Shown here: in pieces, positions 1-64,000 of the stretch
Layout of the letters: each line of letters starts with the position of its first letter
Numbering within the stretch: the first letter of the stretch is position 1
Origin: Octopus sinensis
Lineage: Eukaryota
DNA: 64,000 nucleotides
Direction: 5' to 3'
Assembly (NCBI RefSeq): GCF_006345805.1
Contig: NC_042998.1
Coordinates: 193,006,001-193,070,000 of the forward strand
The notes under the pieces: model-generated
What the model saw: only the letters and a program-made list of their open reading frames with translations
Database searches by the model: none
Told to the model about the DNA's origin: nothing
Position numbers and translations under genes: made by a program

Positions 1-773
1 TAAATTAAGCACCAGTCGCGTACTGGGGTCGATGTAATCAACTGGGCCTCGCCACAAAAAAAAATTTTTTTTTAAATTCAGGCCTTGTGCCTTGAGTAGA
101 AAACAATATAAAGATTGTATTAACAATAAATTTTCTGGGTATAAATTGATCTTTGAAAGGTTTAGTAATGTGTTGTGATTTGATGCTTGGAATCGTTGGT
201 AAACTTAGGAAACTCTCATAATTAGTGTTGCCATGAAACTGAAACCATTATTGATTTGTGAACACCTAATAGTTTTGGTGTGTGGTGAGGAAGGGAGTTG
301 TTATTAATGTGCTTGATTCCTCCAATAAAAGTGATTCTACTAACCCTCTATCACCCCATCAATTCATTGTCCATCCCCTCACCTATCCTCTTGCCAGTTC
401 ACTCTGCTTCCCAATCACTACCATCTTTACCTTCTCCCCGCCAAGCCCCATCCATTCTTATATAATGTTGGGACCCATGTATCTCTTTTGTGGAAAGACA
501 CCTACACTTATCCCTCTATCAAACTTTAGCCTTTCAACCTCTGACATAAAAACCATCTTCCCTGCTCCATCTCAAATACTTCCCCCCACTTAACTGAGTT
601 GGCTTTCTCATGCTCTTCTCCTGACTTGTACGTTGCTCGGCAACCTCACTAGCAGTGGAGGTATGGAAAAGATACTCCCAGTACACACTGTAAAGGGGTT
701 GACACCAGGAAGAGTTTCCAGTCATAGGAAACTATGCTGAAGCTGACATTAGAGTTTGATGCAAACTTGCAGC

Positions 774-1005
774 TTGACAGATCCTGTCAAACTATCCAAA
801 CCATGTCAGTATGGTTTGACAGGTCCTGTCAAACCATCCAAACCATGTCAGTATGGTTTGACAGATCCTGTCAAACCATCCAAACCATGTCAGTATGGTT
901 TGACAGGTCCTGTCAAACCATCCAAACCATGTCAGTATGGTTTGACAGATCCTGTCAAACCATCCAAACCATGTCAGTATTGTTTGACAGGTCCTGTCAA
1001 ACCAT
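774..1005. repeat. 42-bp palindrome-containing minisatellite, about 5.5 copies
   Basis: Unit gacag(a/g)tcctgtcaaaccatccaaaccatgtcagtatggttt starting at 776, 818, 860, 902, 944, 986. Confidence 0.95.
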
Positions 1006-1666
1006 CTAAAACCATGCAAGCAAGGTCATTCCAAGAACAGGTAATTCAGAGATGGAATAATTTAACAAATTAGAAGGAATGAAAAAATAAGTTGTAAAGA
1101 AGGGAAGCAAGAGTTAAGTAAGTGTAAATATATTGAATGTAGGGAGAATTAGATGGCTTTCTTGATGTAAGAGATAACTTGGAAATTTGACACTAGATTT
1201 AGCCAGCTGCAATGAAAACAAGGAGTGGAATGTTGTTTTACTTCTTTTTCAAATATTTTAAATATTAGTACAAGGGGAGGGGAGGATGTAATGGAAGAAA
1301 AATATTTTGATTTTCAAAGCTGGATGTTTTGGTAAATTAAGACACGAATGAAGTATCAGTAATGATAAGAATATACGTCTTATGATGATGCAGTTACTAG
1401 CAATGGAAGAAAGGAAGAAAAAGAATGAATTTGGTCAATGGAAATTTTGTGGAATCCTCTGTGTGTGTGTGTCTGTCTGTCTGTCTGCTTAATAATCTTG
1501 TGTTAGTGAGCTTAGATCTTCATAATTTAGCAGTTCTGTGAAAGAGAATTGACATTACAAGTACCAAACTTTAGAATATATATTGGGATCAATTTGATCA
1601 GCAAAACCCAGCATGGCCACAGTCCATTGACTGAAATCAGCAACAAAGATAAGAACAAGTTACTTT

Positions 1667-2020
1667 CCGGGTTCAGTCCCACTGCGTGGTACCTTGGGCG
1701 AGTGTCTTCTACAATAGCCTCGGGCCGACCAAAGCCTTGTGAGTGGATTTGGTAGACGGAAACTGAAAGAAACCTGTCGCATATATATACATATATATAT
1801 GTGTGTGTGCGTGTATGTTTGTGTGTCTGTGTTTGTCCCCCTAGCATTGCTTGACAACCGATGCTGGTGTGTTCATGTCCCCATCACTTAGCGGTTTGGC
1901 AAAAGAGACCAATAGAATAAGTACTGGGCTTACAAAGAATAAGTCCCGGGGTCGAGTTGCTCGATTAAAGGCGGTGCTCCAACATGGCCCCAGTCAAAAT
2001 GACAAACAAGTAAAAAGAAA
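1667..2020 (+). mobile_element. tRNA-derived SINE family A, 5'-truncated copy
   Basis: B-box-like gggttcagtccc, body ...gtgagtggatttggtagacggaaactgaaaga..., internal microsatellite, tail gaaacaagtaaaagag; many copies in the window. Confidence 0.85.
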
Positions 2021-2210
2021 AAAAAGACAAAGAATAGCTAAAGAAATTATTTCTGGGGTTGTTGCTGTACTTTAACTAAAGTTCCATCTTATTATTCCCC
2101 ACTGTCTCTACTTACATTTCAATCAATCTAAATTTCAGAATTTTCTCCTTTGCCTGCTTTTAGTCTTTTCACATCTTTGTGTTTGAATTTAAAAAAATTA
2201 ATTTAAAATT

Positions 2211-2635
2211 CCTGTAGCCAGTGCCACCTTGACTGGCTTCCGTGCCGGTGGCACGTAAAAAGCACCATCCGAATCATGGCCGATGCCAGTGCCGCCTCGA
2301 CTGGCTTCCGTGCCGGTGGCACGTAAAAAGCAGCATCCGAATTGTGGCCGATGCCAGTGCCGCCTCGACTGGCTTCCGTGCCGGTGGCACGTAAAATGCA
2401 CCAATCCGACCGTGGCCGTTGCCAGCCTCGCCTGGCACCTGTGCAGATGGCACGTAAAAAGCACCCACTACACTCACGGAGTAGTTGGCGTTAGGAAGGG
2501 CATCCAGCTGTAGAAGCATTGCCAGATAAGACTGGAGCCTGGTGCAGCCTTCTGGCTTCCCAGATCCCCGGTCGAACCATCCAACCCATGCTAGCATGGA
2601 GAACGGACGTTAAACAATGATGATGATGATGATGA
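2211..2635 (+). mobile_element. SINE/non-autonomous retroposon family D with internal gtgccggtggcacgtaaaaagcacc repeats and (GAT)n tail
   Basis: Three internal units of about 67 bp; ends cccatgctagcatggagaacggacgttaaacaatgatgatg; minus-strand copies at 10396-10700, 10775-11125, 13140-13440. Confidence 0.8.
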
Positions 2636-2991
2636 TAGATGAATTTTCTTTTCTTATAACAAAATTAGTTGGACAAACTTTGAAAAAAACAGCTGGATTC
2701 AAGAGGTGTGAAAAACAGGATGCTGGAGATAAAATATTGAGTTTTCATAAATATTTTGATGTTATTTACACGACTGATCTGCCAGGGAGTTTTTATGTTT
2801 GATCTATCAGCAAACTAGGTGCACACGGGCTAAAATAGGTACATATGGGCTAACAGAATTATCAATTGGAGAAGCTAAACCCTCGAAGATTAGATGATTT
2901 GTTACGTAGGTTGATAAATAAATGAATATTTTCAGTACTTCAAATGGTCAGTCGAACTGATAATATTAGCTTTATATTATCAAAATCATTT

Positions 2992-3240
2992 TAACAGAGA
3001 TGTACTTGCATAGCAAGTGACCTGATCTGAGATCGTGTGCTGGAGCAAAAACAATTGCAGCATAGAAGGTATTTATAAGCCATTTAAGAAACACACAAAA
3101 ACTGTTAGATTCACTTCAACATTTAAAGTTTTGTCAGTGAAAAGTTTGGGGTCTCAAAGCAACGAAAATATTTTGACAAATTAAATTTAAATGTTGAAGT
3201 GAATCTAATGGTTTTTGTGTTTCTTAAATGGATTATAAAC
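2992..3240. mobile_element. Fold-back PLE-like remnant with degenerate hammerhead (3130-3180); same family as 37091-37410
   Basis: Arms tttataagccatttaagaaacacacaaaaactgttagattcacttcaacatttaaa and its reverse complement at about 3186-3240; 5' part matches 37091 onward. Confidence 0.7.
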
Positions 3241-3273
3241 AAAATCATTTTTGTATTCACTTTTCCATGCTGG

Positions 3274-3613
3274 ACTGGACCTTTTTAAGACAATGTCTTA
3301 TGACTGGATGACTGGACCTTTTTAAGGCAATGTCTTGTGGCTGGATGACTGGACCTTTTTAAGGCAATGTCTTATGGCTGGATGACTGGACCTTTTTTAA
3401 GGCAATGTCTTATGGCTGGATGACTGGACCTTTTTTAAGGCAATGTCTTATGGCTGGATGACTGAACCTTTTTTAAGGCAATGTCTTATGGCTGGATGAC
3501 TGGACCTTTTTTAAGGCAATGTCTTATGGCTGGATGACTGAACCTTTTTTAAGGCAATGTCTTATGGCTGGATGACTGGACCTTTTTTAAGGCAATGTCT
3601 TATGGCTGGATGA
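3274..3613. repeat. 37-38-bp minisatellite, 9 copies
   Basis: Unit actg(g/a)accttttt(t)aaggcaatgtcttatggctggatg starting at 3274, 3311, 3348, 3385, 3423, 3461, 3499, 3537, 3575. Confidence 0.95.
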
Positions 3614-3706
3614 CCTCAGGACACACATATTTAAACATCATTAGTTCTATATTGTATTTTTAGTAGATTTTGAAATAATTCATACTTGATAGTAAGTCAT
3701 TTTTAA

Positions 3707-3926
3707 CCTTTTAGCATTCAGATCATTCTGTTAAATGTAATGCTTATTTAAGCACATTCCTTTGAACTAATCATGCTTTATCTTGTAGCTTCAAGATGTC
3801 AATGATGCGAGTCTTTCTTTTAACAATGACATTGTAGTATAGGTGTTAGATGCTGGATGTAACCAGTTTGAACACAAAACAGCAAGAATACTTGGGCCAG
3901 ATTTGGCCAGCTTCAATACTAAAGGG
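3707..3926. mobile_element. piggyBac-like MITE
   Basis: TTAA|ccttttagcatt ... aatactaaaggg|TTAA: short imperfect TIRs with TTAA on both sides. Confidence 0.7.
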
Positions 3927-4090
3927 TTAATATTTGAACATGGAAAATTTTGTAAAGCATAATATATTATTTTTATTCCCAGTTTTTCTTGAGACAGTAT
4001 TATAAATGGCACAATGCATGCTGTTTCACCAATGAAAATGTTTCTTATTTAATGTATTAAAAACGGAAATTGTTTGATTCGAAGGTTTCA

Positions 4091-4117
4091 TATTGTTTTT
4101 CTTTTCTCTTTTGCAGG
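4091..4117 (+). promoter_or_regulatory. Splice acceptor of a 5'-UTR intron directly before the innexin start codon
   Basis: tattgtttttcttttctcttttgcAG|gATG: strong polypyrimidine tract, AG at 4115-4116, ATG at 4118. Confidence 0.85.
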
Positions 4118-5323
4118 ATGGACAGCATTATCGGATCAGTTGGTCGGTTAGGCAAAGTAAAAGTACGAAATGATGATGACTTGATTGACCGAATGAATCA
4201 CCTGTATACTACGGGAATTTTAATAATATTTACAGTAGTGGTCAGTGCAAGACAGTATGTTGGTGATCCAATCCGATGTTGGTGCCCAGCCCAGTTTACA
4301 TCAGCGCATGTTGAGTATACCAATAATGTGTGCTGGATTTCAAACACTTATTATGTTGATATGCAGGATCAGATTCCGGTGGCACACAATAAACGCAAAG
4401 AAAAGGAACTAGGCTACTACCAGTGGGTCCCAGTTGTCTTATTACTGCAGGCTCTTTTATTTTATCTTCCATGCATTATATGGCGCCTGTTAAACGGACA
4501 ATCTGGGATCAACGTAGATCGCATTGTGAGTGTTGCCAGTGATGCTCAATACGAAAGTCCAGAAAACCGAACCCGTAACATAAAATATGTTGTAAGACAT
4601 ATGGACAGATGCCTGGACAACCAAAGAGAAACGCGACATTCGTGTTGTGTTAGACTGCGGCACATTCTTTCAGCAAACCTTTCTTTATTATGTGGTCGTC
4701 GTTATGGCAACTATCTTGTGGCTGTGTATTTTTTAGTAAAGATATTCTACATTGCTAATGTAATTGGCCAACTCTTCCTGTTAGACTCATTCCTTGGGTC
4801 AGGCTACCGTATTTACGGTTGGCAAGTTCTTGAGGACCTAGTTGAGGGAAACGACTGGACGGCCTCCCGTCGTTTCCCACGTGTAACATTATGTGACTTT
4901 GAGATTCGTCAGCTTCCAAATTTGAATCGCTATACCGTCCAATGCGTGCTTCCAATAAACCTTTTCAATGAGAAAATATATATATTCCTCTGGTTCTGGC
5001 TAGTCTTTGTATCCATGCTTTCTTGCTACAGTTTTGCTACATGGATTTTTCACATGATTTTTCCAACCACTCGTATACAATATGTACGGAAATTTCTCAA
5101 AATCATGGATCGAATAGGCTCAACACCAGATAAAAAGTTAGCTAATCGCTTCACGGTTGAGTACTTACGGCATGATGGTGTGTTTACATTACGGTTAATA
5201 GGTAAAAATTCTAGTGACATTGTTGTTGCTGAAATTGTTTCTGGACTCTGGGATATGTACCGAAGTAAAAAATCAATACAAATACGAAGCAATGGACATG
5301 ATACAGAAGGTGAAGATGTATAG
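4118..5323 (+). CDS. inx: Innexin (invertebrate gap-junction protein, unc-9/unc-7-like), 401 aa, single coding exon
   Basis: Uninterrupted ORF with innexin hallmarks: N-terminal DDxxDRxN, QYVGDPIRCWCP and NVCWI (EL1 cysteines), YYQWVP before TM2, FPRVTLCDF and QCVLPINLFNEKIYIFLWFW (EL2/TM4), four hydrophobic segments. The true start is ATG 4118; the track's 4070 start runs through a polypyrimidine tract. Confidence 0.97.
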   Translation: MDSIIGSVGRLGKVKVRNDDDLIDRMNHLYTTGILIIFTVVVSARQYVGDPIRCWCPAQFTSAHVEYTNNVCWISNTYYVDMQDQIPVAHNKRKEKELGYYQWVPVVLLLQALLFYLPCIIWRLLNGQSGINVDRIVSVASDAQYESPENRTRNIKYVVRHMDRCLDNQRETRHSCCVRLRHILSANLSLLCGRRYGNYLVAVYFLVKIFYIANVIGQLFLLDSFLGSGYRIYGWQVLEDLVEGNDWTASRRFPRVTLCDFEIRQLPNLNRYTVQCVLPINLFNEKIYIFLWFWLVFVSMLSCYSFATWIFHMIFPTTRIQYVRKFLKIMDRIGSTPDKKLANRFTVEYLRHDGVFTLRLIGKNSSDIVVAEIVSGLWDMYRSKKSIQIRSNGHDTEGEDV

Positions 5324-7625
5324 CAGTACTTCATAGATTAGATAAAATATCATAGGAATATATATTATACATAGGCTCATTTTTCCACTTTGAAATATAT
5401 TTGTATAATATTACATTTTTCTGTATGCAAGTGTGCGTGTGTGTAAATATTTGAAAGAATATGCATCCATAACTATCTGGAGAAGAAACCATTTACAGAA
5501 AGCATTGTGATTATAAAATGTTGACTTGAAATGAAATCAAAATGAACCTGGGAAATGAGAGAGAAAAGAATAAAAGAAAAAAAAATTGCCAAAATTTTAT
5601 GCAGTTGGAAAAAAAAAAAAAAAATCCAACATTGCCTTTAAACATTCTTCCATTGTTAATGAATTTCAAACTCTCAGGTCAGTGTGCCTCAAGGTATATT
5701 TAGTAACTGTTGTCTTTTCACATTATCATCTAAAATGATGGCTGAAACCAAGTCTGTTGGGTTAAAGGCAGTTAGAAATATTTCACATACATTCTAAAGA
5801 CATCAAATAAGGGAAAGAAAAAAAATCTCAAAATTTCAAAATAACAAAACAGAAGTAAATAAAAATTAAAAAAAAAAAACATATTAAGATAAGTCTAATT
5901 TTTTCCTCATGGGTATTTATATTCTATGAATACAAATACACAGTGTGTGTATATATGTGTGTATGCATGTGTATTTATATGTTTGTAAAAGAAAATTGGT
6001 ATACTAATTGCAATTGAAAAAAAATATTACTTTTTATTGGTTATATTTTGTGAATGTTTTCTAAGATGGTTAATTGATTAGTTGACTGATTGGCTTGACA
6101 ATAGGTTGTGTAGCTGTAATCTAAGCATTCCTTGACATCCAGGATCTCTCTTTGACTCATAAGTTGCTCTGAAATATATAAATCTCTACTTAGAATCATA
6201 GAAGAGAAACAGTGCCACAGTGTAAGCAGTATGGGTAACAGTTGCCAAAATTTAAAGTAGTTGGGGGAAAAGAAATTATTGACATTATGATAAAAAAAAC
6301 AATCTTTACAAAAAAAAAAAATTTTAAAGCATCTATGAAAGCAAAAAGAAACCCTTCAGAATCATTTTAATGTAATTTTGTTACAAATAGACATTATTTG
6401 TAATTAATTATTAATTAACTTTTGTTACATAATCAAACTGAGAATAAGTAGGTAAAGTAGAGAAATTGTTATTTTGATATAATTTGGCATCAGACAGCAA
6501 AGTAGGTATAAAGAACAGTGTGAAGTCAAAGCAATGTGATTTCTTTCATGTGGTGAACATTTAACAGAATGAAAATTTTATCTGAAGGGGTTACCACCTT
6601 CTTGAGAAATCCTTTCTGTCAATGCAGCACAATTCAACCACGACTGCAGAGAACCAGTCAGTTTACCGACAGATAGGCATATTCAAACTCAAAGAATGTC
6701 TATGATTTCTGTTAATCAAATTGGGAATTGTTAAGGGTCATCTAAAGAAGGGTTATAACCTGAAAAAAAATATTCATATTTGCATTGGAATCAGCCAACA
6801 TCTCCCAACATTAATTGTTCATCACATCAAAAAGACTAGCATTGCTTTCTCTAGCTTCGCTTCCTTCTTTATACACAAAACTATTTCGTTTTCACCCCCT
6901 GACATCTTTATAAATTGATACACTTAAAAATTAGATTCCTTTTTCTTTTGAAGTTTTACGAATTCCTAAACGAATTTTGTTGTATGGAATGACTAGATGA
7001 TTTTTCTGTTTTTTTGGGTTTTTTTTATCTACAAAAATGTTTTAACTACTTTTGTATTCTTTTCAATGTAAATCAACTTCTATATTTTTTGACTGTACCC
7101 TTACAAATCTAGCTAGACCTATTTTCTCAAACAGATATTCATGACTTAACCATAGCAGCTTCAATTATTTTCTGTCTCTCTCTCAGACAAATAAAACTGA
7201 AGTCAGCCTTAACCCAATCCTATAAAACATTAAAAGACTTGTGGTGCTCAAATACTACTCAATGTTTGTGGAGGACATCTGTATACGCATGAGTGAGTGT
7301 ATCAATGCAAGACATGAATGAATGAAAGTGTGCTTCTACAGGCCTGGTTCTTACACAGTCATTCAATTTTGTATATGATGATACTATTAACAAATTTAAG
7401 CCTTCAGTTGGTATACAACTGTAACTTTCATGGTTGTGGTATTTTTATCTATAAGGAGAGGCAACCTAACTGTTTTACAAAGAATGAAAGATTTTACGAT
7501 GTTTGTCCATTTTTCATGTATATTTGTGATTCCTTTTTTTGTTCCTTTTTATTTATTATTTTTGTTTGTTTTTTTTTTGTTTTTTCCATATGTATTATAG
7601 AAAAACATAAATCTGTCATTTCATC
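5324..7625 (+). other. Putative long 3' UTR of the innexin
   Basis: About 2.3 kb of AT-rich unique sequence without the SINEs/MITEs that fill the rest of the window; AATAAA hexamers near 5569, 5858 and 7190. The 3' end is not defined. Confidence 0.45.
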
Positions 7626-8120
7626 TATGTCTGCATGTGTGTGCAGTGATATTTCAGAACCAAATTATTTAATACATACTATGATATTTATATGATGTAA
7701 TAATTTATATATAACAAGAATGGGAGAAAAAAAGCTGTGTAAAGCAAGCATTTCAGATACTCGTGGGCTGTGCAAATGATTGGCATTTGTGACCTTGTAC
7801 ATATACATGCTGAGATAAATATAAAACTACACATACATACACACACACACATATATATATATAGAGAGAGAAAGGTGAATGTGTTTGTGGGTTTGTATGT
7901 GTTTGTAAAGGAACAAGGATATCTGTTCTATGTGATATTGCTGCCACTGTGGGATGCAGGCTGATACAAGTACATACACGTGTGTGTGTGTGTGTGTGTC
8001 TGAATTAATAATAATCTATTCTATATATTTCCACTATAAGAAAGAATCCTATATTTGAACATGAAATACAATATGAACACATAGACACAGTATATCTATC
8101 TATCTAGCTATCTTTATATA

Positions 8121-8580
8121 TATATATATATTATTCAAAGGAATTCCAACTCTGTTTTTTATATTATATTTATATTCTTAGTAATATTAATATAGAATAT
8201 ATAGTATAAATAATATAAATATAATAAAATGAAATGAAGTATTGATTGTCTTATTGAATAGATGAAATACTGAATATCAAATATTAAGGGACTAGTATAC
8301 TTTCTTGCATTTAAGCAGTCTTTAAGGTCCCAGGTTGTGACAGGAATATTTCAACTAACTGTAACAACCTGGGACCTTGAAGACTGCCTAAATGCAAGAA
8401 AGTATGCTAGTCCCTTAATATTTGATATTCAATAAGACAATCAATACTTCATTTCATTTTACTATATATACTATTTATAGCGGACGTTAAACGATGATGA
8501 TGATGATTCTATATTCAACATTAATATTATAAAGAATATAAAAAACAGACAGAGTTGGAATTCTTTTGAATAATATATAT
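8121..8580. mobile_element. Long fold-back PLE-like remnant with mirrored hammerhead-like motifs
   Basis: Arms about 8121-8343 and 8359-8580 are reverse complements (ttattcaaaggaattccaactctg ... cagagttggaattcttttgaataa); flanked by (TA)n. Confidence 0.75.
8371..8414 (+). ncRNA. Degenerate minimal type-I hammerhead-like motif
   Basis: GGGAC-CUUGAAGA-CUGC..GCAA-GAAA-GUAUGC-U-A-GUCCC: helix I GGGAC/GUCCC; the mirror copy has perfect palindromic stem III AGUAUACU; core has one extra nucleotide. Confidence 0.5.
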
Positions 8581-8621
8581 CCCTCTATACACTATCATAC
8601 AAACCCCTTTTTATTAATATG

Positions 8622-8672
<51 letters not shown>

Positions 8673-9197
8673 GTGTGTGTGTGAGAGTGAGAGTGAGAGA
8701 CTGCATGTTGAAAAAAATTTTTTTAATTGTACATGCATGTTTCTTTATATGTTTATACCAATGGCCTAGTATTTGCAAGATATAATAAAATCTCATGACT
8801 AAGAGACTGGTCTTTTGTTGCATGTTGCTAGTTTATTGAATAATGCTGCCTATTTCTTCTTTTTTTCCAGTGCAAATATCTCTTATGGACCACACAGCAA
8901 AAAAAAAAAAAAAAGAAAAAAAAGATACATGTAAATTCTTTAGTTGATCTCATTTATACACAATTTAAATCAAATGTAAATATATATGAGAGGAATTATG
9001 CTACCTATGTCGAAATTATCTTCATTTACAATTTACACGTATTAGATCTCTGCATTGGTGCTATTTCTTTAGTAAGTGATAATAAATATACTTGTACAAT
9101 ATATCAATCAAAGTTCATGGTATACACTACAGAACTGACACACGTCACACACATATACATACACACATATGTACATATATATGTATACATGTACATA

Positions 9198-9248
<51 letters not shown>

Positions 9249-10363
9249 TATATATAGGTGTGTGTGTGTATGTGTATATATATGTATATATCTGTCTATA
9301 TATGTATATATATGTGTATATATCTGTCTATATATGTATATATATGTGTATATATATCTTTGTATATATGATATATATATATATGTATACATATATATAT
9401 GTATACATATATATATGTATACATATATATATGTATACATATATGTATACATATATATATCTATATATATATATGCGTGTGTGTGTGTGTATGTATACAT
9501 ATATATATGTGTATGTATACATATCTATATATGTGTATGTATATCTCCGAACACTGCTTGGTCGAATTAATTAATAATTAATTCTATCCTTTTTTATTGA
9601 CAATATCTATATATATATATATTATATATATATATATGTGTGTGTGTGTGTATGTGTATGTATACATATCTATATCTGTATGTATGTATACATATATATA
9701 TGTATGTATGCATGTATACATATATATATGTATGTATGCATGTATACATATATATGCATGCATGTGTGTGTATATATATATATATATATATGCATGCATG
9801 TGTGTGTATATATATATATATATGCATACATATGTATGTATATGTACATATATATTTCGTTTTGTTGTGTCTTGGGAGAGTCATTATTCCACGGTAGCAT
9901 GAAATATGTATATCTGTGGTTAAGGAACTCACTTTGCATCCATGCTTTCAAGTTCTGTCTCACTACATAGCATCTTAGGGAATCGTTCACTATTATATTC
10001 TCAGGCTGTGCAATACCTTGTGAGTGAATTTGGTAGATGGTTACACTATAGAAATCCTTGTGTGTGTGTGTGTGTGTGCGTGTGTATCATCCTCATCATC
10101 ATCACTTAACATCCATTTCCCATTCTGGCATGGATTGGATGCTGATGCTTAGATATATGAGAGTGTTCCTGTGTTTGTGCCCACCATTGCTTGACTACCA
10201 GTGTTGGTATGTTTATGTCCCCATAACATGGAGTCTTGACAACAAAGACTAATACAGGAAGTACCAGATTTCAAAAAATGAGAATCACTGGAGTTTGGTT
10301 TATTTGACTAATGTACATGGGGCTCTAAACATAACAGTCACAAATTTACATCTATTTATACAC

Positions 10364-10395
<32 letters not shown>

Positions 10396-10398
<3 letters not shown>

Positions 10399-11125
10399 TC
10401 ATCATCATCATCTGGATGCCCTTCCTAATGTCAACCACTCCGTGAGTGTAGTGGGTGCTTTTTACGTGCCACCGGCACAGGGGCCAGGGGAGGCTGGCAG
10501 TGGCCACAATGGGTTGGTGCTTTTTATGTGCCACCGGCACAGGTATGACAACTACAATTTCCATTTGATATTTATTTTGATGTTGATGTACTTGACTCAA
10601 TAGGTCTCCTCAAGCACAGCAGGTCACGTGCCACCGGCACAGAAGCCAGTCAAGGCGGCACTGGCATAGGCCACGCCACCTCGACTGGCTTCTGTGCCGG
10701 TAATCTCTATCAAAGAACTGGAATCATGAGAGACTATATGTTGATACATCTTGAAGATTAGGACTTTACATCACATCATCATCATCATCGTTTAACATCC
10801 ACTTTCCATGCTAGCATGGGTTGGACGATTTGACTGAGGGCTGGCGAACCAGATGGCTGCACCAGGCTTCAATCTTGATCTGGTAGAGTTTCTACAGCTG
10901 GATGCCCTTCCTAACGCCAACCACTCCGAGAGTGTAGTGGGTGCTTTTATGTGCCACTGGCATGGGGCCAGTCAGGCGGTACTGGCAACGACCTCGCTCG
11001 AATTTTTTTACACATGCCACCAGCACAGGTGCCAGTAAGGCGATGTTGGTAACAATCATGCTCAAATGGTGCCCTTTTACATGCCACTGGCACGAAGGCC
11101 AGGTAGCCACTCTGGCAACGATCAC
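10396..11125 (-). mobile_element. Two adjacent family-D retroposon copies (10396-10700, 10775-11125)
   Basis: (CAT)n then ggatgcccttcctaacgccaaccactccg... = reverse complement of 2211-2635. Confidence 0.75.
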
Positions 11126-11818
11126 GCTTGCAAAAATAGATCAGTTGCGGAATGTTCATAATTGTTTTGATATATGCTGGTATTCTCCAGCATAGTTATA
11201 AGAGGTTAAGGCAGGTCATCATAAGTAGACTTCAAAGCTGGATGAAAAGAAGGAGGATGATATGCAGGTAGTCCCTTACAGCTCTTTCAAGAATAGATGC
11301 ACAGTTGGTGCAATTCTCTACAAGCAGTCTGCAGCTAGCATGTTAATGGTGACCTATTCCATCTTCCTTTTTCTTGTCCAGTTTTAGATTCTACTTATGA
11401 TGACCTTCTTCAAAGTACTAACTATTTAGAATCAATAATAGGGACTTACCTCTTGTACCACAACCATTAGGAGCATTCCTCAACTGAATGTTTTTTCGTC
11501 TTGTGATTTTAACTGCTGTAACATCTATTTCTACCCTCAAGTTGTATCCATGTATAAATATAAAATTATTTAACAATTAAGGATAACTTCTTAATAAGGA
11601 ATCTTAACAAGAAATTATCAGGTAGATAGCGTGAAAAACCTCATAAGAGAAAAATTTCGAAAATAATTCTTTCTTATTGAACATATTAATTTATATATAG
11701 AGGGCATTATTATACATACATGCCACACGCTAAGAGGGACATTAGTCATTTCTACCAAAAATTTTACTAATTCTACCCAATGCAATTTTTCAAAGCAAGA
11801 CATTTAAAAAATGAATTT

Positions 11819-11867
11819 AGTCTTGTATCACCTGTGATTTCGTACTTACGTACTCATCAGCAAGACT
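11819..11867 (-). ncRNA. Canonical minimal type-I hammerhead ribozyme
   Basis: Minus strand reads AGUCUUG-CUGAUGA-GUAC-GUAA-GUAC-GAAA-UCAC-AG-GUGA-U-A-CAAGACU: perfect 7-bp helix I, intact core, 4-bp helix II with GNRA loop, helix III, AUA cleavage triplet. Confidence 0.85.
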
Positions 11868-12176
11868 GGTTCTGAACGCATCATAATAAACGACCTGTCT
11901 CGTCGAAGCCAAACAGCTAACTATATAAACAATCAAATTTGATGTGATAACAGTTGTTTGCTTGTCCATACCTTTATTCAATTAGGTATATATATAAGCC
12001 ATGCTAGCATGGAAAGCGGACATTAAATGATGATGATGATATATATATATTGATAAAAACGGTAAGACAACAAAAGAAAGAAATAGACCTCGATATTATG
12101 TAACTAGAGGAATTTATCTGTAAATGTAATTTGTGACCGAATAATTGTCACATAATACATTTACAGATATATATAT

Positions 12177-12206
<30 letters not shown>

Positions 12207-12207
<1 letters not shown>

Positions 12208-12532
12208 GATAGCCGTCCACTCGTGACCGAGGAGGACCATTGCCGACCTTCAGGAACATTGTGCGCTCTAGGACTAGCTTATATTTTGCATTTGCAGCTC
12301 CGTTGGTGGCTAATGAGCCCTGCTCTTGACAAGCACACACAACTGCAAACATTGCAGACCAAGCTTTCCCCATTCACTATACGAGCCGTGCGCTTTCGCG
12401 CAGCTCGCTTAAGTTCTTCATGCTGGATACGTGCTCTCTCAAAAGTGTCAATCCCCTCCTTAACCTGCTACCTCCATCTGTGGCGATGACAGGCATTGTC
12501 TCCCAGTCAGTGTCCTGCATATCAAAGGCCTT
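12207..12532 (-). mobile_element. RTE-clade LINE 3' fragment
   Basis: Minus translation [14 protein letters not shown]...RLRRGL resembles an RTE ORF C-terminus (I..d.WE.lA.DR..WR); flanked by (TA)n. Confidence 0.65.
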
Positions 12533-12536
12533 TGTG

Positions 12537-12570
<34 letters not shown>

Positions 12571-12789
12571 ATATATCTGTGTATATATATATATATATAT
12601 CTGTGTATATATATATATATCTGTGTATATATATATATATATCTGTGTATATATATATATAATATATATATATATATCTGTGTGTGTATATAATATATAT
12701 ATATATATCTGTTGTATATATATATATATATATCTGTGTGTATATATATATATATATATTATATCTGTGTATATATATATATATATATC

Positions 12790-12865
<76 letters not shown>

Positions 12866-12949
12866 TATATATCGTTGGTAAATAAAAAATCTGAAAAAGA
12901 AGCACACTCTAACCAAGAACTTGTAGATTTTCTAGTGAGGCCATAGGCC

Positions 12950-13011
12950 TGGGGTCTGAAGAAATCTGTAAAGCTAAGCACTTTGTGGATGTGAATCCGA
13001 GGGTAACCCCA
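12950..13011 (+). ncRNA. Degenerate hammerhead-like motif with long helix II
   Basis: UGGGGU-CUGAAGA-(AUCUGUAAAG..CUUUGUGGAU)-gUGAA-UCCGAGGG-U-A-ACCCCA: 6-bp helix I; GAAA is imperfect. Confidence 0.5.
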
Positions 13012-13102
13012 AAGACTGACCACATCTACCTTTATCTATATATGTATGTATGTATGTATGTACACATATAATTTATGTATTCACATATGTGTGGATATGT
13101 AC

Positions 13103-13133
<31 letters not shown>

Positions 13134-13139
13134 CACACA

Positions 13140-13440
13140 TCATCATCATCATTTAGCATCCCCGTTCAACTGGGGTCTGGGAAACCAGAAGGCTGCACCA
13201 GGCCCAGTCTGATCTGGCAATGTTTCTACGATTGGATGCCCTTCCTAATGCCAACCACTCCGTGAGTGTAGTGGGTGCTTTTTATGTGCGACCAGCACAG
13301 GTGCCAGACGGGGCTGGCAAACGGCCATGGTTGGATGGTGCTTTTTATGTTCCACTGGCACGGGGGCCAGGCGAGGCTGGCAACGGCCACGATCGGATGC
13401 TGCTTTTTATGTGCCACCGGCACTGGTATCACAGCTACAA
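13140..13440 (-). mobile_element. Family-D retroposon copy
   Basis: Reverse complement of the 2211-2635 body with (CAT)n. Confidence 0.75.
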
Positions 13441-13890
13441 TTTATATATATATATATGTGATATTAGTTTGTTACACATCATATACACAGGTTAATACAC
13501 TTTCACTGTCATGGGTTATATCAGGAATATGGTATACATACAATAATTATAGTTTAACTTTTCTCCCAATTTCTCAGTGCATATACAAAATGAGGAACAG
13601 AATATTAGTTTTCAAAAGGAATACATTGCTTACCTCCAGATATTAATATGTAAAAGAGAATTCTAATTTGTACTGTTCTTCTCATTAGAGCTTTGGCTCT
13701 TCTCTCAATATCTGTCTTTATGATTCTTTTTCTCTGACTTATTATGAGTGTATAGCATTCGTTTAACTCATTGAGTGCCACCAAGCCTAGCATGTGCACT
13801 CATCCTGCACCTATCATGCTTACTCTCTATCTCTTACCCTCTATCAATAAAGCATGACTGGAGAATTAAACTACAAGCCAGCTATTATTT

Positions 13891-13923
<33 letters not shown>

Positions 13924-13994
13924 CTAACTATACACGTGCATACACACACACACACACAGACAGACAGACAGATAGATAGATAGATAGATAGATA

Positions 13995-14560
13995 TGCTCA
14001 GCACTTCCTCATGAATTGCCTGAGAAAGCTGTTGAAAATCACCTGGCAAGACTAGGTCTCAGATTCAGAGGTCCTCCTTTGAGCTGATCCGCCAAGCATT
14101 TACACACTGCTGAGGAGAGTGCAAGTCAGGTGGGATGGTCACCTTGTTCCAATGTCTGACACATGACTCCCCAAGGGACTGTTTTACAGCGAACTGGTGG
14201 GAGGTAAGTACGTGCAACATGGACAGAAAAAGTGCATTAAAGATGCACTCAAAACCTTGCTGAGAAGCTTTGAAATCAATCCCAGCACCTGGGAAACACC
14301 TATGCAAGGCTGTGCTGCTTGGCAAAGCTGCATTAAAAGAGGTGCCACCTTTTACAAACAGAACCGAATCGCAAGGACACGAGGGAAATGTGAACTGCAC
14401 AAGCACAGAGCCAACTCCTTGCCTTCGTTCCCAGCAGACCACCAATGACCAACCTGCGGCAAAATCCTTCTGAGCACACATTGGACTAGTCAGCCACAGC
14501 CCCAGACACAATATGCCCCATCTTCTCCGTTTGACATTCTTAGTCATTATCAACAACGAC
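13995..14560 (+). mobile_element. RTE (BovB-like) LINE 3' fragment, decayed
   Basis: Translations LRKLLKITWQD, PKGLFYSELVGG, QKKCIKDALK..L.SFEINPSTWE and a trailing Cys/His motif match an RTE ORF C-terminus; interrupted by stops and frameshifts. Confidence 0.8.
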
Positions 14561-14607
14561 ATAAACTAATAATAATATGCAAAAATATGTACATTATATA
14601 TATATAT

Positions 14608-14830
14608 AGTTAGTTAATCCAGACATGGAAACACAAAGAGAAAACACAATAACGCGGGGACGTGGAATAAGTATAGTGTTATTGGACGCTAAGGAAAGAA
14701 AGAAAGAGGATTTAACGTTTTGAGTGGAGCTCTTCGTCAGAAACATGGGAAAAGGAAAGATCCAAGGAAGGGAAGACGGAGGAAAAAAAAGAAAATCGCC
14801 AATGGTACACACATGGTCATATTTTGAATG
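14608..14830 (-). mobile_element. PLE-like terminal fragment with degenerate hammerhead (14710-14744)
   Basis: Homologous to 54093-54228; minus strand GUUU-CUGACGA-A-GAGC-UCC-ACUC-AAAA-CG-U-U-AAAU; begins at (TA)n. Confidence 0.65.
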
Positions 14831-14882
14831 TATGTATATATATATATACATGCACACACACACACACACACAAATACATGTA

Positions 14883-14915
<33 letters not shown>

Positions 14916-15080
14916 GGATAGACAGATGTAAATATTTAAAAAGTGAGAAAGGTTGTATAAAAATAAATCCACAGTAATTAATAGCTCAAGTAATAATTGA
15001 TAAGTCATCAAATCCCTTATATTGCTATAACCTTGTAGTTAATACAGTGTGTTTATGTTTGGCTGTATGAGTATATATAT

Positions 15081-15114
<34 letters not shown>

Positions 15115-16699
15115 GTAGATACATATTATCATGATCATTTTGCTTCCTCCTTTTATGCTAGTATGGACGTTTTGACAGAATCTTTCTGCCTGGAGGCTAC
15201 ATTCTTCTTCAGTATCAGCCTGGGTTTTACAGTTCAGTGCTTTCTCTAATGCTAGCCATTTTATAGAGGTTATTTGCAAGGTTAAAGTGCTCCTTGTTAG
15301 ACAGGTAGGATAGGTGGTAGAGTGGTCATTTTAAGCAGCTGAGAAGTTCACAGTTTTGGAGAAGGTTCATGGTTACATCATATTTTATATGGGTGGATGG
15401 GAGGCTGAAGTGGAACCTACAGAGCGGTAAAGAGATAAATGTGATGATGTGGTGCCGGAGCATGATTACCATGGTAACATGTCCACGAGAATTATAGACG
15501 AGAGCATAGATATAAAAGAGTCATGGAACATGGTAGGTAAGGTTTTAAGAGTGTAGGAAGAGAATGTGAGATGATTGCAAGCATAGGGGGTAGTCAGCTG
15601 CATATAGAGGTGAATGCTGTGAATGATGAGTATTGTTGGAGAGGGAAGGGTTAAATATGAATGGGGATAAGAATAAGAAATGGATGATGAATGGAAGTAG
15701 TAGACAGGACAGAGAGTGGTGACTAGCAGTATGGAGATGGCATTATATGATATATAATAACAGATTCTGCTTTCATTTTGTACAGATGCAGAATGGTGCA
15801 GTAGATAGGAGAGTAATGAAAGGATAAGTAATAGGGTGATGTGGGTAAGGTCAATGGAATGTGACTTGGAGGAGGGAGATGAAGAAGCACAAGTTCTAGA
15901 ATTGACCTTTTCCATAGATTCCATCGAGTTTGATCCTGCACTTTTCTGAACAGATGTCATCTTCAACATACATGAAACATCCATACCACCAGCAGTCTTC
16001 TCTCCTCTATGCTACATATGAATCCTCTTTAAACTAGATTTTCTCTGTTTATTTTTTAGCCAAATGGTCACCATTTTTAGTAGTCCGTAAATGTGCCGGG
16101 TAGTTGAGCATGTGACACTTGGCTAAATTAAATCTTCTGGTACAGAAAGTTGGTTGGTTGGTCCAAAAGGAAGCAACATGGAGGTGATGGCGGCGCTAAT
16201 AGGATACGCAAAAATGCCTCCAAGAAGCCTACATTGTTTGTTTAGTCCACTGGCTCATCAAAAGAACTTGCTGAGCAGCCAGTGTTGACGTGGGTGAAAG
16301 AACTACATGCCGAGAGAGCTCTAAAGTGAAGGAAGGAAAACTTTCTAGTGAGAAATGGTGACTCTCAGGCTCTATATAAACATCAAACTGGAAGCAGAAG
16401 GAAATGATCCATTCTAACCAATTAAGAGTACAACATAAAAGGTGCAACCACACAAAGTCAATTGAGCCAACTTTGAAATGGAGAAATGTATATCTGCATG
16501 TAAGCCAATATCAAACACAGAGCTGCTATAATTTGTACTCTGTACTCTATGCACACTGGCATTACAAAGTTAGCAAATTCACCACCAGATCTTAGGATTT
16601 CCATGTCAATAGAGGTTTGCTCTCTGCTAAATACTTCTCCTGAAGTTGTTTACCTCAGAGGATGATTGATAGTACTTTTTGACACAAAACATCTTATCT

Positions 16700-18040
16700 A
16701 GTCCAGTTTTCTTTTCAATTGAGCTATAAGTCTGTCTCTCTGTAACTTCCTTGGTCCAACATTTTGTTAACTCTGTAATTTCCTATCTCCAGTGCTTCTC
16801 CATTGCTCTTCTTGTTGTTGATGATGATGCTGCTACACCAGCCTCTAGACACAATACCTTCAAAATACTGATTACATTGGCTGAGTATGTTGGTGACCAG
16901 CCTGTAGCCTTCTCTACCACTTATTTTAAGCATCTCGACTGTAATTCCTCCTCTTGCCTTTATATCCTTAATTGCTTTCTTATTCTTCAGATAACTTGGA
17001 TGTTTGGTCTCTTTATTGGGATGACTCTGGGAAGCCCTTTTTTCTGCCTTGTGGTTTCCTTATTCAACAGCCTTTCATATCAATATTTTTATGTCATGTA
17101 TAGCAAAGTAACCATTATTATTTTGCAAAAAAAAAAAAAAAAAGGACAAAAATTTTATCCAGTTCAAAAAGTACAGAAAAGCTATGAAAGCGAATCAAAA
17201 CTTTAGAGACACTTCTCTCCCATGACATTTCAATTCTCTGTAGTACTCTGCCTTGCAATATGAAATAAATCATGCCATAGAACATTGACAAACCTCTTCC
17301 ACTTCTTACCTACCTAAGTGCAATATCATCCAGTTTCTTTTCTCGCTACTTGATATAGTTCTCCACTGCTTCTTTTCTCCCGATGTCACCAGCTTATCAC
17401 TTCGCATTTGTGGCATTGTTTACCACCACCACCACATTACCTTTGTTCTGGTTAGAATTTTGCACCAGCCTTGTATTTAGACTGTAGCATACAGCATTTT
17501 GATTTTGTCACTCTCATCTAGCCTCTACATTATAAGTCTTCATCTTGTATTCCCTTTTGTTAAATTCTTTAACTAGAACTTCTCTGAATTTCTCCCTGTT
17601 TGATGCACCTTTAAGCTTCCATACCTTCCTTCTCAAAACTGGTTTCTATCACTGAGTCTGTGTAGCTCTTACGCAGGGGTCACTAACTACCAATCCCTTA
17701 AGAAGAATCTACTCTCCATCAGTCTATTCAATTTACTTGTGAAAATAAAGTCTAGTGGACTTGTATGCTCACCTGACTGGTACATAATGCAGATGCTAAC
17801 CGGCTCCCTAAAGTTAGCATCACAAATTGTCAAGTCATTATCCTCACAGACCTCCCAAAGTCTTGTTCTATTTCTTGAACCAGATCCATGACCTACATTC
17901 ACAGCATGGAACCACCAGGATGCTGTCCAGTATGTCTGTTGAATTCACCAGTCCAGATGATGAGGTCATTGTCTTTCATAATTGAGATTTGTCTACATAA
18001 GGGTCTCACTCTATAGCACAAATTGTGGAGCGTACATGGG
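16700..18040 (-). mobile_element. Decayed RTE-like LINE (APE endonuclease to RT region)
   Basis: Minus translations DLIIWTGEFNRHTG and GHGSGSRN..RLWEVCEDNDLTICDANF...TSPLDFIF resemble APE-endonuclease motifs (GDFN, G.G.RN, IDYI). Confidence 0.7.
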
Positions 18041-18369
18041 AGATGTTGCAGTATTCAAATCTAATATCTAGACTTGAAGTATTCGAGTCCAGTATCCAAG
18101 ACTAGTCTAGCCTTAATTATCATGTAATACATCTTGACTATGTCTATTCCTTTTTCTAAAGGTAACTCGACCATTTTGGTACTAATAAGATCCTAGTCGT
18201 GACCTCAACTTTGAATACATAACTAAAAGTTTTCACATGTGTCAGGTCCCTTTTATTTTTTTTTGTCTTGATTGTGCAACCATATTTGTATGTGTGCATA
18301 TATACATACACACAAACACACATATATATACATGCACACATATACATACATGTTATCTTACCGTTTTTA

Positions 18370-18374
<5 letters not shown>

Positions 18375-18417
<43 letters not shown>

Positions 18418-18460
18418 CATGCGCACATATACATACATATATATATATACATGCGCACAT

Positions 18461-18504
<44 letters not shown>

Positions 18505-18980
18505 GTGCACATATACATACATATATATATATACATGCGCACATATACATACATATATATATATATACATGCACACATATACATACATATATATATACAC
18601 ATGCGCATATATACATACATATATATATATATATATACATGCGCACATATACATACATATATATATATATATATACACATGTGCACATATACATGCATAT
18701 ATATATATACATGTGCACATATACATACATATATATATATATATACACATGCGCACATATACATACATATATATATATACATGTGCACATATACATACAT
18801 ATATATATATACATGCGCACATATACATACATATACATGCGCACATATACATACATATATATATATACATGCACACATATACATACATATATATATATAT
18901 ATATATACATGCGCACATATATATACATATATATACATGCGCACATATACATACATATATATACATGCGCACATATACAT
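18375..18980. repeat. Compound minisatellite (acatgcgcacatatacatac(at)n)
   Basis: About 18 imperfect units of variable (TA) length; source of six spurious ORFs. Confidence 0.95.
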
Positions 18981-19034
18981 ACCCTCTCTCTCTCTTTGGG
19001 AGAGGCACAAGCACCTACACGCACATGTACACAC

Positions 19035-19180
19035 ACGGCAGTAACTTCCGCCTGCCGAATTCAATCACAAAGCTCCGGTCAGCTCGAGGCTATAGTGGAA
19101 GACACCTACCCAGAGTGCCACGCAGTGGGACTGAACCCGAAACCATGTAGCTAGGAAACAAGCTCCCTAACCACACCGCC
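19035..19180 (-). mobile_element. SINE family A head fragment
   Basis: gtgccacgcagtgggactgaacccgaaaccatgt matches family A in reverse. Confidence 0.7.
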
Positions 19181-19959
19181 ATACATATATATATATATAT
19201 ATATATTATACATGCGCACATATACATACATATATATACATGCGCACATATACATACATACACACATATATATATATACATGCGCACGTATACACATATA
19301 TATATAATTTTTACATTTAGATATACAAGAATATGATAATTAATGTGCATGTGTATCTATTGATATCTCTGCTTATAACTGCTATTATGCTCTATCTTCT
19401 TTTTCATATTTAATTTGATTTTTTTGATATTTTCTATAATCATTTCCTGTACTCGCTGTGTGAGAATATTTACGATACAATATAGCATTGTCATTTGAGT
19501 GTATTCTTTTGGCATCTTTCATGCAAGTATTTATTTATCCATGTATGTATGTATTTTTCCCCCTGAACAATGGACAATATCCATGTATATTTCTTCATGT
19601 GCTTTCCCTGCAAATCAGCGGGCCTCAAAGTGGACTTCAAAAATGTTTTGTCTTCTAAAGTTATTTTTTCTTGAGATCCATTATTCTATTCCTTATTCTT
19701 CAGTATTGTTTCCAGAATTATATTTTTCATTTTAGAATGTTAATCTTAACATTTGGTGAGAATTTCTAATATGTGGATTGACATTCTGTTTATAATCGTG
19801 TGTGTATTTTAATGAAATATCTACATGCTATTAATGTATTCAACATATCTTTTGATTTTGTTAGATCCTTTTGGATAATGTTTGGATTAGAAAACCATAT
19901 TGTATTTCAATATTTCGAGTAACATATTGAATATAATCCTAACCCCAATTATTATTTAT

Positions 19960-20172
19960 TGGTTTCAAATTTGGCACAAGACCAGCAATTTCGGGAGAGG
20001 AGCTAAGTCGATTACATCGACCCCAGTGCCCGACTGGTATTTATTTTATTGACCCCAAAAAGGTGAAAGACAAAGTTGACCTTGGCAGAATTTGAACTCA
20101 GAATGTAAGGATAAACAAAATGCTTAATAGCATTTTGTTCAGCTTACTAACAATTGTGCCAGCTCACCACCT
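19960..20172 (-). mobile_element. SINE family B (Deu/Nin-domain-like), diverged copy
   Basis: gtcgattacatcgaccccagtg...gaatttgaactcagaatg...tgccagctcaccacc matches family B in reverse. Confidence 0.7.
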
Positions 20173-20859
20173 TCCAATTATTTTTTATTAACTCTGCTTC
20201 TGACACCTTAAACACACTCTTTCTTTTGCTAAATACCAGTTTAAAACTACTGCCATTTTGTCTATATTTGGGCTGTAGAATTTTGTAAAAAAAAAAAGAA
20301 AACAAAACAAAGTCAGGGTTTAAATAAGTTGAAATTATTATCTGTTGTATCATATAAGATTTGTCTTAAAATAGTAATAATGGTCACAGTGGAATAATTG
20401 TTTTAGAGTACTTTACTTGCAAAATATTTTTCTTAGATAAAACAATAATTATCTCACTTTGAATTTTAGATTTTAATCTGACAAGCAAGTGCCATGTTAT
20501 AGATTGTTGAAATGATTATTTATTTAATAAAAATATATAACTTTTTTAAAGATAAAATGAAACATTGCAAAATACAATGCCAAAATGCAAGGATATAAGC
20601 AAATGCATTTGAAGGGAACATTACAAGGATAAAGATAGTGGTGGGGTTTATGCAGACTTGTTTACAAATAAAACAGGCTTGGAGCACGAAAGGAATGAAA
20701 TGTGGCTTTATATGTGGACAACCAAGAAGAGTAAATTACGGAAACCACAAATGCAGGGTTACACTGACTATCAAGGGCAAACACCTTACCTCAGCTGTAG
20801 CTACAGAGCAAAAGCTCATTCACAAAGCATATTTTCAACCCTCAGTTACATTCAGTATA

Positions 20860-21377
20860 CAATAATCCCTCGCCATATCGCGGTTTATTATTTAAGCTTA
20901 CGCCGATTCCTCTGTGGTGTTTGGCATTTACAATAAAATGAATATATACAATTGTTATATTTCGGAATGGTCATTTTGCCAGTTTAGCCAATAAAAACAC
21001 GCGCACTATATATTTGGTGTTACTTTGGTTCAGTGTTATTTATTTTTTACATTAATATTAATCTTATGGCCGAAATAAGATTAAGATTAAGATTAATGTA
21101 AAAAATAAATAACAGTGAAGCAAAGTAACACCAAATATATAGTGCGTGTGTTTTTATTGGCTAAACTGGCAAAATGACCATTCCGAAATATAACAATATC
21201 TGTTTCAACACACGACTTCACATAAAAAATCTTGCACAACAAATATATAAACGTACAAATGTATACAAATTATAAAAATAACTATAAAATATATACAGTA
21301 CTGTTTCTACTTAGCAGATATTCACCAATCGCAGCGTGTTTTGGAACGTAGCACCTGCGATAGTCAAGGGATTACTG
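20860..21377. mobile_element. Tc1/mariner-superfamily (pogo/Tigger-like) MITE with a nested fold-back
   Basis: TA|caataatccctcgccatatcgcgg ... cctgcgatagtcaagggattactg|TA. Confidence 0.7.
20951..21197. repeat. Near-perfect fold-back, about 115-bp arms with 7-nt loop
   Basis: attgttatatttcggaatggtcattttgccag ... ctggcaaaatgaccattccgaaatataacaat; centre atcttat-ggccgaa-ataagat. Confidence 0.95.
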
Positions 21378-22301
21378 TATTGGAAACACATCTCTTTTAG
21401 CTTTACCTTCCTTTCTGAATGGAACCAGAAGTAGTTGTAAAAGATTTGGCTGTCTTTAGTTTTTTCAGTCTTGGTCACCATAGAATCTCTTTTGCTATGG
21501 GCACCAAACATAGGAAACGTGCTTGCACTTTTCAGAACTGTCGTAAGGTAACAGCTGTTCAGCATAATCCTACAAAGCAGGAATGCTTTTACAATGAACA
21601 AATATGTACGGAACAGCTTTATCGCCCTGCATGCAACAGGACAGACCCAGCAGGTGATACTGTTGTACCTATAGAATTTATCCTAAGCCGTCAATGTTCT
21701 CTAATAGCAGTGTTAAACCAATTATAAGAACTATAATAGAAAAAAAAACAAATGTATCTGGACTTAGAAAACTGGAAAAAATATAATACCTGTGAGATGT
21801 GTGAGACCTCTCTCTCTCTCTATCTATTTATCAATCTGTTTATCTCTCTTTCTTTCTTTTGTTTTATTAAAAGCTAGGAACATTAAACTAGTTCAAGAGA
21901 ATGATGTACATTAGAGCTTAGAGTACAAGTAGCAGAGTTGAGGAAAGTTATCACTCTTTATAAAGTTCTTGAAAGTTGAGGAAGATCTGCTGTCATTCTG
22001 TCTGAAGACCTGGCTATGTTGTGATAATCAATGTGTTCCTTTGTAATAACAACAACAATAATAATTGTTCTATTCTTAATATGTGATCCATCAAATAAAT
22101 AACTAAAGTAGAAATGTATCTAAAAATATGTCATTGGTAAAAATAATGGTGACTTAATAGTGTAATACTAAGCTTCCTGGGGAAGACAGATCTGTGTCAT
22201 TAAACCATCTTTGCTTTTAGATCTGCTTTTGATTAAAATATGAAAATAAGTATGTATTCACCAGTAGTTTTGTATAAAGCTTAGGAGAAGAAAGAAAAAA
22301 G

Positions 22302-22602
22302 TGGAGGCGCAATGGCCCAGTGGTTAGGGCAGTGAACTCGTAGTCTGAGGATCGCGGTTTCAATTCCCAGACCGGGCGTTGTGTGTGTTTATTGAGCGAA
22401 AACACCTAAAAGCTCCACGAGGCTCTGACAGGGGGTGGTGGTGACCCCTGTTGTACTCTTTCGCCACAACTTTCTCTCACTCTCTCTTCCTGTTTCTTGA
22501 GTAATGCTGCAATGGACTGGCGTCCCATCCAGCTGGGGGGAACACATATGCCACAGAAACTGGAAAACTGGGCCTATGAGCCTGGCTAGGCTTGAAAAGG
22601 GC
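22302..22602 (+). mobile_element. tRNA-derived SINE family C
   Basis: ggaggcgcaatggcccagtggttagggcag... A-box and ggtttcaattccc B-box; homologous to 35547. Confidence 0.8.
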
Positions 22603-22932
22603 AAAGAAAAAAAAATAAAGCTTAGGAGTCTGCTTGAAATTGTTATTCTCAACCTAAAGTGTTATGTGATAGTTTGCATTTCATTATGGACATTAGAATA
22701 AATATTCAAAACAGCCACATAACCTTCAGAGCAAGTGCATGACCATCAATGAGGAGGAAAGCCATCTGCCAATTTGTTTCAGCTATGGTGGCACACAAAT
22801 CATTGTCATTAGTGACTTGAAATATCTTGGGTCCTGTGTGTTCCAACAGTAAGAGAAATTTCTGGACATGCATGGTACAAGCCTGAAGTGTCTGTAACAA
22901 GTTTTAAAACATCTGGCAATCAACTGTTTTAA

Positions 22933-23141
22933 CCCTGTCATTACTGCATTTATTTTGAGATGCTCTGTGTTTCTTTCAATTAAATTTAAATATAACAAAG
23001 AATTTAATAAAATAACTTTGTTATCATTCAGTTAGGAATATAAATTGTGACTTAGGTTTGGTGGAAGATTTTAATTGAAATGTAAAGAAAACATGACATT
23101 TGTTCTCAGAGCCAGTTTCAGCAGGGTTGGTAATGAAAGGG
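22933..23141. mobile_element. piggyBac-like MITE
   Basis: TTAA|ccctgtcattac ... gtaatgaaaggg|TTAA. Confidence 0.75.
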
Positions 23142-23673
23142 TTAAAGTCAACAAAGCTGGCCTTCTTCAGGGTATGTGTAGAATATATTCTTTTTTCCAT
23201 AGCTGAGACCTGGTCTACGAAGGAGGAGTTTTGAGATTCCCTTGATGCTATAAACAGGATGAAAACCACTTAATGACATTGATATTATTAGTGGAAACAC
23301 ACATCATGAAAGTAAAGACTTTAAAAAGTTAATTGGGTTCTAAGATTCCTGGTATGGTGGGGGTGGGGGTGGTTGTAGTTATTTGAAGCAGAAATAGTAA
23401 ACTTCTGTAAAATATCATTTCATAAGTATTTTTAATACTGGAAATTTTTTTAAAGAAATTTCTACAATGTTATTTTAAAACAACATAGTCATAACCCACT
23501 ATTCAAAGCACAGTATAAATGGGAAAAGCATTTGGAGGCTGCTAAATAGTTTTTGCATCGTAGCTTTCTGAAACTCTGCATTAGAGATGTGAATTAACAT
23601 CAGAATTTATGGAAACTAGTTGCGATCTGTGTCCTTAAGTATTACTCGGTAAAATTCTCAAATTTTGTATGTA

Positions 23674-24063
23674 GGCGCAGGAGTGGCTGTGTAGTAAGTA
23701 GCTTGCTAACCAACCACATGGTTCCGGGTTCAGTCCCACTGTGTGGCATCTTGGGCAAGTGTCTTCTGCTATAGCCCCGGGCTGACCAATGCCTTGTGAG
23801 TGGATTTGGTAGACGGAAACTGAAAGAAGCCTGTCTGCCATATATATATATGTGAATGTGTGTGTGTTTGTCCCCCTAGCATTGCTTGACAACCGATGCT
23901 GGTGTGTTTACGTCCCCGTCACTTAGCGGTTCGGCAAAAGAGACCGATAGAATAAGTACTGGGCTTACAAAGAATAAGTCCCGGGGTCGATTTGCTCGAC
24001 TAAAGGCGGTGCTCCAGCATGGCCGCAGTCAAATGACTGAAACAAGTAAAAGAGTAAAAGAGA
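23674..24063 (+). mobile_element. SINE family A, full length
   Basis: ggcgcaggagtggctgtgtagtaag (A-box) ... gggttcagtccc (B-box) ... (gtaaaaga)n tail. Confidence 0.9.
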
Positions 24064-26909
24064 GAGAGAGAGTAATAGGGAGATAATCCTGATGCTTCAA
24101 ATCAAAGCTCTTCATTGAGAAGGGGGACATTTGCAGTATTTATCTGAGATGTTCTTATTTTCATCACAGTATACTAACTAAATAAAATATGGAAAGCCTT
24201 TATGATATTCGGCTTGGTCAGCTTTTGATTCTGAAGATATGAAATCTGTTGCCTTTCAGTGACCTTTGATGAGACAGACAACTTAGATAATATATTCTAA
24301 TTTCTGTTTCTCATCTAAACATGTCAAACTCACTGAATGTAAATTACTTGGCTCTTTACTAACTTTCATCTGTACATGGATATTATCTTTCTTTCTTTTA
24401 CTATTATTTAGAACAAGAAAAATCAACACAGCCGAGGTTTTTTCTTGTTTGTGAACATTTTATGTTAGCTAAAATAATTTTCAGTCTGCAAATGCTTAAG
24501 TTCTTTCAATGGGGCCTTTAATTTCAGGAGTTATTTATTGTTATTCTGAAGTGTATTTATTACATTGATTTTAAATCTCACATAAAAATTAAGAAAAGCA
24601 TTTTGTTTTCTTTCTAATTATTTTACTTAATTTCAGCAGTTTGTTATATCTTGTCTTTCATAGTGAAGAAACATATCAAATTATATTTAATTGATACATT
24701 TCTGTTAAACTTCATTTTTATACATAAACTGGAGTATTTCATTTGATTGTATCATTCACAAATTTATTCATCTTTAATTTCCAAGAGGCAGTGTCTATTT
24801 AGTTTTAAATCATATAAAAAAAAAATCCAAAAGGAATTTTCTAATGGCAAAATCATAAATGTTATTTTAATTTATAACTTTTGAAGTTTGGAAAATTATT
24901 CCAACTATACTGTGATCTTATTTGTATGATGATTCTATTTACTAATCTGATAATCTAGAACAAAAATTGCTCTTTTGAATTTTGTCATATTTTTCATCTA
25001 TCCAAATTGTATTTCTGATAAATATTATGGAGAAATAATTGCTAATGAGGATACACAGAAGTTAATAAATCAGAATAAATTAAAAAGCACTGGTAGAATC
25101 TTTGTTGCTATTGCAATAGTACTTCTTTAAAATCAGATGTTGATGTGATTTGAAATATTGAAAAAAAAAATCTTGTAAATTCGAATTCATAAATTGTTTA
25201 TCCAACTCCTAATTAAACATGCTAAATTCAACATCAAAATAAACAGTAAGAAATATTTGGTGTTCTAATTAATTAGCAACAGAAGATATGCCAAAAAAGA
25301 TATCTGTTAAAATTAGCTGTGTATGGAGATTATGATGCTATCTTTGAGAAAAATTATACCTTTAAAAGTTATTATTATTATAATTATTATTATTATTTGT
25401 GTTAAGTTTAATTTTCTGCAGATATTGAAACAAAAATATTTCACAATATCTCTGTTTTCTTTTCTCTTTTTCCAATAATTTCCTCTAAATACATTACAAA
25501 TGATAATATACACTCCCGCAAAAATATTAACAGTTCTTGAAACAGTTTAAGTTATGCTTTTTGTGATGATGATGATGATGATCTAATTATAATTTTTGTT
25601 TGTTTTTTTTTCTTTTGTCTTTATCATCTTTTAATAAAATGACTATTTTTACTGTTATTTATTATTCTCTAGTTATTCAGTTTATATTTACATAGTATCT
25701 GTCTAATATTTCAAGTCTTTTTCCATATTCGCAAGATAACTACAAAACAAAAAATAAATGCAAAGACCTTAACAATGTTTTATTGGTTCATTGATTTGTT
25801 GTTATTTTTAAAAAATCTAATTATACTATTGATTTCTCTTTTTTGGGAAATCTTATTAATTTGTAGCAATTAACATTCATTTCAAATTTGACCAATGATT
25901 CATTTCCTTGTTGAATGAAAAGAATGGGTCTTGATTAGACTTTTGAATAGGATGTCCAGGGTAAGGGGAGGACTTAAGATTTCGAGGTCATTATCCATAT
26001 ACATGTCATAATAATACACTTGTGTTCCATCTTCCATATCTTTCCTTTACCCCACTTTTTCTCTCTTTGTTCTTTCTACTCAAGACAAACCAAAAGAAAT
26101 CCACTTTAGTTTAAATAGTCTCTTTATGCTCTCAACTAATATCTTTGAAATAGTTTCCTTATCTTGCCATACCACTATATAGAGGTTTAAAACAAATTCC
26201 CTGATTTTTCTATTTCCTTGTTATTTTTTTTTCCTTATTTTACCCAATTTTTCTTTAGGTTTTCTTCATGGCTTTCTCAATAAGGAACATCCAATATTTT
26301 TGTTGTAAAGAAGTATCACTTTTTACAAGAAATTTGTTAATCATTAATATAATAAGAAGCACAGCTTATCATTATTTTGTCACTACATGCTAAACTTAAT
26401 AGAGATTCTTATATTATAAAGAGAACTGTAAATATTAAAGTTTCTTAACTGCATTAAAAAAAAATTTCTTTACATAAACCTAAATACATTGCTTATTAAT
26501 ATGGAGTTTCATATATATTTTTTCTGATGTTCATGTTTGGTTGCATTCGTGTGTGTGTGTGTGTGTATATGTTAATATGTTTTTGCTACAAGTCTTCATT
26601 ATGTAATGTGAAATTATTGTAATGTCAATTTTGAATACATATATATTTTTTTTGTTAACTTAAACTTGATATTTTGCAGCCAAATGGTGCTTAATAATGA
26701 AGTTGGACTTCTATAAGATTAGGCTTAATATTATAGGAACTTGCTATAGCCAACCCTGTACACTGCCAGTAACAGCCCATGCAATTTCAAATACCAGGTG
26801 TTTTATGTGTGTGTGTGTGTGTGGTGTGTGTGTGTGTATGCATATGCAGCTAGCACATATTGCTGTGTATAAATAATTTTGTACTAACTGTTTTTCTATT
26901 TGTTAAACT

Positions 26910-27400
26910 ATGTATATATATCTGTATATATATATATATATATACATACATATATACATATATACATATACATATATATATATATATAGATTATATATAT
27001 AGGATACATATATATATATATATATAGATACATATATATATATATAGGATACATATATTATATATAGGATACATATATATATATATATATATATATAGAT
27101 ACATATATACATACATATATATATACATACATATATATAGATACATATATACATACATATATATATATACATATATATATATAGATACTATATACATACA
27201 TATAGATACATATATATATATATATATATATAATATATATACATAGATACATCAATTATATAATATATATACATATATACATACATATATATATATATAT
27301 AGACATATATACATACATATATATATAATATATATATATATAGATACATATATACATACATATATATATACATATATATATATAGTACATATATGCATAC

Positions 27401-27433
<33 letters not shown>

Positions 27434-27831
27434 GATACATATATGCATACATATATATATACATATATATATATATATGATACATATATACATACATATA
27501 TATACATATAGATACATATATACATACATATATATATACATATATATATATATATAGATACATATATACATACATATATATACATATAATATAGATACAT
27601 ATATACATACATATATATATACATATATATATAGATACATATATACATACATATATATATACATATATATATAGATACATATATACATACATATATATAT
27701 ACATATATATATAGATACATATATACATACATATATATATACATATATATATAGATACATATATACATACATATATATATACATATATATATAGATACAT
27801 ATATACATATATATATACATATATATATATA
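26910..27831. repeat. (TA)n/(TACA)n compound satellite including a 40-bp higher-order unit
   Basis: atagatacatatatacatacatatatatatacatatatat repeated exactly at about 27591-27800. Confidence 0.95.
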
Positions 27832-28318
27832 TGGCCTCGACTATTGGGGTCGGCTAGAAAAGCTAAAACTCTATTCTCTCCAACGTCGTCGTGAGCGCTA
27901 CATCATCTGCATGATGTGGAAAATATTCCATCAGCATTGCCCAAATGATGTTGGCATCACCTTTAAGGTACATCCAAGGCTTGGGCCCCGTGCCATCCGC
28001 CCAAAACAAAAATCGCACTCTCATCTCATAACAACAATACGGCACAATTATTTCACCTCAATTGGCCCCGCTCTCTTTAACATTACACCAAAACACATTA
28101 AAACAGAAACTGACCCTATAGGGTTCAAGAAGTCTTTGGACAGATTCCTTCAAGAAATCCCGGATAAACCCCCTACCACCCGGATATGTCTCTGTAAACA
28201 ATAACTCTCTACTTGAGTGGGCCATAGTGCCCAAATTCTGACTTGAAAGACTTCACCAGGTGGTGCTATTAAGTTAGACATGGCCTGGGCCAATAATGGC
28301 CGAAACCTATCAAAGTAT
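27832..28318 (+). mobile_element. CR1/L2-group LINE 3' end (ORF2 C-terminus and 3' UTR), 5'-truncated
   Basis: Open frame [29 protein letters not shown]...GPALFNITPK...FKKSLDRFLQEIPDKP, typical of the CR1-group ORF2 tail; inserted in the TA satellite. Confidence 0.85.
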
Positions 28319-28326
28319 ATAGATAC

Positions 28327-28357
<31 letters not shown>

Positions 28358-28662
28358 GATACATATTATAATATACTATAATATATATTAAATATATACA
28401 TTATATATACATATATATATATATATTATTACATACATAATATATATATATTACATACATATATATATATATATACATACATATATATATATATATATAT
28501 TATATACATACATACATATATACATATACATATATATATATACATACATATATGTAATATATTATATATACATACATAAATGTATATATATATACATACA
28601 TAAATGAAGACTCTGGGTGGTTAACTGTTTATATACACATACACACACACAGACACGCACAG

Positions 28663-28702
<40 letters not shown>

Positions 28703-29180
28703 TAACAGTTAGCTACATGGGTCTTCACATATTTCTCCCAAGTTATGCTACTAACAAATATTTGGTACACCATCTTCAATAACCAGCCTGCTTAAATAAT
28801 GCCAACTAATTCTGAGAGGAATCTGTAAAACCGTTACTGATTAGTTATCGATTTGTTAAAATTTGATATTTTATTGTTGACTGTTCATCTTGGCCTTTAC
28901 TACCACATCAGGCTATTTTATTCCCTGTTGGTGAACTGAACTCTGAAAAATGTGATATGTCCAGGTGTTTCTCTGTCAGTGAGCTTAAACTACTTTGGAA
29001 AAATGGAAAATATGTGTTAAAGAATATTTCAAGACCTGTTTATTACTACAACAATTTTACATTTATACTTCATGATCTTGATATAACTTAAGCAAAACCT
29101 ATTGTTACATTTCTTTAATCCACTGTTTTTTACGTTTTTATGATCTTTTTCCCCGCTCTCCCTCTTCCTCATCAGATTTG

Positions 29181-29598
29181 CTCTTTTACTCTTTTACTCT
29201 TTTACTTGTTTCAGTCATTTGACTGCAGCCATGCTGGAGCACCGCCTTTCAGTCGAGCAAATCGACCCCGGGACTTATTCTTTTTGTAAGCCCAGTACTT
29301 ATTCTATCGGTCTCTTTTTGCCGAACCGCTAAGTGACGGGGACGTAAACACACCAGCATCAGTTGTCAAACAATGCTAGGGGGACAAACACAAACACACA
29401 CACACCACACACACACACACACATATACATATACACGACAGGCTTCTTTCAGTTTCCGTCTACCAAATCCACTCACAAGGCATTGGTCGGCCCAGGGCTA
29501 TAGCAGAAGACACTTACCCAAGATGCCACGCAGTGGGACTGAACCCGGAACCATGTGGCTGGTAAACAAGCTACTTACCACCCAGCCACTCCTGCACC
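29181..29598 (-). mobile_element. SINE family A, full length
   Basis: Reverse complement of 23674-24063. Confidence 0.9.
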
Positions 29599-30066
29599 TA
29601 TTTAATTATTTATCTATAAGCTGGTTTCGAATTTGTCTTTTGTTTTGTTTTCTCCCATTCCTCTTCATACTATTCATTAGCTCCCCCCCACACACACATA
29701 CACACACACACCAATTACTGATCTTTAGAATACATTTAATGTGTATGTTTCAAGTGGTTACATATCAACTTGTTATGTCTACTCCAAGTGAAATACATTG
29801 CTTGTAAATGAAATGACTGATGAGGATGCTATCAACATAACAAGTTGTTACATAACCACTTGAAACAGTTGTATTAATGAATTTGAAATATATCAATAAT
29901 TGCTTTCGTGATAATTCTAATGATATATGTCCCATGCTAACAAGAATCTAGCCTGTCCTTGCTTTGATAATACTCTTCTAATGCAATGCAGGTACAGGAG
30001 TGGAATGTTACTCTGGACACACAGACAGAATTATCTGTTAAAGTGTACTGCATCAAGCCTACAAGA

Positions 30067-30102
<36 letters not shown>

Positions 30103-30200
30103 ATAATAACAAAGGGAAAAATTAATTAATTAATTAAGAAGTAATCAATAATTTCACCAAGTAGAATTCGGCATGAAAAAGGACCATTAAATTAAAGTAA

Positions 30201-30365
30201 TACTTTATAATAGGGTTCAGCAAAGATTTGCTTTACCACATACCGAAGTTTAGAAATAGCAGCCAAAGAATCTTAGCTATTTAAAATAGCTAAGGTTCTT
30301 TGGCTGCTATTTCTAAACTTCGGTATGTGGTAAAGCAAATCTTTGCTGATCCCTATTATAAAGTA
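30201..30365. repeat. Near-perfect hairpin with about 80-bp arms (second copy at about 31496-31660)
   Basis: tactttataatagggttcagcaaagatttgctttaccacataccgaag ... cttcggtatgtggtaaagcaaatctttgctgatccctattataaagta, almost no loop. Confidence 0.95.
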
Positions 30366-30950
30366 TATATATATATGCACATATACACACATATACACAA
30401 ACATACACTCACACGCACATATATTTATATGCAATCAGATATTTTATTTGCGTATTCACCTTACAGGTGAGCTAATTTGTTTTGGTTCACTCTTAGAACT
30501 TCATCAGAAGGAGGACACAGTGTTCTACACCTGATAGATTTTTTTTTTACAACAGACGAGACCATCTGTAAGGTAAATTTCAAATAAAAAATATTGATGC
30601 TCTTTTATACTCTACATCTTATCAAGTATTGAGTGCAGTGCACTATTAAATTGTGGTCTTCTTAGTTTTGTAACCAAGAATATCATACACGCACACACAC
30701 ATGTATATATACACACATACATACACATATATATATATACACACATACATATATACACACATACATACATACATACATATATATACACACATACAAACAT
30801 ACATATATATACACACATACATATATATATATATACACATACATACATAAATATATATACACACATACATACATATATATACACACATACATACATATAT
30901 ATACACACATACATACATATTTGTACACACACATACATACATACACACAC

Positions 30951-30996
<46 letters not shown>

Positions 30997-31145
30997 GTAT
31001 GTATATACAAATTTGTTACCAGTTCAAGTATGCTTGAGGCATATTCAAATCCATAAGAAAGCCATTCATTATATTTTGTAATGGAGAAAACTTTTCACTG
31101 GAGACAAATAGGTGTAAATACACCAAGTATATATATATATATATG

Positions 31146-31372
31146 TACTGGAGTAAACACATAAATGTGAAACAAGGTGGAAAAAAAGAGTACTCAAATA
31201 CCAGTGGTAGAGTTATATGCTTTATTTAAAGCAGCAGAAAATTCAACAAAATCTTTTACTCGGAGTTTCTCGTTGCCGTTCATCAGACAGTTTTTGCTAG
31301 CTGTCTGATGAACGGCAACGAGAAACTCAGAGTAACAGATTTTGTTGAATTTTCTGCTGCTTTAAATAAAGT
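31146..31372. mobile_element. Fold-back PLE-like remnant with two mirrored hammerheads (second copy at about 32440-32665)
   Basis: Arms 31221-31290 and 31301-31371, 10-nt loop, flanked by (TA)n. Confidence 0.75.
31301..31338 (+). ncRNA. Minimal type-I hammerhead motif
   Basis: CUGU-CUGAUGA-A-CG-GCAA-CG-A-GAAA-CUC-A-GAG-U-A-ACAG: intact core, GUA triplet, palindromic helix III, weak helix II; mirror at 31253-31290 (-). Confidence 0.7.
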
Positions 31373-32218
31373 ATATATATTATATATATATATATCAATA
31401 ATAACAAAGGGAAAAATTAATTAATTAATTAAGAAGTAATCAATAATTTCACCAAGTAGAATTCGGCATGAAAAAGGACCATTAAATTAAAGTAATACTT
31501 TATAATAGGGTTCAGCAAGATTTGCTTTACCACATACCGAAGTTTAGAAATAGCAGCCAAAGAATCTTAGCTATTTAAAATAGCTAAGGTTCTTTGGCTG
31601 CTATTTCTAAACTTCGGTATGTGGTAAAGCAAATCTTTGCTGATCCCTATTATAAAGTATATATATATGCACATATACACACATATACACAAACATACAC
31701 TCACACGCACATATATTTATATGCAATCAGATATTTTATTTGCGTATTCACCTTACAGGTGAGCTAATTTGTTTTGGTTCACTCTTAGAACTTCATCAGA
31801 AGGAGGACACAGTGTTCTACACCTGATAGATTTTTTTTTTACAACAGACGAGACCATCTGTAAGGTAAATTTCAAATAAAAAATATTGATGCTCTTTTAT
31901 ACTCTACATCTTATCAAGTATTGAGTGCAGTGCACTATTAATTGTGGTCTTCTTAGTTTTGTAACCAAGAATATCATACACGCACACACACATGTATATA
32001 TACACACATACATACACATATATATATATACACATACATACATACATACACACACACATACATACATATATATATACACACATACAAACATACATATATA
32101 TACACACATACATATATATATATATACACATACATACATAATATATATACACACATACATACATATATATACACACATACATACATATATATACACACAT
32201 ACATACATATTTGTACAC

Positions 32219-32290
<72 letters not shown>

Positions 32291-32594
32291 GTATGTATAT
32301 ACAAATTTGTTACCAGTTCAAGTATGCTTGAGGCATATTCAAATCCATAAGAAAGCCATTCATTATATTTTGTAATGGAGAAAACTTTTCACTGGAGACA
32401 AATAGGTGTAAATACACCAAGTATATATATATATATATGTACTGGAGTAAACACATAAATGTGAAACAAGGTGGAAAAAAAGAGTACTCAAATACCAGTG
32501 GTAGAGTTATATGCTTTATTTAAAGCAGCAGAAAATTCAACAAAATCTTTTACTCGGAGTTTCTCGTTGCCGTTCATCAGACAGTTTTTGCTAG

Positions 32595-32632
32595 CTGTCT
32601 GATGAACGGCAACGAGAAACTCAGAGTAACAG
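32595..32632 (+). ncRNA. Minimal hammerhead motif (duplicate of 31301-31338)
   Basis: Identical sequence inside the tandem duplication. Confidence 0.65.
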
Positions 32633-34088
32633 ATTTTGTTGAATTTTCTGCTGCTTTAAATAAAGTATATATATATATATATGTATTTAAGCTTCACTGT
32701 TGCATAAATTATCAGAATATACAAATGCATATAAAATATATACATATCACTCCCCAGCTATACATCTATCAATGCCCTCCGTTCTTTTTACTGAATCAGT
32801 TTCATTGACCCTTCCTGTTAGGCTTACTTCTCTCACTTTATTCTGTTCTCTTTTCTATCAGACCAAACTCTGTTCTTTTAATGTTTTGATTCTCTTCTAC
32901 AACTTGTTAGCTTTGAGCATTCCTCAGCCCTTCCCCCACACTCTACCACCCTTGTATTCATTCAGTTTTTTGTTTCTCCTTTACAATTAAACATTCAATT
33001 TTCTATTTGTTTTATTTAACTCCTTTATATATTATATAATAATAAACCTTATTTATTTGTTCCATATACTTTACTACAGAACTATTTTCAATTAGTTCCA
33101 ACATAGGAGCCACTCAATTATACTTTTTGTGTAATCCTAGAAATAGCCATTATGATAACCATTTGCTAATATTTTAATATTTTATTTCAACTAAAATATT
33201 CACACCCACATATATATACATAGACACTACTTGTTATAAATACCAGGTGATACCCATATCATCACTGTTGTTATTGTTTTGTTATTATTAGCATAATTCT
33301 TGTACATGATTGTAGCAATATTCGTTTGATGACAGTAGTTGAATTTGATCTTAAAACTGTTTCTTTCATACTTGTCATTTGAAATTGCTTTCTTATATAA
33401 ATTATGACTTCCTTTGATCACAGTCCAAGTCTCTATGTCTTCAAAATATTAAGCTTGAGCTCAAATCTCTCTGAAACAAGCCTACAAAATCTGGAAACAT
33501 ACATTAAACAATTTATTTTGTATGTATGTATGTATGTATGTACCATTATCATTATTATTATTATGATTATTATTATTATTATTACTATTATTATTACTTG
33601 TTTGCACTCCCAAAGACAAACCAACAGATTTTATGAAACCATTGTTGCTCTTTTTTATTCTATGTCCAATCCAACACTTTTTTTGATAATATTAAAAAGT
33701 GTATTTATCTACATTCTTTGTTTTTGTGTTGTTTCATATGTATATGAATGGCTGAATGACAGAATTGTTAGAGTATCAGATAAGATACCATGTGTATTTG
33801 GTTACCATGTGTATTTGGTTACCATGTGTTTTTTTCATTTTAATTTAAAACCTTGTTCACTTTCACTTTCACACTTCCAAAGCTGATAAAATAATTATAG
33901 AAGTTAATCTAATCAACCGAGAAGGTGATGCCTCAAAGAGGAAATATTGCATATTTATGTATTTGCTTTAATTTCAAGGAATGTGATTATTAAAGTTAAT
34001 TTAAGGTTCTTCTGTTACTAAATTTAACACATGTGTTGCTACCCCAGCATGGCCACAATCCTTTGAAACAACTAGATATATATGATGT

Positions 34089-34179
<91 letters not shown>

Positions 34180-34180
34180 T

Positions 34181-34718
34181 ATAAGAATTTTTTCGTAATG
34201 AGATAAAAAAACCAAGGCTGTGTAGATATTAGAACATTTATAGATAGAAGGTCCTACAGCTGTTTCTAGGATATTTATTAATTATATCCCTTCATCGGAG
34301 ATGGTGTGAGAGGATGGTTAAGTCATAGTTAGTTTAGATGTGATACAAAATAGAGAGTGAGGTGGAGGAAAGAAAATAGATGCAACATATGTAGGGATAT
34401 TGAAGTTGTAGATCCATTTTTTTGGCAGAATGGTATATATGTAAGATTCCAATACCTTATGAGTAAAGTCCAAAAGTCCAACAGTGTTTAAAATGGGTCC
34501 TTCCAAAAATAGAGCTTATACACAATGTTTCATAAGGCATTAGAATCTTTTATCACATCTAAACTAACTATGACTTAACCATCCTCTCACACCGTCTCCG
34601 ATGAAGGGATATAATTAATAAATATCCTGGAAACAGCTGTAAGACCTTCCATCTATAAATGCTCTAATATCTACACAGCCTTGTTTTTTTTTCTCATTAC
34701 ACAAAAAATTCTTATATA
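34181..34718. mobile_element. Fold-back PLE-like remnant, about 165-bp arms with about 200-bp spacer
   Basis: ataagaattttttcgtaatgag...gatgtgata (34181-34346) is the reverse complement of tatcacatc...aaaaattcttat (34550-34718); begins at (TA)n. Confidence 0.8.
34594..34645 (+). ncRNA. Hammerhead-like motif with CCGAUGA core variant
   Basis: GUCU-CCGAUGA-A-GGGAUAU..AUAUCCU-G-GAAA-CAGCUG-U-A-AGAC; palindromic helix III ACAGCUGU; mirror at 34251-34302 (-). Confidence 0.6.
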
Positions 34719-35546
34719 CACACACTGACATAGAACCAACATTGAACCCCTTATTCGCAAAATTACCTGGAAGTTAACTATGGTCTGTCTAAAGCACTTA
34801 TTCAGCATTACCTGACACCTTTGGGTCTCAATGACACCATTATCTCTTATAACTTATATATATATATAAAACATTGTCTATTGTCACTATATGCCCTGAG
34901 ATCTCTCTTAACAAGCCACTAGTATTTGTAATCTTAGCTACTTAGGTTAAGTATCTAATTTGGATGGTCAAAGTGGTGATGTACCTCTGGTGTAGTGGTT
35001 AACATAAAAATATTGTTTACAACACACATGGGGTTCAAACCCAGTAGTTTATGTAACTTTTCTCCATCTTGTGTGTGTGTGTGTGTGTGTGCACACGCAT
35101 ATGTGTAATATTAGGAGTGTTAATTTAATTAACGAACATTTACTGGTAAAAGGACTCAATATTGGCAGTTGATTCTAATTCATTATGAATACACAGGGTT
35201 GGCTAAAAATCACCTGACAATAAAACAAAGCTATTTAATTCCAAGATTAAAGCAGAAAATTATTTTATATGAGACTTTGCTAATAAATAGACAAATGTTA
35301 GGGGAAAAAAATAAACGGGGATTTTAACTCACAGCATTCAATTATTAGACATTCATATCTGGAATGAATAAATAAAATTGAATATTAAGTATTTATGGAA
35401 TTTCGATTTAATGTTGGGTCAACCCAGAATATGAATAATGAGAGTTGACTGTGATTTCAAGTTTTGCCTTTCAATATATGTGTATATGCATAATTTCTCA
35501 TCCTGTCTTTTCCTTCCCTGTTGTTTTTCAGTGTTTATGCCTGTTC

Positions 35547-36197
35547 GGAGGCGCAATGGCCCAGTGGTTAGGGCAGCGGACTCGCGGTCGTAGGATCGCG
35601 GTTTCGATTCCCAGACCGGGCGTTGTGAGTGTTTATTGAGCGAAAACACCTAAAAGCTCCACGAGGCTCCGGCAGGGGATGGTGGTGGTCCTTGCTGTAC
35701 TCTTTCACCACAACTTTCTCTCACTCTTACTTCCTGTTTCTTCTGTTGTACATGTATTTCAAAGGGCCGGCCTTGTCACTCTCTGTGTCACGCTGAATAT
35801 CCCCGAGAACTATGTTAAGGGTACACGTGTCTGTGGAGTGCTCAGCCACTTACACGTTAATTTCACGAGCAGGCTGTTCCGTTGATTCGGATCAACCGGA
35901 ACCCTCGTCGTCGTAACCGACGGAGTGCTTCTAGGCTCCGGCAGGGGATGGTGGTGATCCCTGCTGTACTCTTTCACCACAACTTTCTCTTACTTTTACT
36001 TCCTGTTTCTGTTGTACCTGTATTTCAAAGGGCCGGCCTTGTCACTCTCTGTGTCACGCTGAATATCCCCGAGAACTATGTTAAGGGTACACGTGTCTGT
36101 GGAGTGCTCAGCCACATACACGTTAATTTCACGAGCAGGCTGTTCCATTGATCGGATCAACCGGAACCCTCGTCGTCGGAACTAACGGAGTGCTTCC
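35547..36197 (+). mobile_element. SINE family C with tandem duplication of its about 270-bp body
   Basis: tRNA-like head 35547-35620; aggctccggcaggggatggtgg...cggagtgcttc occurs twice (about 35664 and 35933). Confidence 0.85.
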
Positions 36198-36590
36198 ATG
36201 CCTGTTCATGCAATACAGACAGTATGATTAGATTACTACTAGCACCGGGTCATAGTGCTAGTGCATGCATATACAGCTGCGTGCGTGTGCACATACACGC
36301 GAGTACTGTCCAAATCTCCGACCAATCACATACAGCTAGTTGGCATTCAATTGGAGTATCAAGTTTCGGGCATTTTGATTGCGTTTTGGATAAGAAATTC
36401 ACAAAAAAAGTCACTTCTATTGATTTTTTAATGGCTTTGCGGGGTGACTGGGGAAATGTAAAAATGTGCACGACAAGCCTTGGATGGTTTTGAATGACCA
36501 TAGAAAGTGCGAGCCCTCTAACTGAAAAAATGTGGATTTGTATAACGAACACGCACACACACATGCAGACATTTTGCCGTTTATATATAT

Positions 36591-36986
36591 ACTAGCAGTA
36601 TCGCCCGGCGTTGCTCGGGTTTGTAAGGGAAATAATTATATAAGCATTTTTAGAGATGTAAAGTATAATAGCCATCTCAATATGGCTAACCACAAAGGGG
36701 GACGGGTGTTACTGTAGCTTTTTACGTTCTGAGATTTAATAATAAATTTTAGAGAGTTACTTCCCTTATATATGTCAAAAATGGATTAAAAATGGGAAAA
36801 ATTGATGGTAAATTTTTTTTAAATCGTAGACTCATCGTAGACGCGCGCTAATACCCAGACGGTCTCGATATGAATCACGACTATAAGATACCCGGTTTTG
36901 GTTAAACTGCACCGCAAAATGTGGGAGTAGTTAGGAATCTAAATCGTAGGAGACAGACACACAACCTCACTTTTATATATAAAGAT
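36591..36986 (+). mobile_element. Helentron/DINE-1-like non-autonomous element
   Basis: actagcagtatcgcccggcgttgctcggg (terminal hairpin) ... agacagacacac ... cttttatatataaagat; inverted copy at 60776-61172. Confidence 0.65.
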
Positions 36987-37090
36987 TTCCTCTATTTACA
37001 TAATATTGAGGTCTCTTTCTTTCTTTTGTTATCTTACTGTTTTTACCAATATACATATATATATATATATATATATAAATATATATATAG

Positions 37091-37410
37091 TTACAGAGAT
37101 GTACTTGCATAGCAAGTGACTTGATCTGAGATCGTGTGCTGGAACGAAAACAGTTGCAGCGTTGAAGGTGTTTATAAGCCATTTAAGAAACACACAAAAA
37201 CCGTTAGATTCACTTCAACATTTAAATTTAATTTGTCAAAATATTTTCGTCGCTTTGAGACCGGGACCTGTTAGCACGATATTTTTGTCAGTGAACAGGT
37301 CGCGGTCTCAAAGCGACGAAAATATTTTGGCAAATTAAATTTAAATGTTGAAGTGAATGTAACGGTTTTTGTGTGTTTCTTAAATGGCTTACAAACACCT
37401 TCCACGCTGC
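37091..37410. mobile_element. Fold-back PLE-like remnant
   Basis: Arms about 37154-37272 and 37294-37411 are reverse complements; flanked by (TA)n. Confidence 0.8.
37284..37334 (+). ncRNA. Hammerhead motif with G3:C8 core covariation
   Basis: UUUGUCA-GUGAACA-G-GUCGC-ggucucaaa-GCGAC-GAAA-AUAU-U-U-UGGCAAA. Confidence 0.65.
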
Positions 37411-39087
37411 AATATATATATACACACATATATATATATGTATGTATGTATGTGTGTATATGTGTATGCATGTATGTGTGTGTGTGTGTGTGCGTGTCTG
37501 TGCTTGTGATTGTCCTCCACCACTGCTTGACAACGAATGTTGGTTTGTTTACATCCCTGTCACCTAGTGGTTTGACAAAGGAAACAGATAGAATAAGTAC
37601 AATGCTTACAAAAATAAAACTGGAGTTGATTCATTAAACTACAATTCTTCAAGGCATTGCCCCAGCATGGTCACAGAGCAATGGCTGGAAAAAGCAGAAG
37701 AATAAAAGAATATATTCTCTGCTTTGGTCTTATGTTCAAGGCATGAGAAAGCTTGAGTTTACATGAGAAGGCCTAACAGACCTGGTAGAAACAGCAGCCA
37801 AATCTCCCTCAAATCACACCTTACTGTCTTATGTATGTATATATATATATGAGCCAATGAGGGGGACCTCTACATGGTAGCTAGACCTGGTAGAAATAGC
37901 AGCCAAATCTCCCTCAAATCACACCTTACTGTCTTATCTTTCTGCTACTTGGATATAGGTGTTATATTCGTCGTAAAAAACTTTCCTGTCACACACTCAC
38001 GCACACGCACACACACACACACACACGCACCCTCACACACACACACACGCGCGCACACACACACACTCACACACACGCACGTTAGCTTACAATTTTATTT
38101 ATATATTTGCGTGTTTATGTGTGGAAAATGGAAGTGGGAGGCAGAGTGAAAGAATCACTCACTACAGTAAGTGAATTACTTTCATTTTATTCGTTGCCCA
38201 CTGTGTGTGTGCGTTTGCGTGTGGTGTAAACCAGACTAAGAAAAGCATTTGACACACACACCAGAATGTGAGTTTTCTGTAAATTTTGCTTAATTGGAGT
38301 TTAAATTTTAAAAACTGGACCTGGCATGACGCGATGCATTGTACTCTTAAAAATGCTAGGTAAATTGTAATTGAAGAAATCCTATATTGTAGATTTCTAT
38401 AACTCCCAATGGGAGGCAGATAAAATCTGCCTTTTATAATAAGAGATAGAAGATTACGTGTATATTGATAAATCTCAGCGAGTTATAAACAGTAGCGGTA
38501 ACACATCGTGACGCATATTTGCCATTTGAATATGGTTAACCCCTAAGGGTGGATGCTACTGTAGTTTGTAGCCCCAAGAAGATATCTCCTCCAGCTGGCT
38601 ATAGACACACTATCTGTGCCCTCTCAGTATTTGTGAAGGGAAGTCATCCTCCCCGTCTTCAACTCAAGACACCGTTTTGAGATAAAAAGGAGCAACAAGT
38701 TTATTGACAGAACTCAAACTATGAATCTATTGCTTGGCAGATGTTCACATCAATGCTTATTTCATAGTATCTAAAGTGAAAAGAGCAACTGACAGTTGAT
38801 CTTGGTGTTATCAATAACACAGTCATTGAGCAAGCCATAGGTTTGTAGTTTGAGTTTTATTAGTTCATCGTTGTTAACAGAACTATCTGCTGTGTATTTT
38901 TTCAGAGAACTTTTTCTACGATGTATATAAAGTGCAGTGGATTTTTAAAGGAAACAAGAACAACCTTTAAGCATAATTGGTTGGAGGTTATCTGGATTTA
39001 GATCAAGCAATGAGAATGTATGTAATATTTGCAAGATAAGAGACTAAAGGGAGAAAAGTAGTATATATATATTGTACGAAAGCTAAT

Positions 39088-39463
39088 ACTCTTTACTCTT
39101 TTACTTGTTTTAGTAATTTGGCTGTAGCCATGCTGGAGCACCGCATTTAGTCGAGCAAATCGATCCCAGGACTTATTCTTTGGAAGCCTAGAACTTATTC
39201 TATCGGTCTCTTTTGCCGAGCATCGGTTGTCAAGCGATGTTGGGGGGACAAACACTGACACACAAACATTATATATATATATATATATATGCATATATAC
39301 GATGGTCCTCTTCAGTTTCCGTCTACCAAATCCACTCACAAGGCTTTGATCGGCCCGGAGCTATAGTAGAAGACACTTGCCCAAGGTGCCACGCAGAGTA
39401 GGAGTGAACCTGAAATCATGTGGTTCGTAAGCAAGCTACTTACCACACAGCCACTCCTACACC
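39088..39463 (-). mobile_element. SINE family A
   Basis: Reverse complement of family A with an internal deletion. Confidence 0.85.
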
Positions 39464-39658
39464 TATAATGAGAACTTTATAAAAGAAAGTTTATTATTCT
39501 GATGTCTAAAATTTTCATCGCTTTCACTTCAATTTGCATTTCCTCTACTCTTAAAAACTTTTGATCAACGTTTTCAAATTTTAAACATCGCTAGGGTGAG
39601 TTTTATTGACTAATTTCATGAATCATTTCAGTTGATTGAAGTTTTCAACTCACTATAT

Positions 39659-40736
39659 TAGATATGTGAGGCCCTACTTCTGTTAGTAGTGCCTCCTCTT
39701 AAAAGGAATTTCTGTGAGTTATTTTTTTGCAGCTAATTACTTGTTCCCTTATAAAAAGACTAACCTTGAAGCTGCCCTTCAGGCACCATTTAGGCTATCT
39801 CCCGTGGAAGGCACCTTTGAGGCCTTCGGCTCCACTATCAGGCCGCTTCGCAGCCCTCTGCCTAGGTATAATGTAATGGATTCGGACACATTCATTGTGT
39901 ATGTATCTCCTGGTATTAATTATCCGATACCCCATTCCAAACTCCCTACCTGACATATATCCATACATCCTTACACTCAATACCTATACTTCACTCGCAC
40001 CCATACTTAAACCTCATGTCCATTACTTTGTTAACATGTAATGTCAATTCCATCTCTGTAACAGTGCGTCGGTGAATCAACCCTTGGACCGCTTACTGTC
40101 AGATTTGCCAGTCGACATACAGCTAGTTTCTAGTTTCTGCAGATGTGCTAAACACTGATGCATATAGTTTAATCAATAAGCGTAGGATCAGGTAAATGCA
40201 GTAAAAATAGGGGTCAGTGGGGCCGCATTTAAGCAGCCCTTCAGAAATTGAACCTCCTTACAATACTCCCTGAGAGTTCATAGGATGAAATTCATTGTCA
40301 TTGCTCCGATTCGGTCGTCTATACCATGTATCTAGCTTAAAATGTAGTAAAAATAGGGGGATGTGGGGCCCCAATTAGGTGACCCTTAAAAAAATTGAAC
40401 CCCTTAGGACATTCCCTGGGATTAGGGAAATTGCAGGTTTGAGGTCCTTTTACCAATGGTCTAGGAGAAGTTAATGAACATAACAACATAACGGACAGAG
40501 AAACATCACTCAAATTTATGTTAAGATTAAACAAAAATACTAATGTAAGTTATCCAAAGAATGACCATTCTTTTAAAGACTGGTGAGATTGATGCTGAAC
40601 GAGAACAACCAAAATAGATGTGAGGCCCTGCTTTTGTTAGTAGTGCCTCCTCTTAAAAGAAATTACTGTGAGTTATTTTTTTTGCAGCTAATTACTTGTT
40701 CCCTTATAAAAAGACTAGCCTTGAAGCCGCCCTTCA
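39659..40736 (+). mobile_element. Probable Helentron-like element (39659-40527) followed by a partial second copy of its left end (40615-40736)
   Basis: About 120-bp direct repeats at 39665 and 40619 starting with hairpin gaggccctact..agtagtgcctc; the right end ...ggagaagtt...acggacagag...aaatttatgttaagat resembles the ends at 36986 and 38446. Confidence 0.5.
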
Positions 40737-41073
40737 ATGTAAACTAGGAGTTTGGTACAAGTACTTGCAACAGAGTCAATTCATACAAAGACATGCAGTA
40801 AAATAAATCAGTTGCAGTCTGAGACAGGTCTATGTAAGAGAAGTAATTAATATCCAGGTAAGACACGAACGAAAACAGAGTAAAAGAAACACAAGCAAGA
40901 GTGCAAAATCGATATAATTGCGCTGTGGAGGAAATGAAAACATCGTGTTTCGGAGACACGTTCTTTGTCAAGATAGAAGGAACTAGAAGGAAAAAAAAAA
41001 AAAACGAATGTATAATGTGTTGGGAGATACACATGGAAGACAGAAAGTCAATGGCGTAAAGTCAATGGAGCAA

Positions 41074-41832
41074 GGCGGTGAGCTGGCAGAATCGTTAGCA
41101 CGCCGGGCGAAATGCTTAGCGGTATTTCGTCTGCCGTTACGTTCTGAGTTCAAATTCCGCCGAGGTCGACTTTGCCTTTCATCCTTTCGGGGTCTATAAA
41201 TTAAGTACCAGTTACGCACTAGGGTCGATATAATCGACTTAATCCCTTTGTCTGTCCTTGTTTGTCCTTTCTGTGTTTAGCCCCTTATGGGCAGTAAAGA
41301 AATAGGTATTTCGCCAGCCGCTACATTCTGAGTTCAAATTCTGCCGAAGTCGACTTTGTCTTTCATCCTTTCGGGGTCAATTAAATTAAGTACCAGTTAC
41401 GCACTGGGGTCGATATAATCGACTTAATCCGTTTGTCTGTCTTTGTCCTCAGACCGTTGTGGGTAGTAAAGAAATAAGTATTTCGTCTGCCGCTTCGTTC
41501 GGAGTTCAAATTCCGCCGAGGTCGACTTTGCCTTTCATCCTTTCGGGGTCAATAAATTAAGTACCAGTTACGCACTGGAGTCGATGTAATCGACTTAATC
41601 CGTTTGTCTGTCCTTGTTTGTCCTTTCTGTGTTTAGCCCCTTGTGGACAGTAAAGAAATAGGTATTTTGCCTGCTGCTACGTTCTGAGTTCAAATTCCAC
41701 TGAGGTCGACTTTGCCTTTCGTCCTTTCGGGGTCGATAAATTAAGTACCAGTTACTATGTAATCGACTTAATCCGTTTGTCTGTTCTTGTTTGTCCCTTC
41801 TGTGTTTAGCCCCTTGTGGGTAATAAAGAAAC
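41074..41832 (+). mobile_element. SINE family B (Deu/Nin-domain-like), head plus 4 tandem units of about 180 bp
   Basis: ggcggtgagctggcagaa head, gagttcaaattc B-box, gcctttcatcctttcggggtcgataaattaagtacc domain four times. Confidence 0.9.
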
Positions 41833-42894
41833 AGTTTATTAAATTAGGCAAACTGTTTGGCCTATTATTCTCTGACAAACTTAGCTGTCATTATCCTTGA
41901 TCTAAATAATAGTGATGTAGATTCTGGGGAGATTCATTGCCAGCTGCGACATTTTTTCAATTGATGGGCGAATTAAGTTGTTTTCAGAGAATTTATTTTA
42001 ATAAATACATTCAAAAGGTGTTAAAAATGGGAAAGAAATGTGAATTTTATGAACAGGTATCGCAATTTTCATCTTGAAGTGGAAGTCTTGCTTGACCCTT
42101 CCGGGGATTAAACACGAAATGTTGCGTAGATATTACACTAAGAGAATTTGAACCATTATTCCAATTGAAAAGGTATCATACCGATAAAATAATATCATTA
42201 TTAACCTAATTAATTAAATTGCTAGTGGGGGTACATTTTAATTTCTTTTCTCTGAATTAATCAAAGCATACTTAATAAGATAATGTGAATAAGAATTAAT
42301 GGCAATGGAATGAAAACACTCCCAAGTGTCAGAGAAAACAAATTGACTGATTTGTTACAAGAAATCGTTATAAATTGAAGTCCATTGAACGCCGAGATAA
42401 GACGCTCACATAATTATATATTTATGCTTTTGTAGTGTACACATACATACACACGAAATGTGAACAAGTGCATTCGCTAAGCATAGAGAATATTCATTCG
42501 GATTCAAAGGTAACTTTAGATTTTAAAATATTTAGCTGTGTGTCATAAGTTTAAAATACACCTAGACTTGCATTTGAAGTTATTGTCGTTGATAAAATTG
42601 AATGTAATTTTCAATATGTTATCTCTGCTAAATACAAATAGCAGTTACGTCCGTCTTGTTGACATTGTATGGTTACATTTAATATATTAAATAATCACTA
42701 AGTTATATATTCAATGTTAGAGTTGCTTGAAAACAAAACTGCCGTATTTAAAGAGATTTAAAAGAGAAAGAGATTACTGTAAACCTCATGTGATGCACTT
42801 GTTTCATACAAATAAACAGGAAAATAGCATTCAAAGTTTAAGCAGGAATTTTCAAACGAACAACACAAAAAGCCATACACACATACATATTTAC

Positions 42895-42931
<37 letters not shown>

Positions 42932-42934
<3 letters not shown>

Positions 42935-43300
42935 AGACCGATAGAATAAGTACTAGGCTTACAAAGAATAAGTCGATTTGTTCGACTAAAGGCGGTGCTC
43001 CAGCATGGCCACAGTCAAATGACTGAAACAAGTAAAAGAGTATATATGCTCCAGCATATATATATATATATATATACTCTTTTACTTGTTTCAGTCATTT
43101 GACTGTGGGCATGCTGGACCACCGTCTTTAGTCGAGCAAATCGACTTATTCTTTGTAAGCCTAGTACTTATTCTATCTGTGTCTTTTTGCCGAACCGCTA
43201 AGTTACGAGGCCGTAAACATACTAGCATCGGTTATCAAGCGATGTTGGGGGTACAAACACAGACACACAAACATATGCACACACATACATACATATATAT

Positions 43301-43336
<36 letters not shown>

Positions 43337-43510
43337 AACATACATATATATACGACGGGCTTCTTTCAGTTTCCGTCAACCAAATCCACTCACAAGGCTT
43401 TGGTCAGCCCGAGGCTATAGTAGAAGACACTTGCCCCAGGTGCCACGCAGTGGGACTGATCCTGGAACCATGTGGTTGGTAAGCAAGCTACTTACCACAC
43501 AGCCACTCCT
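42932..43510. mobile_element. Tail-to-tail SINE family A pair (42932-43040 +, 43076-43510 -)
   Basis: A 3' fragment and a full copy in opposite orientation separated by (TA)n. Confidence 0.85.
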
Positions 43511-44517
43511 ATATATATATATATACATACATACGTGTAGACATACAAGCATGTCAAATTTACCTAGTTCGTTTTATACTGGAAAGAAAGGAGGTACATC
43601 TTTAATCGAGTTTCAATCCTTATTGGTGTCTCGTCAGAGCTGTTTACATCATTTCAAGAATACAAATGGCAATAAGTAGCAAATATATTTACACACATAT
43701 ATGGGGTGCATGGCCTTCGTGGTTAGAGTATCGCGAGATCGTAGCTTCAATTCCCTGACTCGGTGGGGCGTTGTGTTCTTGAATAAAACACTTCATCTCA
43801 GTCTGTCGATTCTCTCGACATCCATAGCGTGACACATCGTACACCTGTTCGGACAAGGGAGATTTGATGGCAAGCGTGAGCTAATGTGTAGCACATGCAT
43901 TTGATCGCTATAAACTGATCATTTGTGTAGGTTTCTTAGCAAGATATTACAGAACTGTCTTTCTTGGACTACGTGAGACTACCACTGGGCAAGATCACTC
44001 TCTTATATAAAGATAAAACGTGAGCACCGGGCTGCTGGTTGAACTAGTCTAGGCTCTTAAAATCCATTTCCTTAATCAGGGTAGAAAAAGAGTTGGCTGT
44101 GAGAAATGTATAGTTCGAGTTATATATAAATATATTTGGCGAAGAAAGCAAAGTCGCTGATAACCATCGCAGCTGTTTCAAAACTCCAGTGATTTGTTGA
44201 TGTGATATAGGACATTACGCAAACGGGTGTGCCTACTGTTGCAGCAATACACACGGAACAAGTAGAAACTTCTATAAACACATAAGCATGTCAGATAAAT
44301 ATCATCAAGCTGGAAGCGCTGACGTGCCGAACTTTATCTTCAGAAGGAAGAGTGGCAATATTTTATAACAGATTATTATTATTATTATTATATTATTATT
44401 ATTATTAAGTACCAGCTGAGTACTGGGGGTCGATGTAATCGGCTATCCCTCTTCCCCCAATTTCAGACCTTGTGCCTATAGTAGAAAGGATTATTATTAT
44501 TATTATTATTATTATTA

Positions 44518-44850
44518 TTTGCCATCAAGATGTAGGACAAGATACTGCAATAGCCTGGGCTTCAGAGGTCCACATCTCTTCAATATCCTCCTGAAGGACC
44601 TGAGAGACCTGCATGGGGTGGATGCAGATGTCTTTAAAATAAAGCTGGAGCTCTTCCTGTGAGGTGTCCCAGATAAACCAACTTCACGGCAGGAGGTGCA
44701 GATGAGGGCAGCTGCATCGAACTCTCTCCTGCACCAAATGTCAATTGCTAAAAAGCATTCGTGAAGTAAAATCATGTAGCAACACCGAATGGCGGTGCCC
44801 CAGCATGGCCACAGCTTGTGAGCTGAAACTAGATGAAATGAAATGAAATA
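44518..44850 (+). mobile_element. CR1/L2-group LINE 3' fragment
   Basis: Translation FRGPHLFNILLKDLRDLHGVDADVFKIKLELFL*GVPDKPT parallels the ORF tail at 27832-28204; (GAAAT)n tail. Confidence 0.7.
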
Positions 44851-44857
44851 TGAAGAC

Positions 44858-45175
44858 GGCGAGCAGGCTAAATCGTTAGCGTGTTGGGAAAAATGCTTAG
44901 CGACGTTTCGTCCGTCGCTACGTTCTGAGTTCAAATTCTGCCGAGGTCGACTTAGCCTTTCATCTTTTCGGGTTCGATAAATCAAGTACCAGTTGAGTAC
45001 TGGGGTCGATCTAATCGACTTAACTCCTCCGTCCAAACTTCAGGCTTTGTGCCTTTAGTAGAAAGAATCATTATTATCATCATCATTATTATTATTATTA
45101 TATGAAGGTGGTGAGCAGGCAAAATCGTTAGCATGCTGGACAAAATGCTTAGCGGCATTTCGTCTGTCTTCACGT
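44858..45175 (+). mobile_element. SINE family B copy plus a second head fragment
   Basis: Head, B-box and gcctttcatc...gataaatcaagtacc domain. Confidence 0.8.
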
Positions 45176-45299
45176 ATTTATACTCGTTGTCGTCAGTTCC
45201 CCATAACTTCTCCATCATGAAAAACTGTCAGCTTTATTTTGCTGAACATTATAAAAAAGTGTCAGTTGTTGAAAGCCAGCAGACTAAGGTGACACTTGT

Positions 45300-45950
45300 T
45301 TACTGATCATGCTTCAAGAGTCCTACAGAGAACTCTTGCAGTTCCAAACAATAATGACTTTCGTTGGTGTTCTATTTTTATGTTTGTTCCAATCTTCTCG
45401 AGCCACTTTGGTTATTGGGTACTGATACTTCCAAACGCACCAATCACTATGGGTATTACGTCCACTTTCTTCATTGCACATAGCCTGCACACAACCTTCA
45501 AGTCATCAACAACTATGATGAATTAAAGTATTTTCCACTTTAATTCATCATAGTTGTTCCTGGGTTTTTCTTCGTCCCCTTCAATGTTGTCATCACTTAA
45601 ACATGCTATATTAATTATCAGGCATTTGTTTACTTTTCTGTTCACTACAATAATGTCAGATTTTCGATATTTAATCTGATGGTCACACTGAATCATTGCC
45701 TCTCACAGAATTTTGCAATCCTCATTCTCAGAAACTCTTTCTGAGATTTGGTCCTACCACACCTTTAATCTTTCTGGGCTATAATTTCTACAAATATCCT
45801 ATTCTTGCTACATTGTCATGTCACCTTTTGTATTCCCGTTGTGCCAATTTCGGGCATCCATTAACAATATGCCACACTTTTCATCCCTTTCACCACACAT
45901 TCTGCGTTTGTTGCTCTCAATTTTATTAACTCTACACTTCATCTAGTTTG
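45300..45950 (-). mobile_element. Decayed non-LTR element with restriction-like endonuclease (R4/Dong-like)
   Basis: Minus translations KSDIIVVNRKVNKCLIINIAC (PD..D-type RLE region) and VIPIVIGAFGS (PIVxGAxG motif). Confidence 0.65.
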
Positions 45951-46516
45951 TCCTCAATGATTGTTCTTGTGCCGCTTCTGTTTCTATCTTCAAGTCACAC
46001 CTTTGCATCCATAATCACCGGTCTTCTGTACCTATCTTTGTACATTTTTCCCTTTCCATGCTATTTCTTTTTTTTTCTTTCTTTGGATGATGCCAGACTT
46101 CTTCGTATGCATCAACAATACTCCTACGGAATTATTATCATTATCCTTCTATTCTTACGTCTATTTCATTGACGTTTCTATGCTTTTAAATGTAAACTTG
46201 CTGCTAAAAAGTTTGCATTTTTTCACTCTCCCTTTCGAAGAAAAAATTCGGCATGACAACACTTCCAAGTTGATCGTATTAATAATCTGTTATGTGTTGA
46301 TAATAATTTCTGTTTGTTAGATTATAGTATCAGTACGCAAGCTCGTTTGTGTGGTACACATTATTAAATCAACAAATCAACAAATCACCGAATTTTTGAA
46401 ACAGCTGTACAGTATATCGAGCATCTTTTTTCTTCGCCGAATATCTTTATGATTACTTTGTGTAATATTTGTTATAAATGATATAATGGCATATATACAT
46501 GCATTTTCATCTTTTG

Positions 46517-46562
<46 letters not shown>

Positions 46563-46567
<5 letters not shown>

Positions 46568-46900
46568 TACGCACGTATGCATATGTTATATGTATATATG
46601 TATGTGAAGTGTACATACATATATATATATATACATATATATGCAATACGCATTTATATATACATAATATATATGTATATACATAATATATATATCTCTA
46701 ATTTTATATATATATATATATATAATATATATATATGCATACGCACGTATGCATATGTTATATGTATATATGTATGTGAAGTGTACATACATATATATAT
46801 ATATACATATATATGCAATACGCATTTATATATACATAATATATATGTATATACATAATATATATATCTCTAATTTTATATATATATATATTATATATAT
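46563..46900. repeat. About 172-bp tandem duplication within a TA-rich tract
   Basis: atgcatacgcacgtatgcatatg...ctctaattttata at about 46563 and 46735. Confidence 0.9.
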
Positions 46901-47570
46901 ATATATTATATATATATATATTACACATATATCTCTGCGTGTATATATATATATCGATAACGGTTTAACATCCATTTCCAATAAAGGATAGAGAATACAG
47001 GATGTTCACCTGCAAATAATCTTGTGATGTAAGTTTAATTTATGAGTTATGAAGTTTAGGAATCTCTTACATGTGGGGTTATTTCTAACAATTCTCCAAT
47101 ATTATTCGCGATTTGTTTGAATTTCGTGACAATATTTGTAATATGCATCAATTGAAGAAAAAGTAGGTGTGCTAATATTGAGATAATATTGTCATCAACA
47201 AGAAAGAAATTGCAGCTAATATCTGTGTTGAGCGGAAGTAACTTTACAGTACTGCACTCTATGTTGAGTGATATTTAGCGACATTTTTTTCTTTTCAATT
47301 TAAATTCAAATCCTTCTAAGGCTGGCTTTGCGTTTCACCTACGATAAGTTGCTAAATAGATATCAGTATTATATCGAGCTAAAAATAATGTATGTGAAAT
47401 ACTAATGCAACATCCGGAGTAATCCCGGACATGTTATCACCCGGGAACTGACTAATAGGAAGCTGAACCGTAAGAGTCCTTTCCAAACATGATCACGATC
47501 TTATTGGAATAAGAAGGTGCCACTGCTGGTTAGAGAATGTGTTATGTGTTACGTATTATATGTTTATATA

Positions 47571-47782
47571 GGCGTAGGAGTGGCTGTGTGGTAAGTTGCA
47601 TGCTTACGAGCCACATGGTTCCGGGTTCAGTCCCGCTGCGTGGCACCTTGGGCAAGTGTCTTTTACTATAGCCTCGGGCCAACCATAGCCTTGTGAGTGG
47701 ATTTGGTAGACGGTAACTGAAAGAAGCGACCAAAGCCTTGTGAGTGGATTTGGTAGACGGAAACTGAAAGAAGCCCGTCGTA

Positions 47783-47846
<64 letters not shown>

Positions 47847-48051
47847 TGTTTGTGTGTCTGTGTTTGTCCCCCTAGCATTGCTTGACAACCGATGCTGGTG
47901 TGTTTATGTCCCCGTTACTTAGCGGTTCGGCAAAAGAGACCGATAGAATAAGTATTGGGCTTACAAAAGAATAAGTCCCGGGGTCGAGTTGCTCGTTTAA
48001 AGGCGGTGCTCCAGCATGGCTGCAGTCAAATGACTGAAACAAGTAAAAGAG

Positions 48052-48097
<46 letters not shown>

Positions 48098-48372
48098 TGT
48101 GTGGTGTATATATGTGTGTGTGTGTGTATATATATGTATGTGTGTGTATATGTTTGCGTGTCTGTGTTTGTGTCCCCCCCCCAACATCGCTTGACAACAA
48201 CCGATGCTGATGTGTTTACGTCCCCGTAACTTAGCGGTTCGGTAAAAGGAGCCCGATAGAATAAGTACTAGGCTTACAATGAATAAGTCCTGGGGCCGAT
48301 TTGCTCGACTAAAGGCGGTGCTCCAGCATGGCCGCAGTCAAATAACTGAAACAAGTAAAAGAGTAAAAGAGT
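47571..48372 (+). mobile_element. SINE family A full copy (47571-48051, internal 48-bp duplication) plus a second 3' half (48150-48372)
   Basis: Family A head, body and tail; ccttgtgagtggatttggtagacgg occurs twice. Confidence 0.9.
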
Positions 48373-48955
48373 ACCATACACGCGGAAACGCCAGTCCAAG
48401 ATGTTATTGATAATTGATAATCTTATTCGACATAATTTTACTGAAGACGTGTTAAGCTATTGTTTCGACTGTTTTTGAGTGAAATATCGTACTTGTGGTT
48501 CTTTCTAGACAAAAAATCCTCAAATACAGAGAGGGGGAAAATGTTCCTGACTATCTCGCATTTCCTAGTCGTTTACGCTCACTGGACCGATGTTGTATGA
48601 GTTTCCGGCTCTGTTGTTGCACAACAACTTATCCCTTGTTCACACTATTATAGAAAGAGTAAAGTCGATTAAATCGACCCTGTTGAATTTGTAGCTCAGT
48701 TTTATTAATACTGATATGGTGATGACGAGCCAGCCAAGCCACGGTTGGATTTGGTCTAAGAACTTGCACAATTTACTCTTCTATGAGTCTGTCCTCAGAG
48801 CAGGTTTGGCTGGCGATTGCAGAAATCTTTTAAATTAATACCAATGTATTAACAATTGCTATTTCAAAAGCAAAATCAACAAACGTAGGACCTGAACTCA
48901 AAACCATAAATACCTCACAACAGTTAGGTATGAGGCATTAAGGCACTGTACCATG

Positions 48956-48991
<36 letters not shown>

Positions 48992-48993
<2 letters not shown>

Positions 48994-49548
48994 TGCCCTG
49001 ATGCAGTACCAGGCAGTGGCTCTCATGGCTTCTGATCTTAAATGATTGGAAGTGTTATCATGTACATTGTTTTGTCTTGGTATAAAAGATGGGCTACAGC
49101 AAATATTCTGCTCAATACCACAGATTTGTTTGTCAGTTGTTTGACCTCAACCAGTTGAGCATGTCCCTTAGTGGCTGACGATATGTGCATCTCTGATCAC
49201 GAGCAGAAGTAGTGGGGGAGCATCATAGGCATGTATTGAGAGGGATTCTTTGGGGTTTGAATAAGTCACCTCTGGAAACATGGGTGGTTCTTTCAACATC
49301 CTTAAACAACCCTTATTCAGGGACCTTTTGAGCGGGATGGGCTACTCAACCTGAAGAAAATTCTAACTGGGCCCCACCTGCAAGGTCATGCGCTGTTTAT
49401 CTTGATATGAGATCACCATGTCACCACATATGGTTGTGATGCATGTGGCTGGTGTACCCTTATCAGACGGGTAGTCATGATGGGTATATTGGGCTTCGTA
49501 TATTTTACGCCAGTGTCACTTTGATGGCATGAACTGCTCTCTCACTCA
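48992..49548 (+). mobile_element. About 555-bp non-coding insertion inside a (TAA)n microsatellite
   Basis: GC-richer block bounded on both sides by (TAA)n (48956-48991 and 49549-49574); family not identifiable by eye. Confidence 0.6.
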
Positions 49549-50864
49549 ATAATAATAATAATAATAATAATAATATTAGCTGCAATTTTGTATTCTTTGA
49601 ACGTCGTATTATTTAAATATTTGCACATCAATATTTTCTCAATGGTGACAATATTTGGTGTCAATATATATTTGGTGACAATACATTTTGTCACCAAATA
49701 AAGCGAAGAAACTAAACTCCAACGCATTTATAGAAAAATTTCTCCTTGGATAAAAATCTTAATAAATACAGGATTGGGAGAATTCTAACATTTCCAGCTG
49801 CGTCCTTTTTCGATGAATAATTTATTGACCCCGAAAGGAGGAAAGGCGAGGTGGCCTTCAGCGGAAATTGAACTCAGAAGACTTATGAAATGCTGTTATG
49901 TATTTTGTCTGGTATTTTCTGTGTTGTGTAGCCTCAGTTTTTCATCAAAGACTTCTTAGACATACCGTTGTTACGTTAGACAAGAACAACATAATCATTA
50001 ACTATGCTTTACCGTTTCACTCAACACCATTTGTGCCATAAAATATTACGGTTTAGTTTTTAGCACAGGGCTACATTTTTTCCAGAAATAGATGAAGTTG
50101 ATTTAACTGTTGCTTTAGATTGATATTTATTATTATTTTTTTAAACTGGAAGGATCAAAAACAAAATTGATCATAGTAAGAATCGAACTCAATATATAGA
50201 ATGAAATTAAACGTAAAAATAATCTGGATAAGCTTAATTTTTTTTTACTGTCTTACAGCCTACGATACAAGACCACCTTCTTTTCATCTTCCTCAATCTC
50301 GACGAAGGCCAAGAGTCCGAAACGTCATATTATTTACTCCTCACGATAAGTAAAGTTAATGAATTCTTCTACAACTTTACTGAGGCCTTATATTGTAGCT
50401 TTATTGTTTCTACAAGAATAATTTCGGCAGTTTTGTTAGGCAGTAATTATAATAATGGTTTCAGTCAAAGTTATTGAAGTTGTTAATTTTGTGCAGCTGT
50501 GCTTACATAACACCATGTACGTTAATTCATTAGTGTCATGGTATTTAAGCACAATTATCCGGCAAAGAGCATATTTTATTATTGGTTGCTTTACTACTAA
50601 TTAACAAAATCTGGTTGCAATATATTATGGAAAATGTTGCCATAGAAACAGAAAACAGTTGGATTCGAATCGCCGAGGAGCCGACAAGATATTAATGGTA
50701 ATATTCTCCCTCAAACAACTTTACACTTTTAAAAGAAAACGGTGAATATACAATGTCTGGGGTGTTACAGTTGGAACTCTTTAATCAGAATTGCTCAAAC
50801 AATAGCATCAGCTTAAACAATAACATTAAAGTAAGCGAAATAGTATATTTTGGTTTAAAATATA

Positions 50865-51087
50865 TATTTCTTTACTACCCACAACGGGCTAAACACATAG
50901 GGGACAAACAAGGACAGACAAATGGATTACGTCGACCCCAGTGCGTAACTGGTACTTAATTTATCGACCCCGAAAGGATGAAAGGCAAAGTCGACCTCGG
51001 CGGAATTTGAACTCAGAACGTAACGGCAGACGAAATACAGCTACGCATTTCGCCCGGCGTGCTAACGTTTCTGCCAGCTTGCCGCCT
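50865..51087 (-). mobile_element. SINE family B monomer
   Basis: Reverse complement of the first unit at 41074. Confidence 0.85.
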
Positions 51088-51985
51088 TTGGTTTAAAATA
51101 TAGACAGCTTCGATTCTCTAAACGTTTAACTCCGAGCGAACTCTTACTGACCAGAGCCAACGCTGGAGCTTCTACGTCTTTGAGTCGATCTGACAGAAAA
51201 AAAAGAGAGAAATTATCAATAAATCAAGTCTTGTCTTATAAATAAGAAAAGATACATTTTAAATAAAGTTCTTGTCAGAATGTCTGGCTATAACACGGGA
51301 TGATCACTATTGGAACGCTTTTTAAGATTAGTTACCAGATGAGCGTAGTTTCTAGCACAAAGTGTCTGTCACTTCAAGTGAATTTAATAAATATCTAGAC
51401 AGAAGTTCGGAAAAGAACAATCTAGCTTCGTCATATCTTTAGCACCTGAGGAATAAAATAGCATGCGTAGTCTAATAAGGTCTATTGGATCAAATTTAAT
51501 TTTCTTGGAACTAATAAGATTAATAGCTTATTAGTTCCCAGGTCCTAATGAGGGAGAACAGTTCAGTGATAAGTCATTGGCAGGAAGTAATTTGTTGAAA
51601 TATCTTTCAGCAATTTAAAAATCAATTTCGGACAAATGTTATTCTGAGGTTACGAAACTATATTTCATCGAAATATATCAAGAAATTCTGATATTATATT
51701 GCATTCCCTTGTGAATAACTTGTCAATGCAAATATCTAAATAAAACAAATTGGTAAATTTTCAGGGTTTAAATTTTATTAAAATTGTTATCTCTTGAGAA
51801 ATATGGAATTTTATTGATTTTGATGCAAACAACGAATCAAGGAAGTGGCACAACTTCCCTTCCACTTTCCAAATAATTCTCTTGATAGCCTTTTTGATTG
51901 AAACACGTGATTCTGTGCAACGTGTACAAATAACAAAAAATAGTTAAACAGTTAATGAAATCTGAATTAAACACACCCAACATGA

Positions 51986-52445
<460 letters not shown>

Positions 52446-53195
52446 AATTAAAAAAAAAAAAAAATATATATATATATGGAGGCACATGGCCTAGTGGTTA
52501 GAGCAGCAGTATAGAAGTGTGGTTTAGGAGCTCACTTTTCAACAGCGTGGCTTCGGATTAAATTCCATTACACGAATCTTTAGACAAGAGTCTTCAACTG
52601 CTGCCCTGGGCCGACCATTGCCGTGTGAGAAAATTTAGTAGATGGAAAGTGTATTGAAGCTAATCGTATATGTATAGTTATATATATATTTATGGTGTGT
52701 GTGATTGCCCTACCCACCACTTGACAACCGGTGTTAGTTTGTTTACATCTCTGTAACTTAGAGATCTATAGACTAAGGGCCAGATTTTAAAAAAGTAAGT
52801 ACTAAGGGCGAACTGTTCTACTAAATGCGGTGCCAGAATATGGTCGCAGTCCAATGACTAAAAGCAAGTTGTATGTTGTTATTCTTATCGTTTAGCTCTA
52901 GGTAATGTGTGGCTGAGCAGACCTGTGGTCAAAATACATTCCATTCGTAACCATTCCAACTTTTCGCTGTCTTTGACATAATCCGATATATAATTCCCTT
53001 TCTGGTAAGGCATGATTTCAAGGACATCTGAATGATGCCAGGTCGAAGGACTTCATAGAATCACCTTGATTAGCGCGTTTAGGTTGTATGTACAGGAGGT
53101 CTGTATGCCGAGTGTAGGAACAGGTAGGTAGAGAGATAACAGTGAGAATCTCAATAAAAATGAAAGAGTGAATATTGTGAGCCTGTAAACAGAGT

Positions 53196-53615
53196 GGATC
53201 TTTTCGCTTTGAACGGTAGTTTCTTCTAGCAGTGTTATATGAAATTGTCACCCATAATTATGACCCTAGTATCGATCTATTGCATTTCAATCTGTTTTAG
53301 GGTTAGTGTTAGGGTTAAGGGGAAGTGTATCTTTTTTCTTCACAAATGTAAATAAACCCAATCTGTTTCTTAAACGAGGGACATATTCATACGGCACAGA
53401 ATGTTTTCACCTCAATAGACGTAATCGATCGGTTGAAATTGCAGAAATTGAGGAAGAAAAAAACAACAAATATCTTACAAACTATAGAATTTTCTCAATA
53501 AAGCCAAGAGAAAAAGATGTTTTATAAACACATTCTACCAGTATACGAAGTTTAAAAGTGTTTAGTTACGTGGAAATTATTTTAAAAAAAACTGCTGGTC
53601 AAACCGAAAATATCC
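53196..53615 (+). mobile_element. About 420-bp MITE with GG-ended TIRs and 8-bp TSD (Merlin/Mutator-like)
   Basis: aacagagt|GGATCTTTTCGCTTTGAACGGTAGTTTT ... AAAACTGCTGGTCAAACCGAAAATATCC|aacagagt. Confidence 0.85.
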
Positions 53616-54092
53616 AACAGAGTCAATCGAACGTGAGTGGAAAGAGAGTACTATCATGTCTCAAAAGTAAGAAGTACTTTTGAAATCATTTTCGAAACAT
53701 ACAATCAGTCAAAATAAGAAATAGTTGGTTAAATAATTATATGGTATATATCGTAACTATCTGTGTTATTGTAAAACATTTGAAGACGCCGCATTCATAC
53801 AATACATTTTGGTATCAGAAACTGTATGGCACTACATCCTTAAATGTATACACAAATATTTTACACATAACTGCGTGCACCGAAAAGAAAGTCATCGTAT
53901 ATATATTATCATTATTTCAGAGTTCATAGCTGATAGTTTTGATGGTGATATTTGCTTCTAAAGTTTAATCAGCTTAAACCAGTTAGCATCTATTGGCTGA
54001 GATCTAGGTAAGAAAATATTTTCTACACATGCATCGCAACTAAGTCGATCGGAGTAAACACACACACACACACGCACAAATATATATATATA

Positions 54093-54228
54093 TAGTTAAT
54101 CCAAACATGAAAACACAAAGAGAAAACACAACAACGCGAGGACGTGGAACAAATATAGTATTATTGGACGCTCAGGAAGGAAGGGAAGAAGGAGGGTTTA
54201 ACGTTTCGAGCGGAGCTCTTCGTCGGAA
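54093..54228 (-). mobile_element. PLE-like terminal fragment with degenerate hammerhead (54196-54228)
   Basis: Homologous to 14608-14744; minus strand CCGACGA-A-GAGC-UCC-GCUC-GAAA-CG-U-U-AAAC. Confidence 0.65.
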
Positions 54229-54527
54229 GACTGCCCGTCCTCACATACACACGTATAACTCGGGAAGATTTTCAGTTCTTTGCTATCTGGATCAGGAGAG
54301 ACTGCTACTCCAGATTTCTAGTTAGTGCGGGAGCTGAGGATCGAAATGTTGTTTGGATACATTGTTTGATGTGCATATTACCAAGATAACAAAAATATTC
54401 AGACGATGATTGGCGAGATGAATTTTCGCATGATCCAAAAAGAGAGAAAATTAAACGGTGTTGATCCTATGATAAACTTTTGTTTCGAACCATATAGATT
54501 ACGGTTCTCAATTATGGTTGCAACGTA

Positions 54528-54736
54528 TTAGGGGGTGCTGAAAAATTCCTGGTTTTGGGTAAAAAAAATACTGGAGGATCAATTAATTATGATTTTATCC
54601 AACATATTCCCCTCTCAGATTCACGCACAGGGGTCCTTCAGTTTTTCTAAGCTTTCTAAAAGAACTCGGAAGGTTGGACTTCCAGCCAGGTCTTTCGCGA
54701 TACCCTTAAAACCAGGAACTTTTCAGCACCCACTCA
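54528..54736. mobile_element. Mariner-like MITE
   Basis: TA|ttagggggtgctgaaaaattcctggttttgggt ... acccttaaaaccaggaactttttcagcacccactca|TA. Confidence 0.75.
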
Positions 54737-54879
54737 TATTGTTAAACAGACCGTGAACTCGAGACACTAAGAAAACTGCATTTATGCCGCGTTATCATTT
54801 TCGTTATCAGTATCCCTACAACTAGAACCTCTGCATCATCAGTAATACCACTGCTTCGTCCACAACCATTACTCGCATC

Positions 54880-55095
54880 ATCATTATCACCATTTCTACT
54901 CTACTCTACTCTTCTCCTCTGGAAGCCATCTACTCGCAATACCAGAGGGCGCACACTCTCCTACCCTGATGTAAATCTCCAGGGATACAAGCCTCCAGCA
55001 ACAGGACCTCCGTAATGCTATGATGGATCGTGAAGTCTGGCGTAACATAGTAAATTCCATTGTCTCGACCACGGTCGAACAATGATGATGATGAT
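54880..55095 (+). mobile_element. RTE-like LINE extreme 3' end
   Basis: Translation RDTSLQQQDLRNAMMDREVWRNIV (M.DR..WR motif) followed by a (GAT)n tail. Confidence 0.7.
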
Positions 55096-56087
55096 CACCA
55101 TAACTACCACCATCATTCATACCACCATCTCATCCTCAATCGCCGCCACCACCACCACCATTGTCTTCATCATCATCATCACCACCACCATCCTATGCAA
55201 AAAGCACCATTATCATCATCATCATCATCACCAACAGTAGCAGCGGCAACATTGATGGTTGTTTTAGATCTGAACATACTCGAATAATTAGGATCCTTTC
55301 AGCTATATCTAATATAATATAATAATTAATATTTCCGAGAATTCAGATATAGTAAGTGGCTCCTGGAAGGAAGTGTAGATTTTGATATCAAAAAGCAGGA
55401 ATCTTTTGTTGTTGGAAATGTGCTTAATTATCAAACAGATTTTTAAAATTTCGAAATCGAAAAATTAGAAGTTATTCTGCAACTGATGAAAGAAACCCGT
55501 TTTGATCCCGTTTCCGTCATCGTGTGTTCGATAAATATTGTATTAGTTTACATGTCTGAAACGGCTACTTTGATGTTGTTACACAACGGGATGCATATAA
55601 CATTAAATTGCAATAATTTATTTTCATTTTTTGTTTTTTCAAAGCTTTTTTTTATTTTTGGATGCGGGAGGAAAACCAAGTTATAAATATTGTAAAATTA
55701 AATATAAAGATAATTAAGCGGAAACATAATTAAGTGTAAAACTAATTAAATAATATTTTATAGCATTAAAAAAAAAATCTGTAAAGGAAAAGAAACGCGA
55801 GCATGGATGAGTTCATAATGTGCCAAGCTATTAATTGAATATTCATGATTCGTACTCGTGTCACTGGCGTTGTATAGTGTCTGCTGGTTAGACATTTAGC
55901 TACTTAATAGCTAAGCGCGCCGAACTATAGGGTGGTAACAAGAATGATGTAACAAGCAGTGAGAAACTAGAATTCTCGTTTCTTTTCCGATGGGCAAAGC
56001 AATACGGAAGATCTATGTCTTATCACGCAATGTTAAAGATATAACTTCGTTTTTATGTTTGAAGAAGAGAATTTGATTAAAAAGTTC

Positions 56088-56516
56088 GGAACTTTTCGGT
56101 TTGAATGGTAGCTTTTTCTAGCGGTGTCATATGAAATTGTCACCCATAATTATTACCATAGTATCGATCTATTGCATTTCAATCTCTTTTAAAGTTAGGG
56201 TTAGTTAGGATTAGGGGTGGGGGGAATGGTATCTTTTTTTCTTCACAAATATAAATAACCCCAATCTGGTTCTTAATCGAGGGACATATTCATACAGCAC
56301 AGAATGTTTTTTTAACCTCAAGGGACGTCAGTGATTGATTGAAATTGCAGAAATTGAAGAAAAAAAACAACAAATATCTTACAAACTATAGAATTTTCTC
56401 AATAAAGTCGAGAGAAAAAGATGTTTTATAAACACATTCTACCAGTATACGAAGTTTAAAATTTTTTAATTACCTAGAAATTATGTTAAAAACTGCCGAT
56501 CAAACCGAAAAGATTC
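56088..56516 (+). mobile_element. MITE, second copy of the 53196 family
   Basis: Same TIRs and interior; flanks aaaagttc / aaaacttc (7 of 8 match). Confidence 0.85.
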
Positions 56517-56845
56517 AAAACTTCCTCTAAATTACTATTAAGAATCTTTTTTAAAAGAACGACACAAAATATGTACAACACTTTGAAATAAACCCCACCA
56601 CCTCAAATATAAACGTACGAGAAAATAACAGAGGGTTTTTAAATAACTTCGGTGGAGAAAGAGGGTCTGCGTTCTTGGCCTATACAAAACTCTTAGGTTG
56701 GGGGAAAGAGTGGTGTAGTTGATGCTTAGCTCAAACTTTACATATTGTTCCACGTAGGAAAACGTAGTAGGCGGCGATTCAGTGGTTACTGAGCTTTATG
56801 TTTAGTTCAAGCTGTGTGGCGGATATGATATAGTATGAGTGATGA

Positions 56846-57445
56846 GGCGGCGAGCTGGCAGAAACGTTTGCACGCCGGGCGAAATGCGTAGCCGTATTTC
56901 GTCTGCCGTTATGTTCTGAGTTCAAATTCTGTGGAGGTCGACTTTGCCTTTCATCCTTTCGGGGTCGATGAATTAAGAACCAGTTACGCACTGGGGTCGA
57001 TATAATCGACTTAATCCCTTTGTCTGTCCTTGTTTGTCTTCTCTGTGTTTAGCCCCTTGTGGGTAGTAAAGAAATAGGTATTTCGTCTGCCGTTACGTTC
57101 TGAGTTCAAATTCCGCCGAGGTCGACTTTGCCTTTCATCCTTTCGAGGTCGATAAATTAAGTACCAGTTACGCACTGGGGTCGATGTAATCGACTAGATC
57201 CGTTTGTCTGTCCTTGTTTGTCCTCTCTGTGTTTAGCCCCTTGTGGGTAGTAAAGAAATAGGTGTTTCGTCTGTCGTTACGTTCTGAGTTCAAATTCTGC
57301 CGAGGTCGACTTTGCCTTTCATCCTTTCGGGGTCGATAAATTAAGTACCAGTTACGCACTGGGGTCGATGTAATCGACTAGATCCGTTTGTCTGTCCTTG
57401 TTTGTCCTCTCTGTGTTTAGCCCTTTGTGGGTAGTAAAGAAATAG
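56846..57445 (+). mobile_element. SINE family B, head plus 3 tandem units
   Basis: Same 180-184-bp unit and junction as the 41074 array. Confidence 0.9.
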
Positions 57446-58630
57446 ATATAGTGATGAAAAAAAAAAAGAACACGGGGCTACGATGTCTTGGATATGTTAG
57501 AACAATAGAAGAAGAGAAGAAGAAGAAGAAATGACCTAAAGAAGCAGCCCTGCGTTTGTTGAGTAGAAGTTGTAGTGTGTTGCAGGTGTTAGAGCGACTA
57601 TTTGCCAATCAGACAGATGGACTTTGCTTTTGCATGCGGTTGAGCAAGATTGTGCATGTAGTGTAAGCACCATCCTAGATATGTAATACATTAATGGGTT
57701 TTTTAACTTGATCTTTGCAGACAGTCAGCATCTTACTAGAGCTGAAATATTTTATAGAAGCTTTGTCTTTGGCATGCTGCTTTGCCAGATGTGTGGTTTC
57801 CATGGAGATAAATACCATCCTTATGAATCCTTGTGATTTGGTAAAAGAACAATAAATAATGAAGTAAATTAATACCAAGGGAATATAACGCCAGTCCATA
57901 ACAATTACATACTTTTTAGAGTTCTGATCTTACCAGGGAAATATTTCAATTAGTTAATTGTATGAATTTCCCATACAAACATAAAATTTACATTTTTGTA
58001 TCTCGTCATATTTTGTCTAAGAATGTATGTATGCTAAATAAGAAAATACATACATATATACACATATATAAATGTACACATACATTCATGTATATATATA
58101 TGCTTCTTTCTCTCGAAGCAAAACAAATATGAGACATCAATGAATAGGAAATAAGAAAACACCTAGATTTGACAATCGATACAGTCTCTACGAAATTAAT
58201 ATGGAAAATGTGACTCACATCATAAGCAGCTGTCTGAAACTGTCAACATGGTAATATCAACCTTTGAGTTATGATCTAATGACCGAAACACCGCACAGCG
58301 GGGGAATAGTTTCGAAGTTCAACAGAAAAAAAGGTTACAACGACGTAGAGGGCGCACACACCTTTGATACCAATAAATTACTGAAGAAACGTTCCAGTCA
58401 AAAGCTTTGTATAATACATATGAATAATCGGCAAGAGACATTAAGAGAAAAGAAAAGCTGTACACTAACAGAAATTAGTTGTCCAGTCGAAGTTAACATA
58501 TGCAATATAAACAAAGAAAACATATTGTGCATATATGCATACATGCATGGACACATAACGCATACGTACTCTTTAATGTTACATCACGTCACATTTAGAA
58601 GGTTATGCTTTTGTAATACAAAGGGAGATA

Positions 58631-59046
58631 TCTATTTCTTTACTACCCACAAGGGCTAAACACTGAGGGGACAAACAAGGACAGACAAACGGATTAAGTC
58701 GATTACATCGACCCCAGTGCGTAACTGGTACTTAATTTATCGACCCCGAAAGGATGAAAGGTAAAGTCGACCTCGGCGGAATTTGAACTCACAACGTAAC
58801 GGCAGACGAAATACCTATTTCTTTACTACCCGCAAGGGGCTAAACACAGAGGGGACAAACAAGGACAGACGAACGGATTAAGTCGATTACATCGACTCCA
58901 GTACGTAACTGGTACTTTATTTATCGACCCCGAAAGGATGAAAGGCAAAATCGACCTCGGCGGAATTTGAACTCAGAACGTAGCGGCAGACGAAATATCG
59001 CTAAGCATTTCGCCCGGCGTGCTAACGTTTCTGCCAGCTCGCCGCC
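58631..59046 (-). mobile_element. SINE family B, head plus 2 tandem units
   Basis: Reverse complement of family B; aaagggagata occurs on both flanks (58621 and about 59051), a likely TSD. Confidence 0.9.
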
Positions 59047-59517
59047 TTACAAAGGGAGATACTCAACGAACAAAATAGACGGTGGCTGCTTCATTCCTTT
59101 TTCCCGTCCCTGGTCATAATTCCCTCGTGATGTTAACAATGGCTTCATATAGTCTGGTGAAATGCGTCAAAAGTGGCTGATAAGATAAAAAGTAATCCAC
59201 AGGGAACGGGATAAACATTTCATGTTTTTTAGTTAAAATTTTTTTTTTTTATATATTGTATATTTGAGGTGCACTCTTGCCATTTCTTTAATTCACACAA
59301 AAATTTGGCAGCGCTTGCAATGATCATATCCAATATCTGACACCTTGGTAGGCTGGAGTGTTAACTGATTTCATATCATTTCATTTCGAAGATATTACTT
59401 CTTTTTAGCTTCATGGCGTTGATAAAAGAGCTACAGTTTCACGATTTTTCAAAACTAGCGCTTTTATAAAAATATAAAAGCTTTTGGCTGCGGGTTAAAT
59501 TTAAAACAAAAATTTTC

Positions 59518-59927
59518 GGATCTTTTCGGTTTGAACGGCAGTTTTTAACATAAATTCTAGATTACGAAAAAATTTTAAACTTCGTATACTGGTAGAATGT
59601 GTTTATAAAACATCTTTTTCTCTTGGCTTTATTGAGAAAATTCTATAGTTTGTAAGATATTTGTTGTTTTTTTTCTTCAATTTCTACCAATCACTGACGT
59701 CCATTGAGGTAAACATTTTGTGCCGTATGAATATGTCCCTCATTTAAGAAACAGATTGGGTTTATTTACATTTCTGAAGAAAAAAGATACCCTTCCCCCC
59801 ACCCGTAACCCTAACACTAACCCTAAAACAGATTGAAATGCAATAGATCGATACTAGGGTCATAATTATGGGTGACAATTTCATATGACAACGCTAGAAA
59901 AAACTGCCGTTCAAAACAAAAAGATCC
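59518..59927 (-). mobile_element. MITE, third copy of the 53196 family (inverted)
   Basis: GGATCTTTTCGGTTTGAACGGCAGTTTT ... AAAACTGCCGTTCAAAACAAAAAGATCC; flanks caaaaattttc / caaaaatattc. Confidence 0.85.
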
Positions 59928-60193
59928 CAAAAATATTCTAATTAGTGTGTATAAACGGTGACTTATGATATACAACTTTCATGAATGCTTTTTTCATAGT
60001 TCCCTATTTACATGTGTTTAATGCAGGAATATAATTTCAGTCCCAATTATTGAAGCTCAAAATCAGTAAAGTATTATATATCAGTTTACTTTAATGTAAA
60101 ACAATTCCATTTAGAATAATTTTGTTCCAAGTTTGATTCAAATCGATATATCTTAATACTAACAGTTTTTAATGGAAGTTATCACTTTCGGAA

Positions 60194-60396
60194 TACTCTT
60201 TTACTTGTTTCAGTCATTTGACTGCGGCCATGCTGGAGCACCGCCTTCAATCGAGCAACTCGACTCCGGGACTTATTCTTCTGTAAGCCCAGTACTTATT
60301 CTATCGGTCTCTTTTGCCGAACCGCTAAGTAACGGGGACATAAACACACCAGCATCGGTTGTCAAGCAATGCTAGGGGGACAACACAGACACACAA

Positions 60397-60441
<45 letters not shown>

Positions 60442-60612
60442 CATATATACGACGGGCTTCTTTCAGTTTCCGTCTACCAAATCCACTCACAAGGCTTTGG
60501 TCGGCCCGAGGCTATAGTAGAAGACACTTGGCCAAGGTGCTATGCAGTGGGACTGAACCCGGAACCATGTGGTTGGTAAACAAGCTACTTACCACACAGC
60601 CACTCCTGCGCC
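60194..60612 (-). mobile_element. SINE family A, full length
   Basis: Reverse complement of 23674-24063. Confidence 0.9.
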
Positions 60613-60775
60613 TATAATGTATTTTAATCTAATTTAAATATATTTTTATCTAATTTAATTAAGAATACGTGTTTATTCACTGCTATCACGAAAAAGAAAA
60701 ATACAATACGATAATGAGTTTATTAATACTGACGAGTCTTCCTTTTACTAAATTTTGTATAATAGAACTTCGTGT

Positions 60776-61172
60776 CATCTTTATATATAAAAGAGAAGTG
60801 TGTCTATCTCCTACGATTTAGATTCCTAACTACTCCCACATTTTGCGGTGCAGTTTAACCAAAAGCGGGTATCTTATAGTCGTGATTCATATCGAGCCCT
60901 TCTGGGTATTAGCGCGCGTCTACGATGAGTCTTCGATTAAAAAAAAAATTACCATAATTTTTTTCCATTTTAATGCATTTTTTCGCTATTATATAAGGGA
61001 AGTAACTCACTAAAAATGTCTACGATGAGTCAACGATTAAAAAAAAAATTTACCATAATTTTTTTTCATTTTTAATGCATTCTTTTGCTTTTTTTTTTGC
61101 TATAACTCTCTGAAAATGCTTATATAGTTATTTCCCTTACAAACCCGAGCAACGCCGGGCGATACTTCTAGT
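60776..61172 (-). mobile_element. Helentron/DINE-1-like element, inverted copy of 36591-36986
   Basis: atctttatatataaaag ... cccttacaaacccgagcaacgccgggcgatacttctagt; internal duplication of gtctacgatgagtc...ttttaatgcat. Confidence 0.65.
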
Positions 61173-64000
61173 TCCTTATAATTTTTTGTGTTGAAAAAAG
61201 TCCCGTTCAGTGATTTCATGTATTATATTTAACTACAATTTCATCCATCCAAAATGAGTCCATGATGCAAAACTAAATTGCAAATTAAACAACCTGCTTT
61301 AGAAATCGGATAGTATGAAGGTAAATACGGTAATAAAAAAATGACACACTCCCGTTATTTGAGAGAGAGAATCACAGTGGTTATTCCACAGTGGTTATTC
61401 CACAATCACGTGAAATTAAAATAGTAAGCGCTGTCATTATTTTTTTATATGACGGAAATGTTCGGCACAGCTATTATTAAATTCTAAATTTGTGAATTTC
61501 CTTTGAAAGGCACAATTGCAGTGTTTTAGCTTTTGCAGGAAAAATCACAATAACCAACAAATAATGTTTACAAAGCTGGAATATGTAATGAAAAAATTCC
61601 TTCGTTGTATTCAAGACGCTCCAAATCTTTACGTGACAGCAGCCTCGCGAAGACAGCAGCGACCCTGCTTTGAGGAGGCCGAACCTAAACAACTCTAAAA
61701 ACAACAAAACAGTGGAGGAAGTATAAGTCAATCAGCACCTTATGCCAAAATACCATAATTATACGAGTCAAAGAAAGAAATGTGTGGAAAATAAAAAAAA
61801 ATATTCCTTCTTTTTTTTTCACAAGCTAAGAAGACAACTCTGGAAGGCATGTTTCTGTCTACTTACGACCTCATCAGAAAAAGTAGTCCTCAGCGTACTA
61901 AGTGAAATGAAGTAGGGATGAGAAAATCACTAAGTAAACATACATTAATTTGTGTAAAAACTAGATTTTTGTACAGAATAAAACCCAGAGACGCCATCCA
62001 TATGATAAAAAAGAAGTTAAGTTAGTACTAGCATATTTAATCCAGGGGAGATTAAAAATAGCCGTGGGTAGCTTTCAACTTTTTCTATCCCTGGATATTT
62101 TTTATCTCTATACTTACACGCTACTATTTACAGCTTCTTATTTCGAGATCCGCTGTTCCAAAACAACTATTATTTCACGTTCTCTCAAAGTTTATAAATC
62201 CTTATGCCAAGCACGCGCGTGTTTGTGTGTGTGTGTGTGTGTGTGCGTGCGTGCGTATCTGTGTAAGTATCCATTTTGGAACTCCTGCTGCTGCAAGATC
62301 GGAATCGAGAGACAACAACACCAACAAGGGAAACACTGTGTAGTAGCTCTACATGCGAGAAATAGCAGCCAAATATTCCTGAACTCATACGCTATTAAAA
62401 AAAAAAGCTGTATGGTCACGACAGCAACGCCTTTGCTCAAATCTGACCTGAGGCTAAACACCAATGTGATAATAGACAGGCGGGTGATAAGCTCTAAACT
62501 GGTCCGTGGTGAGTTCAAAATAGACCATTGGTTAAATTTGTGTGATTAGGGAACTTTAAAATAATACAACTCGGAAAATCTATAAACCGCTCTCTTTCAT
62601 TCTAACAGCTTACATTCGTCTTGTTCTTAGAAACAGATACAGGAACAGTACAAGAAAATTGTTCTATTTTGGCCATTGCCAACAAGAAGAAAATATTGCT
62701 TGCATCTAAATTGGTATCTTGCTGAAAATAGGAAAGCCAGCTTTGTATAACACAAAACGATATCGGAAGAGTTTGATGAGCAGAATAAAAAGTAATTTTT
62801 CAGAAATATTTATTAGCAGCTTCGACATATAAAGGGTTCTTTAGCGAAAGGAAATCACAGAGTTGAGGAAAGAGAAATTCCTTTTTATTTACTGAGTTTT
62901 TGAAGATGTTTTTGAATATTTATCTTTTAAAACGAAAAAAAAATAATAATAATTTTGATTCCCTCCCGCTCTCTTCAATATACTGTCTGTATTTTTACTT
63001 GATCAGTTTGTCTTCTCAAGCTATATAAATAGTCCAAGAATCCATATATCGAGAGAGACAAGTAAGCAAACAGAAACACACGCACACTACGTGAACATAC
63101 ATGCAGTTTCACTTAGTGAGCGTGCAATCATACACACATACAGATATGTATATGCAGATGTGTGCATGTCCGTATGCATGCATGCATGCACAGTTCTTAT
63201 GTAATTCTGCTATTCTTATGTCACCGAGTTTACCTCGTGTTGTTCAATCACTTCTGTTTTACTGGGATCGGCCTAAGATGTCTGCTTGAAATTGAAAAAG
63301 AATTCCAAGATATTTGGAGACTAGACAGAAGATTTGAAATCATTTGTTGAGTTTGAAGGGATGCTAAAGATTATGACTTTTTCGGTATGCTATAAATATT
63401 TCTCAGGCATTATGCAAAACGAAAGCGAAAATGTATTTCGCTTTGCTATAGAAATTACTGCTTTGAATTTTCTTGTTCGTATGACTCAACAGAAAGACGC
63501 TTTTTGCCAGCATTTCTTGTCATTTAATCTACACACCTACTCATGCCATCTCACTAAGATTTATTTTTAAAGATTTATTTAATGCTTGCATCATTAACTG
63601 TTATAATGCCTATACTGAATAGTTATTACTAACGTAGGAAAATTCCGAAGAGAAAATAATCCTATTGTCTATTTCCTAGCTGTTAACAAATAATTCAAAT
63701 TCTTAAAAATAATTACTGAAATTTCATGTTTATAATAAACTCCTCACAATTCTTTCTCGCTTGTGCTTGTTTGTTTTACAGAGAAAAATAATCCTCTTTC
63801 CACAAATAACAGTAAGATTTGATGGAGTAACTCGTGACGGCATTAAACTTAGAATTGTATTACGTATGTTTCTTTAAATATTTATTTCGCATCTCTTTAT
63901 GCCCTGAGCCACAAGTTTCGAAAACATAAGCATCAGTAATGCACTAAAATTGATTCAGCAAATTTTTTTCACCTACCCTGCGAATGATGATGCGTCTAAT

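What the first reader, a model, noticed from the sequence alone, without database searches (positions are those of the whole stretch)
11819..11867. Essentially perfect minimal hammerhead ribozyme on the minus strand
AGUCUUG CUGAUGA GUAC-GUAA-GUAC GAAA UCAC-AG-GUGA U A CAAGACU. All conserved core bases are present, G10.1:C11.1 closes helix II, the loop is a GNRA tetraloop, helix I is a perfect 7 bp, and helix III is quasi-palindromic with a 2-nt loop (suggesting dimeric folding). Predicted cleavage after AUA, between about 11826 and 11825. It has no mirror arm to sequester it, so it is the best candidate for an active ribozyme. It lies 6.5 kb downstream of and antisense to the innexin, so it would cut any antisense transcript heading toward that gene (inference).
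Basis: partly seen in the sequence, partly recalled or inferred. Interest (0 to 1): 0.75.

Follow-up and report, generated by a model that had tools for sequence, protein, structure and literature searches.

The report
Lone retrozyme copy beside an innexin
The motif is a real hammerhead-ribozyme shape, but it is one truncated, recently inserted copy of a jumping repeat with thousands of relatives in this genome and likely does nothing for the nearby innexin gene; the family as a whole shows paired base changes that likely mark the loop contact that speeds self-cutting.

Summary
The hammerhead is real (11819-11867, minus strand; only descriptor hit in the window, 0 in 200 shuffles). It sits in a 361-nt, 5'-truncated single copy (11562-11922) of a 460-480-nt non-coding repeat that elsewhere forms tandem and two-armed arrays in (TA)n: a non-LTR retrozyme. 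Its exact core has 25 genomic copies; a looser family pattern has 4,498. One diverged DNA data set has the empty site, so the insertion is young. Contigs from two likely-RNA runs show 13 A>G changes on the plus strand in a flanking hairpin, so the locus is likely read sense to the innexin, with the ribozyme antisense; nothing supports cutting of an antisense transcript. Folding predicts the double-hammerhead in tandem copies (helix III p about 0.7) but not in this solo copy (p about 0.04), so it is a poor candidate for activity. It is not 'minimal': helices I and II are canonical, and position 1.7 covaries with the last base of loop II (A-U, U-A, G-U, G-C), not with helix I. The scan has already reported several retrozyme families in this genome on other DNA.

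The parts
11819..11867 (-). Type I hammerhead motif: helix I 6 bp plus U1.7, helix II 4 bp with GUAA loop, quasi-palindromic helix III; predicted cut between 11826 and 11825
   Evidence: covariation
11562..11922 (-). 5'-truncated single unit (unit positions about 102-479) of a 460-480-nt non-coding retrozyme; ends at the family's commoner 3' end; inserted in a short AT tract
   Evidence: empty site in run X7
11819..11846 (-). Inferred tertiary contact between U1.7 (11819) and the last A of loop II (11846)
   Evidence: 20 of 20 subfamily representatives can pair at these columns, against 13 of 20 for 2.7-1.7; genome counts; known contact in PMC2632901
11204..11412 (+). Long hairpin in an old repeat remnant next to the insertion, with A>G changes on the plus strand in likely-RNA contigs; marks the strand transcribed
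   Evidence: (z -5.9)
4118..5323 (+). Innexin coding frame (context only; no functional link found)

Best explanation
This is a type I hammerhead motif carried by one 5'-truncated, recently inserted copy of a multi-copy non-coding repeat, likely a non-LTR retrozyme spread by a Penelope-type enzyme, and this single copy is likely inert. Shown: the repeat, its arrays, its (TA)n targets, its fixed 3' ends, the empty site, and covariation of the ribozyme. Inferred: tandem arrays are transcribed; neighbouring hammerheads fold as a double hammerhead and cut out a unit of about 465 nt; the unit is circularised and reverse-transcribed into (TA)n by a Penelope-like RT/GIY-YIG protein; aborted copying left this 361-nt monomer. 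With one cut site it cannot release a unit, it lacks a cis partner for helix III, and it lies antisense in the plus-strand RNA seen at the locus.
For: Window 11550-11922 matches the best-scoring other loci at 96-98%. Exact 23-nt core: 25 copies, reversed control 0. A 25-nt body motif has 1,352 hits and the loose hammerhead pattern 4,498, control 0. Of 57 merged sites, 35 are two-armed inverted; 81 of 91 outer 3' ends fall in two zones; 80 of 91 have an AT run of 8 nt or more within 25 nt. No long reading frame belongs to the unit in the 45 loci screened. A cut-to-cut 465-nt unit folded as a circle gives z -6.1, 0 of 60 shuffles as low. Five of 6 helix I pairs and 3 of 4 helix II pairs change on both sides across 20 representatives, and the core is invariant except N7. 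A contig of run X7 (depth 60, 75 letters on the short side) joins the flanks without the element. Double-hammerhead helix III p 0.64-0.72 in a tandem copy against 0.02-0.04 in this copy. 13 A>G sites, 12 in the hairpin arms, none with a 5' G, in runs X11/X15, absent from 4 of 4 DNA-type runs.
Against: No cleavage, circular RNA or transcription of this copy was shown. Contigs cannot show strand or ends directly, the RNA label of X11/X15 is a guess, both runs come from one study, and no DNA run of the same individuals was available. The mobilising element was not identified: a profile of 16 units found nothing (best E 1.1) in 29 loci of one Penelope-like family, and the GIY-YIG match of that family is weak (E 0.033). 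Folding programs ignore tertiary contacts, and invertebrate retrozyme hammerheads do cut as monomers (PMC7229834), so this copy could still cut if transcribed on the minus strand. Its target AT run is unusually short (4 nt).
Confidence: 0.85

Rival explanations
1. The repeat is the pseudo-LTR of an autonomous Penelope-like element, and the copies seen are truncated ends of it.
For: Partial tandems, an inverted 5'-truncated arm and a (TA)n bias are Penelope hallmarks (PMC8557442 passages). Some PLEs carry canonical or palindromic-helix-III hammerheads (PMC4209133).
Against: None of the 57 merged sites shows the unit running into a shared upstream frame; outer ends meet (TA)n or another arm. One array has at least 10 full units in a row. 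No homology to 29 PLE loci of one family. The geometry is not that of PLE min-HHRs.
Confidence: 0.08
2. The copy has been domesticated as a regulator that cuts antisense RNA running toward the innexin.
For: Intact core, G10.1-C11.1 kept, minus-strand orientation 6.5 kb downstream of the gene.
Against: 95-99% identical to 14 dispersed siblings, so intactness reflects youth. Absent at the same site in run X7. The unique flank shows only plus-strand-type A>G changes in X11/X15, with no T>C cluster. The monomer fold is poorly populated.
Confidence: 0.04
3. The copy is an active monomeric ribozyme whenever minus-strand read-through occurs, without benefit to the host.
For: A monomer can form 3 pairs plus a CAGG loop in helix III (-10.2 kcal/mol, 2 kcal above the minimum), keeps U1.7 and the loop-II A, and mussel and coral retrozymes cut as monomers.
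Against: That fold is 0.75% of the ensemble; no minus-strand RNA was seen. This reading is compatible with the best explanation except for 'inert'.
Confidence: 0.3
4. Chance match to the hammerhead consensus.
For: Below Rfam's gathering score; the 49-mer folds only at z -1.8, and its minimum fold is not the hammerhead.
Against: 0 strict hits in 200 shuffles; thousands of relatives with covarying helices.
Confidence: 0.01

Closest known systems
Metazoan non-LTR retrozymes (Cervera and de la Pena 2020, PMC7229834; passages and section 14 read. Li, Clavereau and Pollet 2026, 10.64898/2026.07.22.740005; first fifth and passages read)
   Same: Non-coding, AT-rich (34% GC) tandem units each with a type I hammerhead; strongly self-paired as a circle; solo monomers described as offspring that cannot transpose.
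   Different: Unit of 460-480 nt is slightly above the 150-450 bp given; frequent two-armed insertions in (TA)n with two fixed 3' ends; circular RNA not shown here.
Canonical type I hammerhead with the U1.7 / loop-2 3' A contact (Dufour et al. 2009, PMC2632901, passages; O'Rourke et al. 2015 only as cited in PMC11875169, passages)
   Same: Helix I 6 bp, helix II 4 bp, GNRA loop ending in A, U at 1.7; long-loop sister subfamilies have an internal loop II, as the CChMVd (-) hammerhead does.
   Different: In this family the two positions also occur naturally as U-A (536 copies), G-C and G-U. Dufour et al. report the U-A swap only as an engineered double mutant with partial rescue.
Minimal hammerheads of Penelope-like elements (Cervera and de la Pena 2014, PMC4209133; parts 1-2 of 4 read)
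   Same: Type I, palindromic helix III region, dimer folding, shared insertion footprint.
   Different: min-HHRs have helix II of 7-8 bp, helix I of 4-5 bp, an extra base before helix II and little or no helix III, and lie in pLTRs of coding elements; none of these holds here.

Membership tests
Type I hammerhead ribozyme | Conserved core CUGANGA, GAAA, NUH around three helices, open at helix I | tested here: met
Type I hammerhead ribozyme | Covariation of helices among relatives | tested here: met
   helix I 5 of 6 pairs, helix II 3 of 4 pairs with double changes; helix III invariant and so uninformative
Type I hammerhead ribozyme | Rfam RF00163 gathering score | tested here: not met
   18.6 of 34 bits, E 0.027
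Type I hammerhead ribozyme | Site-specific self-cleavage | not testable with these tools
   needs in vitro assay
Canonical (full) type I hammerhead | Helix I 6 bp, helix II 4 bp, contact between U1.7 and the 3' base of loop II | tested here: met
   the contact is inferred from covariation that rests on two or three independent events
PLE minimal hammerhead (min-HHR) | Helix II 7-8 bp, helix I 4-5 bp, extra base before helix II, helix III absent or tiny | tested here: not met
   against the definition
Non-LTR retrozyme | Tandem units of a few hundred bp, each with a type I hammerhead | tested here: met
   family level; the window copy itself is a partial monomer
Non-LTR retrozyme | No protein coded, low GC | tested here: met
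   45 loci; GC 0.34
Non-LTR retrozyme | Expressed as linear and circular unit RNAs | tested here: inconclusive
   likely-RNA contigs hold family sequence and run across the unit-to-unit junction (X13, X15); contigs cannot tell circles from tandem transcripts or DNA
Non-LTR retrozyme | Mobility | tested here: met
   dispersed young copies and an empty site in run X7
Penelope-like element (autonomous) | RT plus GIY-YIG frame between pLTRs | tested here: not met
   no such frame joined to the unit at 57 sites; no homology to 29 loci of one PLE family

The most novel reading that the evidence does not exclude
This retrozyme superfamily (about 4,500 hammerheads in one genome) is a natural mutagenesis library of the hammerhead's accelerating loop contact. 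The pair usually drawn as a fixed reverse-Hoogsteen U1.7-A has switched to A1.7-U and, through a G-U intermediate, to C1.7-G in subfamilies that went on to spread, which would mean the contact here tolerates or uses Watson-Crick-edge geometry. The same family also switched once between a long internal loop II and a GNRA tetraloop while keeping the contact base, with this window's subfamily at that boundary.
Probability: 0.45. Interest if true: 0.55.

Novelty: new member of a known kind. Interest (0 to 1): 0.3.

Why it matters
For the locus: little. It is a young parasite insertion, and a reminder that an intact ribozyme near a gene is not evidence of regulation. For ribozyme biology: the family offers ready-made natural variants (A-U, U-A, G-U, G-C at the loop II-1.7 contact; G-C, A-U, U-U and A-C at 10.1-11.1; 1- or 2-nt centre of helix III; short or long loop II) that have passed selection for spread, so the geometry of the contact and the monomer-versus-dimer question can be tested directly.

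Tried and rejected
Rfam at gathering level and on 1.6 kb gave no hammerhead. First idea that the short loop II arose by a 13-nt deletion private to this subfamily: a tree of 34 rows from three subfamilies supported it (35 of 91 copies dropped for truncated flanks, one row kept per site; an earlier try, kept only 12 rows and no long-loop sister). Wider sampling showed other abundant short-loop subfamilies; one branch (98/94) separates short from long loops, and the root is unsure, so the direction is left open. An 18-nt match between the unit and a PLE endonuclease region (E 0.14) vanished with a profile search and tblastn: chance. No RNA holder was on record as RNA. No likely-RNA contig covered 11875-11990: no evidence either way. 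Target-site duplication could not be read in the AT tract. The inverted-repeat scan of 5300-14000 returned only microsatellite pairs among the 25 longest. Paper searches: 'octopus' plus 'hammerhead ribozyme' listed 4 papers, none by title on octopus retrozymes; searches for natural covariation of the 1.7 contact listed none by title or abstract. Only the CC-licensed library was searched, and supplements (for example the alignments of PMC4209133, PMC7229834 and PMC3088659) were not opened and may hold such variants. Earlier scan notes: no match by sequence or place.

Full report
Observation. The sequence is present as described at 11819-11867 on the minus strand. A type I hammerhead descriptor finds this one site in 64 kb, with 0 strict and 1 loose hit in 200 shuffles. 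Rfam Hammerhead_1 aligns to it at 18.6 bits, below the gathering score. The predicted cut lies between 11826 and 11825. The gene 6.5 kb upstream is an innexin. No call identified the organism; earlier AI notes call the genome octopus.

What surrounds it. Window 11550-11922 matches the best other loci at 96-98% (40 of 2,250 candidates scored). The exact core occurs 25 times. A sister form with 13 extra bases in loop II gave 64 rows, one of them a short-form duplication. The full unit is 460-480 nt; the window holds positions about 102-479 and no other piece of the family. A body motif has 1,352 exact hits, and a loose pattern for this hammerhead lineage 4,498 against 0 for the reversed control; that pattern also catches at least one unrelated repeat (L121). 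The 105 loci merge into 57 sites: 35 two-armed inverted, 21 one-armed, 1 mixed. Of 91 outer 3' ends, 39 lie at unit 341-365 and 42 at 465-479, and 80 have an AT run of 8 nt or more beside them. These are the tandem-inverted, (TA)n-biased insertions described for Penelope-like elements (PMC8557442 passages). No long frame belongs to the unit (45 loci). A cut-to-cut unit folds strongly as a circle (z -6.1). This fits non-LTR retrozymes (PMC7229834; 10.64898/2026.07.22.740005).

Age. In DNA-type run X7 one contig (572 letters, depth 60) joins 11515 to 11922 with 21 letters between; by my reading these match 11542-11562 with two differences, so the element is missing there, together with a 26-nt flank deletion. 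That contig differs from the window at 17 of 313 flank letters, so it is a diverged lineage. Runs X1, X2 and X4 have contigs that enter the element by only 21-26 letters from the left flank, under the tool's 31-letter rule: a hint that they carry it. The copy is 95.2-99.4% identical to 14 siblings.

The ribozyme is canonical, not minimal. Cervera and de la Pena 2014 define canonical metazoan type I motifs by helix I of 6 bp and helix II of 4 bp with loop contacts, and min-HHRs by helix II of 7-8 bp and helix I of 4-5 bp. On 20 hand-picked subfamily representatives, 5 of 6 helix I pairs and 3 of 4 helix II pairs change on both sides. Copies are not independent: this rests on one U-A swap and one A-U to G-U to G-C path. 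The contact itself is known: a reverse-Hoogsteen pair of U1.7 with the 3' A of loop 2, with partial rescue by an engineered swap (PMC2632901 passages; PMC11875169 passages). I found no report of the natural swaps in three searches, without opening supplements.

Monomer or dimer. A 2-nt loop III cannot close. The monomer fold (-10.2 kcal/mol) is 0.75% of the ensemble, and helix III has p 0.02-0.04 in the 361-nt copy; two molecules fold best as the double hammerhead (-32.4 kcal/mol). In a natural tandem (L007) the double-hammerhead helix III has p 0.64-0.72 and the monomer form 0.0. C15.5 and G16.5, which pair only in the dimer, are invariant in 20 of 20. These are energy models without tertiary terms; invertebrate retrozyme monomers do cut in vitro, so activity of the solo copy stays open (about 0.3).

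Strand transcribed. In likely-RNA runs X11 and X15 (one study), contigs over the single-copy flank 11150-11541 carry 10 and 12 listed differences, all A>G on the plus strand. Of the 13 sites, 12 lie in the arms of a hairpin (12 of 33 arm A's against 1 of 78 elsewhere), none has a 5' G, and none is seen in 4 of 4 DNA-type runs. The hairpin folds at z -5.9, and other copies of this old repeat are only 70-90% alike, so the contigs come from this locus. This is the pattern of A-to-I editing (established knowledge) and implies plus-strand RNA, in which the hammerhead is antisense. Whether that RNA is the innexin 3' UTR is not shown.

Mechanism. Shown: repeat, arrays, targets, empty site, covariation. 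Inferred: arrays are transcribed, adjacent hammerheads cut as dimers, unit RNAs circularise, and a Penelope-type enzyme copies them into (TA)n. A Penelope-like family with frames up to 784 aa that also ends at (TA)n is in the genome (GIY-YIG E 0.033), but it shares no sequence with the unit, so the partner is unidentified. The window copy is an aborted monomer.

Verdict. Observation confirmed, interpretation partly supported. New member of a known kind; the scan has reported several retrozyme families in this genome, and one with units of about 483 nt may be related, though sequence look-ups found no match. Interest 0.3, mostly for the covarying loop contact.

Noticed in passing
window 11204-11412 (+): Long hairpin (z -5.9) in an old repeat remnant with clustered A>G changes in likely-RNA contigs; implies plus-strand transcription about 6 kb past the innexin stop, perhaps a long 3' UTR.
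   Followed up: partly
window 31266-31325 and 32560-32619: Two inverted pairs of a different hammerhead-like motif (very short helix II, CUC-A-GAG helix III) in a duplicated segment; the same motif and flank occur in Penelope-like loci L136, L138 and L140.
   Followed up: partly
G000 subfamilies, e.g. L102, L106, L108, L120: Abundant subfamilies replace G10.1-C11.1 with U-U, A-U or A-C, and have a 1-nt centre in helix III that forces a dimer or a triloop.
   Followed up: partly
L121 (G000:C1:34282000-34283200): An unrelated repeat with the same helix III, U1.7 and loop-II 3' A; no BLAST match to this unit.
   Followed up: no
L016 / G000:C1:112632662-112634380: Array in which two of four hammerheads lack the 3' strand of helix III and the cleavage site through a shared deletion.
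   Followed up: no
L015 2506-3024 and L107 after 700: Penelope-like coding fragments inserted close to retrozyme copies at TA-rich sites; a young family with 784-aa frames exists.
   Followed up: partly
window 61852-61877 (-) and 29148-29175 (-): CUGAUGA...GAAA matches without the helices of a hammerhead; they fail the descriptor.
   Followed up: yes

Follow-up and report, generated by a model that had tools for sequence, protein, structure and literature searches.

Is a hammerhead ribozyme whose core reads GUGAACA, with the tertiary pair C3-G8 swapped to G3-C8, a natural variant or a product of decay? The question is raised by positions 37284-37334 of the window, by which we mean the whole 64,000-nt stretch of Octopus sinensis DNA analyzed here.

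The motif and its core

A sequence-only reading had laid out helices I and II, the core, GAAA, AAUAUU and UUU in this segment, with G3-C8 in place of C3-G8. All of these parts were found where that reading had put them, including both exchanged letters. It had also described everything outside the core as hammerhead-like, which held for the helices, GAAA and the triplet but overlooked an extra G at 37298. The resulting layout is as follows.

37284..37334, + strand: minimal type I hammerhead with a G3-C8 core, predicted cut between 37327 and 37328
37284-37290 and 37328-37334: helix I, UUUGUCA/UGGCAAA, 7 bp
37291-37297: core GUGAACA, with G3 at 37291 and C8 at 37296
37291..37296, + strand: swapped tertiary pair G3 (37291)/C8 (37296), proposed from the family consensus and from sister families with C3-G8 and U3-A8
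37298: extra G, between A9 and G10.1
37299-37303 and 37313-37317: helix II, GUCGC/GCGAC, 5 bp
37318-37321: GAAA
37321-37326: palindrome AAUAUU (helix III)
37325-37327: triplet UUU

The hammerhead core letters U4 G5 A6 N7, A9, G12 A13 A14 and A15.1-U16.1 are all present, whereas the literal C3 and G8 of the CUGANGA consensus are replaced by G3 and C8. A relaxed hammerhead descriptor gave four matches in the window, and only 37284-37334 passed the strict definition (a Watson-Crick 3-8 pair, A9, helix II of at least 5 bp and helix I of at least 6 bp). One strict match was seen in 60 first-order Markov copies of the window. Rfam reported no hammerhead family at E<=10 for positions 37090-37420; for the whole window it gave miRNA-type hairpins below the gathering score and no hammerhead among the 150 of 271 matches listed.

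Folding was predicted for the isolated motif and for the terminal repeat (pLTR) of autonomous copies, which are described below. Helices I and II and the G10.1-C11.1 pair form in both, and in the autonomous pLTR the predicted pairing probabilities of helices I and II are 0.71-1.0. The isolated 51-mer has a folding z of -2.14, and the motif of an autonomous copy has a z of -3.66. The NUH triplet (UUU) and the palindromic helix III (AAUAUU) are present, the helix III duplex being marginal at -0.2 kcal/mol. Dimer cofolding did not produce a dimeric hammerhead and gave intermolecular helices I and II instead.

The host element is a Penelope-like retroelement

Judged from its sequence context, the motif belongs to a Penelope-like retroelement (PLE), as the hammerhead of its pLTR. 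Near-intact autonomous copies carry a long frame with a reverse transcriptase (RT) plus GIY-YIG at the C terminus (P0001, 1042 aa). In a younger subfamily the near-intact ORFs are 96-98% identical to one another; in the window's own subfamily the longer copies carry broken ORFs. One locus, L148, is built as pLTR-ORF-pLTR with a single frameshift and has G3-C8 in both pLTRs. Its ATG lies 92 nt after G3, and the ORF starts inside the pLTR. The G3-C8 motif was found at eight of ten young-subfamily loci (L142-L149, L164 and L165), the two without it being L147 and L164.

The RT motifs of P0001 were read by eye, and we take the enzyme to be of the PLE type. Its linker, CX3CxxC, is common to the Neptune and Nematis clades. 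Pfam and PDB searches with pieces of the ORF and with P0001 returned nothing significant. P0001 is a single ORF, and its C-terminal GIY-YIG with CCHH was likewise read by eye, following endonuclease (EN) motif definitions in the part of the source available (PMC8557442). On the 3' side, copies stop at either of two preferred points that lie about 60 nt from each other, which marks an optional 3' tail with two RT start sites. The DNA beyond is AT-rich or (TA)n, and copies frequently have an inverted, 5'-cut partner. A two-ended 3' tail and inverted insertions are PLE signatures in the available portions of two papers (PMC11167929, PMC8557442).

Two other identities were considered. A non-LTR retrozyme was rejected, since the copies occur singly or as inverted pairs and not as head-to-tail units, and since an autonomous ORF exists. 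A MITE reading was rejected as well. Broken ORF copies of the window's subfamily also occur in large duplicated blocks (L106, L113, L116, L162 and similar loci), several of them near contig ends, where the hammerhead core is deleted or G3·G8.

The window copy

The copy that raised the question is embedded in other repeats.

37273..37413, + strand: forward pLTR fragment of PLE subfamily A1; its end is the first preferred 3' end, with (TA)n next to it
37384..37413, + strand: opening ten codons of the element's ORF and no more, 56 nt past the predicted cut and with the same start as in L148
37091..37272, - strand: inverted, 5'-cut pLTR copy (mirror arm) of the same insertion, starting at A6
36592..38446, - strand: Helitron-like non-autonomous repeat carrying the hairpin as cargo, with 5' TC, 3' hairpin + CTAG and an A|T target
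2994..3241, no strand assigned: second, independent, decayed inverted insertion of the family, with a hammerhead remnant at 3130-3180

Positions 37284-37413 match the autonomous pLTR of L148 at 90%, and the ORF body of the element is absent from the window. The mirror arm continues through the tail of about 60 nt up to the second preferred 3' end, and together the two arms form a 119-bp hairpin. For a transcript across both arms the predicted hairpin has an energy of -208 kcal/mol and the hammerhead helices have a probability of 0.0. Since it is predicted to be locked in this hairpin, the window copy is likely inert.

Two local observations had been offered as signs that G3-C8 is a family trait. 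One was the mirror arm, which does show C8 but begins at A6 and, therefore, lacks G3; as an inverted copy of the same insertion it is not an independent witness. The other was the copy at 3130-3180. Its G3 (3137) was confirmed, but position 8 is A (3142), so that the swap is not found there. This copy has U at 10.1 and a broken helix II. It has decayed to G3·A8 and, thus, is unable to show a 3-8 pair.

About 544 copies in the genome have the exact hairpin junction of the window. Their carrier, judged from the 30 closest loci, is a 1.9-kb repeat with Helitron-like ends. Its CTAG end adjoins A in 30/30 loci; the other end was found in 22/30, with T next to it in 20. We take the carrier to be a non-autonomous Helitron, the defining features of which are 5' TC, 3' hairpin + CTAG and an A/T insertion. 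Since an exact junction is shared inside a Helitron-like repeat, the 544 or so matches represent one insertion copied as cargo. The window copy is thus likely an inert passenger that a Helitron-like element would have multiplied.

The carrier at 36592-38446 also holds other cargo and has a variable internal tandem near 37778-37939, and Helitron copies stand in tandem at L010 and L025. Tandem arrays elsewhere in the window lie at 3273-3614 (38 nt), 774-1016 (42 nt), 35664-36196 (266 nt) and, with a period of 184 nt each, 56894-57449 and 58628-58997. The 184-nt units resemble SINE pieces.

Genome-wide state of positions 3 and 8

Neither local support holds, and the trait was judged from the genome. 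When positions 3 and 8 were left free in the A1 pattern, 2827 matches were found in the 2.7-Gb genome, of which 2699 had G3 (128 exceptions) and 2661 had C8 (166 exceptions). Removal of the shared-junction copies left G3 near 94% and C8 near 93%. The search patterns fixed helix II and GAAA and, therefore, these counts are no independent test of those parts. A search anchored downstream of the motif and blind to the core gave the same G3-C8 consensus. The younger subfamily, found with a loop-8 pattern and mostly A2, gave 1998 matches, and the first 100 listed included 100 with G3 and 97 with C8. In DNA contigs from four runs under four organism labels, no alternative letter reached 5% at position 3 or 8.

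The family consensus is, thus, G3-C8 and neither C3/G8 nor unpaired. The claim that the swap is a family trait and not decay is borne out, on the strength of the genome-wide counts instead of the two local observations. The claim that the motif escapes CUGANGA-type searches is borne out as well, and Rfam gave no match. In G3-C8 the Penelope pLTR hammerhead has a natural variant that is real, old and stable.

Covariation across sister lineages

Sister elements were compared using 40 loci fetched around RT matches. At the same place in the pLTR, C3-G8 stands in family B (about 50-55% protein identity), whose young form has C9; family C (about 48-52% protein identity) reads U3-A8 and also has the UUU triplet. 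Families B and C share the extra G, G10.1-U10.2 and a compensated helix II, and families A, B and C all retain G5, A6, G12, A13, A14 and an NUH triplet. With C3-G8 or U3-A8 in sister families beside G3-C8, three Watson-Crick pairs occur at 3-8. Complementarity is, thus, kept with covariation (G-C, C-G and U-A in sister lineages), through few independent events.

Pattern searches gave a similar picture. Non-G3 motifs with the family helix II numbered 10038, compared to 34 in the control, and the first 100 of them, counted by hand, comprised 38 C-G, 49 U-A and 13 unpaired. G3-C8 is also found in an older group in which N7 is C and the loops vary; downstream of the motif, its identity to family A is about 70%. 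When N7 was set to C and 3 and 8 were left open, Watson-Crick pairs were found in 68/94 matches, compared to 38 expected from the marginals; these were 43 G-C, 20 C-G, 4 U-A and 1 A-U. Each base of the old group is retained in about 81% of copies, which fits neutral decay. Within-family counts are counts of copies and not of events.

The number of events was considered with an unrooted tree of 60 rows (65 were chosen and 5 without a pattern match were dropped) in which positions 3 and 8 were masked. All 20 C3-G8 rows fell opposite all 25 G3-C8 rows (support 96/97); the U3-A8 family fell on the G3-C8 side, where it is weakly placed. Two double changes between lineages would be enough to account for the three states.

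Hammerheads near L154, L155, L157, L158, L164 and L168 were left out of the comparison, as they are not shared within an ORF family and were judged to belong to other elements. At L157 (about 5900-7200), units of about 364 nt, each containing a U3-A8 hammerhead, are repeated in tandem in a retrozyme-like manner. Behind PLE ORFs at L164 (about 5500-6400) and L158 (about 2900-3400) lie further families of inverted repeats, whose hammerheads are canonical (CUGAUGA). No hammerhead was found at L166, a 69% relative whose 3' end is cut. Young family B copies (L150:3838-4007 (-), L153, L161 and others) have C at core position 9, and their older relatives have A9. The C9 hints that constraint on the core is relaxed in these elements.

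Copy ends and footprints of cleavage

If RNA cut at the predicted site had given rise to most insertions, copies might be expected to start there. The 5' ends of copies showed no pile-up at the cut. When copies anchored downstream of the site were counted by hand, about 3 in the first 100 had their start at the cut or beyond it, and 2/142 family-A matches start within -5..+3 of it, in a sample that favors copies with the core. The corresponding total for family B was set aside, as (TA)n matches dominated it. Many copies start 15-25 nt upstream of helix I. In longer copies a sequence resembling a branch point and a 3' splice site lies at this start zone, just upstream of the commonest starting point. 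The same type of sequence was seen at L087, L094 and 93 pattern matches and may belong to a pLTR intron as in Drosophila Penelope.

Mismatched cores also bear on this point. Among the first 100 non-C8 copies 37 had G8, and among the first 100 non-G3 copies 15 had C (p=0.0006). The insertion L120 has G3·G8 in both arms. The excess of G8 and the two arms of L120 therefore indicate that mismatched templates were mobilized.

Contigs from four runs that we guessed to be RNA cover the pLTR with no joints or end pile-ups, although contigs cannot show cleavage, splicing or strand. Elsewhere in the window, 20942-21199 is an inverted pair of family B (C3-G8) pLTR-tail pieces. Its forward arm starts exactly at the predicted cut of family B, which, as a single case, may be due to chance.

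Interpretation

The reading that we consider probable is that the motif is a PLE pLTR hammerhead in which the G3-C8 core likely preserves the tertiary pair at 3-8 and slow self-cleavage is predicted, with the window copy likely inert. G3-C8 would preserve the tertiary pair, and a slow cut may occur after U17 of the UUU triplet, either in a dimer, for which the AAUAUU palindrome could be used, or with the aid of the element's protein. From the copy ends, most insertions would appear to derive from RNA that was uncut at the predicted site. Cleavage would then be a side or late step that is not required for each jump.

The same copy ends, together with the mobility of G3·G8 templates, could also mean that the pLTR carries a folded signal that keeps the hammerhead shape, including the 3-8 pair, with negligible cleavage in vivo. 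Such a signal might bind protein or control translation or splicing just upstream of the ORF; the motif lies 92 nt before the ATG and beside the splice-site-like sequence where many copies start. In the available part of a study of the Anolis PAc PLE, insertion is normal with a mutated hammerhead, and the cut site is not the end of any RNA-seq read (PMC11167929). We nevertheless find this explanation unlikely. The 3-8 pair is part of the active tertiary fold in the portions available of two papers (PMC3088659, PMC8495972), and G5, A6, G12, A13, A14 and the NUH triplet persist across families A, B and C.

Another possible explanation is that the ribozyme is dead, with two neutral substitutions fixed in one master element and inherited, and that the complementarity is a coincidence. 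It takes only about two double changes at the level of lineages, a random double change gives a Watson-Crick pair about 1 time in 3, and C9 in family B and G3·G8 in a sub-lineage are cases in which an altered core was able to spread. Yet A1, A2, D, B, E and C, the main lineages sampled, all have a Watson-Crick pair at 3-8, against a background of variation in N7, loop II and helices I and III. G3-C8 also spans lineages with flanks about 70% identical, and on this evidence we regard a dead ribozyme as very improbable. A chance look-alike within a MITE-like palindrome might be proposed from the 119-bp inverted repeat and the lack of an Rfam hammerhead. This reading was already refuted by the motif's presence in both pLTRs of an RT-GIY-YIG element, with sister families canonical at that place, and by the masked tree; the scarcity of strict matches in the Markov control also speaks against it, and we give it almost no weight.

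A further step would be to treat G3-C8 as a working natural hammerhead class, within one PLE clade that uses three Watson-Crick pairs at 3-8. We put this forward tentatively, as a possibility less likely than not to hold. If true, a lineage with over 4,000 copies here would be invisible to CUGANGA descriptors, and PLE families reported as lacking hammerheads from a "cuganga" search, in the part of that paper available (PMC8557442), may carry swapped cores. The family also shows that hammerheads are undercounted by standard descriptors and Rfam. A G-C family beside C-G and U-A sisters offers a natural series in which to ask how much catalytic speed is needed, and such a series bears on the question of what the PLE hammerhead does. 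No new kind of system is added. In the literature searched, the only natural change at 3-8 so far is U-A, and G-C is a laboratory rescue mutant.

Comparison with known systems

No record of a natural G3-C8 pair was found in the literature searched, with partial coverage of key hammerhead papers and their supplements, which leaves its priority uncertain. The available part of a 2026 bioRxiv retrozyme preprint does not mention the core variants searched for.

The host element shares with Neptune/Nematis-type EN+ PLEs the RT, the CX2-5CxxC linker, the C-terminal GIY-YIG with CCHH, a pLTR hammerhead, (TA)n targets and inverted insertions, as far as the available text describes them (Craig et al. 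2021, PMC8557442). The hammerhead core differs, and the likeness is one of features.

The closest ribozymes are the min-hammerheads of metazoan PLEs, which, in the portions of the source available, likewise occupy the two pLTRs as well as inverted 5' copies (Cervera and de la Pena 2014, PMC4209133). Shared traits are an extra nucleotide at 9/10.1, G10.1-C11.1, a tiny palindromic helix III and a common U17, and the AAUU/UUU end recurs in one Crassostrea example. PLE min-hammerheads in the literature are known to have an extra nucleotide, U17 and a UUU triplet. In contrast to the motif described here, G3 is absent from all 56 rows of their Fig. S3 (53 C3, 3 U3), and U3-A8 is the sole core covariation reported in the available text. 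Their extra nucleotide has a consensus above 80% of H and not G (one row has G), and helix I of the present motif, at 7 bp, is longer than theirs. Natural U3-A8 variants described by Perreault et al. (2011, PMC3088659) are also a compensatory change at 3-8, and the only natural variation at these positions reported in the part available. They arose by transitions, whereas the swap here exchanges purine and pyrimidine by two transversions and is one of three pairs in one element clade.

The same G3-C8 pair is known from engineered C3G/G8C mutants with partial activity, in the available parts of three papers (PMC11167929, PMC8495972, PMC3884650). In the Anolis PAc PLE hammerhead, C3G/G8C partly rescues the ribozyme while the single mutants are dead; that hammerhead depends on the element's protein and is not required when insertion takes place in vitro (Frangieh et al. 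2024, PMC11167929). The engineered pair was made in the laboratory, whereas here a young and abundant autonomous family has G3-C8 as its wild type.
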